Source of the DNA: Candidatus Hydrogenedentota bacterium | GTDB lineage: Bacteria; Hydrogenedentota; Hydrogenedentia; Hydrogenedentales; SLHB01 | Reading direction: 5' to 3' | Length of the DNA: 64,000 nucleotides | NCBI GenBank assembly: GCA_963745075.1 | Contig: CAVUWV010000001.1 | Location: forward strand, 192,001-256,000 | Shown here: in pieces, positions 1-64,000 of the stretch | How the letters are laid out: every line of letters starts with the position of its first letter | How positions within the stretch are numbered: position 1 is the first letter of the stretch | Made by a program: the position numbers and the translations under genes | Notes under the pieces: model-generated | The model's input: the letters and a program-made list of their open reading frames with translations, nothing else | The model's database searches: none | What the model was told of the DNA's origin: nothing

Positions 1-712
1 CCCGGATTCCGCTTGCGCCGGGGACCGGTGCACGATGGGCGTGCACCTTGTTTGCGATCGTGCGCTTTGTGATGGTTCCTGCCCGGTCAATGTAGTGGGT
101 GTCGGCGTCGCATTCCCCGGAGACAAGGCTTGTGCCCAGGCCGTAGACGGACGTGACGACGGATACGTCGGGATTACCGGTGACGGGATCGGCGCCGAAC
201 GCGACGCCGGATACGGATGCGTCGACCATACGCTGAATCAGGACCGCCGGGGGGCCGGACTGAGGCGGGAGACCGTGCTGCCTGCGGTACTCCAGGACGT
301 TTTCGGAAAAGGCGCTGCGCCAGACGGCCGCAACTTTGTCCGGCACATCGACGGGCGGCACGAAGAGAAACGACGTCAATTGGCCGGCGAAGGAGGCGCC
401 GTTGCTGTCCTCGTCCATAGCGGATGAACGGACCGCCACAGGCTCGCCATGGGGACAGAGGGTTTCCATTGCGGCAACGAGTTCGTCGCGGATGGGCGCT
501 CCGAGCCCCAGGCCATCAGGCCAGTGAATTTCGTTCGATATGGAGGAGAATGCCTCCTGCGGACCTTCCGGCAGGGATTCCAACGCTGCTTCGGGCGCGA
601 CGGCAAACCATGCAGGGACAAGCACATCCCGACCAGACAAGGCGGCCAAAGCTCCGGCCTTTCCCCCTAGCTTGTTTGGGTCTGAACCGTTCTTTCCCAG
701 GATGAAATGCAT
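1..712 (-). CDS. PEP/pyruvate-binding (PPDK/PEP synthase N-terminal ATP-grasp) domain protein, 3' part outside the window
   Basis: Not in the ORF track because it has no stop in the window. Manual minus-strand translation from ATG 712: MHFILGKNGSDPNKLGGKAGALAAL...VAVRSSAMDEDSNGASFAGQLTSFL...AVLIQRMVDASVSGVAFGADPVTG...YGLGTSLVSGECDAD. These are the GGK, AVRSSA..ED..SFAGQ and QxMV..SGVAF motifs of this family. Confidence 0.9.
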   Translation of the reverse strand, partial: MHFILGKNGSDPNKLGGKAGALAALSGRDVLVPAWFAVAPEAALESLPEGPQEAFSSISNEIHWPDGLGLGAPIRDELVAAMETLCPHGEPVAVRSSAMDEDSNGASFAGQLTSFLFVPPVDVPDKVAAVWRSAFSENVLEYRRQHGLPPQSGPPAVLIQRMVDASVSGVAFGADPVTGNPDVSVVTSVYGLGTSLVSGECDADTHYIDRAGTITKRTIANKVHAHRAPVPGASGIR

Positions 713-716
713 CGTG

Positions 717-1634
717 CTATCCATCCCACCAGCGAACCAGCAACGGAATGACGCCGAGCATAAGGTACATGGCCAGAATCCAATATCCCGAGGTGTTTTC
801 GATGTGCCCCGCGAGCGAACGGCTGCGCACGTACACGTAGCGGTACGAGACACTCGACGCCCACACAAACAATAGACCCGAAACGACGGCAACGGGTGTC
901 AGGAACCCGATTTGGCGGGCCGCGAGCCACCCAAACGCGCCGCTCAGGGCGAGTGCAGCGAGCCACGCAACGGCGGCCGTGGTCGGCCCCCAGACCCGGC
1001 TGTAGGTATCGACGCCTTCTTCCTCGTCTTCGGGCGCGCGAACCTTGCGTCCGACCTCGATCACGATGCCACCGAAAAAGCTGACCGCCAGGAACCAGGC
1101 AATCCCCGGGGGCACGGTAGTCTCGCCGGCCACGAGCCAGTCGCAGGCGGTGGCGAAGAAGACAATGAGCGGCATGATGATCATGTGGCTGAACATGTAG
1201 ACCATTGGACGGGCTTTCAACCACTCGCCCACGAAGAATTCCTTGCTCATCAGAGCCAGGTAGACCCACGCGCCGAACAAAGGCACAAGCAATGCGGCAT
1301 CCAACCAGAGGCACAGTCCGATTTGGATGAGCCCCCCAATCGCGGCAACGACCCCGAGTTCCCGGAGGGTCACCAAACCGCGGGGTACAGGCCGGTACGG
1401 ACGGTGGCGCAGGTCGTCCTGGTAGTCCTTAAACTCGTCGGCAATACGCAACATCAGGAAGAAAACGAAGACCGTAACGAAGGCCACGATGGCCGCGGCT
1501 GCCGACGGAAGCGAGGCGTCGCCGCGCAAGAGAGCGGAATAGCAGACAGCGGAGAGGCTGAACACGGCGATAAGCAGGCCATGCTTAAAGACCGGAAAGC
1601 GTTCCTTCTGATACACCCACCAACGGTTTGGCAT
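717..1634 (-). CDS. UbiA-family prenyltransferase-like membrane protein
   Basis: 305 aa with many TM segments. Asp-rich motifs RIADEFKDYQDD...RPYRPVPRG and EVGRK...EDEEEGVDTYS. Ends 4 nt before the PPDK-like start. Confidence 0.8.
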   Translation of the reverse strand: MPNRWWVYQKERFPVFKHGLLIAVFSLSAVCYSALLRGDASLPSAAAAIVAFVTVFVFFLMLRIADEFKDYQDDLRHRPYRPVPRGLVTLRELGVVAAIGGLIQIGLCLWLDAALLVPLFGAWVYLALMSKEFFVGEWLKARPMVYMFSHMIIMPLIVFFATACDWLVAGETTVPPGIAWFLAVSFFGGIVIEVGRKVRAPEDEEEGVDTYSRVWGPTTAAVAWLAALALSGAFGWLAARQIGFLTPVAVVSGLLFVWASSVSYRYVYVRSRSLAGHIENTSGYWILAMYLMLGVIPLLVRWWDG

Positions 1635-1857
1635 GCTGCCATTCTCCAGAGATGCGCGGACCGATGACTGCGACGGCTACGCGTCGATGCTGCAAGGCAC
1701 ATTGACACCCTAAGATATTATCGCGTAAACCACCACAGACAGCTTGTACGCGGACACGACTTCTCGCAGACGTTAGTATATCACCAAGGATTGAGACGCA
1801 ACGAGGTAATGCACCGTCCAAGGTGGCATCCGCATCCACGGCAGGCCAGCGGCATAA

Positions 1858-2697
1858 TTAATCGCCATATCCCAAGGCATCGAGCGCATCGAGCATATCC
1901 GCGTCCACATCCACGTAGCGGAAAAAGTTCGAACCGAAGCCCCACGTGGGCAGGCAATTGGGATTTGCAATCAATCCGTTCGTTTCGTACCCGGCCTGGC
2001 CCAGGGGCCGAGCGAGGGTGGGAACATCGCCGCGCATGACATCGCTGCGGTCTTTACAACCGTGGAGATTGGGCTGCGTTCCCGTCAAGAGCGTCGCCAC
2101 AGAGGGCCGGGTCCACGATGAGGACGGGACGAGTTGGGTGAACCTGACAGCGACACGCGCGAACGCCTCCAGGTGGGGACTGATTTCGCGGTCGTATCCG
2201 TAGCAACTCAGGCGGTCCTGCCGCACGGTATCCATCCGATAGATGAAGACATCCGGGCGGTTGGTTTGGTCGGAGTATACTTCGCACGGCGCGAGCATAA
2301 ACGGGCGCTTCGCGTCGAATTCGACAAGCACGCGGCCAGTCTCGGAATCGAGAGGCAACACCGTGTCGTGCCATTCGTTCGGTTCCCTGATTCTGATGGT
2401 CTTGAGATGGGAGTCGCCGGCGACGATGCGGAGCGTCACGACGCCATCTTCGGAATCGAGGGGCAAAACGCCGACGCGCAATACGCTACCCGCCGGGGTC
2501 TGACCGAGAGCGAGCGTTGCGGGACCCCTCAAGGAAACGCGCAGTGCGTCCCGTTGATCGCTCGTTGTTGTCGACCGTTGCTGCGGAAACCGGGACAACG
2601 TGAACGTCGTTTTGCTAGGTTCCCGTTCACATCCGTAAGCGAATATCAGGGTCGCAATAACGATCGGGTACAGGTACCCGGACAGTCCTCTAACCAT
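1858..2697 (-). pseudogene. Sulfatase (Ser-type) with an apparent large internal deletion
   Basis: Lipoprotein-like signal (FAYGC), RPDVFIYRMDTVRQDRLSCYGY, signature SWTRPSVATLLTG, TLARPLGQAGYET, WGFGSNF. It then jumps straight to a C-terminal-type tail (DMLDALDALGYGD). The DH-containing C-terminal half is absent. Confidence 0.7.
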
Positions 2698-3045
2698 GGT
2701 CGTCTTCGTTCCGCACGGCATGTCAACTTCCGGAAACACGTTGCAATTGGCACGTGCGCCGTCAAGACGCGGTTTCTTGGGCCGTTAGCAATGAAATTCA
2801 AGAGGTAATCTGCGGTTGATCCTTTTTGTACTCGCTTTTTCAGGGCCGAATCAAGCGGCGCTCGCAGTGGGCCCGTTCTGCCGCTTTCGATTTGTGTTTC
2901 AGACAAGCCCAGACCGCGATCTTTCCATACCCCGGCAGCTTTTGGGTCGAACGCCGATGGCCTAAAGGTCCCGCGGAATGATATTCTCAGTATACCAACG
3001 ATGGCGGTGGAGATAGCGGAAGAACAGCACAAAGATTGGAGAAGG

Positions 3046-4032
3046 ATGATGATGAGGGTACCGTCGCGGTTCTCGAGAAGGCGCGTTCTGGCGTCGTTCA
3101 CACTGGCGGCCGTCCTGTCCTGCGCGGGTGTGGCGGAAGAGGTTTCATTTAACAAGGACATCGGACAACTCCAAATCATCGTGAATGATGAGCCGGTCGC
3201 GAGCTATGTGTGGCAGGACCCCGAAGTTCCACGACCGTATTTCTGCGACGTGGCGGCGCCTAACGGGTTTCACGTCACTCGGAACCACCCACCCCATCCG
3301 GTCTTGGATCGGGACAACGAAGACCACGCGGACTTTCATCCCGGCATATGGCTCGCCTTTGGCGATATCAACGGCCAGGACTTCTGGCGGAACAAGGCGC
3401 GGGTGCGCCACGCGGAGTTCGTGACGAATCCGATCGGCGGCGAGAATGAGGGGACCTTTGCCGTTCGCAATGTCTACGAGTCTTCATCGGGCGAACGAAT
3501 CTGCGAAGAGCGGTGCACCTATTCATTCCACGTGACGCAATTGGGGTACCTCCTCACCGCGGAGTCCGAGTTCTACTCGCCGGATGGCCCCTTCGTTTTC
3601 GGCGACCAGGAAGAAATGGGATTTGGCGTGCGCGTGGCAACACCTCTCCGCGTCAAGGGTGGTCACGGGAGTCTCGTCAACAGCGTGGGTGGGCGGGACG
3701 AGGCCGGAACTTGGGGCAAGCGCGCGGATTGGTGCGCGGGCTTCGGACGCGTCAACGATGTGTGGGTGGGTGTGAGCGTCATGGCCGATCCCCACAACTT
3801 CCGTCCGTCTTGGTTCCACTCGCGCGATTATGGACTTATCGTGGCAAATCCCTTCGGCAAGAAAGCGATGACGGGCGCCAATGACCCGTCGATCGAGCCG
3901 GACCATACGAAGGTCGGCGTGGGGGAAATGCTGCGGTTGGGATTCGGAGTGTACATCTTCAGTATCGAGAGCGAAGCAGAACCTGTACTTGCGCCGCTCT
4001 ATGCCGACTATTTGGCGCGCATCAACCGCTAA
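3046..4032 (+). CDS. Secreted DUF6807/'PmoA-family' beta-sandwich protein (not methane monooxygenase)
   Basis: Motifs RPYF...DHADFHPGIWLAFGDING.DFW, EEMGFGVRVA, WFHSRDYGLIVANPFG. The N-terminal SRRRVL plus hydrophobic stretch is a possible Tat signal. Start is one of the ATGs at 3046-3052. Confidence 0.7.
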   Translation: MMMRVPSRFSRRRVLASFTLAAVLSCAGVAEEVSFNKDIGQLQIIVNDEPVASYVWQDPEVPRPYFCDVAAPNGFHVTRNHPPHPVLDRDNEDHADFHPGIWLAFGDINGQDFWRNKARVRHAEFVTNPIGGENEGTFAVRNVYESSSGERICEERCTYSFHVTQLGYLLTAESEFYSPDGPFVFGDQEEMGFGVRVATPLRVKGGHGSLVNSVGGRDEAGTWGKRADWCAGFGRVNDVWVGVSVMADPHNFRPSWFHSRDYGLIVANPFGKKAMTGANDPSIEPDHTKVGVGEMLRLGFGVYIFSIESEAEPVLAPLYADYLARINR

Positions 4033-5429
4033 CTTGCGACAAATTTCTTCCATTTCGGCAGGCGTGCGAGCATGACTTCGTAGACCATCCGTTCCGTTTC
4101 GACGGGTCCGGCCTTTCGCGCCCTATTGATCTCTTCGATACGTGCACGGTCGGTGACTTCTACCCACGCCACGGAGTAGAGCCGATCGTCGGAGCCGATG
4201 CAGAGGCCTTCCGTGAAGAAGACGCGACGGCCGTCTTTCGAGAGCACCGGCCCGTGGTTGACCATCGCTTCTGTCATCATATCGAACGTGAAGAGATATA
4301 CCGTGGACTGGACAGACGGCCGGACTTCGATATCGACGGCGGGTCCGTTTGCGAGATAGAAGATGGTGTCTTCGGGGCCGAGGAGGAATCCGAGTTGACT
4401 GATCTCCGGGTTGCGCGGCATGCCCCAATACGCTTTGTGGCGCAGCTCGCCCACAGTTCGGAGGTATCGGGCGGACGGCCGGAATTCAAAGAGCGTCGTT
4501 GTTTCCCACTGGATGCCCCAAAAACTCTCCGTCTTCGGATTCCACTCGATGACGCGCCAGTGGTATTGAAAGTCGCCTTTGAGGGTTTCCGCTGCAGACT
4601 GTGAGAGGGGGAGTCGTTTCAGATCGAGGCCGGCGATATACGTTACCGGCCGGTCCTGGCTCAGGTCGAACTCCCAGATGCGGCCGTCCATCGTCGAACC
4701 ATAGACTTTGCCGTCGGGCGCGACGCCAAGGGTGCGGCAGATGCGGTCCCACTCGTGGGGGTGGCTTCCCCATTCGCCCCGTTCCTGGACGGCGCCCCAG
4801 AAGCGGGGATGCCCTTCCGCGATGTCGTAGGAAACCAGAATCCCGGAAGGCCAGGTCAGACCATAGAGAATGTTGCGCTCGGTATCCATTGCCATCGTAA
4901 TAATGCCTTCGCCGGGGAAGATCTTGGCAAGGTCCTCAAACGCACCGGTCTTCAGGTCGTAGGACATGAGGTGGCCACCCTGATAAGGCATGCGGCCTTC
5001 CGATAAGAAACCGGGCAGCCCATCGTTGTAAAAGGAGATATGCGTGCCGAACCAGAGTTTTCCTTCGTCCTCGAAAAACGGCGTGTGAATCTTTCCCTGT
5101 GCGACGTGCGTTGCGGTGTCTTCGCCGAGCACCTCGTCCATCTTCGCGAGGAGGGTCATCTCTTCGGTTCGGGGGTCGAACTTGTAGATGCGGCAACTGT
5201 GGTCGATGTTGTGGGTGTCCACGCTGAAGTAGAGGTTGCCGTCGGACGCGGAAACGATGGAGTGATAGTTGCTGTCGCCGACCAGAAAGTTGATGGGGAA
5301 AAGGTCGGCGGTGATGGTCTTGTCGACGGCCGAGAGCGGGATCGTGGTCTTTTCGACGTTAATATTTTGCGCGTTAGCGCTGAGCGGCAGGCTCGCCGTA
5401 ACCAGCAGTGGAATGATGATTCTCAACAT
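4029..5429 (-). CDS. Secreted beta-propeller-like hypothetical protein
   Basis: Signal peptide MLRIIIPLLVTASLPLSANA. Repeated blade-like units (SDGNLYFS, GKLWFGT, PDGKVYGS, SDDRLYS). Purine-rich RBS before ATG 5429. Confidence 0.7.
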   Translation of the reverse strand: MLRIIIPLLVTASLPLSANAQNINVEKTTIPLSAVDKTITADLFPINFLVGDSNYHSIVSASDGNLYFSVDTHNIDHSCRIYKFDPRTEEMTLLAKMDEVLGEDTATHVAQGKIHTPFFEDEGKLWFGTHISFYNDGLPGFLSEGRMPYQGGHLMSYDLKTGAFEDLAKIFPGEGIITMAMDTERNILYGLTWPSGILVSYDIAEGHPRFWGAVQERGEWGSHPHEWDRICRTLGVAPDGKVYGSTMDGRIWEFDLSQDRPVTYIAGLDLKRLPLSQSAAETLKGDFQYHWRVIEWNPKTESFWGIQWETTTLFEFRPSARYLRTVGELRHKAYWGMPRNPEISQLGFLLGPEDTIFYLANGPAVDIEVRPSVQSTVYLFTFDMMTEAMVNHGPVLSKDGRRVFFTEGLCIGSDDRLYSVAWVEVTDRARIEEINRARKAGPVETERMVYEVMLARLPKWKKFVAS

Positions 5430-5486
5430 CTTTCTTCCTCTCCTTCGGCAATACCGCTTCCTGATTATATCGTTCACGCCTCTGCA

Positions 5487-5526
5487 CTCCAACCGTCATC
5501 CCCGTTCGCGGGAATGACGGTTGGGG
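5487..5526. repeat. CGTC-type REP-like hairpin (collapsed doublet)
   Basis: ccaaccgtcatccccg-ttcg-cgggaatgacggttgg is a 16-bp stem with 1 mismatch. It shares ccgtcattcccgcg with the 17103-17191 repeats. Confidence 0.75.
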
Positions 5527-5636
5527 TTAAGCGCTGTGTGTAACGCGATCTTCTCGTAAATGCCAGATTAAGTCCTCGCACTCCAAAACCTGCCCGCAGC
5601 CAAGTGTAGCTTACGTTCAGCTTGGCTCGATGCCGC

Positions 5637-6935
5637 TCATCGCGGCTCATAGACCTGCACGCCGTATTGATCTTCGGACTCGAAGAGGGCGTAAACCGTC
5701 CCGTTTTTGTCGACGGTGGCCCAGTTCTCTTTGTGTTCGGAAACGGCGAGGCTGATGCCGGTGATGTAGTCGCCGTTGTTGTTGTATTTCATGATGCTGA
5801 TGGTGTTGCCTTCGTTGTCCTGCATGGCGCCGTTGAACCCGCGCTGGCCGCGGACCATGAGGTACACGTTACCCCACTGGTCGTCGGCCATGCTGTGGAC
5901 GTACACGTTGCCGTCCGGCGGGTTTCCGAGGGCGAAGGAAAAGAGGTAGCTGCCTTCGGGCGTGAACTTCTTGCAGGGGCCGTAATAGCCGGTGACGAAT
6001 ACTTGCCCGGCCGGGTCCACGGTCAGACCGTGGGGCGCGTTCAAGTCGTAGACCTCATCGCCGTCTTTTCCGAAGGTGTAGAGGAAATCGCCGGAATTGC
6101 TGAAGACCGATATCCGCATGTTATCCACGTCGGTGATGAACAGGCGCTGGCTGCTGTCGAAATCCATGCCATGGGCCCGCAGAATATCGCCGGGCCGCGT
6201 ACCCTTCGGCGCGAAGATCTGGAGGAACCGACCGGTCGAATCGAACACCTGCACCCGGGGCTTGTCGCTCTTTTCATCCGTCACGAAAATCTTGCCCGAG
6301 GCATCGACCGCGACCACGCGTGGTTTCTTGGTTTGCCCGGGTCCTTCGCCTGGGCCGAGACCGATGTCGCCGAGGTAGTCACCGCTGGGGGTGAACCGGA
6401 GCACGCGGTCGCCGCCATAATCGGCGATCAGGAGGTTTCCCTCGCTGTCGATCGCGATGCAGTGGGGAGCCGTGAAATACTTGGCCTCCGCCTTGGTTTC
6501 GCCCCAGGAGTTGACGAACTCGTAGGCGGGCCCGTCTTTGTCCATCAACACCGTTGCGAAGAGATAACGATTGGCGGCGTCCGGCGCCTCGGCGCAGATG
6601 TGTATTTCGCGGACCGCGGGAACGGCGGCGGGGGCCGTGTAGTCGCCCTCGGCCGTGATGGTCCCGAGTTCCTCGTTTCCCCCTTGGACGTTGTTCACCG
6701 ACCAGCGCACGCCCTCCGCCAGATGCGACGCGTACAGGCGCTGGGCCATCATGATGACCTTGAACTTCTGGACGGCGCCCGGTGAGAGGGTCACGAGAGA
6801 CGGGGTTATGCGCGCGCGACCGGGCTGCGCGTATGCCGGTATCGTGGCGAATACAACGAGCCCTAGAAATACCAGTATTGCGGTGGGCAGGTAACCGGTG
6901 CGGCAAGGTTTTACCAGTTTTGGATTCCCACACAC
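5637..6935 (-). CDS. Secreted NHL-repeat beta-propeller protein with N-terminal Ig-like segment
   Basis: NHL repeats (FTAPHCIAIDSEGNLLIADYGGDRV, PRVVAVDASGKIFVTD, AHGMDFDSSQRLFITD, LNAPHGLTVDPAGQVFV) and a signal-like ILVFLGLVVFATIPAYAQ. Start uncertain (GTG 6935 or TTG 6947). The frame stays open upstream to 7421. Confidence 0.8.
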   Translation of the reverse strand: MCGNPKLVKPCRTGYLPTAILVFLGLVVFATIPAYAQPGRARITPSLVTLSPGAVQKFKVIMMAQRLYASHLAEGVRWSVNNVQGGNEELGTITAEGDYTAPAAVPAVREIHICAEAPDAANRYLFATVLMDKDGPAYEFVNSWGETKAEAKYFTAPHCIAIDSEGNLLIADYGGDRVLRFTPSGDYLGDIGLGPGEGPGQTKKPRVVAVDASGKIFVTDEKSDKPRVQVFDSTGRFLQIFAPKGTRPGDILRAHGMDFDSSQRLFITDVDNMRISVFSNSGDFLYTFGKDGDEVYDLNAPHGLTVDPAGQVFVTGYYGPCKKFTPEGSYLFSFALGNPPDGNVYVHSMADDQWGNVYLMVRGQRGFNGAMQDNEGNTISIMKYNNNGDYITGISLAVSEHKENWATVDKNGTVYALFESEDQYGVQVYEPR

Positions 6936-6974
6936 GGCGCGATTCAAAACAGTCGCGGGAACGGGGCTAAGACA

Positions 6975-7243
6975 ACATCCCCCTTGATCCCCCTTCAAAG
7001 GGGGAGTTGCGCGCAACGCTTTGCGTTGCGTCTGGAAGAACTCAAGACCCACACGCTGCGCTTTGGAAGACGCGCGTCTCCGTAACCTCGACCGGCGATT
7101 CCCCCTTTGAAGCCGGAACCGACAAAAGTCGGCGCTTCGATGGGTGCGCCGCGAGAGGAATGCGGAGTTGGCCGGGAACCTGCAAGAGTACCAATAGATA
7201 CGGTCTAGCCGTTCCCCCTTTGAAGGGGGATCAAGGGGGATGT
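6975..7243. repeat. REPIN/MITE-like element bounded by perfect 31-bp inverted repeats
   Basis: acatcccccttgatcccccttcaaaggggga at 6975-7005, with its exact reverse complement at 7213-7243. Adjacent hairpin cgcaacgc-ttt-gcgttgcg. Partial internal copy at 7099-7112. Confidence 0.9.
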
Positions 7244-7474
7244 GAATTTGGTCCTGTTTCATATTTTGGACGTATTCCCCATCGTGAAGCGCCGAAATTA
7301 GTGACGAACATCGAGATCGAATCATGAGACGTTCCCCGGTTGCACCCGAATTATACGGCCCCGCACCGCCTTGTGGCGTGCAAGTATAGCACGAAGGCGG
7401 TATGCGGGGCTTCGGTAGCACGAGGCGCGTTCACATGGTAGGCTTAAGCACTTCCTGAAAGGAGATTCCTATTC

Positions 7475-9913
7475 ATGTCCGCACTCTTCGCTGTTATGTG
7501 CGTCGCCGCGGTGCAATGGCAGCACCCGGCCGGACTGGTCACGGCCGATACCCTCGACGGGGTCCGCCACAAAATCGAGACCCAGGAATGGGCGCGAACG
7601 CTGTTCGAGTCTCAGAAGCGTGCGCGTAGTGCGTGGCACGATGCTTCATTTGAGGAACTGCGCCGCGTGTTTCCGACGGAGTGTGGCAATGTCTATCATG
7701 ATTTCTCCTGCCCAATCGATCGCACTCGGCTGACGTTCGACCCCTTCGAGGATAAGCACTTTACCTGTCCCACGTGCGGCAAGACGTACCCGGCCGATAC
7801 CGACCCCGGCGTGTATCCGGAAGGCGATCGGTATCACGGGACGATGTACGACGGCTGGGTCTGCATGTTCTATCAGAACGCGGGCATCGTCGCGAGCGAG
7901 TTCGCGGTGATGGGCGCCGTGGACCACGACAATTCGTATACCCAACGCAGTATCGAGATTCTGCTCTTGTTCGCGGATACCATTGAAAACCTCAAAGTAT
8001 CCTCCGACCCCGATCCGCAGATGCGCAAATTGCTGACCTATCATCGCGAAGGCGACAACAAAGTCTTGTACGATCTCGCATGCACCTACGAAATTGTTCG
8101 CGCGCACATGACGCCGGAACAGCGCAAACGCGTCGAGACTGCCGTACTGCAGCGCATGCTGGACGACATTATGCTGGAGCCCATCTACACGTACGACCAC
8201 AACAACGTGTACCAATGGCATCGCACGATCGTCCAGACGGCGCTGGCCCTGGAACGGGAGGATCTGATCGATTGGAGTTTCGGGTACGGCGCGTACGACG
8301 CGGAGCATCAGCCCGAACATCGCAGCATGATGAAGTTGCTCTTGACCCACTTCAAACCCGACGGCGCGTACTGGGAAATGTGTTCGGGCTATCACCTATA
8401 TCCCTTGTCGCATATCTGTGAATTCGCCGTGGTGTCGCACAATCTTTCCATGATGGACCCGCAGCGGTTTCCGCCCGAACAGTACGACTTAACCATTCCC
8501 GAAAGCGAGGGGGGGCAGGTCATTCGCGGCGCGTTGCATTGGTTCATGTCCATGGCAATGCCGAATCGCAAGATGCCGACCATCGGCGATTCGACCAAGT
8601 CCATTGCGGGGATGGACGATTACTACGTCACGGCCGAGGTCGGTTATCGCTATTACGACTTGAAGGAAGTGGGCAATTATCCCGCGTACCGGGACGGAAA
8701 CCGCAACTGGGTGGCGCTTCTTTACGGGGCGGACCAAATCGAACCGCACGAAATCGAGGAAACCAGCACGTATCTCTCCAGCGGGTGGGTTTCGCTTCGC
8801 GACTCGTGGGATGGTAACCGGGCGTGGGTCGGGCTGAATGCCCTGATCCCGGGCGGCGGGCATCAGCACGCGGACCGCTTGGGGTTGCTGTTCTACTCGC
8901 ATGACGCCTTGCTGGCATTGGAGAAGGCGACGCCCTACAACGAACTCACGACACGCGTGCTGGGCACGCTCTCGCCCATGCACAACACCGTTACCGTGGA
9001 CATGGAATCCCAGCCGCAGGGCGAGGCGCTTAAGAAGAACCAGGTGCCCGAGATCCAATACTTCTACGCGGGCGACTGGTTGCAGTTCGCGGAACTGGAC
9101 GCCGACCACTTGTATACCCAAACCAAGATCTACCGGCGGTCGGTCGCGATGGTGGAAGACGTGGTCGTAGACCTCTTCTGCGTGACCGGGGGTGAAACTC
9201 ATGATTGGATGGTGCATCACAGCGGGTCGGCAACAGAGTTATCCGTGCCCGTGACGGACGGTTCATTCGAACCCACGGACTGGTTGTACAACGGCACCAA
9301 CAACGTGAAGGTGGGAACAGCCGACGACGCATGGGAAGGCCGATGGGGCGTCGATGACGCGCAAACGCGGCTGACCATGTCGGGCGCGGCGAACACGAAG
9401 TTGTACAAACTGGAAACGTACCCGGTGGACAACGCCGTAATCACCGAAGAGAATCCGCCGTGCCAATCGTTGTGCGTCCGGCGACACGATGACACGCCGT
9501 TCCTCGCGGTTTGGGATGTGTGGACGGATACACCGAATCTGCAGGTGGTCCATTTTGCGGGATCGGACGCGGCGCTGATTCAGACCGCGAAACATACGTA
9601 TCACATCCGGTTTGGGCCCGGTACGAGCGCGTTTGACGACGGGGTTACGCTTACCACCGACGCCGCATTTACAGCGGTGCGCGATTCGGATGCTGTGGTG
9701 ATGGTCGGCGGGAGCGAGGCCTCCGTCACCTTCCCGGACGGTACGGTTGCGATATCCGCCGAAGCGCCCCTGACTGTTGCGGTGGATCGGCAAGCGGACG
9801 GTGTGCACGTTCACGCGTTACCCGCGATCCAGTTCGACACGTACCAAGGCGCTAACCATCCGCGGCCTGTCCCCGACACGCCGGTAACGGTCGAAGGAAG
9901 TTTGTGGAAATGA
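7475..9913 (+). CDS. Heparinase II/III-like (alginate/oligosaccharide lyase-type) protein
   Basis: 812 aa with RBS gaaaggag. Motifs HNNVYQWH, DGAYWEMCSGYHLY, MPTIGD, GGGHQHADRLG, HNTVTVD. Confidence 0.8.
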   Translation: MSALFAVMCVAAVQWQHPAGLVTADTLDGVRHKIETQEWARTLFESQKRARSAWHDASFEELRRVFPTECGNVYHDFSCPIDRTRLTFDPFEDKHFTCPTCGKTYPADTDPGVYPEGDRYHGTMYDGWVCMFYQNAGIVASEFAVMGAVDHDNSYTQRSIEILLLFADTIENLKVSSDPDPQMRKLLTYHREGDNKVLYDLACTYEIVRAHMTPEQRKRVETAVLQRMLDDIMLEPIYTYDHNNVYQWHRTIVQTALALEREDLIDWSFGYGAYDAEHQPEHRSMMKLLLTHFKPDGAYWEMCSGYHLYPLSHICEFAVVSHNLSMMDPQRFPPEQYDLTIPESEGGQVIRGALHWFMSMAMPNRKMPTIGDSTKSIAGMDDYYVTAEVGYRYYDLKEVGNYPAYRDGNRNWVALLYGADQIEPHEIEETSTYLSSGWVSLRDSWDGNRAWVGLNALIPGGGHQHADRLGLLFYSHDALLALEKATPYNELTTRVLGTLSPMHNTVTVDMESQPQGEALKKNQVPEIQYFYAGDWLQFAELDADHLYTQTKIYRRSVAMVEDVVVDLFCVTGGETHDWMVHHSGSATELSVPVTDGSFEPTDWLYNGTNNVKVGTADDAWEGRWGVDDAQTRLTMSGAANTKLYKLETYPVDNAVITEENPPCQSLCVRRHDDTPFLAVWDVWTDTPNLQVVHFAGSDAALIQTAKHTYHIRFGPGTSAFDDGVTLTTDAAFTAVRDSDAVVMVGGSEASVTFPDGTVAISAEAPLTVAVDRQADGVHVHALPAIQFDTYQGANHPRPVPDTPVTVEGSLWK

Positions 9914-9948
9914 ATTGGTTCAATTTACAGGTCTCAGGAGCCGAATCG

Positions 9949-10896
9949 ATGCGACAACACAAGTTGGTAAGTTGCTTATTCTTGGTCGTAGCCCTCGTGG
10001 TTCCAGTGGCAACCGCGCAGGACGCACAGCCCTATCCTCGGGTCAGCAAGGAGGCGTTTGAAGCGCGTTTGCCATTCTTCGACGTCGACACCTCGATACC
10101 GTTGGAAGGACGGATCGTCCGCGAATGGGACGAGGACGCGACGTTACGCCAGAAGTTCGTCTTTCGCGGCGCGCAAGGGTTCCTGGTGCCCGGGCTGATC
10201 GAGATTCCAAAGACCGACGCAAAACCCTATCCGTTGGTCCTGCTCCTTCACGGCTGGTCCGGAGGCAAGGACAACTGGTGGGAAGACAGCAATTTCGTCA
10301 ACGGTGGTCTCATGCGCAAGGCGCTGTTAAACGCCGGTTACGCGATCATGGCGCTCGATGCTGCGACCCACGGTGAACGCAGCAACGAAATCGATTATCA
10401 GGACGTAAACCACTACGAGGATCCAAAAGCGCCGGACAAACGCAACTACTTTACCTTTGCCGAGATCGCAATTCAGACGACCAAGGATTACCGCCGCGGA
10501 CTGGATTACATCACGCAGCGCGACGATATCGACCCCGAGCGGATCGGGCTCCTGGGGTACAGCATGGGCGGGATGGATTCGTTCTATCTGGTGTCGGTGG
10601 AGCCGCGCATCAAGGTAGTGGTCGCTTGCGTGCCGCCGTTGCTGAACGATAGTTACAACCCGGCGTCGCCCATCGATTACACGTGGGGAATCGGCGATAC
10701 GCCGTTTCTGATGCTCATGGGTTCGCAAGACACGATGAACGACGTGGCGAACGTCAACGCATCCTATGCGGCGTACATCAAGGGCCCGAATACGAATCTG
10801 ATCTGGTACGACCAGGGACATAAGCTCACGGAAGTGTACATCCCGGACGCGTTGGCGTGGATTCAGCAGCACCTGCCCGTATCGCTATCGAAGTGA
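9949..10896 (+). CDS. Secreted alpha/beta hydrolase (esterase/dienelactone hydrolase-like)
   Basis: PLVLLLHGW, nucleophile elbow GYSMGG, GSQD and GH triad candidates. Signal peptide. RBS aggag 8 nt before ATG 9949. Confidence 0.85.
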   Translation: MRQHKLVSCLFLVVALVVPVATAQDAQPYPRVSKEAFEARLPFFDVDTSIPLEGRIVREWDEDATLRQKFVFRGAQGFLVPGLIEIPKTDAKPYPLVLLLHGWSGGKDNWWEDSNFVNGGLMRKALLNAGYAIMALDAATHGERSNEIDYQDVNHYEDPKAPDKRNYFTFAEIAIQTTKDYRRGLDYITQRDDIDPERIGLLGYSMGGMDSFYLVSVEPRIKVVVACVPPLLNDSYNPASPIDYTWGIGDTPFLMLMGSQDTMNDVANVNASYAAYIKGPNTNLIWYDQGHKLTEVYIPDALAWIQQHLPVSLSK

Positions 10897-10978
10897 TTGT
10901 CATTCGTCGCCGGCTTGTCTTTGCTTGTCGAAGCTGATAGCCTCGAAAAAGTAGTCCTGGGGGGCACGATCGGCGACC

Positions 10979-12622
10979 ATGAGCGAGCACTTTCGACCAC
11001 TGGATATTCTGGTAATCGTGGTGTATTTCGGCGCGATTACGGCGGCCGGTGTCTACTTCAGCAAACGAACGAAAGACTCGGAAGACTACTTTCTGGGGGG
11101 GCGGAATTTCCCGGGATGGGCCATTGGCTTGTCCATGGTCGGCACGTCGATCAGTTCCGTTTCGTTTATGGCCTATCCCGGCGATGCGTACAAGACGACG
11201 TGGCTGCGGTTGTTTCCGTGCTTTACGCTTCCGATTGCGATCTTCATCGCGTCACGCTGGTTTCTTCCTTTCTTCCGCCGCGGCCGTGTGACGTCCGCCT
11301 TCGAGTATCTCGAGAAACGGTACGGTCCCAAGACGCGCGTGTACGTGGCGTGCGTATTTGTCATCACGCAAATCGCGCGAAACGGGACGATCTTGTTCTT
11401 GCTCGCCCTGCTGCTGCATGAATTGATGGGTCTGTCCACCACGTGGTGCATTCTCATTGGGGGAGTCTTCGTTTCCTTCTACACCGTGGCCGGCGGCATC
11501 GAGGCGGTGGTCTGGACGGATGTGGTGCAGACGATTGTCCTGGTCGTTGGGGGCGTACTTTGCCTCGCGTATATTGTGGATAAACTTCCGGGAGGATTGG
11601 GCGACATTGTCCGCGTCGCCTGGGAAGATGGGAAATTCCGTGCCGCGGATGCAACCGTAAACTCGAACGTCGTGTTTCAAGGCGCGAATACCCATTTCGA
11701 CAAGATACTCAACCTGCAACCTGTCCGATGGACCCCATCCCTCTGGTACCGGACGGGTCTCATGATGATGTTTCTCGGGTTCACCAACTGGATCGCGGAG
11801 TACAGTTGCAACCAGAACGTCATCCAGCGGTACTGCGCGTCCAAGTCGCCCCGCGAGGCGCGAAAAGCCATGTGGATCTGTTGCTGGTCAAGCGTGCCTA
11901 TTTGGACATACTTCATGTTTCTCGGGACGGCGATGTATGTCTTCTTCAAGCATTTCCCCGATCAGACCGCGTTCAACATTCTGGTCGGGGCCGAGGGAAA
12001 GGAGGCGGAACAGATTCTTCCGTACTTCGTTCTGACTTCGTTACCCGCCGGAGTGTCGGGGCTGGTGGTCGCAGCGGTCCTGGCGGCAGCGATGTCGTCG
12101 GTCGATTCGAGCATCAATGCTGTGTCTACGGTGACCGTAGTGGACATCTACCGGCGGCACATGGTCAAGAACGCAGATGAACGGCACTACCTCCGGACTG
12201 CGCGCGCTATCGGGATTGTGGCGTCGGTGCTGATGATCGTGATTGCGATCTGGTTCGACCACATTGACAAAAAGACTTTTCAGGATACCGGAATCATCCT
12301 TGCCGCCATCATGGGCGGAGGCGTATTCGGAATTTACATGCTCGGCTTCTTCACCACCTGGGGCGACGGGAAGACGGTGCTCTGGGGGATCCTGGCTGCA
12401 TTAGCCTACACCGTTTGGACCGGCGGTATTCTGGTGCACTGGTGGGCGCCCCCCGCCAACGCGTGGCTTCGCGTCGACTCGTACTACATTGGACTGGTCG
12501 CAAATGCCCTGGCATTTCTTGTTGCGTTCTTCCTGTTCGGATTGATCGGCAGGATCAGGGGACGCAAACGCGACCTAACGAATCTTACGGTGTGGACGCA
12601 GGACGACACGCCGTTGGAGTAG
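10979..12622 (+). CDS. Sodium:solute symporter (SSS family)
   Basis: EDYFLGGR, SAFEYLEKRYG, YTVAGGIEAVVWTDVVQ, NQNVIQRY, AAAMSSVDSSINA; many TM helices. Confidence 0.95.
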   Translation: MSEHFRPLDILVIVVYFGAITAAGVYFSKRTKDSEDYFLGGRNFPGWAIGLSMVGTSISSVSFMAYPGDAYKTTWLRLFPCFTLPIAIFIASRWFLPFFRRGRVTSAFEYLEKRYGPKTRVYVACVFVITQIARNGTILFLLALLLHELMGLSTTWCILIGGVFVSFYTVAGGIEAVVWTDVVQTIVLVVGGVLCLAYIVDKLPGGLGDIVRVAWEDGKFRAADATVNSNVVFQGANTHFDKILNLQPVRWTPSLWYRTGLMMMFLGFTNWIAEYSCNQNVIQRYCASKSPREARKAMWICCWSSVPIWTYFMFLGTAMYVFFKHFPDQTAFNILVGAEGKEAEQILPYFVLTSLPAGVSGLVVAAVLAAAMSSVDSSINAVSTVTVVDIYRRHMVKNADERHYLRTARAIGIVASVLMIVIAIWFDHIDKKTFQDTGIILAAIMGGGVFGIYMLGFFTTWGDGKTVLWGILAALAYTVWTGGILVHWWAPPANAWLRVDSYYIGLVANALAFLVAFFLFGLIGRIRGRKRDLTNLTVWTQDDTPLE

Positions 12623-12726
12623 GGTTGATTGCGGACCATCTTCAGGACCGCAATTTCTGCGGTTGCAATTTGCCCTCTCGCGGGGCACTATGACGCGCCT
12701 TTAACCTGTTCGGGGAATGCCAACCG

Positions 12727-13710
12727 ATGACGCTCGAAAAGCAACAAGTGGACGATCCAGTTACGATTCGCGCACGCGGACCCATTATCGCCGGTCTGGT
12801 TGGTATCAACCTCCTGTGGGCGGGAAATCCCGTGATGACCAAGTTCGTGCTGGAGGATTTCGCGCCGTTGCAGGTGGCATGGCTGCGGATTGGCACGAGT
12901 TCGATCGTTTTGGCGCTGCTTTTGATGATGGCAAACCGTCGCAAGCCCGCGACAACGACGACCCCCTTCCCTTGGTCGAAGGCCGCGATCATGGGTGCGA
13001 TTGTGTTCTTCGCTACGCCTGTCGTCATCACCTTCGGACTGGACCAGTCGCTGGCCATTCAGAATTCCTTCATCACGGGGCTGGAACCCGTGATCACCAT
13101 CCTGCTCGCATGGCTCGTTCTGCGGGAGCGGATGCGCGCGACCCAATGGATCATTCTGGCCGTGGCCACCGCGGGATTTGTGTTACTGAGTGGTATGGCA
13201 AACCGGTGGGTGGGTCTTGTCGCAACCAGTTACGCCCTCGGAAATCTGCTGCTTCTCGTCGGGATGGGCGGCGAGGCCATGTTCAGCATCCTCGGCTTGC
13301 CGTTGGTACGCCGCACGGCGCCGGGTCCGTTACTACTTGTCGGCCAAATGACCGGGGCGCTCCTATTCAGCTTGTATCTCGCCGCTACCCATTCGATTCC
13401 CGACCTCGGGCAATTCACGGGGCGCAGTCTGGTGGGGTTGCTGTGGGCGGGGCCCATCACTACCGCCGGCTGTTACTACTTCTGGCTGGCCAGTCTGCAA
13501 CACGTGCCGGTGAATACGGCGGCGTTCACCCTGTTCGTTCAGCCCTTGGTCGGCGCGGCGATGGGATACGGGCTGTTGTCGGAGCGGATGGATCTGCTGC
13601 AATCGTGCGGCGCAGGATTGATTCTCGTCGCGCTGACCGTTCATGTCTACCTTGTCGTCCATAGAGCGCGGTTCTCTGGACGCCGGACCGTGCCGAGCAA
13701 CGGCGCTTAA
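12727..13710 (+). CDS. DMT/EamA family transporter
   Basis: Two EamA repeats (LLWAGN...AWLR...LEPVITILLAWLVLRER; VQPLVGAAMGYGLLSER); about 10 TM segments. Confidence 0.9.
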   Translation: MTLEKQQVDDPVTIRARGPIIAGLVGINLLWAGNPVMTKFVLEDFAPLQVAWLRIGTSSIVLALLLMMANRRKPATTTTPFPWSKAAIMGAIVFFATPVVITFGLDQSLAIQNSFITGLEPVITILLAWLVLRERMRATQWIILAVATAGFVLLSGMANRWVGLVATSYALGNLLLLVGMGGEAMFSILGLPLVRRTAPGPLLLVGQMTGALLFSLYLAATHSIPDLGQFTGRSLVGLLWAGPITTAGCYYFWLASLQHVPVNTAAFTLFVQPLVGAAMGYGLLSERMDLLQSCGAGLILVALTVHVYLVVHRARFSGRRTVPSNGA

Positions 13711-14150
13711 GGGTCGGGTTTATCGGAAGGTTTCCGCACGGTCATGCGGCATTGTCCTTTCTCGCAACTGATGATCTCGTAGTCGACGTCATACCCGTAC
13801 TCGCGGATGAGCGGGGGATAGAGCCAGCGGCAGTGCTCGCAGTATTTCGTGTACGGCTCGACGCGGCCGCTCTGATGGACGAGTTTGGCGGACGGGCATT
13901 CGTGCATGTCAATGATGAACATGTCATCGTACAACGTCAGTTGGTGACGGCCGCCTTCCTCCGTGAGAGTGTGGGTCCAGTATTGGTGCATGCCTTCCAG
14001 GCCGTCTTTCTCGATGTACTCGCGCAAGTTTTGGAGAAAATTGTCCGCGATCCCCTTCCAGAACTCGCGGACCTTCTCTTCGCCGCCGCGCTCTTCGAGA
14101 TAACGGAAGAGTTCGTTGTAGACCCAGATGAACTCCGTGCAGGAAATCAT
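13707..14150 (-). CDS. Small V4R/H-NOX-like fold protein with Cys/His motifs (paralog B)
   Basis: 147 aa with ECPS, YCEHC and KGQC motifs. Start overlaps the stop of the upstream paralog (ATGA). Confidence 0.7.
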   Translation of the reverse strand: MISCTEFIWVYNELFRYLEERGGEEKVREFWKGIADNFLQNLREYIEKDGLEGMHQYWTHTLTEEGGRHQLTLYDDMFIIDMHECPSAKLVHQSGRVEPYTKYCEHCRWLYPPLIREYGYDVDYEIISCEKGQCRMTVRKPSDKPDP

Positions 14151-14576
14151 GTCGCCGCCTTTCGGAAACGCTGCACGCAGCGGCCCTTGGCCTGGTCGTA
14201 CTCGACCGTGGCCTCATATCCTGCACGGCTGCAAATCGCGTCGTTGACGATTCGGGTGTGCTCGCAGAAGTGGTCCGCCACGCGATAATCGTGGGCCTGC
14301 ATGTGATGAACCGCCGGACATCGCTGAAGGTCGAGCACGAGAGAATCGCCGTCCATGTGCAGGGAGTATTCTGCCTCTTCGAGGTCCATGATCCTGCGCC
14401 AGTGACGCTCCAAAGCGGGAAGACCATCGTAGCGCAGCTCCGCGACCACCGGCGCATATACGGTGTCTGCGAGGCCGGTCAGGAAATCGCGCAAACCATC
14501 CTCGCCGTAGTGTTGCTTCGAGAAATTCGAAGGCGTAGCTGAGGGCCCCATGAAAGTCTTTGTGTACGTTCGCCAT
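14147..14576 (-). CDS. Small V4R/H-NOX-like fold protein (paralog A), +1 frameshift near 14517
   Basis: MANVHKDFHGALSYAFEFLE in one frame continues as QHYGEDGLRDFL...RCPA...FCEH...KGRC in the next. Removing one A from ctcgaagcaa (minus strand) joins them. Alternative start at 14618. Confidence 0.7.
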
Positions 14577-14711
14577 CTCGAGCGTCGTGCTCCTGAACTC
14601 ATCCGAATCGGCGCTCATCTTACCACAGGGACCGGATCCAGTACGGTTTCCCCTTGAATTGGCGGGCATTGGTGTAGATCATCAGGGTACGCAAGAGGGA
14701 GGGCGTATTTC

Positions 14712-15986
14712 ATGAGCAGTAATCTCGCTATCAATGGGGGTTCCAAGAGTGTCGAAGGACCGTTGCCGCCCTGGCCGGCGTTCGACGAAGCCACCATCGC
14801 GGCGGTCAGCGAACCGCTGAAGAACGGCAAGGTCAATTACTGGACCGGGCCGCGCGGCATGGAGTTCGAGAAGAAGTTCGCGGCGTGGCAGGGCAGCAAG
14901 CACGCCATCAGCACGACCAACGGCACGAGCGCGTTGCACACGGCGCTGGCCGCGCTGGGCATCGGCCCCGGCGACGAGGTCATCGTGCCGAGCTACACGT
15001 TCATCGCAAGTTCCTTCTCCATGGTGCAGGCGGGCGCAATTCCGCGGTTTGCCGACGTCAACCAGGAAGACCACTGCATCAGCGTGGAGTCGGCGGAGAA
15101 GCTGATTGGACCGCGTACCAAGGCCATCATGCCGGTGCACCTGTACGGCAACGTTGTGGACATGGACCCGATTAAGGCATTGGCCAAGAAACACAATCTC
15201 TACGTCATCGAGGATAACGCGGAAGCCTACGGCGGCGTCTACAAAGGCAAGAAGACCGGCACGCTGGGCGACATCGCCGCGTGCAGCTTCTGCCAGAACA
15301 AGACCTTCACCACCGGCGGCGAAGGCGGCATGGTGACCACCGACGACGAGGACGTTGCCTGGCGGTGCCGCAGTTTCCGCGATCACGGCTACAACGTCAA
15401 GGAACGGCTGAAGCTGCTCGAAATGGAGCAGAAACTCTCCTACATCCACACGCAACTCGGCTGGAACTACCGCATGACCGAGATGCAGTCCACCATCGGC
15501 ATCGACGAACTGAATCGAATCGACACGTGGAACATGCCGCGCCGGAAACGAAACGCGCAGATCATCCTGGACGCATTGGCCGACGTGCCGCAGGTTCAGT
15601 ATCTGCCGGTGGACACACCGGAGCGTCAGAACGGCTGGTACGTGTTTCCGATTACGCTGGACATCGACAAGATGACCTGCGACATGAGTACGTTCCTGGA
15701 AGCCCTCGGCGCGGAAGGCGCGCCGTGCTGGAGAGTCTTCTGGCCGCAATGCCACACGGAAGAGGCGTTCACGAAACACAACAGCTTCGGCGACACGGGG
15801 TTCCCGTTTACGAGCAAGGAATACGCCGACGCGGCGGCGGTGGATTACAGCAAAGTCGAAGTACCGAACGCGGTCTGGCATCAAAGCCGCACGTTTATCA
15901 CGTTTATCTTCCCGACCTACGAGGAAGCGCACATGCACGGCATCGCCGCGGGGATCAAGAAGGTAATCGCGGCGTACGCGAAGTAG
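14712..15986 (+). CDS. DegT/DnrJ/EryC1/StrS PLP-dependent sugar aminotransferase
   Basis: NGTSALH, GPGDEVIVPSYTFIAS, PVHLYG, IEDNAEA, and the PLP-lysine motif SFCQNKTFTTGGEGG. Confidence 0.95.
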   Translation: MSSNLAINGGSKSVEGPLPPWPAFDEATIAAVSEPLKNGKVNYWTGPRGMEFEKKFAAWQGSKHAISTTNGTSALHTALAALGIGPGDEVIVPSYTFIASSFSMVQAGAIPRFADVNQEDHCISVESAEKLIGPRTKAIMPVHLYGNVVDMDPIKALAKKHNLYVIEDNAEAYGGVYKGKKTGTLGDIAACSFCQNKTFTTGGEGGMVTTDDEDVAWRCRSFRDHGYNVKERLKLLEMEQKLSYIHTQLGWNYRMTEMQSTIGIDELNRIDTWNMPRRKRNAQIILDALADVPQVQYLPVDTPERQNGWYVFPITLDIDKMTCDMSTFLEALGAEGAPCWRVFWPQCHTEEAFTKHNSFGDTGFPFTSKEYADAAAVDYSKVEVPNAVWHQSRTFITFIFPTYEEAHMHGIAAGIKKVIAAYAK

Positions 15987-16000
15987 AAGGGGGAGGATCC

Positions 16001-17039
16001 ATGAGCAAGGTGAAGTGGGGTGTCTGCGGTTCCGGCGGGATCGCGCGGCGGCGGACCATTCCGGAAGGGATCGTGCCCGCGAACAACGCGGAACTGGCCG
16101 GCTGTGCACGACGTTGACGAGGACGCCGTTCAGGAAGTCGCAAAAGAATTCGGAGCCGAAGCGTTTCTCGATTACGGCGAACTGCTGGACAGCGACTGCG
16201 ACGCCGTATACATCGCGACGCCGGTTCACCTGCATCGCGATCAGGTGGTGCGCGCCGCCGAGGCCGGCAAGCACGTGTTGTGTGAGAAACCGTTGGGGCT
16301 GAAGGTCGCGGACGCCGAGCAGATGGTCAAAGCGTGTCGCAGCAACGGCGTGAAGTTCGGCGTGGGGCTCATGATGCGGTTTCACGCGCAGCATCAGGCC
16401 GCCATGGAAATGGTCAAGAGCGGCGCCATCGGCACGCCCGTGTTTGGTCGCGCCCAGTTGTCGTGCTGGTATCCGCCCATCGAGGGTGCGTGGCGCCAGG
16501 ACCCCGCCACGGGCGGCGGCGGTACGCTCGTGGACCTCGCCAGCCATTGCATCGATCTGCTCGAGATGATGTTTGGCCCGGCGCGTTCGGTGCGATGCGC
16601 TATTGGAAACCTCGTTCAGGATTACAAGAGCGAAGACGCGTCGGTCGTGATGCTGGAGTTCGCCAACGGAGCGATGGGCGTGGTCGATACCTTGTTCAAC
16701 GTCCCCGATGCGAGTTCGAAGAACCGACTGGAACTGTACGGATCGAAAGGCAGCATCCTCGCGGAAGGCACGATCGGCCAGGGCGAAATCGGGACCATGA
16801 CGGCGTACATCGAAGGCGACGATTCGGGTTACGACGCGCAGCAAACGCGAGACGCGGGCGAGGGGCGTGCAATTGCGCCGGAGCCGGTGAACATGTACCG
16901 CGCCGAGATCGAGGCGTTTTCGGGTGCGATACTCAACGATACGGAACCGCCGGCCGGCCCGGACGCGGGGCTGCACAGCCAGAAGGTGTTGGCCGCATGC
17001 TATGAATCCGCGAACACGGGTGTGACGGTGATGCTGTGA
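16001..17039 (+). CDS. Gfo/Idh/MocA oxidoreductase, +1 frameshift near 16100
   Basis: RBS ggagga, then MSKVKWGVCGSGGIAR (Rossmann). Continues in the next frame with DAVYIATP, GKHVLCEKP and GGGTLVDLASH. Confidence 0.9.
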
Positions 17040-17102
17040 GCGATCGTAGACGCTGCCTCGATGCCTAGAGCGTACCGCAGATTTGCTGCGTGGTCTTGTG
17101 CG

Positions 17103-17191
17103 GATGGAATCCCGTGTGCGCGGCAATGACGGCCAGGGTGAGAAACGGGTGATTACTATTCCCGTCATTCCCGCGCACGCGGGAATCCATC
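17103..17191. repeat. Inverted doublet of CGTC-type REP-like palindromes
   Basis: ccgtcattcccgcgcacgcgggaatccatc at 17162-17191, with a 27/30 inverted copy at 17103-17132 and a 29-nt spacer. The core 17167-17186 fits ATTCCC-N8-GGGAAT. Confidence 0.85.
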
Positions 17192-17301
17192 TTTACAGTG
17201 GTGCCTGTCACCGCGAGAATTGCGGGGCCTGTCCCTCGGTATACAATGGACGGGCGTTTCCCGTACCTTGATGTCACTGTACGTGGGAGAGGGAGCTCTT
17301 T

Positions 17302-18811
17302 ATGTCGGAGCTGTCGACTATCAAGCCCGCATTACGCGGGCGTATCGGGCTCTATTCCATCGGTCATGCCCACTACTGGGAGCAGTTTGACGGGCTTCTC
17401 GATCGCCTGATCGACTATGGCCGGTTTGTCGAGAAACGCTTGTCGGCGCACGGGGAAGTCCACAACTTCGGCATGGTGGACACGGAAGCAGAAAGCGCAC
17501 GCGGCCGGCGAGTTCTTCAACGCGCAGAACGTCGATCTCCTGGTTTGTCATGCGGCTACCTACGCGATGAGCGCCACGCATCTCCCCATTCAGCAGATCT
17601 GCAAACGGCCGACCATCGTGCTCAACCTGCAACCGTCGGAGCGGATGAACTACGCGAAGACAGCCACGGGCGAATGGCTGGCCCATTGTTGCGCGTGCTG
17701 CGTGCCGGAGATTGCGAATGCGTATACGCGTGCGGGAATCCCGTTCCACGTAGTGAGCGGGTTGTTGGGGTTGGAGGAGACACCGAAGATCTCCGTGGCG
17801 AACGAAACCACGGCGAATCATCCCGACGCCATCGCGGCGTGGAAAGAGATTGACGAGTGGGTCCGGGCCGCGTCGGTGGTGCGCACGCTGCAGTACGGCC
17901 GCATGGGATTCCTTGGACACACCTATCCCGGCATGCTGGACATGTACAGCGACTTCACGATGGTGCAGGCCCAAACGGGATTGCACGTCGAAATCCTCGA
18001 GATGTGCGATCTCGCGACGCTCGCTTCCGATGTCACAGAGAAAGAGAAACAAGACAAACTTCGCGAAATCGAGGAGCTGTTCATCATCAGCGAAGACTCG
18101 CCGTCCGATCCCCTCGCGAAACGGCCAACGCCGGAGCAATTGGACTGGTCCTGCACGGTAGCCGTGGCGCAGGAGAAGCTGGTGCGCGAGTTTGACCTCG
18201 ACGCGTTGACCTACTACTACCGCGGCGCGCCTGGCAACGAGTACGAACGCTTTCAGGCGGGATTCATCCTCGGGCATTCGCTTCTGACCGCGCGGGGCAT
18301 CCCCTGTTCGGGTGAGGGCGATATGAAGACGGCCATCGCCATGAAGATCTCCGACGTTCTCGGCGTCGGCGGTAGCTACAGCGAGATCGTGGCGACGGAC
18401 TTCGTGGACCAAACGATCCTGATGGGACACGATGGACCGTTTCATATCGGCATTTCGGACCAGAAGCCAATCCTGCGCGGGATGGGCCTGTACCACGGTA
18501 AGTGGGGCGCGGGCGTGTCCGTCGAAGCGAAGGTGAAGACCGGTCCGGTGACGATTTTGGGCGTGACGCAGACGGTCGATGGTCGTCTGAAAATGATCGC
18601 GAACCAGGGCGAGGCGACGGATGGCGAGATTCTTCGCATCGGCAACACGATGACGCCCGTGCGGTTTGCCAAGAAACCGTCGCAGTTTATGAACGAGTGG
18701 TTCGCGCTGGGACCGACCCATCACGTGGCCATGTCCGTTGGGTGCAATGCGGAGGTATTTAGGAAGGTCGCGGCGTTGTTGGATTGGCCGTTCGATACGG
18801 TTTGCTTATAA
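17302..18811 (+). CDS. L-fucose/L-arabinose isomerase family protein, +1 frameshift near 17486
   Basis: RIGLYSIGHAHYWEQFDGL in the first frame. The next frame has GHTYPGMLDMYSD, CSGEGD, GSYSE, MGHDGPFH and GPTHHVA (metal ligands). Confidence 0.85.
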
Positions 18812-18832
18812 TCGTCCGAGGCGCTTGACCAT

Positions 18833-18990
18833 ACATCCCCCTTGATCCCCCTTCAAAGGGGGAATTTCGCGCAACGCTTCGCGTTGCGTTCGGGACTGGC
18901 AGTAGCATAACTTCAGAGCCGCTTACGCCGCTCGTATAGATTGGCGTAGTTACGTACCATTCCCCCTTTGAAGGGGGATCAGGGGGATGT
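18833..18990. repeat. Second copy of the 31-bp inverted-repeat element
   Basis: Identical 31-mer at 18833-18863 followed by cgcaacgc-ttc-gcgttgcg. Inverted copy at 18961-18990 lacks one A. The interior is unrelated to that of the 6975 copy. Confidence 0.9.
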
Positions 18991-19056
18991 TCTTGCGTCA
19001 ACTATGATGCAATTTGTCGTGTCGTGAACTGAGGTCCAGTAGGGGAGGCGGACATC

Positions 19057-20100
19057 GTGGTTAATCCATTCTTTGGCGTGTTCTTGCATGCGGTCGGGGG
19101 GCTCGCTGCGGGCAGTTTCTACATCCCGTTCAAGGGCGTCCGCCAATGGGCCTGGGAAAGCTATTGGCTGGTGGGCGGGGTGTTCAGTTGGATCATCGCG
19201 CCGTGGATCGTGGCGTCGTTGGTGGCCCCCGATGTGCTCGGCATACTTGGAGACGCCCCCGCTTCCAGTCTCTTCTGGAGCTATTTCTTCGGTGTGTTGT
19301 GGGGAATCGGCGGACTCACCTTCGGGCTGTCCATGCGGTATCTGGGCTTGTCGCTCGGGTATGCGTTGGCACTGGGGTTCTGCGCCGCCTTTGGCACCCT
19401 CATCCCGCCGATGTTCCAAGGCACCTTGTTGCCCATGTTTGGGAACGTATCCGGTCTGACGGTACTCGCAGGGGTGGGCGTGTGTCTCGGTGGTATTGCG
19501 GTCTGTGGGCGGGCAGGTGTGCGCAAGGAGCATGAACTGTCAGCGGAGGAGAAGGCCGCCGCGATCCAGGAGTTCAATTTTAAGAAGGGCGTTTGGGTCG
19601 CGATCTTCGCGGGCGTCATGAGCGCCTGTATGGCCTTCGCACTCGCAGCGGGCAAACCGATCGCGGCCGTTGCGGTGGAACACGGAACGCCGGAGTTGTG
19701 GCAGAACACGCCCGTATTGATCGTGATATTCGCGGGCGGATTTACGACAAACTTCCTCTGGTGCGTCTACTTGAATTGGAAAAATAAGACGGCGGGGGAT
19801 TACCTCAATTTCGGCAGTACCCCGGCCGTGCTGAACTACGTGTTGTCCGCTCTTGCCGGGACCATCTGGTACTTCCAGTTCATGTTCTACGGCATGGGAA
19901 CCACCCAGATGGGACGCTACGACTTTTCAAGTTGGACGCTCCACATGGCGTTCATCATCGTCTTCAGTAATCTATGGGCGTTAGCGTTCCGCGAGTGGAA
20001 GGGGTCAAGCCGCGCGACGCGTGTCTGGATCGCGGCGGGCATCTTAGTGCTCATCGCGTCGACCATCGTCGTGGGGTACGGGAACAAGCTTGCCAGCTAA
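19057..20100 (+). CDS. rhaT: L-rhamnose/proton symporter RhaT family
   Basis: GSFYIPFKGVRQWAWESYW, LWGIGGLTFGLSMRYLGLSLG, GGFTTNFLWC, WYFQFMFYGMG, SSWTLHM, EWKG. Confidence 0.92.
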   Translation: MVNPFFGVFLHAVGGLAAGSFYIPFKGVRQWAWESYWLVGGVFSWIIAPWIVASLVAPDVLGILGDAPASSLFWSYFFGVLWGIGGLTFGLSMRYLGLSLGYALALGFCAAFGTLIPPMFQGTLLPMFGNVSGLTVLAGVGVCLGGIAVCGRAGVRKEHELSAEEKAAAIQEFNFKKGVWVAIFAGVMSACMAFALAAGKPIAAVAVEHGTPELWQNTPVLIVIFAGGFTTNFLWCVYLNWKNKTAGDYLNFGSTPAVLNYVLSALAGTIWYFQFMFYGMGTTQMGRYDFSSWTLHMAFIIVFSNLWALAFREWKGSSRATRVWIAAGILVLIASTIVVGYGNKLAS

Positions 20101-22385
20101 GAGTTCGGCGGTTCCGTAGTCACGCGAAGACCGGTGGGCACGGCGTCCGAGTCACGTTCCGTGATTCGGAAGTACAGACCCCAATCCCGGCCGGTCTGGC
20201 CGATCTTCAGCAAGACCGTGGACGTTCCCTGCGGCAGCGTCACCGGCACGAGATCGTCGTCGGCCGCAGCGGGCCGGCTGATTGGGTTGTTCCAGATTTC
20301 CCTGCCATTGAGGAACGCCTTGACCGAGTCGTTGCTGCCGATGCGGAACATGACGTCGCGCGGCCCGTCGTCCAGCGTGACCCAGCACAAGGCGTAGGCG
20401 CAGACCCAATCGGTTTGGTCGAATTCCTGGAGCAGATCGACGTAGCCCGTCCACTCGGGCGTGTGATTGGGTTGCCATTTCGCGACGGCGTCACTCTTGC
20501 CTGCGTACGTGGCATCCAGATCGATGACCTCTTCCGGCGGATAGACGCGGTCGTGGCCTTCTTTGTTCTGATTGTCGAAGGGACCACACAGGAGCCAGCG
20601 ATTAACAAAACCTTGTTCCTTGGCAAACCGATCGCTCAGTCCAATTAGTGTTTTCTCCTTCGCGATGTCGGCGAGGAGATAATCTTCGTTGATCGCGGCC
20701 ATGCCGTCGATCGCTGCGGTCAGGCGATCGATGGTGCGCTTGTACTCGTCGTACGAAACGGAGTCGTCCGCGGTCCGGAGGTCGACGTACGCGTCCATCT
20801 CGTCATGGGAGAGCCCGACCATATCGAGGCGTTGCTGAACCAAGGGCGAAGTGGCCTTAGACTTCGCCCGCGCCAAGGCCTCGCCGCATTTAGCGACCGT
20901 TTCGCGCGTGAAGTATTTGGGATAGTCGGATAGGCCCCACTCGACCTTCTTCTCCAGACCCCGAAACGGTGCGGCCAACGTGTCGTAGTACTCGCGCATC
21001 TCGGGCCCGGCTTCTTCAAAGAAACTTGTCATGAGATCGTTGAAGAGCGTCTCGCCGTCCCGCGAGGAGTCCCACATCATCTGGGCCGCGATCCAATAGT
21101 TCGGGAAATAGGCGGCCCAGGAATCCTGCCCTTCGAAGGACACCCCTTTGACGCCGAGTTCTTTGTATCCGGCCATTTCGTTGACGTGCGATTCCCACAT
21201 GGGCCAGGGCAAACCGCCGCTATAGGGCACGGGATCGTACTCGTAAATGAACACGTGCTCCGTCAACAACGTCCACCGTGCGAGGAGGTCTTTGAAGGCC
21301 TGCCGCGATGGGCAGAACGTGTCCCCAATGCCATGGGCGGAGCAGTACACGCTGGTCGTGGCGAAAATGCACGTATTGGGATTGACCTCGGTGTTTACAG
21401 GCGGATCGGTGTGGTTTTCGTTGTAGGCGTAGGTGGTCAGCCATACATCCGGATGCTTGCCCTTCAGTCGGTCAAAGACCCCGTTCAGAAAGACCTGATA
21501 GCGATCCGCGATACTCGGTTTTCCGCCGCTGTCAATATGGCCGGAATCCAGGGCGGTACAGTTCTCGCACTCGCAGAAGTCGGAGTTGTCGTCGGGGCAC
21601 AGCGAATACGCGATGGTTTGTGGATATTTGTCGAGGTACTGATCGATGGCCTTCGCCACCAGATCGACGGTTTCGGGATTGGACGTGCAGATCTGCGTCT
21701 TCTGGCGTGTACCGTCGACGAGCGCGTACAACTCGGGCCGGTCCTCGAAGGACGCGAAGACGCCCAGTGTGCTGGTAAGGTTGTGGCCGTGTTGGATCGG
21801 CGGACGGTTCATGCGGTTTCGGCGCAGCCATTCCGCCCGGCGTTGGGACCCTTCGCGTGAACAGCCGTAGGCGTACCAGATCTCGCGGAAGAGGAAATCG
21901 GGTTTGTCGACCGTGTGTTGCACGGGGATCGCGGCAGTATCCTTCTTCGGAATACATTCTCCGATGGCGCCGGGCATGATCCAGCGGCAACCGAGGTCGC
22001 GCAACACGGTGTAGACGGCATGCCGTGCACCCAGGGGCGACCCGCCGATCAGGTGGATTGCATCGGGCGACACGTTGAGGACAAAGGCTTCTTCCGCGAG
22101 AGCTGGTACATCGAAGTCCAAATCCTTGAACTGTTCAACCACACCGACGTGTAACGGGATGAGATCGGCGCCGGACGCGGTTGGGACCCGTGTCCCCGTC
22201 ATCTTCTCGACGGTGATCACGAAGTCATCTACCGCGGCCGTGAGGTCCGTATCGGACGGATCGGCTTGGTCAATATACACCTTGGCTTGGCCGTCCTGAA
22301 CGAGTGCGACCTGGGGCGTTTCCCCGACTGCGGAAGACAGCGTGCAATAGGTAAGAAGGCAGAAAAACGTCGCGATGCGTATCAT
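20097..22385 (-). CDS. Secreted DUF4838-like protein (GH20/GH67-type N-domain, putative catalytic barrel, C-terminal beta-sandwich)
   Basis: Signal peptide, EEAFVL...IGGSPLGARHAVYTVL.DLGCRW, PDFLFRE, QICTSNP, SLCPDD..FCECENC, YAY. C-terminal WLLCGPF...IGSNDSVKAFLNG module. Confidence 0.75.
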   Translation of the reverse strand: MIRIATFFCLLTYCTLSSAVGETPQVALVQDGQAKVYIDQADPSDTDLTAAVDDFVITVEKMTGTRVPTASGADLIPLHVGVVEQFKDLDFDVPALAEEAFVLNVSPDAIHLIGGSPLGARHAVYTVLRDLGCRWIMPGAIGECIPKKDTAAIPVQHTVDKPDFLFREIWYAYGCSREGSQRRAEWLRRNRMNRPPIQHGHNLTSTLGVFASFEDRPELYALVDGTRQKTQICTSNPETVDLVAKAIDQYLDKYPQTIAYSLCPDDNSDFCECENCTALDSGHIDSGGKPSIADRYQVFLNGVFDRLKGKHPDVWLTTYAYNENHTDPPVNTEVNPNTCIFATTSVYCSAHGIGDTFCPSRQAFKDLLARWTLLTEHVFIYEYDPVPYSGGLPWPMWESHVNEMAGYKELGVKGVSFEGQDSWAAYFPNYWIAAQMMWDSSRDGETLFNDLMTSFFEEAGPEMREYYDTLAAPFRGLEKKVEWGLSDYPKYFTRETVAKCGEALARAKSKATSPLVQQRLDMVGLSHDEMDAYVDLRTADDSVSYDEYKRTIDRLTAAIDGMAAINEDYLLADIAKEKTLIGLSDRFAKEQGFVNRWLLCGPFDNQNKEGHDRVYPPEEVIDLDATYAGKSDAVAKWQPNHTPEWTGYVDLLQEFDQTDWVCAYALCWVTLDDGPRDVMFRIGSNDSVKAFLNGREIWNNPISRPAAADDDLVPVTLPQGTSTVLLKIGQTGRDWGLYFRITERDSDAVPTGLRVTTEPPNS

Positions 22386-22459
22386 TCGATCTTCTCCAGT
22401 CGTGCATTCTCTAGATAGACGTAGATTCTACTTGCCGGTCATGTCCAACCCCAAACCGT

Positions 22460-24343
22460 TCATTCACCGTCGGTACCGGTCCAAAGCGCTCGCATGACGG
22501 CGGCGGATTCTTTCGGGCGCCGGTGAAAGTCGAACAATCCATAGGCGCAACGCATCTCGTAAATGCGGGTGTACTTCCGGTGCACGTCCGAGTCGGCGAA
22601 GCACCATACAAACCCACCCGCGAAATCCGGCTCCTTCATAAACGTTTCCCATTCGGTGCGCAGCAATTCCGCTTGATAGATCTCCCCGGGGAAATAGTCC
22701 GTTCTTAATCCGTACAGCGCCCAGTTGCCGAATTCCGTCACGAGAAGCGGCTTGCCGGGGTGCGTTTCGCGGAGACTGGCGAGCTTATTGTGAATGCCCT
22801 CGGGCAGCTCCGGGAGATTCGAAACCTGCGGCGCGGAGATGCCCATGTAGACATTGACCGAATTCAGATCGGTCTTCTCCAGCACCACGTCGCGGGGCCA
22901 TTCGTTGCTGGGTTCGATGATGGGGCGGGTCGAATCGAGCGAATGGGCGAGGTCAACCAGTTCGAGGTTCCCCGCCGCGACCATTTTGGAGATGCGCGCA
23001 TATTCCTCACCTTTCTCGCGTGGGAAGATGCGGTTTTCGTTGCTGACGCTCCACATCATAACGGAGGGATGGTTGCGCAGCGTACGGACCATTTCCGTAA
23101 GCTGTGCTTTCGCGGCCACGAGATTCTTTTCGGAGTGGCCTATCCGCCCCCACTGATACAAAGGCACCTCGCACACGGCGAGCAAACCGACGCGATCCAG
23201 TGCATCGTACGTACCGTTCGCGTAGGTGTAGTGACAGCGAACAGCATTCGCGCCGAGCCCTTTGATCAGGGCGAGGTCCTCGGCCAGGTTCTGTCCGGTT
23301 GACGTCATACCGGTGCCAGGATAGTTCTCGTAGCGGTTTACGCCCTTAATCAGATAGGGCTTTCCGTTGAGCAGAATACGGTCTTCTTCGACCGAGATCG
23401 TGCGAATGCCGATAGCAGCCTGCCACGTGTCAAGACATGCGCCGGTGGCCGCATCCCGAAGCTCCAGGTTCAGCGTATAAAGGTCAGGCGATTCCGGCGA
23501 CCAGAGCTTGGCCTGAGGCACCGGAATGTCGAGCTGCGTGGAGGCGTCGACATCTTTGTCCGATCGCAGCGTCGCGACCGCGCCACCGCCCGCATCGTAC
23601 AATCGCGCGATGACATAGGCCAAAGGCGCGGGTTTGGAATCATTCACGACATTTGCCGCTACCGAGATCATTGCCGGGCTGCGTAGCGCATCCGTCGAGA
23701 TGACCACGTCGCCAAGCCGCGACGGATTCGTCACGACGAGGCGTACGGGCCGGTAGAGTCCGCCATGGTCCCACCAGTCATGACGCTCCATGGGCACGCG
23801 TTCGAGGAGGGACTTGTTGTCCACGGAGATGGCGAGAACGTTGTCCTCGCCGAAGCGCAGGTACTCGCTGATGGGAATGCTGAACTGGGTGTAGCCGCCC
23901 TCATGGACGCCAGCCTTTGTTCCGTTGACGTACAGGACCGTCCGGTAGTTGCTGCCATCCGAGACGAACTCGACGTGTCTTCCCTGCCATTCCGCGGGGA
24001 TGCGGACGCCCTTGCGATACCATGCTTCGCCTTCGTAGCTCCAGAGATCCTCGAACTGCGTGTTCCAGCTTGCGGGGACGGCGATATCCCACCATGCGGT
24101 GTCATCAAAGTCCGGCTCCATCCAGCCGAAATGGCGGTCCTCGGCACCGTCGGGGTAGGTCTTGTGCTCGGCGAGGCCGTTCTGGAGGAATTCATGCCTG
24201 CCCTCGATTTCCTCGAAGGCGGGGTAGAACTTCCAGATGCCGTTCAGGTCTTCTGTGATTCGTTGTGATGGCGCCGCAGGCGGAAGCGTTGCCGACTGCG
24301 CGACGAGTCCAGCCACGATGGCGGGCACGAGAAAGTGAAGCAT
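22460..24343 (-). CDS. Glycoside hydrolase family 2
   Basis: DLNGIWKF, YEGEAWYR, HEGGYTQF, GGLYRPVRL, LWSPESPDLY, LNGKPYLIKGVNR, acid/base WSVSNE and nucleophile VTEFG. Signal peptide from ATG 24343. Confidence 0.92.
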   Translation of the reverse strand: MLHFLVPAIVAGLVAQSATLPPAAPSQRITEDLNGIWKFYPAFEEIEGRHEFLQNGLAEHKTYPDGAEDRHFGWMEPDFDDTAWWDIAVPASWNTQFEDLWSYEGEAWYRKGVRIPAEWQGRHVEFVSDGSNYRTVLYVNGTKAGVHEGGYTQFSIPISEYLRFGEDNVLAISVDNKSLLERVPMERHDWWDHGGLYRPVRLVVTNPSRLGDVVISTDALRSPAMISVAANVVNDSKPAPLAYVIARLYDAGGGAVATLRSDKDVDASTQLDIPVPQAKLWSPESPDLYTLNLELRDAATGACLDTWQAAIGIRTISVEEDRILLNGKPYLIKGVNRYENYPGTGMTSTGQNLAEDLALIKGLGANAVRCHYTYANGTYDALDRVGLLAVCEVPLYQWGRIGHSEKNLVAAKAQLTEMVRTLRNHPSVMMWSVSNENRIFPREKGEEYARISKMVAAGNLELVDLAHSLDSTRPIIEPSNEWPRDVVLEKTDLNSVNVYMGISAPQVSNLPELPEGIHNKLASLRETHPGKPLLVTEFGNWALYGLRTDYFPGEIYQAELLRTEWETFMKEPDFAGGFVWCFADSDVHRKYTRIYEMRCAYGLFDFHRRPKESAAVMRALWTGTDGE

Positions 24344-24446
24344 GAAGATTCCCCCTGGCATTGTGAACTGTCGGTTTATCTGCCCCGTATGGAAAGCATA
24401 AGATAATTGAGCGTTTGCGGCAAGAGGACTATCGTGAAGGGCGGGG

Positions 24447-25181
24447 ATGGGCAAAGAAATGGTCGCAGTATTCACCATAGCGGCCGTGAGTCTATTCGCC
24501 GCGGGCAATGCCGATCCCGCTGCGGAGGAGAGTTCCGCGCCGGCGATCGTGCTATTTGGAGATTCGACAACGGCCCCGCGCGGATCGCTGAAAGTCTTTG
24601 GGACGCTGCTCGGCGAAGAGTTCGCGGACCATGGACTGTCGGTATCGGTGATCAACGCCGGAGTCGGTGGCAACACCACGGTGGCGGCGCGTGAGCGATT
24701 CGAATCGGACGTGCTGGCGCGCGACCCCGATGTCGTCACCATCTTCTTTGGAATCAATGATGCCGCGGTAGACATATGGAAGGGCGCAACAACGCCACGC
24801 GTTTCCTTGAGTGCGTACCGCGAGAACCTGACGTACTTCGTAGAAACGCTGAAGGCGCGGGGGGCGCGACCCATACTTCTCACCCCAAACCGTCTGGAGT
24901 GGACACCGAAACTGCGGGATCTATACGGGAAACCGCCGTACAACCCCGAGAGTGACGACGGGTTCAACGTGTTACTCGACACCTATGCAGACGTGGTGCG
25001 CGAAATTGCGAAGGACGAACACGTGCCGCTTGTCGACGTGCAACGAGTCTTCGAGCAACATAAACAACGCGAGCCCGGCCAACCGCTGCTCCTGGATGGA
25101 ATGCATCCGAACGAGCAAGGGCATCGCCTGATCGCTGATGCCGTGCTAAAGGTGCTTGTACCGATGTTGGACACTCGCTAG
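24447..25181 (+). CDS. SGNH/GDSL esterase
   Basis: Blocks FGDSTT, NAGVGG, FGIND and DGMHP; signal peptide. Confidence 0.93.
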   Translation: MGKEMVAVFTIAAVSLFAAGNADPAAEESSAPAIVLFGDSTTAPRGSLKVFGTLLGEEFADHGLSVSVINAGVGGNTTVAARERFESDVLARDPDVVTIFFGINDAAVDIWKGATTPRVSLSAYRENLTYFVETLKARGARPILLTPNRLEWTPKLRDLYGKPPYNPESDDGFNVLLDTYADVVREIAKDEHVPLVDVQRVFEQHKQREPGQPLLLDGMHPNEQGHRLIADAVLKVLVPMLDTR

Positions 25182-25235
25182 TCTCCGGGTTTTGATATTC
25201 CTTCCCGATGAGTATGCGTCATGCGTGGCGCAAAG

Positions 25236-25266
25236 TCCCCCTTTGAAGGGGGATTTAGGGGGATGT
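25236..25266 (-). repeat. Solo copy of the 31-bp palindromic repeat between convergent genes
   Basis: tccccctttgaagggggatttagggggatgt differs from the consensus at 2 positions. It is preceded by a degenerate version of the companion hairpin. Confidence 0.85.
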
Positions 25267-25315
25267 TTCCTGACGCGTTTGATCCCGATATCGGAACAAC
25301 TTCAAACTCGGGAAG

Positions 25316-27941
25316 CTAGTTGTCTTTTATCAGCCACGCCTCGGACACGAGGGTGCCCCAGCCGCCGGAGTTGCGCCATTGTTCAACGGTGACGCGGTCG
25401 CCCACGGCCACGTCGTGCGCCTTCTCGAAGCGGATCACGAGGTTGCCGTCCTGCGTAGACTCTTTCGGTATATCGAAAGTAAAGAAGTCGCTCATCTTGT
25501 ACGGCAATTCGAGTTCGCGGACCAATAGCGTATCGTCGGCATAGATCGACTCGGACTTCTGATTCATCCGGTAGTCGTAGCGTTCCTGGAACCAGGGGCG
25601 GACCAGGGTGAGCCGAATCCGATACGTTGCGTTCGGGTCAAGATTGCGGTATTCGAGCGTGACGCCTTGCGCCTCGTTCTGCGTGTAGTGCATGGAGCGC
25701 TGGCTGGGGCGGTTCCCTTCATCGAGCATGCCGTACACGTAGGGTTGACCGTGGTCGTAGGGATACCCGAACGTCACATCGGGGCACGGATTGAAAGTAC
25801 CCAAATTGTCGTAGAATCCCCCGTCGCCCGGGTCGTCGTACGCGACAATCATCCCCAGCAGTTCATGTTGTTCCTCACCTTTCGCGGCGCGCGCGCGTTG
25901 GAGTTGACGTTTCAACCAGCCCAGGCCGATGAAATCGTGGTCGAGACTGAAGTAGCCGTCGCTGCGCACGCCGAACAGGGCGTTGCTTTCGTCACCAAGG
26001 CGTCCGGCTTCGTTCCGTAGGGCAGTCATTTCCGGCGTGTCTGCCAAGTCATCGAACCAGGTCAGCATGGTGTCGATGGCTCTGTTGGGATTCCTTTCCT
26101 TAAGAATCGTGGCCGTACGCTTCTCGATCCGGTCCTGGAGGGCGGTCTGCTGTTGAACGTTTAGTTTGGTGTATAGGTCCTGCGCGCCCTTTTCCATGTA
26201 CTCCCGCCAGAGCCAGTTGTTCTTCATCTCGAACGCGGGCATTCGCTCCCCGGCGTCTTTGACGAGACGGTAATACTCGTCAATATTCGTTTTCTCGGTA
26301 ATCGGTGTGTCGGGATCTTCCTGGAGATACTCCTCCATCAGGAAGATGGCTTTGGCCATGTCCGGCGCCGCCTCGCGTCCGAACCAGGTCCGGCAGTATT
26401 CGTCGACCACGTCTTCGACGGACATTTGCGGGTTCCAAAGCAGCCGTTGCCACATCCACTGATTGAAGTGATCGTGGTGCCCGCTGGAATGGGTGATATC
26501 GCCGACGCCGTAGCGGTCCACCTCGCCGAAGAGCCAGTGGTAGAAGCGAGGCCAGGCGTAAAACGTAAGCCGATCGTAGACCATCGTGATGGCCTGGTCG
26601 GGCCGCCGTTCGTAGAGCCAGTGATTCCAGGGAGGCGGCAGGTCGCCGTTGCGGTCGGCGCGCGGGTACATCTGGATGTAGCCGTGTTGTGAATACCGCC
26701 AGTGCGTGATTTCGTTGTAGTGGACCAGCGTCTGTTGTGGCGGGAGCTGGTGCATGATCTCCTGATTGTAGCGGTCGAAGGGGCCGAAACCGGGATGGTG
26801 GAACAAGTCCATGCGGTGCGTCTGCCGGTGCCCCGGTTGCCAGCTCATGGCATCCGAGCCGGGCCCGTAGCCCCAGGCCCACAACCAGTCGCGCGGTTTC
26901 TCCTGCAAGTACTTGAAGATGGCTTGGTCATCGTCGTCGTCGAATTTCTGGTTTGTGAAGTAGATGCGTGTGTCCGGGTGATACTTATGAATAGCGTTCG
27001 CCATCCGCTCGACGACCTTGATAAACGTCAGGCCGTAGGGATCGCACTTGTCACATTCGCAGCCCCCGCCGTCGCCGCCGTGGAACTTGATGAAATCGAA
27101 GGCCGGCGCGTTTTTGAACTTGTCCTCGCACCGTTTCACCTGCGCCTCAACCGCCTCCGGCACGGACAGGCACAGGTATCCAGTCCGTCCGATCGATTCC
27201 TTGGCTTGCCACTCGGGAGGTCCCGATCCGGTGTTGGCTCCGAAACCACCCTGGGTCATGAGGCCATAGGACTTGATGAAATCGAACATGGGACCGGCTT
27301 CCGTGGTGAAGACATTGGCGCCGGCCAGCGCGTAGTCCAGGATGACGCGTTCGGTTTCCTCATCGGTCCAGTCCCGCACATGCGCTTTCGACTTGGCCAC
27401 GTGACTTTGCCCGTACTGGGTTCCGCGAACTTCGAAGGCCGGCGCCGTTCGAACGTTCAGCTCGTCGGGAACCTGGACGGATTCCGGAGTCAGGATGACT
27501 TGCCGCAGAATCTCACCCACGGCATAGAGCGTGCCGCGGTCATCGTATCCCGCCGCGATAAGGAGATTGGCGTCTTCGCTCGTATCGAAATGAACCAGGA
27601 AACCTTCCAGACCCGGATCCAAATCGGTCAACGGTTTCACGCGGTTTGCATGAAACCATTCGGCAAGCGCCTCGTGTCGATCCAGGGACCCCAGGAGAAC
27701 GAGGAGCGTGTCGTGAGCCGTATCGTCAGTTTGCGACGCGGTACGGCTGAGTTGCACGGGAAAGTTCCCGGCTTCCGCCAAACGGATCGCAAAGCAAATG
27801 TGCCACGCGTAATTGAACGCCTGTCGCACCCTCGCCCGCTCGGACGATGACACGGTGGAAGGTCGCCACCTCTGCCGAAGCGCTTGTGACAGCGCATAAC
27901 ACGAGAACGAGAACGGCGAGGTAGCGTTTGACGCGAAGCAT
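25316..27941 (-). CDS. Large secreted putative glycoside hydrolase-like protein, +1 frameshift near 27784
   Basis: RBS aaaaggaga, then signal peptide MLRVKRYLAVLVLVLCAVTSASA. The next frame has EGFLV...AGYDDRGTLYAVGEILR, PAFEVRG and HGGDGGGCECDKC. Confidence 0.7.
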
Positions 27942-28181
27942 GTGGATGATCTCCTTTTCAAGAAACGGGCAGGATTGCTCCCCCAAAGAGCACGTCATGA
28001 GCAATTCCGCTGAGCGCCATCATACCGAACCGTGCGGTCGGATATCGAAGGCACGGACTGGTTGACCCGATGCGCGGCATTGGCGATAATCGGCGGAAAC
28101 CGAATCCTTGAGAGAATTCTCGTCTCGCAACTGATACGTGTAATTTGACACCCGCCTAATGGGATGACAGGAGTCGATGCG

Positions 28182-28943
28182 ATGAAGAATGACACTGTGA
28201 TACGTAATTTGTGGATCGTGACTTTGGGATTGATGATCTCCGTCGCGGTGGCAAACGCTGCCCCGCCGTCGGGCGACGGCTGGGTGTCACTGTTTGACGG
28301 AAAGGATTTGGACGGTTGGACCGTTCCGTCGGGTAATGAAGGGCTCTGGAGCGTAATCGACGGCGTCATCGATTGCACGCCCAAGGCGAACCTCCCCGGT
28401 GACAACAGCCTGTGGACCACAAAGGAATTCGGCGACATTCAGTTGTACGTGGAATGGCGCATCAAGGAAACCAAGGGCGAGTACCCGATGCCGATCGTAC
28501 TGCCGGACGGAACAGACAAAACCGACGAAAACGGAAACGTGATCACCGTGCCGCGGCCCAACGCGGACTCCGGCATCTATCTGCGTGGAACGCCGAAGGC
28601 GCAGGTCAACATCTGGTGTTGGCCGATTGGTTCCGGCGAAGTGTACGGGTATCGGACCGACAAGAACCAGCCGGCGTCGGTTCGGGCCGGCGTGACCCCG
28701 TCGAAGAAGATGGACAAACCGGTCGGCGAATGGAACGCATTCCTTATCACCATGAAAGGCGATCGCTTGACCGTGGAACTCAACGGCGAGAAGGTGCTGG
28801 ACAACGCGGAATTGCCCGGCGTGCCTGAAAAAGGCGCCATCGCACTCCAATTACACGGCGGCTACGACGCCGCAACGGACACCTGGAACAGCGCATCGAG
28901 CCTCGTGCAGTTCCGGAATATCTACGTGAAGGAACTGAAGTAG
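28182..28943 (+). CDS. DUF1080 (3-keto-glycoside hydrolase/lyase family) protein
   Basis: GWVSLFDGKDLDGW, LWTTKEFGD..L.VEWR, DSGIYLRG, PVGEWN, GAIALQLHG, VQFRNIYVKEL; signal peptide. Confidence 0.93.
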   Translation: MKNDTVIRNLWIVTLGLMISVAVANAAPPSGDGWVSLFDGKDLDGWTVPSGNEGLWSVIDGVIDCTPKANLPGDNSLWTTKEFGDIQLYVEWRIKETKGEYPMPIVLPDGTDKTDENGNVITVPRPNADSGIYLRGTPKAQVNIWCWPIGSGEVYGYRTDKNQPASVRAGVTPSKKMDKPVGEWNAFLITMKGDRLTVELNGEKVLDNAELPGVPEKGAIALQLHGGYDAATDTWNSASSLVQFRNIYVKELK

Positions 28944-29001
28944 CCGTTGAAGTCGGGCTCGTTCTGGAGTCCGGGACGGTGACGTGTCGCCATTTTATAT
29001 T

Positions 29002-30468
29002 TTATCCGCCCTGCGCGGTCGCCGCGGCGACTTGATCGTACAGATTCATCACGGTTTCGGTAATCTTCTTGTCTGCCTCGACTTCAAGATAGCTTGAACG
29101 CGCTCGCCACGTTTCATACCCGCCCAGAGCGTGCTGCTCCGTCGTGGGCAGGTAACCGTTGTATCCATTGGCAAGTTCGATGGTGAAACTGTCGTCCACT
29201 GGACACTCCTGTTTCAAGTGGAGACCGATTTCCGCAAACACTTCGCACGGAATGGCCGATACCGCCACGTCTCCAACGCGAAACGCTTGCAGGATGACAG
29301 GAACGGTGTCGGGGTAATCATTGATTAAAACCGTCTCCCGCGCGTAGATCTCGGGCAGGGTCTTCATTTCCGGGCCGTCCGCCTGTGCGATGATTTCCCT
29401 TGCGCGGGTCAGCTCCGCCTCGTCGGGCTTGCGCACACCGAGTTCGATTTGTTCCTGCGCAGCAGCCAAGGGCAGCCACTCCTGGAACCTGACGTCCTGG
29501 TAGGCTTCGAAGACCACGGCGGCAGCCTTATTGCCCACTTTATTCATTTGTTCATAGGGTTGCTGCGGTTCACCCGGAACCGCGAAGTTGATGTTGTTGA
29601 TATTTCCGCTGGTACCGTTGGTCATGATGCCGACGAAGGGCGGATCCTGGTCCTCCGCGCCGAGCAGTTCCTTGATGCGATTTGCGAACACGCCGAAATA
29701 GTCGGCCGACGAATGGCCCGGACCTTCGCCGCCAATGTAATGGAGGGAGTAATTCGCGAGCAGGGCCAGCGGTTTCCCGTCTTTCGACTCGACCACGAGA
29801 AAGGAGATTTCCGGGTCGGTCGGACCCGAGGGTTCCAAGAGATCCTCGCTGGCCCGGGGCGGATTCATTTTGACCTGCTCGTCGTCGTTCCCGAAGGGGT
29901 CCGGGCCGATCGTGCCCGGCTTCATCTTCCAGCGCCGGTTAAAGACCTCATCCGGCAAGTTGCCCGACCCGAACCCGATGCGGGCGGGTTGACGATTGTT
30001 GAGGGCGCGCTGGATCGCGTCGGAGATACGGACCGTCAGGAACCGTTGGTAGTCCCGGTCGGGATCGGTTTGGAATACGGGGGTGGAACAGGGCGCTTCG
30101 TGTGTGTGGGTCGCGGAGATGAGGATGTGATCCGCGGGAAGGCCCGTAGCGGACTCCACCATCTGTTTGGCATTGTCCATGATCTCTTTCGGCACCATGC
30201 AACTGTCAACGACGGCGAACGCCAGTTGCGTCTTGCCATCGTCGAGAACCAGACTGCGTACGTGCAATTCGTCGTGCACGTGTTGCACGATGCGGTCGCG
30301 CATGTGCCCCGCGATGGAAAGCCCCAACCACGGCGATATGTTGCTCGTCGCGGCTCCCGCCTTGAACTCCACTGCATTCTCCTCTTGCGCCGTGGCCGGC
30401 CCCAGTGCCAAGACCGGCATAAGCGCTATTGACCCAATCACAATCATACACCGAATCTGTCTCGACAT
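29002..30468 (-). CDS. Neutral/alkaline ceramidase-like amidohydrolase
   Basis: HDELHVRSLVL, ISATHTH, FNRRW, GPTDPEI, NYSLHY, GTSGNIN, IPCEVF, ELANGYNGYLP, GGYE; signal peptide. Confidence 0.8.
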   Translation of the reverse strand: MSRQIRCMIVIGSIALMPVLALGPATAQEENAVEFKAGAATSNISPWLGLSIAGHMRDRIVQHVHDELHVRSLVLDDGKTQLAFAVVDSCMVPKEIMDNAKQMVESATGLPADHILISATHTHEAPCSTPVFQTDPDRDYQRFLTVRISDAIQRALNNRQPARIGFGSGNLPDEVFNRRWKMKPGTIGPDPFGNDDEQVKMNPPRASEDLLEPSGPTDPEISFLVVESKDGKPLALLANYSLHYIGGEGPGHSSADYFGVFANRIKELLGAEDQDPPFVGIMTNGTSGNINNINFAVPGEPQQPYEQMNKVGNKAAAVVFEAYQDVRFQEWLPLAAAQEQIELGVRKPDEAELTRAREIIAQADGPEMKTLPEIYARETVLINDYPDTVPVILQAFRVGDVAVSAIPCEVFAEIGLHLKQECPVDDSFTIELANGYNGYLPTTEQHALGGYETWRARSSYLEVEADKKITETVMNLYDQVAAATAQGG

Positions 30469-30496
30469 GATTCCAAACCCCTTGTGATCCACGGTT

Positions 30497-31888
30497 CTAG
30501 TAACTCGGCGAAGCGGTTTTGGTTTCATCGGTCAACTCGTGGACGGCGGCCACGATATCTTCCTCGACGGGAGGCGCCCATGGACCGTAAAACCCGTAGT
30601 AAATCATCGACGATTCGCCTTCGTATCCGCCTTCTCGAAGGACTCGCAGCGAAGGGATGTAAGAACATACGTCGTTTGCATAGGCGATGACGAACTGCTT
30701 GTCGCGGCCCAGCTCGTACTTGAGCCGGAGCGCATAGTCCACGGTTGCTTCGCCGCCCAGGACGGTCAATTGCAGCGTGTCGCCAAACTGCCAGACCTGG
30801 ACCGGATACGGGTACGTCGTGTCCAGGGCGCCCTTCTCGTTGAATTGTTCCATTAGTCCCTTGGCGCGCCGTTGGATATATACATTGGAATCCTGTAATT
30901 GCTTTTCGACTTCCTCCCGCGTCGGCGGTTCGCTCAGGGCCAGGGGAATCTCTTCGTACGCCGCATGGATGGGTCCCTGCACATCCGACATCGTTCCGTG
31001 TAGCACCGATTCGACTGCCTTGCCCAATTCCTCGCCGTATTGTTCGGCGAGTTTGATCTCCCGTCGGGGCAGCGGATTCTGGTCTCCACCGCAGCCCTCC
31101 ACGAACATCGCGGTCGTGCCGGGAAGCTGCTCTTCCAAGTACAGTTGCGCGAATCCCGCATAGTCTCCGCTCCACTGCTGGATGCCGAGCACCGTGTTGT
31201 GGCAGGCGTAGCCGAAGACGACGGCCTTTAACGAACCGTCGGCCGCCCGGGCGGATAGCACCGGCACATCGTGGTCGACCGGACCAATGGGGTTGAAGTC
31301 ATTGATGACGCCGTTGACGGTGTATTTCCTGCGGTTCTTCGCGAATCCCGCTTCGCCGATGCCCCAATGCAGCGTACCCGGTTCCAGATTTTCGACGCCC
31401 TGCCGGACGGCCGTGAGAATCAGGTCGGGAAGTTTGGCCGTGTAGGCTTCGACCAGGTCCCACTGTTCCTGCGTCAAACCATACATGCCGAAGAGGTTGT
31501 CGCGCAGCACCGGGCCGCTGTGCGTATGGGAAGCGGTAAGCATTACCCTTTCGCGGGGAATTCCGAATTCCTGCTGGATGCGTTCCGCGGTCGGACCGGA
31601 GATATTCGCCGGCAACCCAATGAGATCCGTCGTCACAATGACGGCCCGCGACCCCGTTTCGTCTTCGATGACGAGGGCCTTCGCCCAGAGGTCATGCAAC
31701 TTGCCGTTGGAGGGTTCGCTGCGGCTGGCGTAGCCCGCCATCCACATGTCCTTCTCGGGAGTGATGACACAACGGCCAACCCCTACCTTCATTACCTCCG
31801 CATGGGCGGAAGACGCGAACGCCATCCCAACTGCCAGTGAGAGTCCCGTGACGTACCAAAACGATGTCATAGCGCAAACATACCTCAT
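30497..31888 (-). CDS. Neutral/alkaline ceramidase-like amidohydrolase (tandem paralog)
   Basis: ITP...WMAGYASR, LWAKAL, TASHTHSGP, NRR, GPVDHDVPVL, YACHNT, GCGGDQNP, GE...DY, AYAND..YIPS, EGGYE. Confidence 0.82.
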   Translation of the reverse strand: MRYVCAMTSFWYVTGLSLAVGMAFASSAHAEVMKVGVGRCVITPEKDMWMAGYASRSEPSNGKLHDLWAKALVIEDETGSRAVIVTTDLIGLPANISGPTAERIQQEFGIPRERVMLTASHTHSGPVLRDNLFGMYGLTQEQWDLVEAYTAKLPDLILTAVRQGVENLEPGTLHWGIGEAGFAKNRRKYTVNGVINDFNPIGPVDHDVPVLSARAADGSLKAVVFGYACHNTVLGIQQWSGDYAGFAQLYLEEQLPGTTAMFVEGCGGDQNPLPRREIKLAEQYGEELGKAVESVLHGTMSDVQGPIHAAYEEIPLALSEPPTREEVEKQLQDSNVYIQRRAKGLMEQFNEKGALDTTYPYPVQVWQFGDTLQLTVLGGEATVDYALRLKYELGRDKQFVIAYANDVCSYIPSLRVLREGGYEGESSMIYYGFYGPWAPPVEEDIVAAVHELTDETKTASPSY

Positions 31889-32131
31889 CTGCTCGTCGTT
31901 GCGTTTGTTCGTCCGAAAAGGACAGCGGTCGCAGCCCCTGCCCCGCGGGGGAAACGGTACAGAAGCTGCAGAATTCGATCAAATCCAGCACATTTTCGAT
32001 GGACCGCCTACCTCGGTATGCTATGGTGATTCGCGTGTTTGTACCGGAATTGGCGCATTGAGGGAAGGACCAGCAGCAACTTCGGGATGCGATCGGGTAT
32101 TTGAAACGGGAAAATGCGGGGGAGAAGAAAA

Positions 32132-34127
32132 ATGGAATGTTTGGGAGCCGGGCCGAGACGATCGATGTTTATCGGTTTCGTGGCTTTCGTCATATACCTT
32201 GGCACCGCAGCTGCAGTTGCGCAAGATCGCCTCGCGCCGAAGCCGATGTCTAGCCATCCCGGTAACGTCTACGTGGTGGGGGAAGAGGTGACGGTTGCAG
32301 CACCGGAGCAATTGGATTCTGCCGCGGTGGCTTGGCGTGCGGTCGATGATGCAGGGCAGGAGATCGCGCACGGCGCGCTGGACCAGGACATTGCGTTGGG
32401 GACACTGGGTATCGGCTGGTACGAGGTCGCGTTTCTAGACGCCGACGATCGAACCGTGGCCCGCACGACGGCGGCCGTGCTCGCGCCTTGGCACGGTCCC
32501 ATCCCCGAGGATTCTCCGGTTTGTTTGGATGCGGCAGTTTCGTGGTTCGCGACGGACGATCCCGCGACGCAAGAGGCGTACGCTTCGCTGGCGGCGTTAG
32601 CCGGGGCGAATTGGATACGCGACCGCCTCCGCTGGCGGGAAATCGAACCGGAACGGGGACAGTTCGCACCGCCCACACAGTATGACGAGGCCGCGCGCAT
32701 CCAGCATACGCAGGGACTGAACGTGTTGCAGGTGTGGCACGATACGCCGAGGTGGGCGTTAAATCAGAATGAAGATAACGGCCGGTTCCCCCCCGACTTG
32801 CGCGATGTTTACGAATTCTCGAAGACGGTCGCCCATCGGTTTGACGGCACGGTCCAGGCGTGGGAACCTTGGAACGAAGCGAACTCCGGGAACTTCGGAG
32901 GTCAAACCATCGACGAAATGTGCGCCAGCCAGAAGGCGGCCTATCTCGGATTCAAGGCGGGGAATCCGGAGCTAACGGTGTGCTGGCAACCCATCGGCGG
33001 CGTCAATCCCGCGAGTATGGTCGATGGAATCCTGGCCAACGAAACATGGCCCTACTACGAAGTGTATTCGATCCACTCCTATGACTGGCCCGACTCCTAC
33101 GACCGGCTTTGGGAACCGGCCCGGCGGGCCGCGTCGGGGCGGCCCATCTGGGTTACCGAGTGCGACCGAGGCATGCGGCCCGATCCTGACTCGAAGTGGG
33201 GCGATTTCACCCAGGAAGACGCGATTAAGAAGGCGGCGTTCATGGCGCAATCGTATGCGACCAGCCTGTTCTCGGGCTCGAGCCGGCACTTCCATTTCAT
33301 TCTTGGTTTCTACATGGAGCAAAAGGGGGCCGTTCAATTCAGCCTGTTGCGCAAGGACCTGACCCCCCGGCCGAGCTACGTGGCCCTCGCGGCACTGGGA
33401 CGATTCCTGGCGGGCGGGACCTGTCTGGGACGTTGGCCCATAGACGCGCAGCCGAACGCCCATGTCTACGCCTTTCGCGCGTCACCGGACGATGTACCGC
33501 GTGATGTGCTCGTCGCTTGGGTCGAGGTGCCCGGCGACTGGGATAAACGGGGCAACACGACACTCGAATGGGCATTGCCAACCGGCGTGTCGGTTTTGGA
33601 CGCGTACGACTATCTCGGCCGCCGTCTCGATGCCGGTGTCCCGAAGGAATTGCAGTCGCGCGCCGTGTTTGTTGTATTGCCTCGGAACGAAGCCGAGAAA
33701 CTGACCCTCGAACCGGCCCGGAAGAGTGCGCGTCGTGAAGGCGAACCTTCCAGTATCGTTCTGCAACTGGAAATGGCGAACCGCGTGGTCGTGGATAAGA
33801 CGCAGGGGTGGACACCTCAATTCGAGCGGGCGGTCCCGGCTGCCACGCCCACGGAGCTGCGGATTATCGCTTACAATTTCGGCCCCGAACCGCAGACCGG
33901 TACGCTCGCTTTCGAGAATGTGCCGGAAGGATTGGGAACTCGCGTCGCACGATTGGAACGTGACCCTGCCGCCGATGGAACGCATGATTCTGAAGACTAC
34001 CGTCACGATTGCCGAGCGGCCCCCGGATGGCGAGCCGGCGTGGGTCACGGTGCGCGGCGCCTTCGAGAATACGCCGTCTCCCGTCGCGTCGTTTCGGTTT
34101 TTCACGTTGCATGAGGAGAAGTCGTGA
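32132..34127 (+). CDS. Clan GH-A (GH39/GH5-like) glycoside hydrolase, +1 frameshift near 33932
   Basis: GANWIRD...WREIEPERG, acid/base WEPWNEAN, SIHSY and nucleophile IWVTEC. The C-terminus continues in the next frame (WELASHDWNVTLPP...). Confidence 0.75.
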
Positions 34128-34184
34128 TTTACATGGAAATACTCCGCGAGCTACCCGTTACCGGGCCGGTTCTTCACGTCGTCC

Positions 34185-34215
34185 TTGACCTTCAATCCAA
34201 GCTTCGGTCTATACT
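34185..34215 (+). promoter_or_regulatory. Putative sigma70 promoter giving a leaderless pspC-domain mRNA
   Basis: TTGACC-19-TATACT ends 6 nt before ATG 34222; there is no Shine-Dalgarno. Confidence 0.45.
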
Positions 34216-34221
34216 TCGCCC

Positions 34222-35091
34222 ATGTCTGACGACGCACCAAAACTGACCGAGCGCCAGGAGCGCCGCATTACGCAATACCTTCGGGACGTGGGAGGGCAGC
34301 TTCAGGACATCCCGTCCCGCGACCGCGAATCCGCTCTTTCCACGCTGAACACGCGAATCGAGAAGGAGTTGAAGCGGTTCCCCAACGGCATTGCGGATAT
34401 CGACCTGGAAAACGTGTTGGGGATTCTTGGCAGCCCGGCGCGACAGGCCTCGCGTCTGGTCCCATCCGACACGTTTACGGCGCGCACGTTCGTGTCGTGG
34501 CCGGATCGGGTGTGGCTTGGCGTTTGCGCGGGAATCGCCCGGAAACTCGATATCGACGCCAATATCGTTCGCCTGATTGCTATTCTCATGGGACTGGTTT
34601 TGCCGCTGTTGCCCGTCTTGTTCCTGGTATACATCGGCATATTTCTTTGGGATTACTTCTCGGGCGAACGCCGCGGTATCGAACCCATCGAGCCGGTCAA
34701 ACTCGGAAAGACGCTCGCCATCACGCTGGGCGTAATTCTCGGTTTGCATTGGGGCGCGTGGTTCCTGCTCGTCTTCGTGGCTCGGGGATACCAGGAGATT
34801 GCCGCGCAACCGCTCATGCTCGAGCGGCGTTGGAGTTGGCTCATGCAGGACGCGGGGACGTGCTTGTTCTGGGTGTTGGTGCTCGCCCTGCCGGTGGCCG
34901 CCATCTCCGCCCTGCCCGTGCCCAAAGTCTGGGCCAACACCTTGCGCAAGACCGTTCACGCGGGACTCGCCGTCTATGCGATTTGGTTGTGTTACGGTAT
35001 CGCCAGCGTGATCGTCGGAATCATCCTCTCCAGCGTTGGACAATTCTCCGGAACCGCCGGAACGGACGCCATCTTTTCCCTGATCCGGTAA
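34222..35091 (+). CDS. HAAS (DUF1700-like) + PspC domain membrane protein
   Basis: N-terminal YLRDV...L..LGSPA (HAAS). PspC motif DRVWLGVCAGIARKLDIDANIVRL. Further TM helices follow. Confidence 0.8.
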   Translation: MSDDAPKLTERQERRITQYLRDVGGQLQDIPSRDRESALSTLNTRIEKELKRFPNGIADIDLENVLGILGSPARQASRLVPSDTFTARTFVSWPDRVWLGVCAGIARKLDIDANIVRLIAILMGLVLPLLPVLFLVYIGIFLWDYFSGERRGIEPIEPVKLGKTLAITLGVILGLHWGAWFLLVFVARGYQEIAAQPLMLERRWSWLMQDAGTCLFWVLVLALPVAAISALPVPKVWANTLRKTVHAGLAVYAIWLCYGIASVIVGIILSSVGQFSGTAGTDAIFSLIR

Positions 35092-35102
35092 GCGTCTGCG
35101 GA

Positions 35103-37148
35103 CTAAGCGTCCGGATGGCAGGACAGCACCCGCATCGATTTTTTCGCGACGACCATCGTATGCCCGGCCTGCATGCGGTGAGCTTCTTGGGCGGCGACGA
35201 TGTCGCGCGGAGGTGTGGCGGCCGTATCGATGCGCACGCGCCACGGCCGTTCCGGCACGGTGAATGGAATCGTTTTCATGGAAGGATTGAACATGAAATA
35301 GAGCCAGACGCCGCCGTTCTCCGTGCCGTTTATCATGCAGGCCAGGGACGGATCCTCCGGCGTCCACATCTGGGCAGTACCTTCGGCGTCAAACCATAGC
35401 AAGTCCACTTCGGCGCCCGGTTTGCTGGGTCGCCCCGTGAAATACGAACGCCGTGCAAACACGGGGTTTTCCCGGCGAAATTGAATCATTGCCTTGCAGA
35501 ACTCAAAAAGTTCGCGATTCGCATCCCGCAGCGACCAGTCTATCCAGGAAATGGCGTTGTCTTGGCAGTATGCGTTGTTGTTGCCCCCCTGCGTGCGGCC
35601 GAATTCGTCGCCCCCCAGGATCATGGGAACGCCGAGCGACAGGAACAGCGTCGCGAGAAAATTCTTCTGCATGCGAAGGCGCAACATGTTGACTTCCGGA
35701 TCGTCGGTCTCGCCTTCCTCGCCGCAATTCCAACTGTGGTTCTCGTCCTGGCCGTCGCGGTCCTTCTCTCCGTTCGCGTCATTGTGCTTTTGGTTGTAAG
35801 ACACCAAATCGCGCAGCGTGAATCCGTCGTGACACGTGACGAAGTTAATGCTATGCAGCGGCGTGCGGCCGTCGTCTCCGTACAAGTCGGGACTTCCAGT
35901 GAGCCGAAGCGCGAAGTTCCCCTTGATTGCCTTGTCCCCCCGCCAAAAGCGCCGGATGTCGTCCCGGTATGGACCGTTCCATTCGGACCATTCCTGACCG
36001 CCAAAAGCCCCCACGAGATAGCCCCCCCCAACGTCCCAAGGTTCGGCGATGAGCTTCACTTCCCGCAATACGGGGTCTTCGGACATATGTTCGACGAGGG
36101 GACCCGTGTACATCATATGTCCCGCGCGGTCCCGGCGAAGGATTGGCGCGAGATCGAAGCGAAACCCGTCGACCCCCATTCGCGTGACCCAATAGCGCAA
36201 GCTGTCCAGGATGAAATCCCGCACGATAGGGTGATTGCAGTTGAACGTATTGCCGCAACCCGTGAGATCGCGGTAGCGGCCCCGGTCGTCGAGCAAGTAG
36301 TAAATGCTGTTGTCGATCCCTTGAAAACTCTGCGCCGGTTCCGGCCCGTCTTTCTCGGAGGTGTGGTTATAGACCACATCGAGGATTACCTCGATTCCCG
36401 CGTCATGGAGCGCGTCGACCATCGCCCGAAACTCGGTAACAACACTCGGTGCGGACAGGTCCGTTGCGTAACGCGGGTTCGGCGCAAAAAATCCGATGGT
36501 GCTGTAACCCCAGTAATTCGTGAGCGACGTGTCGGTTTCGGGACTTTTCCGGGGGAGCGAGTTCTCTCCGCATGCCTGCACCGGCAACAACTCGACGGCC
36601 GTAACGCCCAGTTCCTTCAGGTGGGGGATCTTGTCGATGAGGTCTCGGTACGTCCCGCCATGCACCGCTCCGTCAGATTCGTGTGCCGTAAACCCGCGCA
36701 CATGGGTCTCGTAGATTATCGTCTGGCTCATGGGGATGCGCGGACGGGCATTGGTGCTCCACCCCGATTCGGGTTCCATGACAACGCACTTGGCGCCAGC
36801 GTGGGCCGGATGCTCCGTATACCCTCGGGCATACGGGTCCAGCAGCGAAGACTTCGGGTCGAACCGGTGACCGCGGATGCGCCGGCGTGGCCCATCCATT
36901 CGGTACGTGTACAACGTTCCCACGGACAGGCCTTCGACGAAGACGCTCCAAACGTCTCCAACACGGTGTTCTTTGCGATCCAATGCAATTTCGTGGGACG
37001 GGCTATCGGCCGCGGCGTCGTCGTAAAACGTCAACCATACCCGCGTGGCATTTCGACTCACAATGGAAAACTGTACACCGTTGCTATCAGGCGTGGCGCC
37101 CAGCGGGCAACCTCTTCCGGGCCGTACCGTGAGTTCAGACCATTTCAT
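35103..37148 (-). CDS. glgX: Glycogen debranching enzyme (GH13 isoamylase type)
   Basis: PLGAT, LLDPYAR, IYETHVRGFT, NYWGYST, DVVYNHT, DGFRFDLA, KLIAEPWD, NFVTCHDGFTL, GNNNAYCQDN. Confidence 0.97.
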   Translation of the reverse strand: MKWSELTVRPGRGCPLGATPDSNGVQFSIVSRNATRVWLTFYDDAAADSPSHEIALDRKEHRVGDVWSVFVEGLSVGTLYTYRMDGPRRRIRGHRFDPKSSLLDPYARGYTEHPAHAGAKCVVMEPESGWSTNARPRIPMSQTIIYETHVRGFTAHESDGAVHGGTYRDLIDKIPHLKELGVTAVELLPVQACGENSLPRKSPETDTSLTNYWGYSTIGFFAPNPRYATDLSAPSVVTEFRAMVDALHDAGIEVILDVVYNHTSEKDGPEPAQSFQGIDNSIYYLLDDRGRYRDLTGCGNTFNCNHPIVRDFILDSLRYWVTRMGVDGFRFDLAPILRRDRAGHMMYTGPLVEHMSEDPVLREVKLIAEPWDVGGGYLVGAFGGQEWSEWNGPYRDDIRRFWRGDKAIKGNFALRLTGSPDLYGDDGRTPLHSINFVTCHDGFTLRDLVSYNQKHNDANGEKDRDGQDENHSWNCGEEGETDDPEVNMLRLRMQKNFLATLFLSLGVPMILGGDEFGRTQGGNNNAYCQDNAISWIDWSLRDANRELFEFCKAMIQFRRENPVFARRSYFTGRPSKPGAEVDLLWFDAEGTAQMWTPEDPSLACMINGTENGGVWLYFMFNPSMKTIPFTVPERPWRVRIDTAATPPRDIVAAQEAHRMQAGHTMVVAKKSMRVLSCHPDA

Positions 37149-38195
37149 TCACACCGTTCTTTCTACATAATCTTCACTATCGCCTCGGGCGGTCCCACGG
37201 GCAGTCGGCTCCGATTGCCGTCCCAATCGACCCCCGCGCATTTTACCCAGTATACCCAACATCATGTCGAGATTCTGAATTGCACTCTGCGGGGACGTTG
37301 GCGCGATGCCAATTCCGAAGTCACGGACGATCGCGCACAACAGGTCTTCCCGTTCGACCGCACCGGCCGGGGTAACGAGTTTGGACCGGTAGACACCGTC
37401 TTCCGGCGTGTAGCCCTCAACACGGGTTTCCCAACCGTTCAGGACACATCGGCGGACGTGTCCCGGCGGTTCTACAGAATTGCGCGTGATTATGGTGCAC
37501 TCGACAACCTGGTCCGACACGTCGCGAACCCGAAAACGGGCGGTGGCTTCGTAGCCCGCGAATTGGACCGCTAAACTGGACCAGTCCACCGCGCAACCGG
37601 GCACCAGTTCCAACAACATGCTAAGCGGATGAGGGGAGAGGTCGAGCCATATCCGCCCGGGATCGGGAACCCGGCCGCGTGCCGGGGATTCCAGGTGGCC
37701 CTCGAATGTGCGCAATGATTCGTTCGGCGCCGACTTGCGCCAGAGATCTGCAAACCAGCGCGCGCCCACACTGTACTGCGTGCACACGCCGAGGCACAGA
37801 TCCGATCGAGCGGCACGATTCATCAAGGCGTTGGCTTCGGCAAGCAGTTCGTCGTGACGGCGGGTCGCATCGAACACGAAAGGCTTTTCGCACAGGACGT
37901 GCGCGCCCGCGTCAAGGGCTGCCCGGCAATGGCTCGCATGCAATTCGGGTGGCGAACAGACATCGACGATATCCGGATTCAGCTCCGCAAGCATCGAAGT
38001 GATGTCGGTATAGCCGCGGCCCTGGAATCCGAAGAGATCGCGGAGAGCCGCGCCGGTCTTACGGACCGTGGCGGAAGAAGATCCGGCAAAGGCGCAAACG
38101 TCCGCACCGTTCAACGCCCACCACTTCGCATGATGCTTCCCGATGCCGCTGGCTCCCACCACGGCCACCCGCGTTTTCCCGGGGCCTACCACCAC
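37149..38195 (-). CDS. Gfo/Idh/MocA oxidoreductase
   Basis: VAVVGASGIGKHHA, DIVDVCSP, AHVLCEKP, DLSPH. Confidence 0.85.
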   Translation of the reverse strand: MVVGPGKTRVAVVGASGIGKHHAKWWALNGADVCAFAGSSSATVRKTGAALRDLFGFQGRGYTDITSMLAELNPDIVDVCSPPELHASHCRAALDAGAHVLCEKPFVFDATRRHDELLAEANALMNRAARSDLCLGVCTQYSVGARWFADLWRKSAPNESLRTFEGHLESPARGRVPDPGRIWLDLSPHPLSMLLELVPGCAVDWSSLAVQFAGYEATARFRVRDVSDQVVECTIITRNSVEPPGHVRRCVLNGWETRVEGYTPEDGVYRSKLVTPAGAVEREDLLCAIVRDFGIGIAPTSPQSAIQNLDMMLGILGKMRGGRLGRQSEPTARGTARGDSEDYVERTV

Positions 38196-39160
38196 TCGTC
38201 ATCCTCCTCGTCCCGTCGAAGTTCTTCCTCGTCCCACGGGGTGAGTTCCCAATCCTCTTCGTCTGTGAGGGCGTCCTCCTTCTCCTCATCCTCTTCCCAC
38301 TGTTGGAGGGTTGCCCGCCCTTTCCGCCGTTTTCGCACGTAGGCCATGATGGTGAGGATCGCCATGATCTGGAATACCGAGAATCCTGACACAAGAGAAA
38401 AGATCAGGGCAACTTTCCAGAGCGACCGAACCCACGCATTGTAGAAGTCCAGGGGCGAGATCGACGCCTCGGCCCGGAGCGCGTCGCCGAACGTTTCGGT
38501 CTTCGTGGCATAAACGACCCGCCAGAATGCGTCGTCACCCAATTCGTTCATCAGGAACCGGGTCATCGATAAAGCTTGGGCGTACGCGTCGCCGAATTCG
38601 GTCTCCTTGCCCGGCTCCAGGAACACGAAGAACATGTCGCGGTAGGGGATGAGCCGCCCCTGCACGTACATCTCACCGACTCTGAGGCTGCTGCCGATCC
38701 GATGCTCGCCGGACACGACCATGGCGATGCCTTCGTTCAGCCAGCGGGGAAGGTTGCCGCTGCCCGAGTTGCGCGCGAGGAGCACATGAATCAACTCATG
38801 GCGCAACGTGCCCTTGTAGTCTGCGCCACCCTCGACGAGGTTCGGTGTCTTTACAACAATGACGCCCTTTTCGGGGAGGGCGATTCCGGTCACGGAGGTC
38901 TGGCTTAGGCTGCCGGCATACCGCGCGAATTCGCCGTGCGTCTCGCAGATGACGACCTGGATCGGCGCATCCCCCGCGGGCAAACGGTCCCGGAAATCGC
39001 TCAGGCTCGTTTGGAGAACACTCAGGCTCGCTTCGGCGAGTTTACGGCGATCCTGCGGGTAGACCACGTGAAACGGCGCCGCGTCGATTACGTCTGCAAA
39101 CGCCGCAAGACACACGAGGACAGCCGGCAGCACGAGGGCGACTACGCGGTGAAAGCGCAT
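38186..39160 (-). CDS. Peptidase MA-like (gluzincin) membrane-anchored metallopeptidase
   Basis: Signal peptide, LRHELIH...PRWLNEGIA, AYAQA. C-terminal TM segment followed by a basic patch and an acidic tail. Confidence 0.85.
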   Translation of the reverse strand: MRFHRVVALVLPAVLVCLAAFADVIDAAPFHVVYPQDRRKLAEASLSVLQTSLSDFRDRLPAGDAPIQVVICETHGEFARYAGSLSQTSVTGIALPEKGVIVVKTPNLVEGGADYKGTLRHELIHVLLARNSGSGNLPRWLNEGIAMVVSGEHRIGSSLRVGEMYVQGRLIPYRDMFFVFLEPGKETEFGDAYAQALSMTRFLMNELGDDAFWRVVYATKTETFGDALRAEASISPLDFYNAWVRSLWKVALIFSLVSGFSVFQIMAILTIMAYVRKRRKGRATLQQWEEDEEKEDALTDEEDWELTPWDEEELRRDEEDDEWW

Positions 39161-42100
39161 CAGGCTGTGCCGTCGCCCGTCGTGTCCGTGACGAGCCTGG
39201 AACGGAGTTCCTCCAGGGTCGTATGGACCGGTGACTCGGAGATGTCCACTTCGCGCATCCAGTCCTCCGATGAGTCATCCAGGTACAGCAGGATACCGCG
39301 TGCGGGCGACGCGCCCCGCAACTGTCGTATCGCCGCTGCGTACAACTGGAGTTGCCGCTCGTACCGTGCGTGTTTTTCCAGCGTGTAGTGGCCCGTCTTG
39401 TAGTCGACGATGACCGCGTCATCGAGCAGCAGGTCGATGGTTCCTTTCACAAGTCGGTCGCCGATTCGGAGTGCAAAGGGGGTTTCTTTGCGAACCGATT
39501 TGCCCTTGTCGATCATGTTGCCCAGGTTTGATTTGCGGATGCGATCTGCAAGCGCGCCAAGTTCCCGATCGAGCGTGTTGCGCATCTCCCGTAACGGGCA
39601 TTCCGCGAGAAGAAATTCGCGGATCGTCTCGGAGGGCTCTGAGCGTAGATCCCAGAATTCCAGGAACCGGTGAATTAAGGTGCCGCGTAACGCGGGATCC
39701 CTTCCGTCAGGCACAAACGACGGCGCCCGATTCGGCTCGAACTCGCCCTCGCGCTCGTCGAAAGCGTGCAGAGCCACGGTGACGGCAACCGATCGGCGTG
39801 GCGTTTCGGCGGGAGCAATTGCAGCCGTGCGCTGTCCGATGATGGCGCGATCCGGCGCGTCACTATCAGCTTCGGTGTCGGAAGGCGAAGGAACGCTCCC
39901 CGGCTTGCGGCGTACCCGGACGCGCCATCCGTCGCCCGCTATCTCTGCTCCGTTTTGCCGGTCGTACAAGCTGTAGACGTCGTTGAACGCGCATAGCCAC
40001 TGCGTTTCCTTCGTCGCATTGGGTGGACCGCACAATAGCAGATAGTCCCGCGCACGGGTCATCGCGACGTACAACACCCGCGCTTGTTCTGCGAGTTCTT
40101 CGGTATTGCGCGTTTGCGAGATAGCCTGGAACACCGGTGGCGTAGCGCGGTCGCCAGAGTCGTCCGTTACCTTGACGGCAACGCCCATCGTCCGGTGATG
40201 GGCGAGCGACGTGCGGTTACTCCCTTGCACCGCGCGGCCCATATCCGCCACAGCGACGATAGGGAATTCCAGTCCTTTGGATTTGTGGACCGTCATCACG
40301 GTCACCACATTGCCCGCGTCCGCTCCCGATTCCGCTTCGCCTTCGCGAATCGCCGTGGTTGCAACGTCGGTCAGATACCGTACGAACGAACTGAGCGTTG
40401 CGTTTTGGGTGCGCGCAAATGAGGCGGCAAGGTCCGCGACCTTTCGCAGATTCATCGCGCGTTGTACGCCGAGGAATTGTCCCAGCACGACGGCTTCGAG
40501 TGCGGTTCGGTCCAACACGACGTGAATGTAGGCGCCCAATGGCATGTCGCGGAACGCGCGTAATTCCGCGAAAAGTCCGCGACCGCGCGTCAGCCGTTCG
40601 TTCTGCGCCGGATCGGAAATCGAAATGTCGCCATAAAACGCCGCGGCGAGCCCCTCGGTGCGCCGGGGAAACCCGCTCAGTTCCACGAGGGCGTCGTCCG
40701 AGAGGCCGATGATTGGGCTTCGCAGGACCGCCAGTAAGGCCATCTCATTCCAGGGATCGACCAGCACGGAAAGAAGATTTCGAAGATCGACTACCTCTTG
40801 GCGTTCGTAGAATCCGACACCGGCAACAACCGAGTACGGTACCCCGGCTTCTCGCAACGCGCGCTCGTAACGGTACACGTCGCTGAACGATCGCAAGAGA
40901 ATGGCCACGTCGCCAAATTCAGCGTCACGACGGCGGTTCTGCGGGGGATCGTAGACTTGCGTCGGCGTCGGTCCCGCGCACATTTCGAGGAGCCGCGTCG
41001 CCAGCAGTTTGGCTTCCGCGTCGCGATAGTCCGGGGCCCTCGCTTCATCGACGGTCTCGGGGATGAGAAACTCGACGTGACAGTCTCCTTGCGCTTCGCG
41101 GTGCCAGTCCATCGGCCCGTAGGGGTCCTCCACCGCGTAAGAGGAGCCTCGACTTTGTAAAGAAGTCATTCACAAACGTGAGAACATCCGGGAGTGACCG
41201 GAAGTTCTTGTCCATGCGAACCACCTCGTCCGCAGATTCCCGGGCGGACCGGAACACGTCCACTTCGGCGCCCCGGAAATAGTAAATGGACTGCTTGGCA
41301 TCGCCCACGATGAAGAGTTGCGGACCGCCCGGGACACCGGACAGCAGCCGCGCAATTTCAAGTTGCACCGAATCGGTGTCCTGGAACTCGTCGATAAGCA
41401 GGTATTTGATCGATCGCGCCACGCGCGCGCGAACGGAGCCGTCGCCTCGTTCGTCATCACGCAACACCTGAAGCGTTTGCGCGATGAGGTCTTCGAAATC
41501 GTATGCGTTGCGGCGCTGCTTGGCTTCGTCAAGGTTTTCGACCGTGCGTCGATAGACCGTAAGCAGATCGACAGTCAGTTCCGCCGCGCGCGTCAAAAGT
41601 CCCGGATCGACCATGGCAATTTGACGCTTGGCGATTGCGTCTTTTGTCGATTTCAGTAGGTCCCGGACCGAGTCGAAGGCGTCGTGGGATGCCCACTTCT
41701 TTTTGCTGCCTCCAAGGGCATTCAATGCGGAGATGCCGCCCAACGCGCAAACGCGTTCGTGGTTGTCTTGCGCCTGAATGGCCCGTTCCATTTCGCTGAG
41801 CAGCGCGCGACGCATCACTTCGCGCTTGTCGTCGGGATCGGCGCATTGACCCGCCAGCTCAACCAGTTCGCGGACCGCGTTCACGAATAGCGGCGAACTG
41901 ACAAGTTCAGCGTTTTGACGTTCCACGTGCGCATCGACGACGCGGGACCAATCGTTGAGCAACGCGTGCGGTTCGGAAACGTCGTGATTCTCGGCAATCC
42001 GTGCGATCGCGCCGCGATCGCTCAGCATCGCGCGAAGCACATCGACGAGTTCGGCGCGCCGGAACTCGATTGCCAGGCGGAAAGCGGAGGCGTCATCCGA

Positions 42101-42541
42101 CTCCAGCAGTTCGTGCAGGGTCAGTTCAATCACCTCGACCCGCAACAGGAAGGACTCCGGTTCCGTGAGAATACCGAACTCCGGATCCTTCCCTAAGCTC
42201 AGCGCGTGCTCTTTGAGAAGCCCCATGCAAAACGCGTGGATGGTCGAAATCCGCGCGGACTCCAGTCGCCGTTCGATGTGCCGCCAGAAGTTCAGTAGTT
42301 GCGGGTCGTCCTCGGGAGCTTTCTTCCTGCACTCGGATCGCAGGCGTTCCTTCATTTCGGCCGCGGCTTTGTCGGTAAACGTGATGGCCACGATTTGATC
42401 GAGTGTGGCGTGACGTTGTTCGAGCAAATACAGGATGCGCTCGACCAGTACGCTGGTCTTGCCGGAACCCGCTCCGGCGTCCACGCACAGGCTCTTGTCG
42501 TAGGTTTCGATGGCGGTGCGTTGTTCGTCGGTGCGGGTCAT
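39160..42541 (-). CDS. addA: AddA-type UvrD helicase-nuclease, +1 frameshift near 41140
   Basis: AGAGSGKT, AITFTDKAAAEMKER, STIHAF, LIDEFQDT, VGDAKQSIY.FRGA, NFRS. The next frame has MTVHKSKGLEF, LYVAMTRARD and nuclease RGTLIH...GTID...DYKT. Confidence 0.93.
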
Positions 42542-45500
42542 TCAGCCGTCTCCGTTTTCCGCTCGATACGGCTGGTGTCGAACCGGCAGGCGCGATGGTC
42601 CCGGCATTCCCGGCACATGTCGCGATAGGGCACCGGCGGAAAGTGGCCGGCGCGGATCGCCGAAACGTGCCGTGCGATGTGATCGCGAATATGCTCTTTA
42701 CGCTCGGACCAAGGCGAGCCTTTTGTTTCCAAACCGGCCAAGTGACCTTTGCCGCCGATTTGTAGGAACCGGGCATCGGCGCACGGCGTGCCGGGCATGA
42801 GATACTCTTCCAACGCGAGTGCGTAGACGGGCAGTTGGACCGACACGCCGGCTTCGATTTCCGCTTGCCGGGCGTAGACCGAGGTCTTGTAGTCGATAAT
42901 ACGCGCGCCCTGTTCCGAGGTATCGATGCGATCGATTCGTCCGGTGAATCGGATTGGACCCTCGTTCGTTGCAAGTTCGTACGGTTCCGTCTTGCTCAGC
43001 GAATCTTCAGACCTGCCGTGGACGTTTCCGAAGGATACCTCGAAATGGCGCGGTTGCCAGGCGTCGGTATCTTTCTCCCGCGCAATGGCCAGATACCGCT
43101 GCAGGAGCACCGCCATGCGACCACGCTCGGCGTGAGCCGCTTTGGGCGGCGTGTTGATGCTTTGGTAGGCCCGCCGAGCGAAAACGTCGTCGAGATGCCT
43201 GACGATGGCCTCGTTTGCCTCAGTTTCCGGAATGTCAGCGACGGGACGCCCCAGATACTCCTTGTGAAAAGCATGCAGTACCTCGTGCAGAATGCGGCCG
43301 CGTACCAACGGGTCGAACTCCGCGCCGGGTTCTTCTTCCGGATCCACGCCCAAGACTCGCGTCATGAAAAACCGGAAGGGACAGCCTGCGTAGGATTCGA
43401 TCTGATTGACGCTGAACAGATGGCCTGATCCGAAGTGCGCGGCAACGGCGTCAACCAACCCCGGATCGGCGAGCATCCCGTCGTAGACGCCCAACAGAGA
43501 GGCGTCTTGCCGCGCCGTTTCGATGGATAAGGCGTCCGTCACATGCTGGAACTCCTTGCGGTACAGCTCTCGCAATGGCTTGCTCCGCAAAAACGCGCTG
43601 TTGCGGACATCCCGCATGCTCCCCACGGAGCCGGGTTCCGGCGCGAATAGTGGAGTCGCCGGCGTCTCGGATTTCACACCCAACGGTTCGAGCAGTTCCA
43701 GGGTATCCGTGAGAAACGGACTGGGACTCGCGGCGCGGCCATCGCGCGACTGTGCGTGCCATGTCAGGGTCAGGTGGGTTCTTGCGGCGCGAACGGCGTG
43801 ATGAAACGCGAGCATTTCGCGGGCCGCGTGGCGGTGTTTGTCGTCGAGTTCGATCCGGTGCGCGGCAAAATCTGCGATGTCCGTGTCCGTGTAGATGGCG
43901 CCGACGGAGGGCGGTCTCGGGAATTCGCCCTCGTTCATTCCGCAGAGGAAAACGTAGTCGTAGGCATCATGGCGGAGATCGTCGGCGCTCTTGCACACGA
44001 CCGCGCCGGGAATCGGAGGTTGCTCCAACGCCGTTGCGCGAAATGTGCCGCGCAGTACGCGCACAAAATCGTCCCGATCGATCGACCGGTTGCCGCCCTG
44101 CCGCTGGTGCCACGCATCGACGCGCCCCAACGTTAACTTCAGCGCATTCCAAGCGGCTTGCTCGCGTTCCAGGATCGGACCCGCCGTTCCGTTCGTAAGA
44201 GCCCGAATCGCGTTGCAGCTTTCGAGCGAATCTTCCACGCCCGCAACAAAAGCAGCCGGTCTTGCGCGGGCGGGCAGGAGTCGGGCGACTTCGGCCAAAT
44301 GCTCCAGGCGTGTCAAAAGCGAATCGAAAGCTTCGCGCATGTGCGGAAGGCGTTTGACGCCGGTGCCGCTCTTGGCATCGTCGTTATCGAACTGTCCCCG
44401 GCAGCGGCGGACACCGTCCATCCACTCTTGTTGACCTTCGATGATGCCCGCGCGGCGGGCGAGAACGGGGAAGAGGTCGACCTGTTCCCTTGGGACGCCA
44501 CCCTCCGCGAACCATGGCGCGGTAATGACATCAAGCACGGAATGCCGCGACCAGGTTTGGCACGCTTCGAACAGATTCATCACGAAACAGGCCAGGGAAC
44601 TTTCCTCGAGAGGGACGGGTCGCTCGACGGCGACGGGTATTCCGAACTCGTCGAAGACGGCACGAACGGTGGATGCCGAATCGCGAAGATCGCGAAAGAG
44701 TATGGCGATTCGGTCGCAGGGGACGGATCGGTCGAGAATAAGCGTCTTGATCTTGCGCCCGGCATGTTCGACCTCCTGCCGCAGGTCCGGGCAGGGTACG
44801 ACGGCGACGTTCGGTCGCAAGTCCGGCGCCGGCGTTGGACGTTGCCGCCAGAAGATTTCGCCGGCGAGGTATTCGCTGTGCGACTTGGCGGACGGCGCAG
44901 CGAAGGTCGTGCTCTGGACGTGTTCGAACTCGCCGGCAATCTTCTCATGGGTTGCCCGCGGAATTATGAATAGATCCTGTCGGCTTGGTTCAACCACATC
45001 ACCGTCGATACCAAAAACCATTTCGGAGACATGCCCCGCCAATGTCTTGACAAGGCGAAACTCCGAGGGCGTGAAGTCCTCGAACCCATCCAGCAAAAGG
45101 GATTCCACGCCCTCCAGCGCGGCCGGCGGCCCTTCTTTCAGCACCACTTCCGTTTGCCAGAAGATACCGACTCGGTCGTAGCTGCGGGTTTGAATGAGGG
45201 CGTCCTGGTAGCCTTCGTAGACGGCGGCGACAATGGAATCAAGCCAGGAACCGTGTGCTCGATGAGCGATAACTTCGCGAAAATGCGCCGGTTCGACAGC
45301 CGCCTGCTTCAGTTGCGTGATCACGCGTAGCGCGTGCGTAACAAACCCGTCAGAGGTCGCCGCGTCGCCGAGAACCGCGAGGCGGTTCTCAGACGCTAGA
45401 CGCTGCACGACCCCTTCGACGAGCATGCGCCGCTCTAATTCGTCGAGACGGTGAACGCGGAAGCCTTCTGCCTCGAGTATAAGCAGGGAAATATCCTCAA

Positions 45501-45690
45501 GAGTCAGGACGCGTGGATCCCAGCACCCGGGCAGGTCGCTTTCGAGGAGGAACGTCTCAAGGCGCTGGTTGGCGGCAGACCGGGTCGGCATGATGAGCAT
45601 GGCGCGACCCCAGCGTTCGCGCATGAGGTCGTCTATGCGCTGGGTTCGTTCCGATGCCGGCGTTCCCGTATAGAGATGGATGGTTGCCAC
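42538..45690 (-). CDS. addB: AddB-type inactive helicase + PD-(D/E)xK nuclease with Fe-S staple
   Basis: LDGFEDFTP, IAILFRD, GMNEGEFP, SPSPF, FSVNQIESYAGCPFRFF, GRIDRID...IIDYKT, QLPVY, C-terminal CRECRDHRAC. Overlaps the addA start (ATGA). Confidence 0.88.
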   Translation of the reverse strand: MATIHLYTGTPASERTQRIDDLMRERWGRAMLIMPTRSAANQRLETFLLESDLPGCWDPRVLTLEDISLLILEAEGFRVHRLDELERRMLVEGVVQRLASENRLAVLGDAATSDGFVTHALRVITQLKQAAVEPAHFREVIAHRAHGSWLDSIVAAVYEGYQDALIQTRSYDRVGIFWQTEVVLKEGPPAALEGVESLLLDGFEDFTPSEFRLVKTLAGHVSEMVFGIDGDVVEPSRQDLFIIPRATHEKIAGEFEHVQSTTFAAPSAKSHSEYLAGEIFWRQRPTPAPDLRPNVAVVPCPDLRQEVEHAGRKIKTLILDRSVPCDRIAILFRDLRDSASTVRAVFDEFGIPVAVERPVPLEESSLACFVMNLFEACQTWSRHSVLDVITAPWFAEGGVPREQVDLFPVLARRAGIIEGQQEWMDGVRRCRGQFDNDDAKSGTGVKRLPHMREAFDSLLTRLEHLAEVARLLPARARPAAFVAGVEDSLESCNAIRALTNGTAGPILEREQAAWNALKLTLGRVDAWHQRQGGNRSIDRDDFVRVLRGTFRATALEQPPIPGAVVCKSADDLRHDAYDYVFLCGMNEGEFPRPPSVGAIYTDTDIADFAAHRIELDDKHRHAAREMLAFHHAVRAARTHLTLTWHAQSRDGRAASPSPFLTDTLELLEPLGVKSETPATPLFAPEPGSVGSMRDVRNSAFLRSKPLRELYRKEFQHVTDALSIETARQDASLLGVYDGMLADPGLVDAVAAHFGSGHLFSVNQIESYAGCPFRFFMTRVLGVDPEEEPGAEFDPLVRGRILHEVLHAFHKEYLGRPVADIPETEANEAIVRHLDDVFARRAYQSINTPPKAAHAERGRMAVLLQRYLAIAREKDTDAWQPRHFEVSFGNVHGRSEDSLSKTEPYELATNEGPIRFTGRIDRIDTSEQGARIIDYKTSVYARQAEIEAGVSVQLPVYALALEEYLMPGTPCADARFLQIGGKGHLAGLETKGSPWSERKEHIRDHIARHVSAIRAGHFPPVPYRDMCRECRDHRACRFDTSRIERKTETAE

Positions 45691-45839
45691 TGATGGGTTC
45701 CGAGTTTACTCGTCTGCGCACCAGCATAACGAACGGTGGGGCGCGTTGCGAAACTTTGCGGAGGACCGGCACGGGCAGACACAGACCAGAGAGCTTCTTT
45801 TACGGGGCGGCGCGGCGTTGGAGCCAGTCGATACGTGGC

Positions 45840-47523
45840 TTAGTTCAAGTCGTCGGCGTTTCGGATTTCGTAGCGATACCCCTGCTCGGTGAGAAAGAGC
45901 TGCCGCTTGACGCTGTAATCCTGGTCGCAGGTGTCGCGCGATACGAGCGAGTAAAAGCGCGCGATGGTCCCATCGCTTTTGGGACGCAGAATCCGGCCCA
46001 GTCGCTGAGCCTCTTCCTGGCGCGAGCCAAAGGTCCCCGATACTTGAATTGCCACGTTCGCGTCCGGCAGGTCGATGGCGAAGTTGGCGACCTTCGATAC
46101 GATCATCAGCTTGCATTCGCCGCTGCGAAACCTCGCGTAGAGTTCCTCGCGCTTTTTGTTCGCCGTCTGCCCGGTGATGATGGGCGCCTTGAAATGTTTC
46201 GCAAGCACTTTCAGTTGGTCCAGGTACTGGCCGATAATCAGCACGTTGTCGTTCTTATGGTGTTTGACCAGCATTTCGCAGACGCTCGTTTTCACCGGAT
46301 TGGTGGAAGCGATTCGGAACTTGCCGCGCTTGTCAGCGATAGCGTACCGGTACCGCTCGTCCTGCGGCAGGGGAGCGCGCACTTCCGTGCAAAGCGCTTG
46401 TGCGATCCAGCCTTGTTTCTCCAATACCTTCCACGGCACGTCGTACTTCTTCGGTCCGATAAGGCTGAACACGTCGTCTTCACGCGCGTCTTCACGCACC
46501 AGCGTGGCGGTCAGACCCAGTCTGCGGCGCGCCTGCAAGGCGGCCGTCGCGCGAAACACCGGCGCCGGCAGCAGGTGCACCTCATCATAAACGATGAGTC
46601 CCCAGTTGCCCTCGTCAAAAAGGCTGAAGTGAACGAAAGGACTGTCCTTGGTCTTCCGGTAGGTCAACACCTGGTAGGTGGCGAAGGTGACCGGCCGAAT
46701 CTCTTTCGAGTCCCCGCTGTATTCGCCGCATTTTTCCTCGGCGATCGTCGTCTTATCCAGCAGTTCGCTTTTCCACTGGCGCAGCGCAACCGTGTTGGTT
46801 GTCAGGACCAGGGTTTGGGTTTGCAGCCGTTCGATGGCCGCGATGCCAACGACCGTCTTTCCCGCGCCGCACGGCAAGACGACGACCCCGCTGCCGCCCT
46901 GGTTTGAACCGCCGGCATAAAACGCATCGACCGACTCCCGCTGGTACTTGCGCAGCGAGAACGGCGCGCCGGAGAGGGTGGTGTCTCGGAAATTCAGTTC
47001 GAGCGGGGCGCCTTCAACATACCCAGCCAAGTCTTCGACCGGGAACCCGATTTTGATCAGGATGCTCTTCACGTTGCCCCGGTCCGCGGGATTGACAAAG
47101 ATGCGATGCCCGTCCGGAGACCCCGCCACGTACGGTTTGAGATCCTTCTGATTCAGTAACTGTGTGATGAGCAGGCTGTCTTCGGAATGCAGGACCAAAT
47201 CCCCGCCGGCATCCTGCTTGTACAGCTTGAGCCGGCCATACCGGGCGACGTTGTCTTCGATATCGACAATAACGTTTTCGGGGATTTCATAACGGCTGAA
47301 CGCCTTCAGGTGGTCGATGATCTCGTCGGCCGTCATGCCCGCCGCGGCGGCATTCCAAAGGGAAAGCGGGGTAAGCCTGATACGTATGAATGTGCTCGGG
47401 AGATTTGACCAGTTCCGCGAAGGCCGCGATGCTGTCGCGGGCGTCTTCGAATTTGGGACCATCCGTCTCAAGCAGAATGGATCGGTCGGACTGTACGATA
47501 ATCGGCCTATTTTCGTTACTCAT
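45840..47523 (-). CDS. xpb: XPB/Rad25-like SF2 DNA helicase, +1 frameshift near 47380
   Basis: PIIVQSDRSILLE...FAELVKSPEHIHTY, then RLTPLSLWNA, LRKYQ, VLPCGAGKT, DEVHLLPA, LGLTATLVRED, SRQEEAQRLGRILRPK. Confidence 0.93.
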
Positions 47524-47565
47524 AACCAGAGAGTTTACCATTCGGACATAGGAAGCTTCTAGCCC

Positions 47566-47765
47566 GGAATTCTCACACGCACGACGCACCTACCGTGCAA
47601 TTGCTGTGAGCACTATACCTTTCAACTACCACCAAGGCTCTTCAATTTGACCGTGTGTGTGTGAGAATTCCTCAACAGTGAGCCTGCAGATCTTCTCGGG
47701 AGCATTTCTCACCGTACCCAGCGTTGTCGGTCCGTAGGAGACAGCCTTTGGGCGGTGAGAAATGC
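47566..47765. repeat. Two adjacent long inverted repeats sharing a TTCTCAC/GTGAGAA core
   Basis: ggaattctcacacgcac (47566-82) pairs with gtgtgtgtgagaattcc (47655-71), 16/17. gcatttctcaccg (47702-14) pairs with cggtgagaaatgc (47753-65), 13/13. Confidence 0.7.
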
Positions 47766-47795
47766 GGACTAGCGTTGGCGCGAAAGTAAATCTCG

Positions 47796-47835
47796 AAAAA
47801 TGAAAAGGGCGCCACCGCAGTGCGCGGTAACGCCC
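47796..47835 (-). terminator. Rho-independent terminator of the nfeD-floA operon
   Basis: Minus strand reads GGGCGTTACCGC-gcact-GCGGTGGCGCCC followed by TTTTCATTTTT, about 20 nt after the last stop. Confidence 0.8.
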
Positions 47836-47857
47836 TCTTGATTGGTTTGGGCAAGTG

Positions 47858-48574
47858 TTACTCGAACGCCTTCGGGGGCCCCAGGATCTCGCGCATGATG
47901 ACCGCCCGGCGCAGATCGCTCCTGTCTTCAAAGAAGCGGGCGCCCGCATGTCTCGCATAGCGCTGCCGTTTCGGCAATGGCGCGACTGGAACAGGCGGTT
48001 TCTTCGGGACCCGCCTACGCGTTTGTTGCGGCGGCGCAACCGGAGGGGGGACCTCTCGGTGAGGCGTCTTCCGATGTTGCGGTTGCTGGCGCATCGGGGG
48101 CGCCTTCCGGTGCTGTTCCTGCGCGAGACGCCGCTGCTCTTCTTGGGGCCGGAACTGTGCTTGTTCCTGCGCCGGCCGTTCCTGCTGAGTTGCCGGCGTT
48201 CGTCGCGGTGGAGCGCGATGTACCGGTGGCGGGGTTGCCTGCCTTGCCGTTGATTGGCGCGGTGCTACCGGCGGCGGCACGGCCCGCCGAGGCTGTCCCT
48301 GCCGCGGTTGTGCCGTCGGGACATGAGGCTCCCGGCGCTGTGCAATGACGACCGGCGGTTCGCCGTCCTCGGAGTGCGTGCGCGGCCGCGCGGTGGGAAT
48401 CGTGTCACCGTACAACATGCGTCGCGTCGCCTCCGGCAGATCCTCGGGCTTCTGACGCCCCGTCTGCTGTTGGCGGCCCGTGATGTCCTTCTGCTCCGCG
48501 ACTTTGCGCGCGATAGCGACGACGATGAACACCACGAACACAAGGAGGCCAACGAGATCTCCGAAGCTATCCAT
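47858..48574 (-). CDS. Membrane-anchored low-complexity protein downstream of floA (YqfB-like position)
   Basis: N-terminal TM segment, long Pro/Gln/Arg-rich linker and C-terminal DLRRAVIMREILGPPKA motif. Confidence 0.7.
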   Translation of the reverse strand: MDSFGDLVGLLVFVVFIVVAIARKVAEQKDITGRQQQTGRQKPEDLPEATRRMLYGDTIPTARPRTHSEDGEPPVVIAQRREPHVPTAQPRQGQPRRAVPPPVAPRQSTARQATPPPVHRAPPRRTPATQQERPAQEQAQFRPQEEQRRLAQEQHRKAPPMRQQPQHRKTPHREVPPPVAPPQQTRRRVPKKPPVPVAPLPKRQRYARHAGARFFEDRSDLRRAVIMREILGPPKAFE

Positions 48575-48593
48575 CGATGGTAATCCTCGTGTT

Positions 48594-49622
48594 TTACGTG
48601 TGCGGTCCGGACTGGTCGTCCTCGCTACGGCCTTCCGTCTTCGAGATGGACTCCCGCATGCTCGTGTCCGCCATCACGTTCTTCATCTTGTAATAGTCCA
48701 TGATGCCGAGGTTGCCGCTGCGGAATGCCTCGGCCATGGCACGCGGCACTTCGGCCTCGGCCTCGACCACCCGGGCGCGCATCTCGATAACCTGCGCGCG
48801 CATCTCCTGTTCGCGGGCATAAGCCATGGCGCGCCGCTCCTCGGCCCGGGCCTGGGCGATCTGCTTGTCGGCCTCGGCCTGCGAAATCTGGAGTTGCGCG
48901 CCGATGTTCTCACCCACGTCCACATCCGCGATATCGATGGACAAGATTTCAAATGCCGTTCCCGCATCCAGTCCGCGTTGCAGCACCACCTTCGAAATAC
49001 GGTCCGGATTCTCGAGCACCTGTTTGTGCGTCGACGACGAACCGATGGTCGTCACGATACCTTCTCCGACGCGCGCGATGATCGTTTCCTCGGTTGCGCC
49101 ACCAACCAGGCTGTTAATGTTGGTCCGCACCGTTACGCGGGCCTTGGCCTTCAACTGAATCCCGTCCATGGCCACGGCGGCCACCGTGGGCTGTCCCTGA
49201 CGAGGGTCCGGGCAATCAATAACCTTCGGATTGACCGAGGTCTGTACCGCGTCGAGAATGTCGCGGCCCGCCAGGTCGATGGCCGTGGCACGCTGGAAAT
49301 TCAGGTCGATATTGGCTTTGCTCGCCGCGATCAGCGCCTGCACCACGCGCACCACGTTGCCGCCGGCCAGATAGTGGGCTTCCAATTCGTTCGTCGAGAT
49401 GTGGAGACCGGCTTTCACCGCATTGATGCGACTTTCCACGATGATCGCTGGATTGACCTTTCGCAGCCGCATCGCCACCAGACTCAACAGGCTGACGCGG
49501 GCTCCCGAAAGCAAGGCCTGAATGTACAATTTGAAGAAGGTCAGAACAATTACGAGGAAAATCAGAATGACAATCGCTGCTGCTACGCCAAGAATCGCGT
49601 AAAAAGGCCCTAATCCACTCAT
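48594..49622 (-). CDS. floA: Flotillin-like protein FloA (YqfA/SPFH-like)
   Basis: [84 protein letters not shown]. Confidence 0.96.
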
Positions 49623-49636
49623 TGCCGTATCCTTTC

Positions 49637-50257
49637 CTAATCCGCGGCTGCCTGCACCACGACCATGTTATCTTTTGTTCCAATTACGCTAACGGTAGCA
49701 CCTTTCGGCAGGTAACCGCCAATAGCAACCGCACTCACGAGCGTATCACCGATGGAAACCAGTCCCGGTGGTCCCACAGCCTGGACGACTTCGGCGGTTT
49801 GACCGATGCACGCCGCTGCCGTTTCGGGTGTTGCCTGGTCGGCCGCTTCTCGAAGACCGGCCTCTTTCGCGTGAATCAAGTCCTGCACCGTCTTCACAAC
49901 GTCACGGCCGGACAAGTCGAACGCGGCGGCGATGCGAAAGGGCAGGTCCACGTCCGCCTTCCGGGCGGCCGCCGCAGCGACCATGACACGATTGATGTTC
50001 CCTCCGGCAAGCACGTGCGACTCGATTCCGTCCAAGGGCGCATTCACGCCGGTCCTCTTCGCGACGATATACACATTAACGATCGCGCCGAGGTCCAACC
50101 TCCGCATGGCCATCCCGCACATCCGCCACCATCCGACGGGGGCCCCGCCCAACCGGGCGCGAAGCCACGGACCGAAGACGGTGAACACCATGACACCAAG
50201 TGCAAACAGCGCAAGCGAACCCAGGAGAATAGACGCTATCACGATGACATTCGGCAT
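49637..50257 (-). CDS. Chimeric protein: FloA N-terminal region fused to an NfeD C-terminal OB-fold
   Basis: [14 protein letters not shown]...[25 protein letters not shown] aligns with the adjacent FloA. The C-terminal [20 protein letters not shown]...[22 protein letters not shown] aligns with both NfeD C-termini. Confidence 0.8.
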
Positions 50258-50276
50258 GAGCACTCCCGCGACGGGG

Positions 50277-50756
50277 TCAGCTTTTTGCCGCTTCTTCGAC
50301 AACCACGCGGTTGCCGCGCACCTCAATCACACGCACGGCAGTACCGCGCACGATGTACTCGCCGCTCGAGACGGCGTTCGTGCGTATGCCATTGAGCATG
50401 ACCGTCCCCGCCGGACGCAGGTCGGTGAAGACTTCGCCGAGCGCTCCAATCAGTTTGGCGTCGGAGACATCCGAGACCCAACCCGCGTCTTGCGGCTGGT
50501 CTTGCGTAAGGATCATCGCCTTGCCGACGATCGATCGCGGGAAGAAGTAGAACCCCAGTCCAATGGCCACGGTGGCCGCGATCCCCTCGCCAAAGATTAC
50601 CAGCAGCCCGTGCTGCGGAAACGTATAGAGCGCGAAACCGCAACTGACGACGAGAAAGACGCCCCCGAGAATTCCGCAGACCAATCCCGGCAGGATAAAC
50701 TCCGCGAGAATCAGAATGATGCCGGCTACGAAGAAGAACGCGATCCACCAGATCAT
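50277..50756 (-). CDS. nfeD: Short NfeD family protein
   Basis: TM region LILAEFILPG, plus OB-fold LIGALGEVFTDLRPAG...GEYIVRGTAVRVIEVRGNRVVV. Confidence 0.9.
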   Translation of the reverse strand: MIWWIAFFFVAGIILILAEFILPGLVCGILGGVFLVVSCGFALYTFPQHGLLVIFGEGIAATVAIGLGFYFFPRSIVGKAMILTQDQPQDAGWVSDVSDAKLIGALGEVFTDLRPAGTVMLNGIRTNAVSSGEYIVRGTAVRVIEVRGNRVVVEEAAKS

Positions 50757-51052
50757 TTCTTCTGCTCCTCCGCGGATTCGAGAAGCGTGAGGAGCTGCCC
50801 GATCTCCAGCCGTATACTCTGGCTGACCTTCATCTTGTCGGCGGGATCTTTGGGATCGGTCTCTTCAATTTCGTCAAAGGTGCCGATCAGGCCGTCTGCT
50901 TCCGGAAACAGTCGCCGGGCTTGTTCCAGAAGCTTGTTGTAACGCCGGGCCATGGGCGTGCAACTGTAGTAGCCGGCGCCTTGCTGCTGAATCACATGCA
51001 TCTCTTCCCGCAACCCCTTCAGCATATGAATCAATGACGTGCGAACATCCAT
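50753..51052 (-). CDS. Hypothetical 99-aa helical cytoplasmic protein
   Basis: RBS ggagga; ATGA overlap with the short nfeD; no recognisable motif. Confidence 0.7.
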   Translation of the reverse strand: MDVRTSLIHMLKGLREEMHVIQQQGAGYYSCTPMARRYNKLLEQARRLFPEADGLIGTFDEIEETDPKDPADKMKVSQSIRLEIGQLLTLLESAEEQKK

Positions 51053-51082
51053 GGGAATATCTTCCTCCCCCCGAAATTCCGC

Positions 51083-52726
51083 TCAGGGTTTTTCTTTCAG
51101 CCGGTCGACGACGTACCGGTTGCCTTCCACTTCAACGATTTCGATCGGTGTGCCTTCCTCGATAAACTCCGCGCGACTCACGACCTGAAACGTCTTATCG
51201 CCAAAACGTCCGCGCCCCGCGGGACGCAACATGCTGGTCGCGACACCCTTCAACCCGATCGATGAAGTACGGTCCCGAACCGACTGGACGGAATAACCGT
51301 CGGTCGCGTGCTGGGCGTGGGCCAGCACCAACCGCCCGTATATTGGGGTACGCGGAAATACCTTCCAGAAGATTACGCTCAAAACCACAAAACCAACGGT
51401 CGTCAGCGTGACGGTTTTCCCCGCATCTCGCAGGCGATCGAAACTCCACGAATACTCCGGGAACGAGAATTCGGAGAAGGTAAAGGACAAATAGAGCCCG
51501 GCAAGCAGGGATAGGATCCCCAGCACTCCGCAGATCCCGAAACCCGGCAACACGAAGGCTTCAATCGCGATGAGGATCAACCCCGCCAGTACGAGCAACA
51601 AGTCGATCCAGTCCGCAAGCCCGATGACGCTGCGCGCACCAAAGAACAAGGCCAACGCCACAATGCCGACTATGCCCGGCAAGCCGAATCCGGGCGTTCG
51701 GATTTCAAGGTAAATCCCCCCGAGCCCTAAGATTAACAAGAGGCTTGACACTTCGGGGCTGGTCAGCCAGCGAAACAACTCTTCCGACCACGTCAGTTCG
51801 AGGGTTACTTGGCGTGCGTTTTCCAGACCCTCCCCGCGGATCAGATTATCCAACGTCCGGTACTCCCCTTTGGCCAAGCGATACTTGATGGCCTCGTCCG
51901 GCGTCAGCGTCAGGAGCTTATCCGGTCCCACGACGATATGGGCGCCTTCCATCCCCGACGCGATTGCCGCTTGGACGGCCTGTTCACCCTTGCTCGGGCC
52001 GGACTCTTTGGTACTGCTCAAGCCCTTGAGGAAGTCCTTCAATGGTCCCAGATCGAGATTGGTGTTCTCCTCGAGCTTCTGGACGATGCCTTCCAACGCG
52101 GATGCGCCGCTTCCGGCGCTGCCGGACTGACCCGCGTTGGTGGCGTAAACGTCGAACGTTCCATCTCCGCGTGGAATGGCAATGAGTTCAATGTCCTTGT
52201 CCACCATCGCCATGCCGATATCGGGATTGTGTCCCTTCTCTTCCCCCAACGCCGCAATCTTCGAGCGGAGAAAGGAGGTCTCCTTTTCCCCGGCCGGCGT
52301 GACGCCTTCGCCCGTCATGCGCACGACTTGCGACGCGCCGATATTGCTCGCCGGCGCCATGAAGATCTCGTCGCAAGAATAGCTGATGATTGCCCCCGCC
52401 GAGATGGCCCCCATCCCCTTGATATAGGCGATGGTCTTGCACGGCGCGTTCAGGATGGATTTCGTAATCTCGATAGCCGAATCCAGCCGGCCGCCCGGCG
52501 TATCGATGATGAAGATGATCGCCTCGGCGTTCCGGGCTTCGGAGATCGCGCGATTCACGAGGACCAGAATACCGTCGTCGATCATCGTCCCCTGTTCGGT
52601 GACGATGGGACAGATCACAATATAGGGTTGGTCGCCGGTGGGGCTGTCGGGCTGCTGGGCGATTGCACTAAACGCCAGCATCATCGACACGCAAATCGCT
52701 GCTACCATTCGGACCATCGATCGCAT
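51083..52726 (-). CDS. nfeD: Long NfeD (YqeZ-like) membrane-bound ClpP-class serine protease
   Basis: Signal peptide, IDTPGG, AISAGA (catalytic Ser), NIGAS, EKETS (Lys), LLTLT, EIRTPGFG TM block and C-terminal LRPAG OB-fold. Start approximate. Confidence 0.9.
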   Translation of the reverse strand: MRSMVRMVAAICVSMMLAFSAIAQQPDSPTGDQPYIVICPIVTEQGTMIDDGILVLVNRAISEARNAEAIIFIIDTPGGRLDSAIEITKSILNAPCKTIAYIKGMGAISAGAIISYSCDEIFMAPASNIGASQVVRMTGEGVTPAGEKETSFLRSKIAALGEEKGHNPDIGMAMVDKDIELIAIPRGDGTFDVYATNAGQSGSAGSGASALEGIVQKLEENTNLDLGPLKDFLKGLSSTKESGPSKGEQAVQAAIASGMEGAHIVVGPDKLLTLTPDEAIKYRLAKGEYRTLDNLIRGEGLENARQVTLELTWSEELFRWLTSPEVSSLLLILGLGGIYLEIRTPGFGLPGIVGIVALALFFGARSVIGLADWIDLLLVLAGLILIAIEAFVLPGFGICGVLGILSLLAGLYLSFTFSEFSFPEYSWSFDRLRDAGKTVTLTTVGFVVLSVIFWKVFPRTPIYGRLVLAHAQHATDGYSVQSVRDRTSSIGLKGVATSMLRPAGRGRFGDKTFQVVSRAEFIEEGTPIEIVEVEGNRYVVDRLKEKP

Positions 52727-52996
52727 ACCTCTTATGGGATTTACATGCGCATAACGCCTTGACGCCCATGCGCAACGCCCGTAGATCCCTTCACGCCTCA
52801 TTCTAGGCCCTTCCCCAATTTTGATCAATATCCGGTTGATGGCGCTAACGTTACAGAAACCACCGTTTCCGCTGGCACTGGGTACTGGGGTCGCGCTGAC
52901 CGCATCCAGAGCGAAGATCCTTGAAGGATGCCCAGCCGAGAAATGCCGGAACCGTTGTCCTGGAATGGCGTCGATAGACGCTTGGTATCAGGCTGG

Positions 52997-53902
52997 TTAC
53001 GAAATCAGCCGCCGGAGGGCTCCGAAAATTCCACTCCGAGTCGGGCTGACCTTCTGCGCGCCCTCCTGCAGTCGGCGGCGCGGCGGCGTCGCGGTCACGC
53101 GCACCAGAACCGCGGTTACGTTATCCGGGGCGCCTGCCTCCAACGCGCGACCGACCAGCACACGACCCGCGCCTTGCAGATTCTCCCCGGCCAATGCTGC
53201 GGCCAACTGCGCGTCCTCGACCACGTTCGAGAGCCCATCCGAGCAGATGAGCAGCGTGTCGCCTAACTTCAACTGCACCGCAAAGAGATCGACGTTGACG
53301 GCTTCCTTGGTGCCGACCGCCCGCGTAATCAGGTTCTTGAGCGAGTGGGTGCGCGCTTCCTGTTCCGAGATGTACCCGTTGCGGACTTGTTCGGCCACAA
53401 GCGAATGGTCGTCGGTGATCTGCCAAATCGCCTCCCCCTTCCGCAACAAATAGACCCGGCTGTCGCCGACCTGCGCAATATACGCGTGATCGCCGTCGAT
53501 GAGCAGCGTCGACATCGTCGTGCCCATCCCATAAAACTCGGGGTGGTTCTCCGCCTCCTGATAAATGCGCCGGTTGGCCTGACTGATGGACTCGGAAAGC
53601 CGCGCCGGGATGCCGGGTTCTCGTCGCGCGTAGTACTCCTCGACTAACGTGCGCAACGATAGCCGGCTGGCAAAGTCTCCGCCGCTGACCCCGCCCATAC
53701 CATCTGCAACGGCGAACAGGACCCCGCGTTCCTCGACGACGCGCTGATCGTCCGGCGCGCAAATGGCGCAACTGTCCTCATTGCGCGAGCGCTTCTTGCC
53801 AACGTCGGAGATCAGATGGGCTTCGAGATAAGGCCCGAACCAATGGTGCTCGTAGTTTCCGCCCTTCTCGGGTCCGGTATGGGTTTTCGAAATTACTGCC
53901 AT
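52997..53902 (-). CDS. PP2C-family (Stp1/PrpC-type) Ser/Thr phosphatase
   Basis: SDVGKKRSRNED, VADGMGG, MGTT, VGDSRVY, TDDHS, ICSDGL, DNVT. Confidence 0.95.
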   Translation of the reverse strand: MAVISKTHTGPEKGGNYEHHWFGPYLEAHLISDVGKKRSRNEDSCAICAPDDQRVVEERGVLFAVADGMGGVSGGDFASRLSLRTLVEEYYARREPGIPARLSESISQANRRIYQEAENHPEFYGMGTTMSTLLIDGDHAYIAQVGDSRVYLLRKGEAIWQITDDHSLVAEQVRNGYISEQEARTHSLKNLITRAVGTKEAVNVDLFAVQLKLGDTLLICSDGLSNVVEDAQLAAALAGENLQGAGRVLVGRALEAGAPDNVTAVLVRVTATPPRRRLQEGAQKVSPTRSGIFGALRRLIS

Positions 53903-54027
53903 TCAAGAAGTGCCCATATTTGCGGAACGGGAGGCCATGTTCCGTTCGATCATCTCTGCCCGTCGTGGCGGGCCATTATCCCTGTATTGTAGTGCCGATT
54001 TCGAGTCTATTGCAATGACACGGCCGG

Positions 54028-55041
54028 TCACTGGACACGGGCCGCGCGCCGGGGCGCCGCGAGTTTCACGACGAGCAACTCCAGGGCGAGCGTTCGGTCT
54101 ACTCCGGTAGACCGCAGCAGGATTTCAGTGTCCATACACAGCGAGAATGCATCGCGAAACTTCTCTTTGCCCAGTTTGGCCGCCAGCGGTTTGACCTTGT
54201 TGGCCAGGAACGGTTTCAGGCGATTCGCGGAGGGCGCGGCGGCGAAATAGGCCGTTTTCAGCAGCCAATTGATGGAGCCGAGGATCTCGAACTCGTTCTT
54301 GCCCAGATCGAGAATCTCCCGGAGCACGCGCACGGCCTTATCCGTGTCTGACGACGCAATGGCGTCCGTCAGTGACCAGATTTCTTCTTCCGCAACGTCG
54401 GCACAGGCCGTCGCCACGTCCGCCTTGGTGATCTTCTCGGCCGAACCCACGTAGTTGGTTACAAGGTTGATGGCATTGCTGACATCCCCCAGGCGCGTGC
54501 CGGTACGATCGATCAACTCCCGAACCGCAGACGAATCGATGCTCTTCCCCAGGCGCTCGATTTCCTTGCGGGCCCAAACCAGGGCATCTTGCTCCCTCAG
54601 TTCCGGGCATTCGACAATCGCCGCGGTCTTCGTGCAGGTCTTGTACAACTTCGAGCGCCGGTCCAGCCGATTGGCCACCAGGATGAGGATGGTCGATTCG
54701 CACGGGTTGCCGAGGTAATCGAGTAAGGGTCCTGCCGTCGATTCCGATTCGTAGCATTCCGCTCCGTTAACGAGTATGACTTGCCGTTCGCTCAGAAAGG
54801 GCATGGTTTGTGAGACCGAGACGATCTCGGCGGGATCGGCCTCGTCGGCGTAGTACGCGGAATAGGCCAGATCGCGCGTGCTCGGATCGACGTACAAATC
54901 AACCAACCGCTCCACGGCCTTCTGAGCGAGGACGGGTTCAAACGTAGCTTCTCGCGCACGGGGCGCTTTGTGGGGACAGAACAGGTAGATGGGGGCCGGC
55001 GCCTCGTTTTCCGCAGTCCTCAAGAATTCCAGGACGTCCAA
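54028..55041 (-). CDS. holA: DNA polymerase III subunit delta
   Basis: PIYLF, TMPFLSER.VILV, LDRRSKLYK, IWSLTDAI, LELLV; directly downstream of lptE. Confidence 0.88.
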   Translation of the reverse strand: MDVLEFLRTAENEAPAPIYLFCPHKAPRAREATFEPVLAQKAVERLVDLYVDPSTRDLAYSAYYADEADPAEIVSVSQTMPFLSERQVILVNGAECYESESTAGPLLDYLGNPCESTILILVANRLDRRSKLYKTCTKTAAIVECPELREQDALVWARKEIERLGKSIDSSAVRELIDRTGTRLGDVSNAINLVTNYVGSAEKITKADVATACADVAEEEIWSLTDAIASSDTDKAVRVLREILDLGKNEFEILGSINWLLKTAYFAAAPSANRLKPFLANKVKPLAAKLGKEKFRDAFSLCMDTEILLRSTGVDRTLALELLVVKLAAPRRAARVQ

Positions 55042-55044
55042 GGG

Positions 55045-55611
55045 TTACCAGGGCTCGACCGTACGGTAGAAGATGTCCGAGGCCAGTTGTTCGAGCGCTT
55101 CGGAGGCGCCACGATTTTCTTCTTCGCTCGCGAAAGAGCGGACCGTCGGAAGGAAGGCCTCCGCGTTTCCGCGCAGCCGATCCGAAGACTGCCCCGAGGC
55201 GCGGGTGTAGAAGCTGGTTTCACCCGCCATGCGCGGTTCTTCCCACAGCACCGTTCCCGTGTGACTGTCCGTGAGCCGCGCCCCCGCGAGTACCACGCAC
55301 AGGAACTGGGTCACTTCGTCATTCTCGTCATACGTGATGCCCTTGAGCTGGTAGTCGAGGATGACGCCCTCGAGCACGAGGTCCGCGTCGTCGCGGTCGA
55401 CCACCTGCAAGCGTCCGTCATTCAGGAACTTTCGCGTTAAGGCATTGGTGAGGGGAGCCTGCAGATCGTATTCCCGGCTCATGTTCTGGAACGCAGAGAC
55501 GAAGATCGTCTGGTACTTCTCGTCGAGCGAACTGCGCGTCGTGTATCCGCATCCCGAAACGACCACCAGCGACAACAAGATTCCGGAAAGCGTTGCCCGC
55601 CAAGTCTTCAT
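55045..55611 (-). CDS. lptE: LPS assembly lipoprotein LptE family
   Basis: Lipobox VVSGCGY, TIFVSAFQN, ADLVLEGVI; conserved lptE-holA order. Confidence 0.85.
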   Translation of the reverse strand: MKTWRATLSGILLSLVVVSGCGYTTRSSLDEKYQTIFVSAFQNMSREYDLQAPLTNALTRKFLNDGRLQVVDRDDADLVLEGVILDYQLKGITYDENDEVTQFLCVVLAGARLTDSHTGTVLWEEPRMAGETSFYTRASGQSSDRLRGNAEAFLPTVRSFASEEENRGASEALEQLASDIFYRTVEPW

Positions 55612-56588
55612 GAAGCCGCCCAGCGTTTGCTATGCCCGTGTTCGTTCAACCACGCTTCCGCTTCGGATGCGGCGGGCGTGCCGGGAAACTGTTCGACCAC
55701 GACTTCGTAGTAGATCGCGGCGGCGTCGAATTTGCGGCGTTTCTCATAGAATTTCGCCGTCAACAATCGCTGTTCGGCGACTTTGTTCTGCATCTCGGAT
55801 CGAATAGCGTCCAGTTCCGCCACACGGCTGTCGTTGGGAAAGCGCGCTTTGAAATCGTCGATGGCGTTGACCGCGAGCAGGCTGGGCGCCTGGTCGTAGG
55901 CCGGCGGGAGCGACGCATTGTAATACGTCATCGCCAAGCCGTAACTGGCTTCGTCCACCCAGTCCGAACCCGCGTAGTCCTCGATCACGCGCCGGTACTC
56001 GTACGCCGCTTCCGTGTATTCCTCGAGCGTGAAGTGACACAGCCCAACCTTGTACTGCGCTTCCGCGGCCGACGCCGTGAAGGGTTGATTGTCGATCACC
56101 ATGGCGTACACGTCGATGGCCCGGCGCAACGGGCGCTTCTTGAACGGTCGCCAGAACTTCTTCGCGAGATTGGCCTGACCCTTGTCGTAGAACCGATCGC
56201 CAATCTCGTACTGCTTCGCGATAACGTCGTCGAACAAATCGCTGTCGGGATACGTGGTCACGACCTGCTGAAATTCGCGGGCCGCAGCGAGATCATCGCC
56301 TTGGGCCATGCGAATCTCACCGCGGAGGAACTGGTTGTCATCCGCGAAATCCGTGTCCGCGTAATAATTGTCGAACTTTTCCGTTTCGCGGAGGGCCTTT
56401 TTGTAATCGCCCTGGGTCATCAGGCTCCGGGCATACTCCACCTGCAGTTCCGGCGTTTCTTTGGGCAGCCGTTTGATGTTGATCCAACGGCCGGTCTGGG
56501 GCGACCACGTCCATTGCGCCTGGGCCGCCGTCGAGAGCAACAGGAAGGGAATCAGCGCCGCTAGGGCCCACGAATAGGATTTGCGCAT
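55608..56588 (-). CDS. bamD: Outer membrane protein assembly factor BamD-like TPR protein
   Basis: TPR repeats, YPDSD, AYDQAPS, FKARFPND, AKFYEKRRKFDAAAIYYEVVVEQFPGT. Confidence 0.85.
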   Translation of the reverse strand: MRKSYSWALAALIPFLLLSTAAQAQWTWSPQTGRWINIKRLPKETPELQVEYARSLMTQGDYKKALRETEKFDNYYADTDFADDNQFLRGEIRMAQGDDLAAAREFQQVVTTYPDSDLFDDVIAKQYEIGDRFYDKGQANLAKKFWRPFKKRPLRRAIDVYAMVIDNQPFTASAAEAQYKVGLCHFTLEEYTEAAYEYRRVIEDYAGSDWVDEASYGLAMTYYNASLPPAYDQAPSLLAVNAIDDFKARFPNDSRVAELDAIRSEMQNKVAEQRLLTAKFYEKRRKFDAAAIYYEVVVEQFPGTPAASEAEAWLNEHGHSKRWAAS

Positions 56589-56707
56589 TCTCACGCCTCC
56601 GCTTGTGTTCGAAATCGAAAATCCAGACAGAATCCCCCCGCACGAACTTTCAGCGAGGACAACTATCCCTGGGACGGATTCTAGCAGCACGAAAGAGCCA
56701 TTAGCAA

Positions 56708-56743
56708 CACAAGGCGGAACCGGCACGCCGGTTCCGCCTTGTG
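56708..56743 (-). terminator. Strong hairpin downstream of the MFS gene (terminator-like)
   Basis: Perfect inverted repeat cacaaggcggaaccggc-ac-gccggttccgccttgtg, 12 nt after the stop. The U-tract is weak. Confidence 0.6.
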
Positions 56744-56755
56744 GATAGAGCTTTG

Positions 56756-58048
56756 CTACTCGGCTGCTTGCGACGCTTCCAGCCTTTCGGTCTGGTAACC
56801 GCCCTTGGCCTTATCCGAAAGGTAGACCAAAATAAAGACGATCGTGATCAGGACCGGCAGGATCGCCCAAATCTGCAGGGCGCGTTGGGGCCCGAAGTGG
56901 TCGTCGATGCGACCGATGATCGGCCCGGCAATCAACGTCGAGAAACTTCCCACACCACCGATGATGGCCAGACCGAGAGCACCGGTACGCGGGCAGCGCT
57001 CACTCGTAATCCCCAGCATCGTCGGCCACCAGAAGCACACACCCACGTAGACGAGCGTCGCCGCCAGGAAGAACATCGGCGGCGTGGTCGCGTAGTAGAA
57101 CAGAAAGAGACCCAACGCCGCGATGGGCGCCGTAACCACCATCAGCGCTACGGGCGAAAACACCGCGCGAATGGGTTTACTGAAAAATTGCCGCAAGATG
57201 TACATCAGGATACTGCCCCAGACCAGGGCCAGAATTCCGCCGCGTCCGCCCAGTACGTCATTGTAAATGTTGGCAATCCACTGGCCCGTGCCCAACTCCG
57301 TCGCCGCCGTCAACCACATCACGATGAAGAGGATGTAGAACAGGGGGCGGCGCAACGCTTCCGAGAACATTTCGCTGAAGCGCACGCCCGAGGCCACACG
57401 CTCCGTCGGCGGGAACTTCTGGCCGATGATCATGAACGTGTAAATCACCGCCGGGACCAATATCAGCGCCATCTTCACTTTCCAGCCAAGCCCGACTTGG
57501 GACAGGCCCCACGCCAGCACGCCACCAATGACAATGCCGCCGGGGAACCACGCGTGGAACAGGGTCAATTTGTGCGTCTTTTCCTCGGGGTACAGCGTCG
57601 CGATCAGTGGATTGCACACGGCTTCCACCAATCCGTTCCCCGCCCCCACAACGAATGTCGCGAACACCACCACCCAGAAGCTGGGTGCGAATATTGTTAG
57701 TAGAACCCCTCCGATATGACAGGCCGCCGCGAGCCGAAGCAGATTGCCCATGCCGAGTAAATCCACGAGGGGGCCGCCAAATAGGATGGCCAGGCCAAAG
57801 GATAGGAACGCGATGCCCGAGATAATCCCCAAGTTCTGTTTGACGAGGTCGGTATCTTCGCTGATGCCCAGAATCGTATTCACCCATTCGGGGCGCGATG
57901 CCGTGGCGCTACTTGCCTGTTGCGCGTCCACGTATGGTTGAACGAACTCCCCTTCGAAATCCGCCATGATATCGCCGCGAATGGCGAATGACATGGCGGT
58001 TGCAATCAGGGCAATGTTACTCGCCCAAAACAACATGGATTTGTTCAT
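56756..58048 (-). CDS. MFS transporter (sugar-type)
   Basis: About 12 TM segments; GPLVDLLGMG, GNGLVEAVCNPLIATLYP, FHAWFPGG, FWWPTMLG. Confidence 0.9.
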   Translation of the reverse strand: MNKSMLFWASNIALIATAMSFAIRGDIMADFEGEFVQPYVDAQQASSATASRPEWVNTILGISEDTDLVKQNLGIISGIAFLSFGLAILFGGPLVDLLGMGNLLRLAAACHIGGVLLTIFAPSFWVVVFATFVVGAGNGLVEAVCNPLIATLYPEEKTHKLTLFHAWFPGGIVIGGVLAWGLSQVGLGWKVKMALILVPAVIYTFMIIGQKFPPTERVASGVRFSEMFSEALRRPLFYILFIVMWLTAATELGTGQWIANIYNDVLGGRGGILALVWGSILMYILRQFFSKPIRAVFSPVALMVVTAPIAALGLFLFYYATTPPMFFLAATLVYVGVCFWWPTMLGITSERCPRTGALGLAIIGGVGSFSTLIAGPIIGRIDDHFGPQRALQIWAILPVLITIVFILVYLSDKAKGGYQTERLEASQAAE

Positions 58049-58179
58049 GGTCTGCTCCCTCCGACCCGTGCGTCAATGAATCCCCTCCGAATTACCCGGT
58101 CCGGGCAGCCCTGTCCCGGATCAAGCCCGATGATACTACTTACACACTCGCGAGAGGTCAAGCCATGCGGACGGGTCGC

Positions 58180-59361
58180 TTACCCCGCAGTGCAAACGTG
58201 CTTTGCCGCCGCCACGGCCCTTCCCGTCTGGATCGGCGCCTTCATCGCACCCAAAACCGCTTCCATTGCGCCGAGGCACAGCAACACGTTCTTGCCGGAC
58301 GACGCGTGGCCCATGAGCCCCACGCGCCAAATCTTGCCTGCCATGGCGCCGAGACCGGCCCCGATTTCGAGACTGTATTCGTTCAGCAAGGCCGACCGCA
58401 CCTTCGCTTCATCCACACCTTCCGGCACGGACACCGCGTTCAACTGCGGGAGCCGATAAGGCTCCTCCACGACGAAGCCCAGTCCCATGGCCTCGAATCC
58501 GGCGCGCAGCGCCTGATGGTTTTTGGCGTGCCGCGCCCATGCGTTCTCCAGTCCTTCTTCCTTCAAGATCACCAGCGCTTCATGAAGGGCGTAGAGTTGG
58601 TTGATCGGGGCCGTATGGTGATAGGCCCGCTTGCCCTCGCCGCCCCAGTAGGAAAGCACGAGCTGCACATCCAGAAACCAGGATTGGACTTTCGTCTTGC
58701 GGCTCTTGATGGTATCGACGGCACGCTCGCCAAAACTCACCGGCGAAATTCCCGGTGGGGCGGACAGGCACTTTTGCGAGCCGGAATAGATCGCGTCGAC
58801 GTGCCACTCATCCACCTTTACCGGCGTGCCTCCCAGCGAAGTGACGGCGTCGACGATGGTCAAGCAGTCCTGTTGGTGCGCGACCTCCACCAGCGACTTC
58901 ACATCGGACTGGGCGCCCGTGGAGGTCTCCGCCTGGACAAACGCGAGAATCTTCGCGTCCGGGTTGTTCTTCAACGCGTCTTCGGCCTTGTTCGGATCGA
59001 CCGGATGACCCCACTCGTCCTGGACCATAACGGCCTTGCCGCCGCAGCGTTCGACGTTCTCTTTCATGCGCCCGCCGAATGCGCCATTTTGACAAACCAC
59101 CACCGTGTCACCCGGTTCGACAAGGTTGACGAAACAACATTCCATCCCCGCAGAGCCCGGCGCCGACACCGGGAAAGTGACGGCGTTCTGCGTCTGAAAC
59201 GCGTACTGAAGCAACCCCTTGAGTTCATCCATCATCCGAATGAACTCGGGGTCGAGATGCCCAATCGTGGGGCGCGAAAGCGCCGCGAGCACGCGGGGAT
59301 TGATGTCCGACGGGCCCGGTCCCATAAGGGTGCGTTGCGGCGGATAGAAACTACCGGTCAT
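58180..59361 (-). CDS. Alanine-glyoxylate/serine-pyruvate aminotransferase (class V PLP)
   Basis: LMGPGPS, IGHLDPEF, GSAGME, AETSTG, VDAVTSLGG, SGSQKCLSAPPG, YHHTAP, WRVGLMG. Confidence 0.95.
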   Translation of the reverse strand: MTGSFYPPQRTLMGPGPSDINPRVLAALSRPTIGHLDPEFIRMMDELKGLLQYAFQTQNAVTFPVSAPGSAGMECCFVNLVEPGDTVVVCQNGAFGGRMKENVERCGGKAVMVQDEWGHPVDPNKAEDALKNNPDAKILAFVQAETSTGAQSDVKSLVEVAHQQDCLTIVDAVTSLGGTPVKVDEWHVDAIYSGSQKCLSAPPGISPVSFGERAVDTIKSRKTKVQSWFLDVQLVLSYWGGEGKRAYHHTAPINQLYALHEALVILKEEGLENAWARHAKNHQALRAGFEAMGLGFVVEEPYRLPQLNAVSVPEGVDEAKVRSALLNEYSLEIGAGLGAMAGKIWRVGLMGHASSGKNVLLCLGAMEAVLGAMKAPIQTGRAVAAAKHVCTAG

Positions 59362-59566
59362 GAAGAATTCCTCCCAAATGAACATCGAGGTCGGGGTGTC
59401 AGCACCAATAGATGGAAAGACTTACGTGGGACATCCTAGCGCGCGGCCAAGTCCACTTCAAAAACCAGATCGTTGCGCCGGATGGCTCTGCAGATCGCGT
59501 GCCGATTGGCAATACAATGGACCAGCAGTATAGAATTGGCTGTGTCAATAGACGGAAACAATCCCC

Positions 59567-60478
59567 ATGTCGAAGCATCCGATCCGATACAAGCAAAACC
59601 GGCTCCAACAACTCCGCGGGTTCTACTATGCGGCCCGCGAGAAGAGCATCTCCCGGGCGGCGGAACGCATGTCGCTCAGCCAGCCCTCCGTGTCCCTCCA
59701 GATTCAGGCGCTGGAACGGGAACTGCACGCCAAGCTCTTCGAACGGCGGGGACCGCGAATCGACCTGACCCCCGACGGGCAGATCCTGCTCAAGCTCGCG
59801 CAGCCCCTGGTCGAGGGGATCGACGCGTTGGAAGACGACTTCGCGGCCCGGCGGGATCAGGTGGACCGCGGCCGGGTCGATCTGGCTGCCGGCGGGTCCA
59901 CGATTCTGTATGTGTTGCCCCGTTTCGTGGAAGCGTTCGTGAAGGCCTATCCGGGAATCGAATTGAAAATCCACAACGTCACCGGCAAAGCGGGGCTGGC
60001 CCTGCTTCGCGAAGGGGAAGTCGATTTCGCGGTGGGCCCCCTGCTGGACACGCCCGACGACGTGGTGTTTTACCCCATCCTTTCGTATGAACCCGTGCTC
60101 ATCACACCGAAGAAACATCCGCTGGCCGCCAAGGACCGGGTCTCGCTAAAAGACATTTCCAAGTACCCGCTCATCCTACCGCCGCGTCAGTTGAGCACGT
60201 GGCGCATGGTCGAGGGCGTGTTTACCCAGCACGGACTCAGCTACGAAGTGAAACTCGAAGTCGGGGGCTGGGAAGTCATCAAAACCTACGTCGAACTCGG
60301 ACTCGGCATCTCCATCGTCATGAGCATCTGCATCACGGGCGACGAGAATCTTGCCGTCAAACCCGTGGGCAAGTTCTTCCCAAAGCGGACGTACGGGGTT
60401 GTGCTGCGGAAGGGCAAGGTACTCTCGGCCCAGGCCAAACGCTTCATCGAAATCATGGACCCGGCGATTTCACTTTAA
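59567..60478 (+). CDS. LysR-family transcriptional regulator, divergent from the aminotransferase
   Basis: HTH SISRAAERMSLSQPSVSLQIQALERELHAKLFER; effector domain IKTYVELGLGISI. Confidence 0.95.
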   Translation: MSKHPIRYKQNRLQQLRGFYYAAREKSISRAAERMSLSQPSVSLQIQALERELHAKLFERRGPRIDLTPDGQILLKLAQPLVEGIDALEDDFAARRDQVDRGRVDLAAGGSTILYVLPRFVEAFVKAYPGIELKIHNVTGKAGLALLREGEVDFAVGPLLDTPDDVVFYPILSYEPVLITPKKHPLAAKDRVSLKDISKYPLILPPRQLSTWRMVEGVFTQHGLSYEVKLEVGGWEVIKTYVELGLGISIVMSICITGDENLAVKPVGKFFPKRTYGVVLRKGKVLSAQAKRFIEIMDPAISL

Positions 60479-60596
60479 GAGGTTCGGGGCGTTCTCTCCC
60501 AATTCCTTACTGCTTTCCGCAATTCTCGCCCAGGTTAGGGTTTCGGAGGCGGTGAGATACGCGGTTGAGTACAGCTGAGCCAATCAATTCAAATAG

Positions 60597-60626
60597 TTGA
60601 CAGGACTCTTTACGCCGTTTCATAAT
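60597..60626 (+). promoter_or_regulatory. Putative sigma70 promoter
   Basis: TTGACA-18-CATAAT with an AT-rich upstream tract (aatcaattcaaatag). Confidence 0.6.
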
Positions 60627-60839
60627 GTTTTGAACCCAAGTGGGGGGTCACACGAAGTCCACATGGGTCTAACTGAGAGTCTGGGATGTGGAGTGTCTGC
60701 AGCGCGGTGACAAGCAGAGTTTCGCCCATAATAGCCCGGCCGGAATCGACCGTGGCAACGGGTGATTCAATGGGTGTCGGCTGACGTCACAGCGGAGTGG
60801 ATAGCACCACAGAACTTAGGCGTTGTGGCGAGACCCCCC

Positions 60840-63800
60840 ATGCTTCTTGCAACCCGTCAGACGTGTATCTGTGGCCGGTCGTTCAACGTACCCGGTGAAC
60901 TTTCGCGAACGACCGTCATCTGCCCGACGTGTACCCGCCCGTTATTTGTGCCGGAAAACGAACCCGCCCCGACTAAACCGTTAAGCACGAATCCCTTCGA
61001 TGCTATCTACAAGCCGGAGGGAGTTATCCTCGTCGATTGGCACGTTGGGGACGTGTATCTGGACATCTATGAAGTGCGCGCGCTCATCGGCGAGGGCGGC
61101 ATGGGGAAGGTTTTCCGGGTCTATCACCGCCTGTGGGATCTCGAGATCGCGGTCAAGTGCCCGAGCCCCAAACTTCTTGCCCGTCTGGGCGGAATTGACT
61201 ACTTCGAGCAGGAATGTAACACCTGGGTGAACCTCGGTCTGCACCCGCATCTGGCTACCTGCTACTACGTGCGACGCGTCGGGGGAGTGCCGCGCATTTT
61301 TGCCGAATACGTCGAGAGCGGCGATGTGCTGGATTGGATAAATAGCGGCCGCCTGTATTCCGGCGGGCGTGATGAGACCCTGAGTCGAATGCTTTGCGTG
61401 TCACTGCAGTGTGCCTGGGCGTTGAGCTACGCCCATGACCGGGGGATCATCCATCGCGACATTAAACCTTCCAATATCTTGCTCACCGCCGAAGGCGTCG
61501 CCAAGGTAACGGATTTCGGTTTGGCAAAATCGCTCCAGTCCGCTGTTCGGGGAAACCGGCAGGAGACTTCCGCACGGTTCTCGGGGCATACCCCGGCGTA
61601 TTGCGCCCCGGAACAATTCCGCGGGGGCGAGACATCCGTACGTAGTGACTTATGGAGTTGGGCCGTGACGGTGCTCCATATGTTTACTGGCCGAATCGTA
61701 TGGCCCAGCGGCCCCGAGGCATCACAAGTGCTGTCTGGTAAGAAGGCACTGCTCGAAGGGCACGATTCAGTCCCCGCATTGCCTGAGCCGGTCCGGGAGT
61801 TGTTGCACAGTTGTCTACAGAACAACCCCGACCATCGTCCCGAGTCTATGTCCTGGGTGACCGATTCTTTGGAAGGTATCCATGAATCAATTCTGGGTGA
61901 GCCGTGCCCCTGTGCCCGACCGACGCAGGCCATTCCCCGGGCCGAGAACCTTAACAACGGAGCCGTTTCCCTCCAAGATTTGGGCGATTCGGAACAGGCG
62001 GAGTTCAGATGGCAAGAGGCGTTGGACCTGTCGCCAAACCACCCGGAATCAACATTCAACCTGGCCCTGCAGCGCTGGCGAACCGGACGGATTACCGATG
62101 AAGACGTGCTCCATCTGATTCGGAACTCCAGTGAACACGCTGCCATTCGTAGCGAGATGCTTGCAGAAATCCACCTCGAACGCGGCGACTGCGAATCCGC
62201 ACTCACCCTGCTCGAGGCAGACCGCCCCGAGTCCCCGCTGCTTACGGTTGCTAATGATTGTCTTGCGTCTTCCCGCCGCGCCTGCGTCTGTCTGCAACCC
62301 CACGTTGATGCAATTAACGGATTGCGGGTCAGCGACTCCGAGAAGCTGATCGCTTCCGTTAGTACCGATAACACGATTCGGCTTTCCACACTTCAAACTG
62401 GTGAGGAACTTCGGACGCTTGCCGGACATTCGAGCGCCATCGACCAACTCTGGGTCAGTAACGATTTTGGAACTATCGTCACCGGGGCCCTCGACCGGAC
62501 CGTTCGACTCTGGGATGGTTGCACCGGCAACTGTCTTTGGGTCGGACGTACAGACTGGGAGCGAGTCCGCGCCGTGGCGCTGGGTAACGAGGGTGCCTCG
62601 ATCCTCGTCGCTGCAGACGAGAACCGGGTATACAGCTTTGATATCCGCAGCGGCCAACTCAATCGCGTGGTGCACGGCCCCAACGGTTGGGTAGTTCTTA
62701 TTCTTCTTTCGACGGACGGACGGCGCGCAGTCTCTGCCCAAGATCACGGGTGCCTGCACGTTTGGAACACGGACAACGGACATGTGGAGTTTTCACGGCA
62801 TCTGCCTTCGACCGCGATCACTTGCCTCGCGATGGACCACCGGGGGCGGTGGGTGGCGGCGGGTGGGGCAGAGGGCCACGTATATTGCTGGTCCCTCGGC
62901 ACGGATGAGACGCCTCTAGTTTTCGCGGGCCACAAGGGGGTGGTCAATGCGGTCGCATTCTCAGAGGACTGTTCTCGCATCGTATCGGCGGGCGAAGACG
63001 GTACCTGCCGGCTATGGGAAGTCAGCAATGGACGTTGCCTTTCCACGTTGATCGGTGACGGTACCCCCGTTCGCGCAGTTGCGATTGCCCAGGACGGCGA
63101 GATGGCCGTGTCGGGCGACAGGTCCGGAGGCATGACGATTTGGGAAATCCATGCCGACGTCGTCTACCGGTCTGCCTCATTGCGGCTTTCCCGAAGCGTG
63201 AGCATGGAAGCCAGCGCAAGTCAAGAGAGCGTTTTCAGGGAATCGGTCAGCTACACGTCCGCACTGCTTAGTTCGGGCGACATTCCCGCGGCAATAGACG
63301 AGTTGGTGCGTTTACGAGGTGACGGCGATGCGGGTTCCCGGAGGGAGGCCTTGGCGTTGTGGACGCGCCTTTACCATGTGTGCCACAAGAAGCGAGTGCG
63401 GGGCCATTGGCGGATAGCCACGCTCCGGGGTCACGACGGACCGGTCAGGCGGATCGCATGGAGTTCGGACAACGAAAGCCTCTTCGGGGTCGATGACGCA
63501 GGTTTCCTGCGCCGTTGGAACGTCGCGACAGGCGCGAGCGATTACCATATCCAAGCCCACACGGGTCCGGCGCTTGACCTGAGCCTGTGCGAAGCGAACG
63601 GCCGGATTGTCACGGGCGGACATGACCGAATGATCCGGTCCTGGGATAGTGAAACCGGCGAATCTGTCCGTACGTTAGAAGGGCACGCAGCGCCGGTAAC
63701 GTCCGCCCAGATTAGCCCCTGTGGAACGCGTGTGCTTTCGTCGGCGTGGGCCGTGCGTCTTTGGGACTTGGCTTCCGGCCGCTTACTTGGGTCACTGGAG

Positions 63801-64000
63801 AACTCGAAAATCGACGCTCGTACGGTGCGTTGGTTGCCCGATGGCCACTCTTTCCTTACTGGTGGTGGCGAAAAGGTACAGGTCTGGTGCGCGAATACGA
63901 TGGAAAGTGACGAAGTCTTCGACCTGCGCCCGCATATGGCGGAAAACGTCGAGGTCGCACCTGACGGCCAATTCGTTGTGATTGGTAGCAACCGACTCGC
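60840..64000 (+). CDS. Ser/Thr protein kinase with N-terminal Zn-ribbon, TPR and WD40 repeats (3' end outside the window)
   Basis: Not in the ORF track because it has no stop. Manual translation: CICG...CPTC, IGEGGMGKVF, AVK, LGLHPH, HRDIKPSN, DFGLAK, TPAYCAPE, DLWSWA, TPR-like LNNGAVSLQDLG, and WD40 units (GHKGVVNAVAFS...EDGTCRLWE; GHDRMIRSWD). The frame is consistent at positions checked (61101, 63423). Confidence 0.92.
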   Translation, partial: MLLATRQTCICGRSFNVPGELSRTTVICPTCTRPLFVPENEPAPTKPLSTNPFDAIYKPEGVILVDWHVGDVYLDIYEVRALIGEGGMGKVFRVYHRLWDLEIAVKCPSPKLLARLGGIDYFEQECNTWVNLGLHPHLATCYYVRRVGGVPRIFAEYVESGDVLDWINSGRLYSGGRDETLSRMLCVSLQCAWALSYAHDRGIIHRDIKPSNILLTAEGVAKVTDFGLAKSLQSAVRGNRQETSARFSGHTPAYCAPEQFRGGETSVRSDLWSWAVTVLHMFTGRIVWPSGPEASQVLSGKKALLEGHDSVPALPEPVRELLHSCLQNNPDHRPESMSWVTDSLEGIHESILGEPCPCARPTQAIPRAENLNNGAVSLQDLGDSEQAEFRWQEALDLSPNHPESTFNLALQRWRTGRITDEDVLHLIRNSSEHAAIRSEMLAEIHLERGDCESALTLLEADRPESPLLTVANDCLASSRRACVCLQPHVDAINGLRVSDSEKLIASVSTDNTIRLSTLQTGEELRTLAGHSSAIDQLWVSNDFGTIVTGALDRTVRLWDGCTGNCLWVGRTDWERVRAVALGNEGASILVAADENRVYSFDIRSGQLNRVVHGPNGWVVLILLSTDGRRAVSAQDHGCLHVWNTDNGHVEFSRHLPSTAITCLAMDHRGRWVAAGGAEGHVYCWSLGTDETPLVFAGHKGVVNAVAFSEDCSRIVSAGEDGTCRLWEVSNGRCLSTLIGDGTPVRAVAIAQDGEMAVSGDRSGGMTIWEIHADVVYRSASLRLSRSVSMEASASQESVFRESVSYTSALLSSGDIPAAIDELVRLRGDGDAGSRREALALWTRLYHVCHKKRVRGHWRIATLRGHDGPVRRIAWSSDNESLFGVDDAGFLRRWNVATGASDYHIQAHTGPALDLSLCEANGRIVTGGHDRMIRSWDSETGESVRTLEGHAAPVTSAQISPCGTRVLSSAWAVRLWDLASGRLLGSLENSKIDARTVRWLPDGHSFLTGGGEKVQVWCANTMESDEVFDLRPHMAENVEVAPDGQFVVIGSNRL

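Follow-up and report, generated by a model that had tools for sequence, protein, structure and literature searches.

The window considered here, a stretch of 64,000 nucleotides, carries on its minus strand a group of genes in the order long nfeD, a gene for a 99-residue protein, short nfeD, a chimeric FloA–NfeD gene (hereafter the fusion), floA and a gene for a Pro/Gln/Arg-rich protein (Table 1), with 19 nt between short nfeD and the fusion and 14 nt between the fusion and floA. The homologs carry the source name Ca. Hydrogenedentes, and by homolog names the phylum is Ca. Hydrogenedentota. The protein encoded after floA is presumably 'yqfB-like', a label that is positional. Counts of promoter and terminator motifs around the operon are not above those in shuffled sequence. 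The 99-residue protein is conserved at its place between long and short nfeD in nearly all Hydrogenedentota loci examined; it has no Pfam hit and no match in the Planctomycetota loci, and its ESM Atlas clusters are unnamed. Elsewhere on the same strand of the window, an XPB/Rad25-type helicase gene (xpb, 45840-47523) is split over two frames near 47,385, probably by an assembly indel, and an AddA-like helicase-nuclease gene (addA, 39160-42541) is broken near 41,100, giving two ORFs that overlap, the adjoining addB being intact; two frameshifts within 7 kb suggest indel errors in the assembly.

Table 1. Genes of the nfeD–floA operon and elements of the fusion protein, with window positions.
Feature	Position	Strand	Basis
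Long NfeD (NfeD1b N-domain, membrane domain, OB)	51083..52726	-	Pfam
Conserved 99-aa protein, no recognised family	50753..51052	-	Pfam search, locus comparison
Short NfeD, likely OB donor	50277..50756	-	Pfam, BLASTP, OB profile scores
Chimeric FloA–NfeD gene, 206 aa (FloA membrane helix and subdomain 1, then NfeD OB)	49637..50257	-	Pfam, BLASTP, AF2
Fusion: N-terminal helix, residues 2-36, with predicted single membrane segment	50150..50254	-	AF2; hydropathy 2.1-2.5 over first 30 residues
Fusion: FloA-type PHB subdomain 1 (S1), six short helices, residues 43-131, ending at FloA S1/S2 boundary	49865..50131	-	BLASTP, AF2
Fusion: junction, residues 132-147; lengthens last S1 helix, replaces NfeD pre-OB linker	49817..49864	-	AF2, alignment
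Fusion: NfeD-type OB barrel, residues 148-203, nearest short NfeD	49649..49816	-	Pfam, fold match, profile scores
Fusion: VGPPG loop in place of LRPxG (conserved Arg gone)	49763..49777	-	Alignment
Fusion: Tyr182, aligned with aromatic of FloA-binding 'V1' loop of S. aureus NfeD	49712..49714	-	Mapped by eye to the published supplement alignment, as available
Full-length floA, donor of membrane helix and S1	48594..49622	-	Pfam; NF010186 540.7 bits (cut-off 393); AF2
Pro/Gln/Arg-rich membrane-anchored protein after floA	47858..48574	-	No family match
Terminator-like hairpin past last gene	47803..47839	-	Consensus match; counts not above shuffles

The reading frame of the fusion is intact and contains no internal stop. 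An upstream TTG start, giving 229 aa in the ORF listing, was rejected, as 7 of 7 aligned homologs share the same initial Met. Both halves of the protein pass their Pfam cut-offs: the FloA model (positions 8-124 of 314) matches residues 16-131 with 87.3 bits (cut-off 34), and the NfeD model matches residues 148-201 with 39.8 bits (cut-off 29.1). An earlier note on this DNA had described the first 130 or so residues as FloA-like, and in BLASTP the fusion indeed matches the neighbouring FloA at 39% over residues 22-131 (E 6e-23), with both motif pairs quoted there inside the alignment. The OB region is closer to that of short NfeD (37%, E 3e-7) than to that of long NfeD (21%, E 0.06). In shuffle controls the top of 200 shuffles reached 21.9 bits against FloA, compared with 81.6 for the real sequence, and the top of 194 matching shuffles reached 21.2 bits against short NfeD, compared with 34.3. 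The fusion is well diverged from its surroundings, as the earlier note had held: blastn found no DNA similarity to the three neighbours better than E 0.068, which rules out a fresh duplication, and misassembly is ruled out because the same gene occupies the same slot in 12 other genomes.

The AlphaFold2 model of the fusion (28-row alignment, mean pLDDT 91.9, pTM 0.75) opens with a long helix at the N-terminus (2-36), after which come six helices (43-140), a short helical linker and a set of five strands (154-203). The barrel formed by the strands matches the NfeD OB structure 3wwv with Z 12.2 and rmsd 1.6 over 63 aligned residues, followed by 3cp0, 2k5h, 2k14, 2exd and YbbJ, in keeping with the earlier assignment of an NfeD OB-fold, and the change of LRPAG to VGPPG reported with it is confirmed by alignment. 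The model of the neighbouring FloA begins similarly, with a helix at 5-38 and six helices at 45-130, and continues into a mixed domain (133-239), identified as the SPFH core by its match to 8gn9 (Z 12.4, rmsd 2.0, model residues 129-237), and then into a coiled coil (240-331). The FloA homology of the fusion ends at FloA K133, where the first FloA strand after S1 begins, such that the break falls at the FloA S1/S2 domain boundary and, as had been proposed, the similarity stops at the FloA core. Subdomain 2, i.e. the SPFH core, is absent, residues 148-203 forming the OB instead, and the protein ends after the OB with no counterpart of the FloA coiled coil (H240-331). The fusion, lacking SPFH core and coiled coil, is therefore not a flotillin; it scores 92 bits on the FloA equivalog NCBIfam NF010186, failing the cut-off of 393. 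Neither is the membrane part that of an NfeD, in that the NfeD integral membrane domain PF24961 gives no match in the fusion at E up to 1 (short NfeD 0.028, long NfeD 5.8e-28). An N-terminal ClpP-like domain is likewise not present in the fusion, the long nfeD gene being the only one in this operon to encode one. Sequence matches to ABC-ATPase, RLI and P-glycoprotein chains were dismissed as due to a short 'GG..RV..AAA' look-alike, and fold matches between S1 and repeats of the designed-helical or TALE-like type (Z up to 7.7) as reflecting only a shared arrangement.

Such fusions are labelled in databases only as 'flotillin-like FloA family protein', FloA (YqfA; PF12127, NF010186) itself being placed in the SPFH5 group in the available part of PMC2636767. 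The fusion shares with FloA the N-terminal membrane helix, the six-helix S1 and location in an nfeD–floA operon, but has an OB in place of the SPFH core and coiled coil. With short NfeDs (PF01957; E. coli YbbJ, 8z5g; B. subtilis YuaF, 2k14; S. aureus NfeD) it shares similar size, membrane anchoring, a C-terminal five-stranded OB, the V1-loop aromatic and a gene position directly before an SPFH gene. By contrast with these, its anchor is the single FloA helix plus S1, rather than the NfeD membrane domain, the LRPxG and β5 arginines are missing, and the NfeD linker is replaced. The nearest ESM Atlas cluster, automatically named 'FloA/NfeD-like C-terminal', has the same architecture and 65 members (FloA 100%, NfeD 69%), mostly from Ca. 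Hydrogenedentota, its commonest taxon; it is probably the fusion's own family, and carries no description.

The interfaces considered here are those of the S. aureus FloA–NfeD clamp, as presented in the available part of PMC11222466. There, FloA and NfeD bind directly, as evidenced by pull-down, two-hybrid and cryo-EM at about 8 Å. S1 helices 1-2 of FloA are needed for staphyloxanthin binding and microdomain localisation; dimerisation is via PHB–PHB contacts, cross-linked near strands β2/β3 in subdomain 2, and multimerisation is via the coiled coil. The NfeD OB grips the FloA coiled coil by its β3–β4 loop (variant V1, GNF), and OB–OB contacts link FloA dimers, variant V2 being a charged segment before β1 and not the LRP motif; our V1/V2 assignment follows the legend of the supplement, the alignment layout of which is not preserved. 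The same two domain types thus act together in both systems, with the difference that the S. aureus OB binds a coiled coil in trans, whereas in the fusion the OB is tied in cis to S1 and there is no coiled coil. A sequence search of the PDB yielded no close match to FloA, and the FloA–NfeD map is at about 8 Å. The direct FloA–NfeD interaction implied in the earlier note is real, but it is not new, having been published for S. aureus, and the 'Rosetta stone' inference consequently adds little. Its further proposal, of an adaptor or chain-terminating subunit that co-assembles with FloA, finds no support in that form: the fusion is without subdomain 2 and coiled coil, and since the dimerising, multimerising and OB-binding parts of FloA are thereby missing, the published interfaces provide no structural basis for co-assembly of a truncated ring subunit. 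A capping or modulating role is plausible on our analysis, if exerted via the OB rather than via FloA-type self-assembly.

FloA was found in 123 of the 135 genomes of the phylum, and the full fusion in 13, all of one family (13/54) and spread over 7 genera; 12 of the 13 were in the search profile, but Pfam had found them first, and there was no further full-length match. In all 13 carriers the gene lies between short nfeD and floA and encodes an intact protein of 202-217 aa, without internal stops, which keeps a complete OB with clade-specific conserved residues (26-67% identity to the query). In a FloA tree of 39 rows, from which G106 was left out as identical to G105, the 12 carriers fall in one clade (SH-aLRT 96), within which four non-carriers are nested (G104, G099, G082 and G092; 87-96% complete), with three genomes undetermined. 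Parsimony on this tree requires a minimum of five changes, which we read as one gain and about four losses within a single Hydrogenedentota clade. In G092 the slot is an 850-nt gap with an unrelated ORF (L069:4170-5014), flanked by repeat-like AT-rich stretches.

The fusion gene is under purifying selection, evolves faster than its neighbours and is dispensable. For the unsaturated pair G107–G105 the Nei–Gojobori dN/dS is 0.17 (S1 0.12, OB 0.31), compared with 0.047 for short NfeD; pairs with the genome G000, for which dS is above 1, give 0.15-0.16, compared with 0.038 for FloA and 0.08-0.09 for short NfeD. Overall, dN/dS of the fusion is about 0.15-0.18, in a comparison of orthologs such as the earlier note had proposed, and the gene changes at roughly 2-4 times the rate of floA and short nfeD. 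The fast evolution and the long tree branches, the losses inside the carrier clade, which include the close relatives G104 and G099, and absence from 122 of the 135 genomes are features expected if the gene were a remnant of duplication in slow decay, without a function of its own, and kept only weakly, e.g. because this avoids toxicity from a misfolded membrane product or polarity on floA. We regard this as improbable, given the intact length over 7 genera, the low dN/dS and the repeated origin and retention of the architecture in other lineages.

The evidence for repeated origin is as follows. Among 50%-identity representatives of homologs, the best 150 of 1649 hits include 26 S1+OB proteins, 83 S1-only proteins (a count that may include cut FloA fragments), 4 tandem S1 proteins and 1 S1+S2+OB protein. 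An S1 tree was built from 35 rows selected out of 94. In it a single clade (91) unites the 8 Hydrogenedentota family-f1 fusions sampled, the fusion P0039 groups with a family-f10 FloA, and P0025 and P0158 join four FloAs, of which three carry the source name Planctomycetota. A single origin of all fusions was rejected on S1 (p-AU 0.002, with 16 fusions held together against 19 other rows). In a quick tree of all 94 rows the Hydrogenedentota fusions are split, with weak support and long branches. The OB points in the same direction: in 12 of 12 genome-derived rows the family-f1 OB scores higher on the short-NfeD than on the long-NfeD profile of its own phylum, while for 11 of 11 P0025-type rows the highest score is on the long-NfeD profile of Planctomycetota. 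The query OB itself scores 36.7 on the latter, marginally above 34.6 on the Hydrogenedentota short-NfeD profile. The split in the S1 tree could also result from gene conversion between a fusion and the floA of its own locus, but the OB donors differ too. Because one clade is rejected and the donors differ, this domain arrangement has originated independently in other lineages.

Loci outside the carrier clade bear on the same point. In the Phycisphaerae class (401 genomes, 7 candidates scored per genome), one full-length fusion was present among the matches listed (150 of 318), in G365, with the order long nfeD, short nfeD, S1+OB, floA; of the five other genomes of the class with two matches, G182 and G346 have an S1-only gene in the slot. 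S1-only genes also occupy the slot in 10 family-f7 loci and in G064, and an extra OB gene does so in L114 and L212. The slot rule is not universal, since in L203 the ORF after a long-NfeD-type fusion is not floA but, from motifs recognised by eye, that of a DEAD-box-type helicase. A contig search with A5 returned ordinary floA in 80 of 80 loci among the matches listed, with no fusion, and in the class-level search with A5 (401 genomes, 7 candidates scored per genome) 0 of 16 matches were full-length; in a metagenome scan one locus of 4 was a fusion locus.

Since genes with S1 alone also take up this slot, selection may be acting on something other than the OB. It can be argued that the membrane helix and S1 are the working part, acting as a lipid-binding filler or regulator of FloA domains, with the OB a folded passenger from the duplication junction. 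The excess of S1-only over S1+OB representatives, the stronger constraint on S1 than on the OB, and a lone 112-aa S1 gene in the same genome are in agreement with such a role. We nevertheless think it rather unlikely: the OB is complete in every carrier of the clade, with its own conserved residues, and its dN/dS is well below 1.

With respect to how the chimera formed, plain read-through of adjacent genes would give the order NfeD–FloA, the reverse of that in the fusion. Judging from gene order and domain composition, its most likely source is a tandem-duplication junction, in which a duplicated stretch that begins in the OB-coding 3' end of nfeD and ends in the S1-coding 5' end of floA would yield the arrangement nfeD, S1::OB, floA. 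This model explains why the domain order is reversed, where the gene lies and why the OB comes from short NfeD, as well as the variants with S1 alone or an extra OB and the recurrence of the architecture. Gene adjacency thereby explains the birth of the fusion without any interaction between FloA and NfeD; it is retention that needs explaining.

The LRPxG arginine is present in 214 of 221 distinct segments of stand-alone NfeD OBs from these operons (64/65, 36/36, 63/66 and 51/54), compared with 3 of 45 fusions (0/20 family-f1, 0/11 P0025-type, 3/14 others), these counts including related sequences that are not independent; it has apparently been lost more than once. At positions at least 85% conserved in the parent, the hydrophobic and glycine residues of the core persist in family-f1 fusions (mostly 16-20 of 20), but these fusions have lost T159 (kept in 2/20), R162 (0/20), A164 (0/20), V194 (4/20) and R198 (0/20); the parent OB has T159 in 63/65, R162 in 64/65 and R198 in 63/65. 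The long-NfeD-derived fusions have largely lost only positions 151 and 162, with G196 kept in 6/11. New conserved residues have appeared in the family-f1 fusions, i.e. P164 (19/20), G181 (20/20), K185 (18/20) and N197 (17/20). An aromatic residue is present at 182 in 16/20 family-f1, 9/11 P0025-type and 5/14 other fusions, the last being the most distant; the V1 glycine is kept in only 11/20 family-f1 fusions, and the segment equivalent to V2 is replaced by the junction. A new point is that the fused OB retains its core, together with the aromatic published as binding FloA, and has dropped the LRPxG arginine.

One explanation for these losses is that the Arg162/Arg198 face normally docks on the membrane-proximal S1 of FloA, such that covalent joining of the domains makes the face redundant and it is lost; the fusion would then be a true Rosetta protein, a pre-assembled S1–OB unit inserted between FloA subunits via S1–S1 contacts as a spacer or terminator, much as the earlier note had imagined. 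The absence of R162 from separately derived fusions, and the fact that, of the strongly conserved positions, the long-NfeD-derived lineage has mostly given up just this and one other, would fit, as would the continued conservation of the S1 motifs and the pTM of the fusion model. The proposal as a whole is nonetheless unlikely. The available part of PMC11222466 puts OB binding on the coiled coil of FloA and the dimer contact in S2, and reports no S1–S1 contacts; relaxed selection likewise strips surface residues first.

The reading to which we incline, though at a little under an even chance, is that the fusion is a chimera of S1 and the short-NfeD OB, likely a product of the tandem-duplication junction, that likely serves as an optional third NfeD-like accessory, reaching FloA microdomains and binding FloA without bridging it. 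The fusion would be co-expressed with the operon; its S1 would bring it to the lipid domains of FloA, as S1 helices 1-2 do in S. aureus, and its OB would dock on the FloA coiled coil through the retained aromatic loop. With the NfeD linker and the Thr159/Arg162/Arg198 surface lost, it would make no OB–OB bridge, and so would dilute NfeD and limit or reshape FloA–NfeD multimers. Each of these functional steps is an extrapolation from the S. aureus proteins, whose interfaces were mapped at about 8 Å.

A wider reading, which we consider possible but doubtful, is that independent S1–OB chimeras dropping the same arginine reveal which face of NfeD docks on FloA or bridges it, that they constitute an undescribed class of built-in regulators of flotillin-scaffold size, and that S1 is a free-standing microdomain-targeting module. 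The main interest lies in the repeated origin and the repeatedly dropped residue: a chimera that evolved several times, in each case with its break at a domain boundary, and lost the same surface residue yields a cheap and specific prediction concerning the LRP arginine, and FloA S1 is shown to be a mobile module. The interest is limited in that the interaction is known, the gene is rare and dispensable, and the hosts are apparently known mainly from metagenome assemblies. The statement in the earlier note that it knew of no described example stands so far as our literature search extended: it found no description of a FloA–NfeD fusion and no paper joining Hydrogenedentota and flotillin, and the available parts of PMC2636767, PMC4208085 and PMC13086221 do not mention such a fusion; subscription literature, beyond the scope of the search, may bear on novelty.

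Other S1 and OB proteins were observed in the course of this work. In the same genome (G000) the lone 112-aa FloA-S1 gene (L003:1462-1800, +, contig C17; Pfam FloA 41 bits) lies far from the operon, upstream of a sigma-54-like ORF (named by eye), and a similar gene is present in G104. The genome also encodes a fourth NfeD-OB protein of 195 aa (L005:1087-1674, +, contig C8), with no floA nearby in that locus. The two deepest-branching genomes of the phylum, G002 and G001, have S1 proteins of 231-233 aa with an unrecognised C-terminal part, located off the floA operon (L037:4577-5272 and L038:4464-5165). Two architectures were each sighted once and could be artefacts: an S1+S2+OB chimera cut at the S2/coiled-coil boundary (P0147), and a short NfeD read through into S1 (P0165). 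In P0070, P0041, P0021 and P0049, FloA-like proteins of up to 668-790 aa, the helical repeats of S1 are expanded or doubled, which suggests that S1 is a repeat module of variable length.
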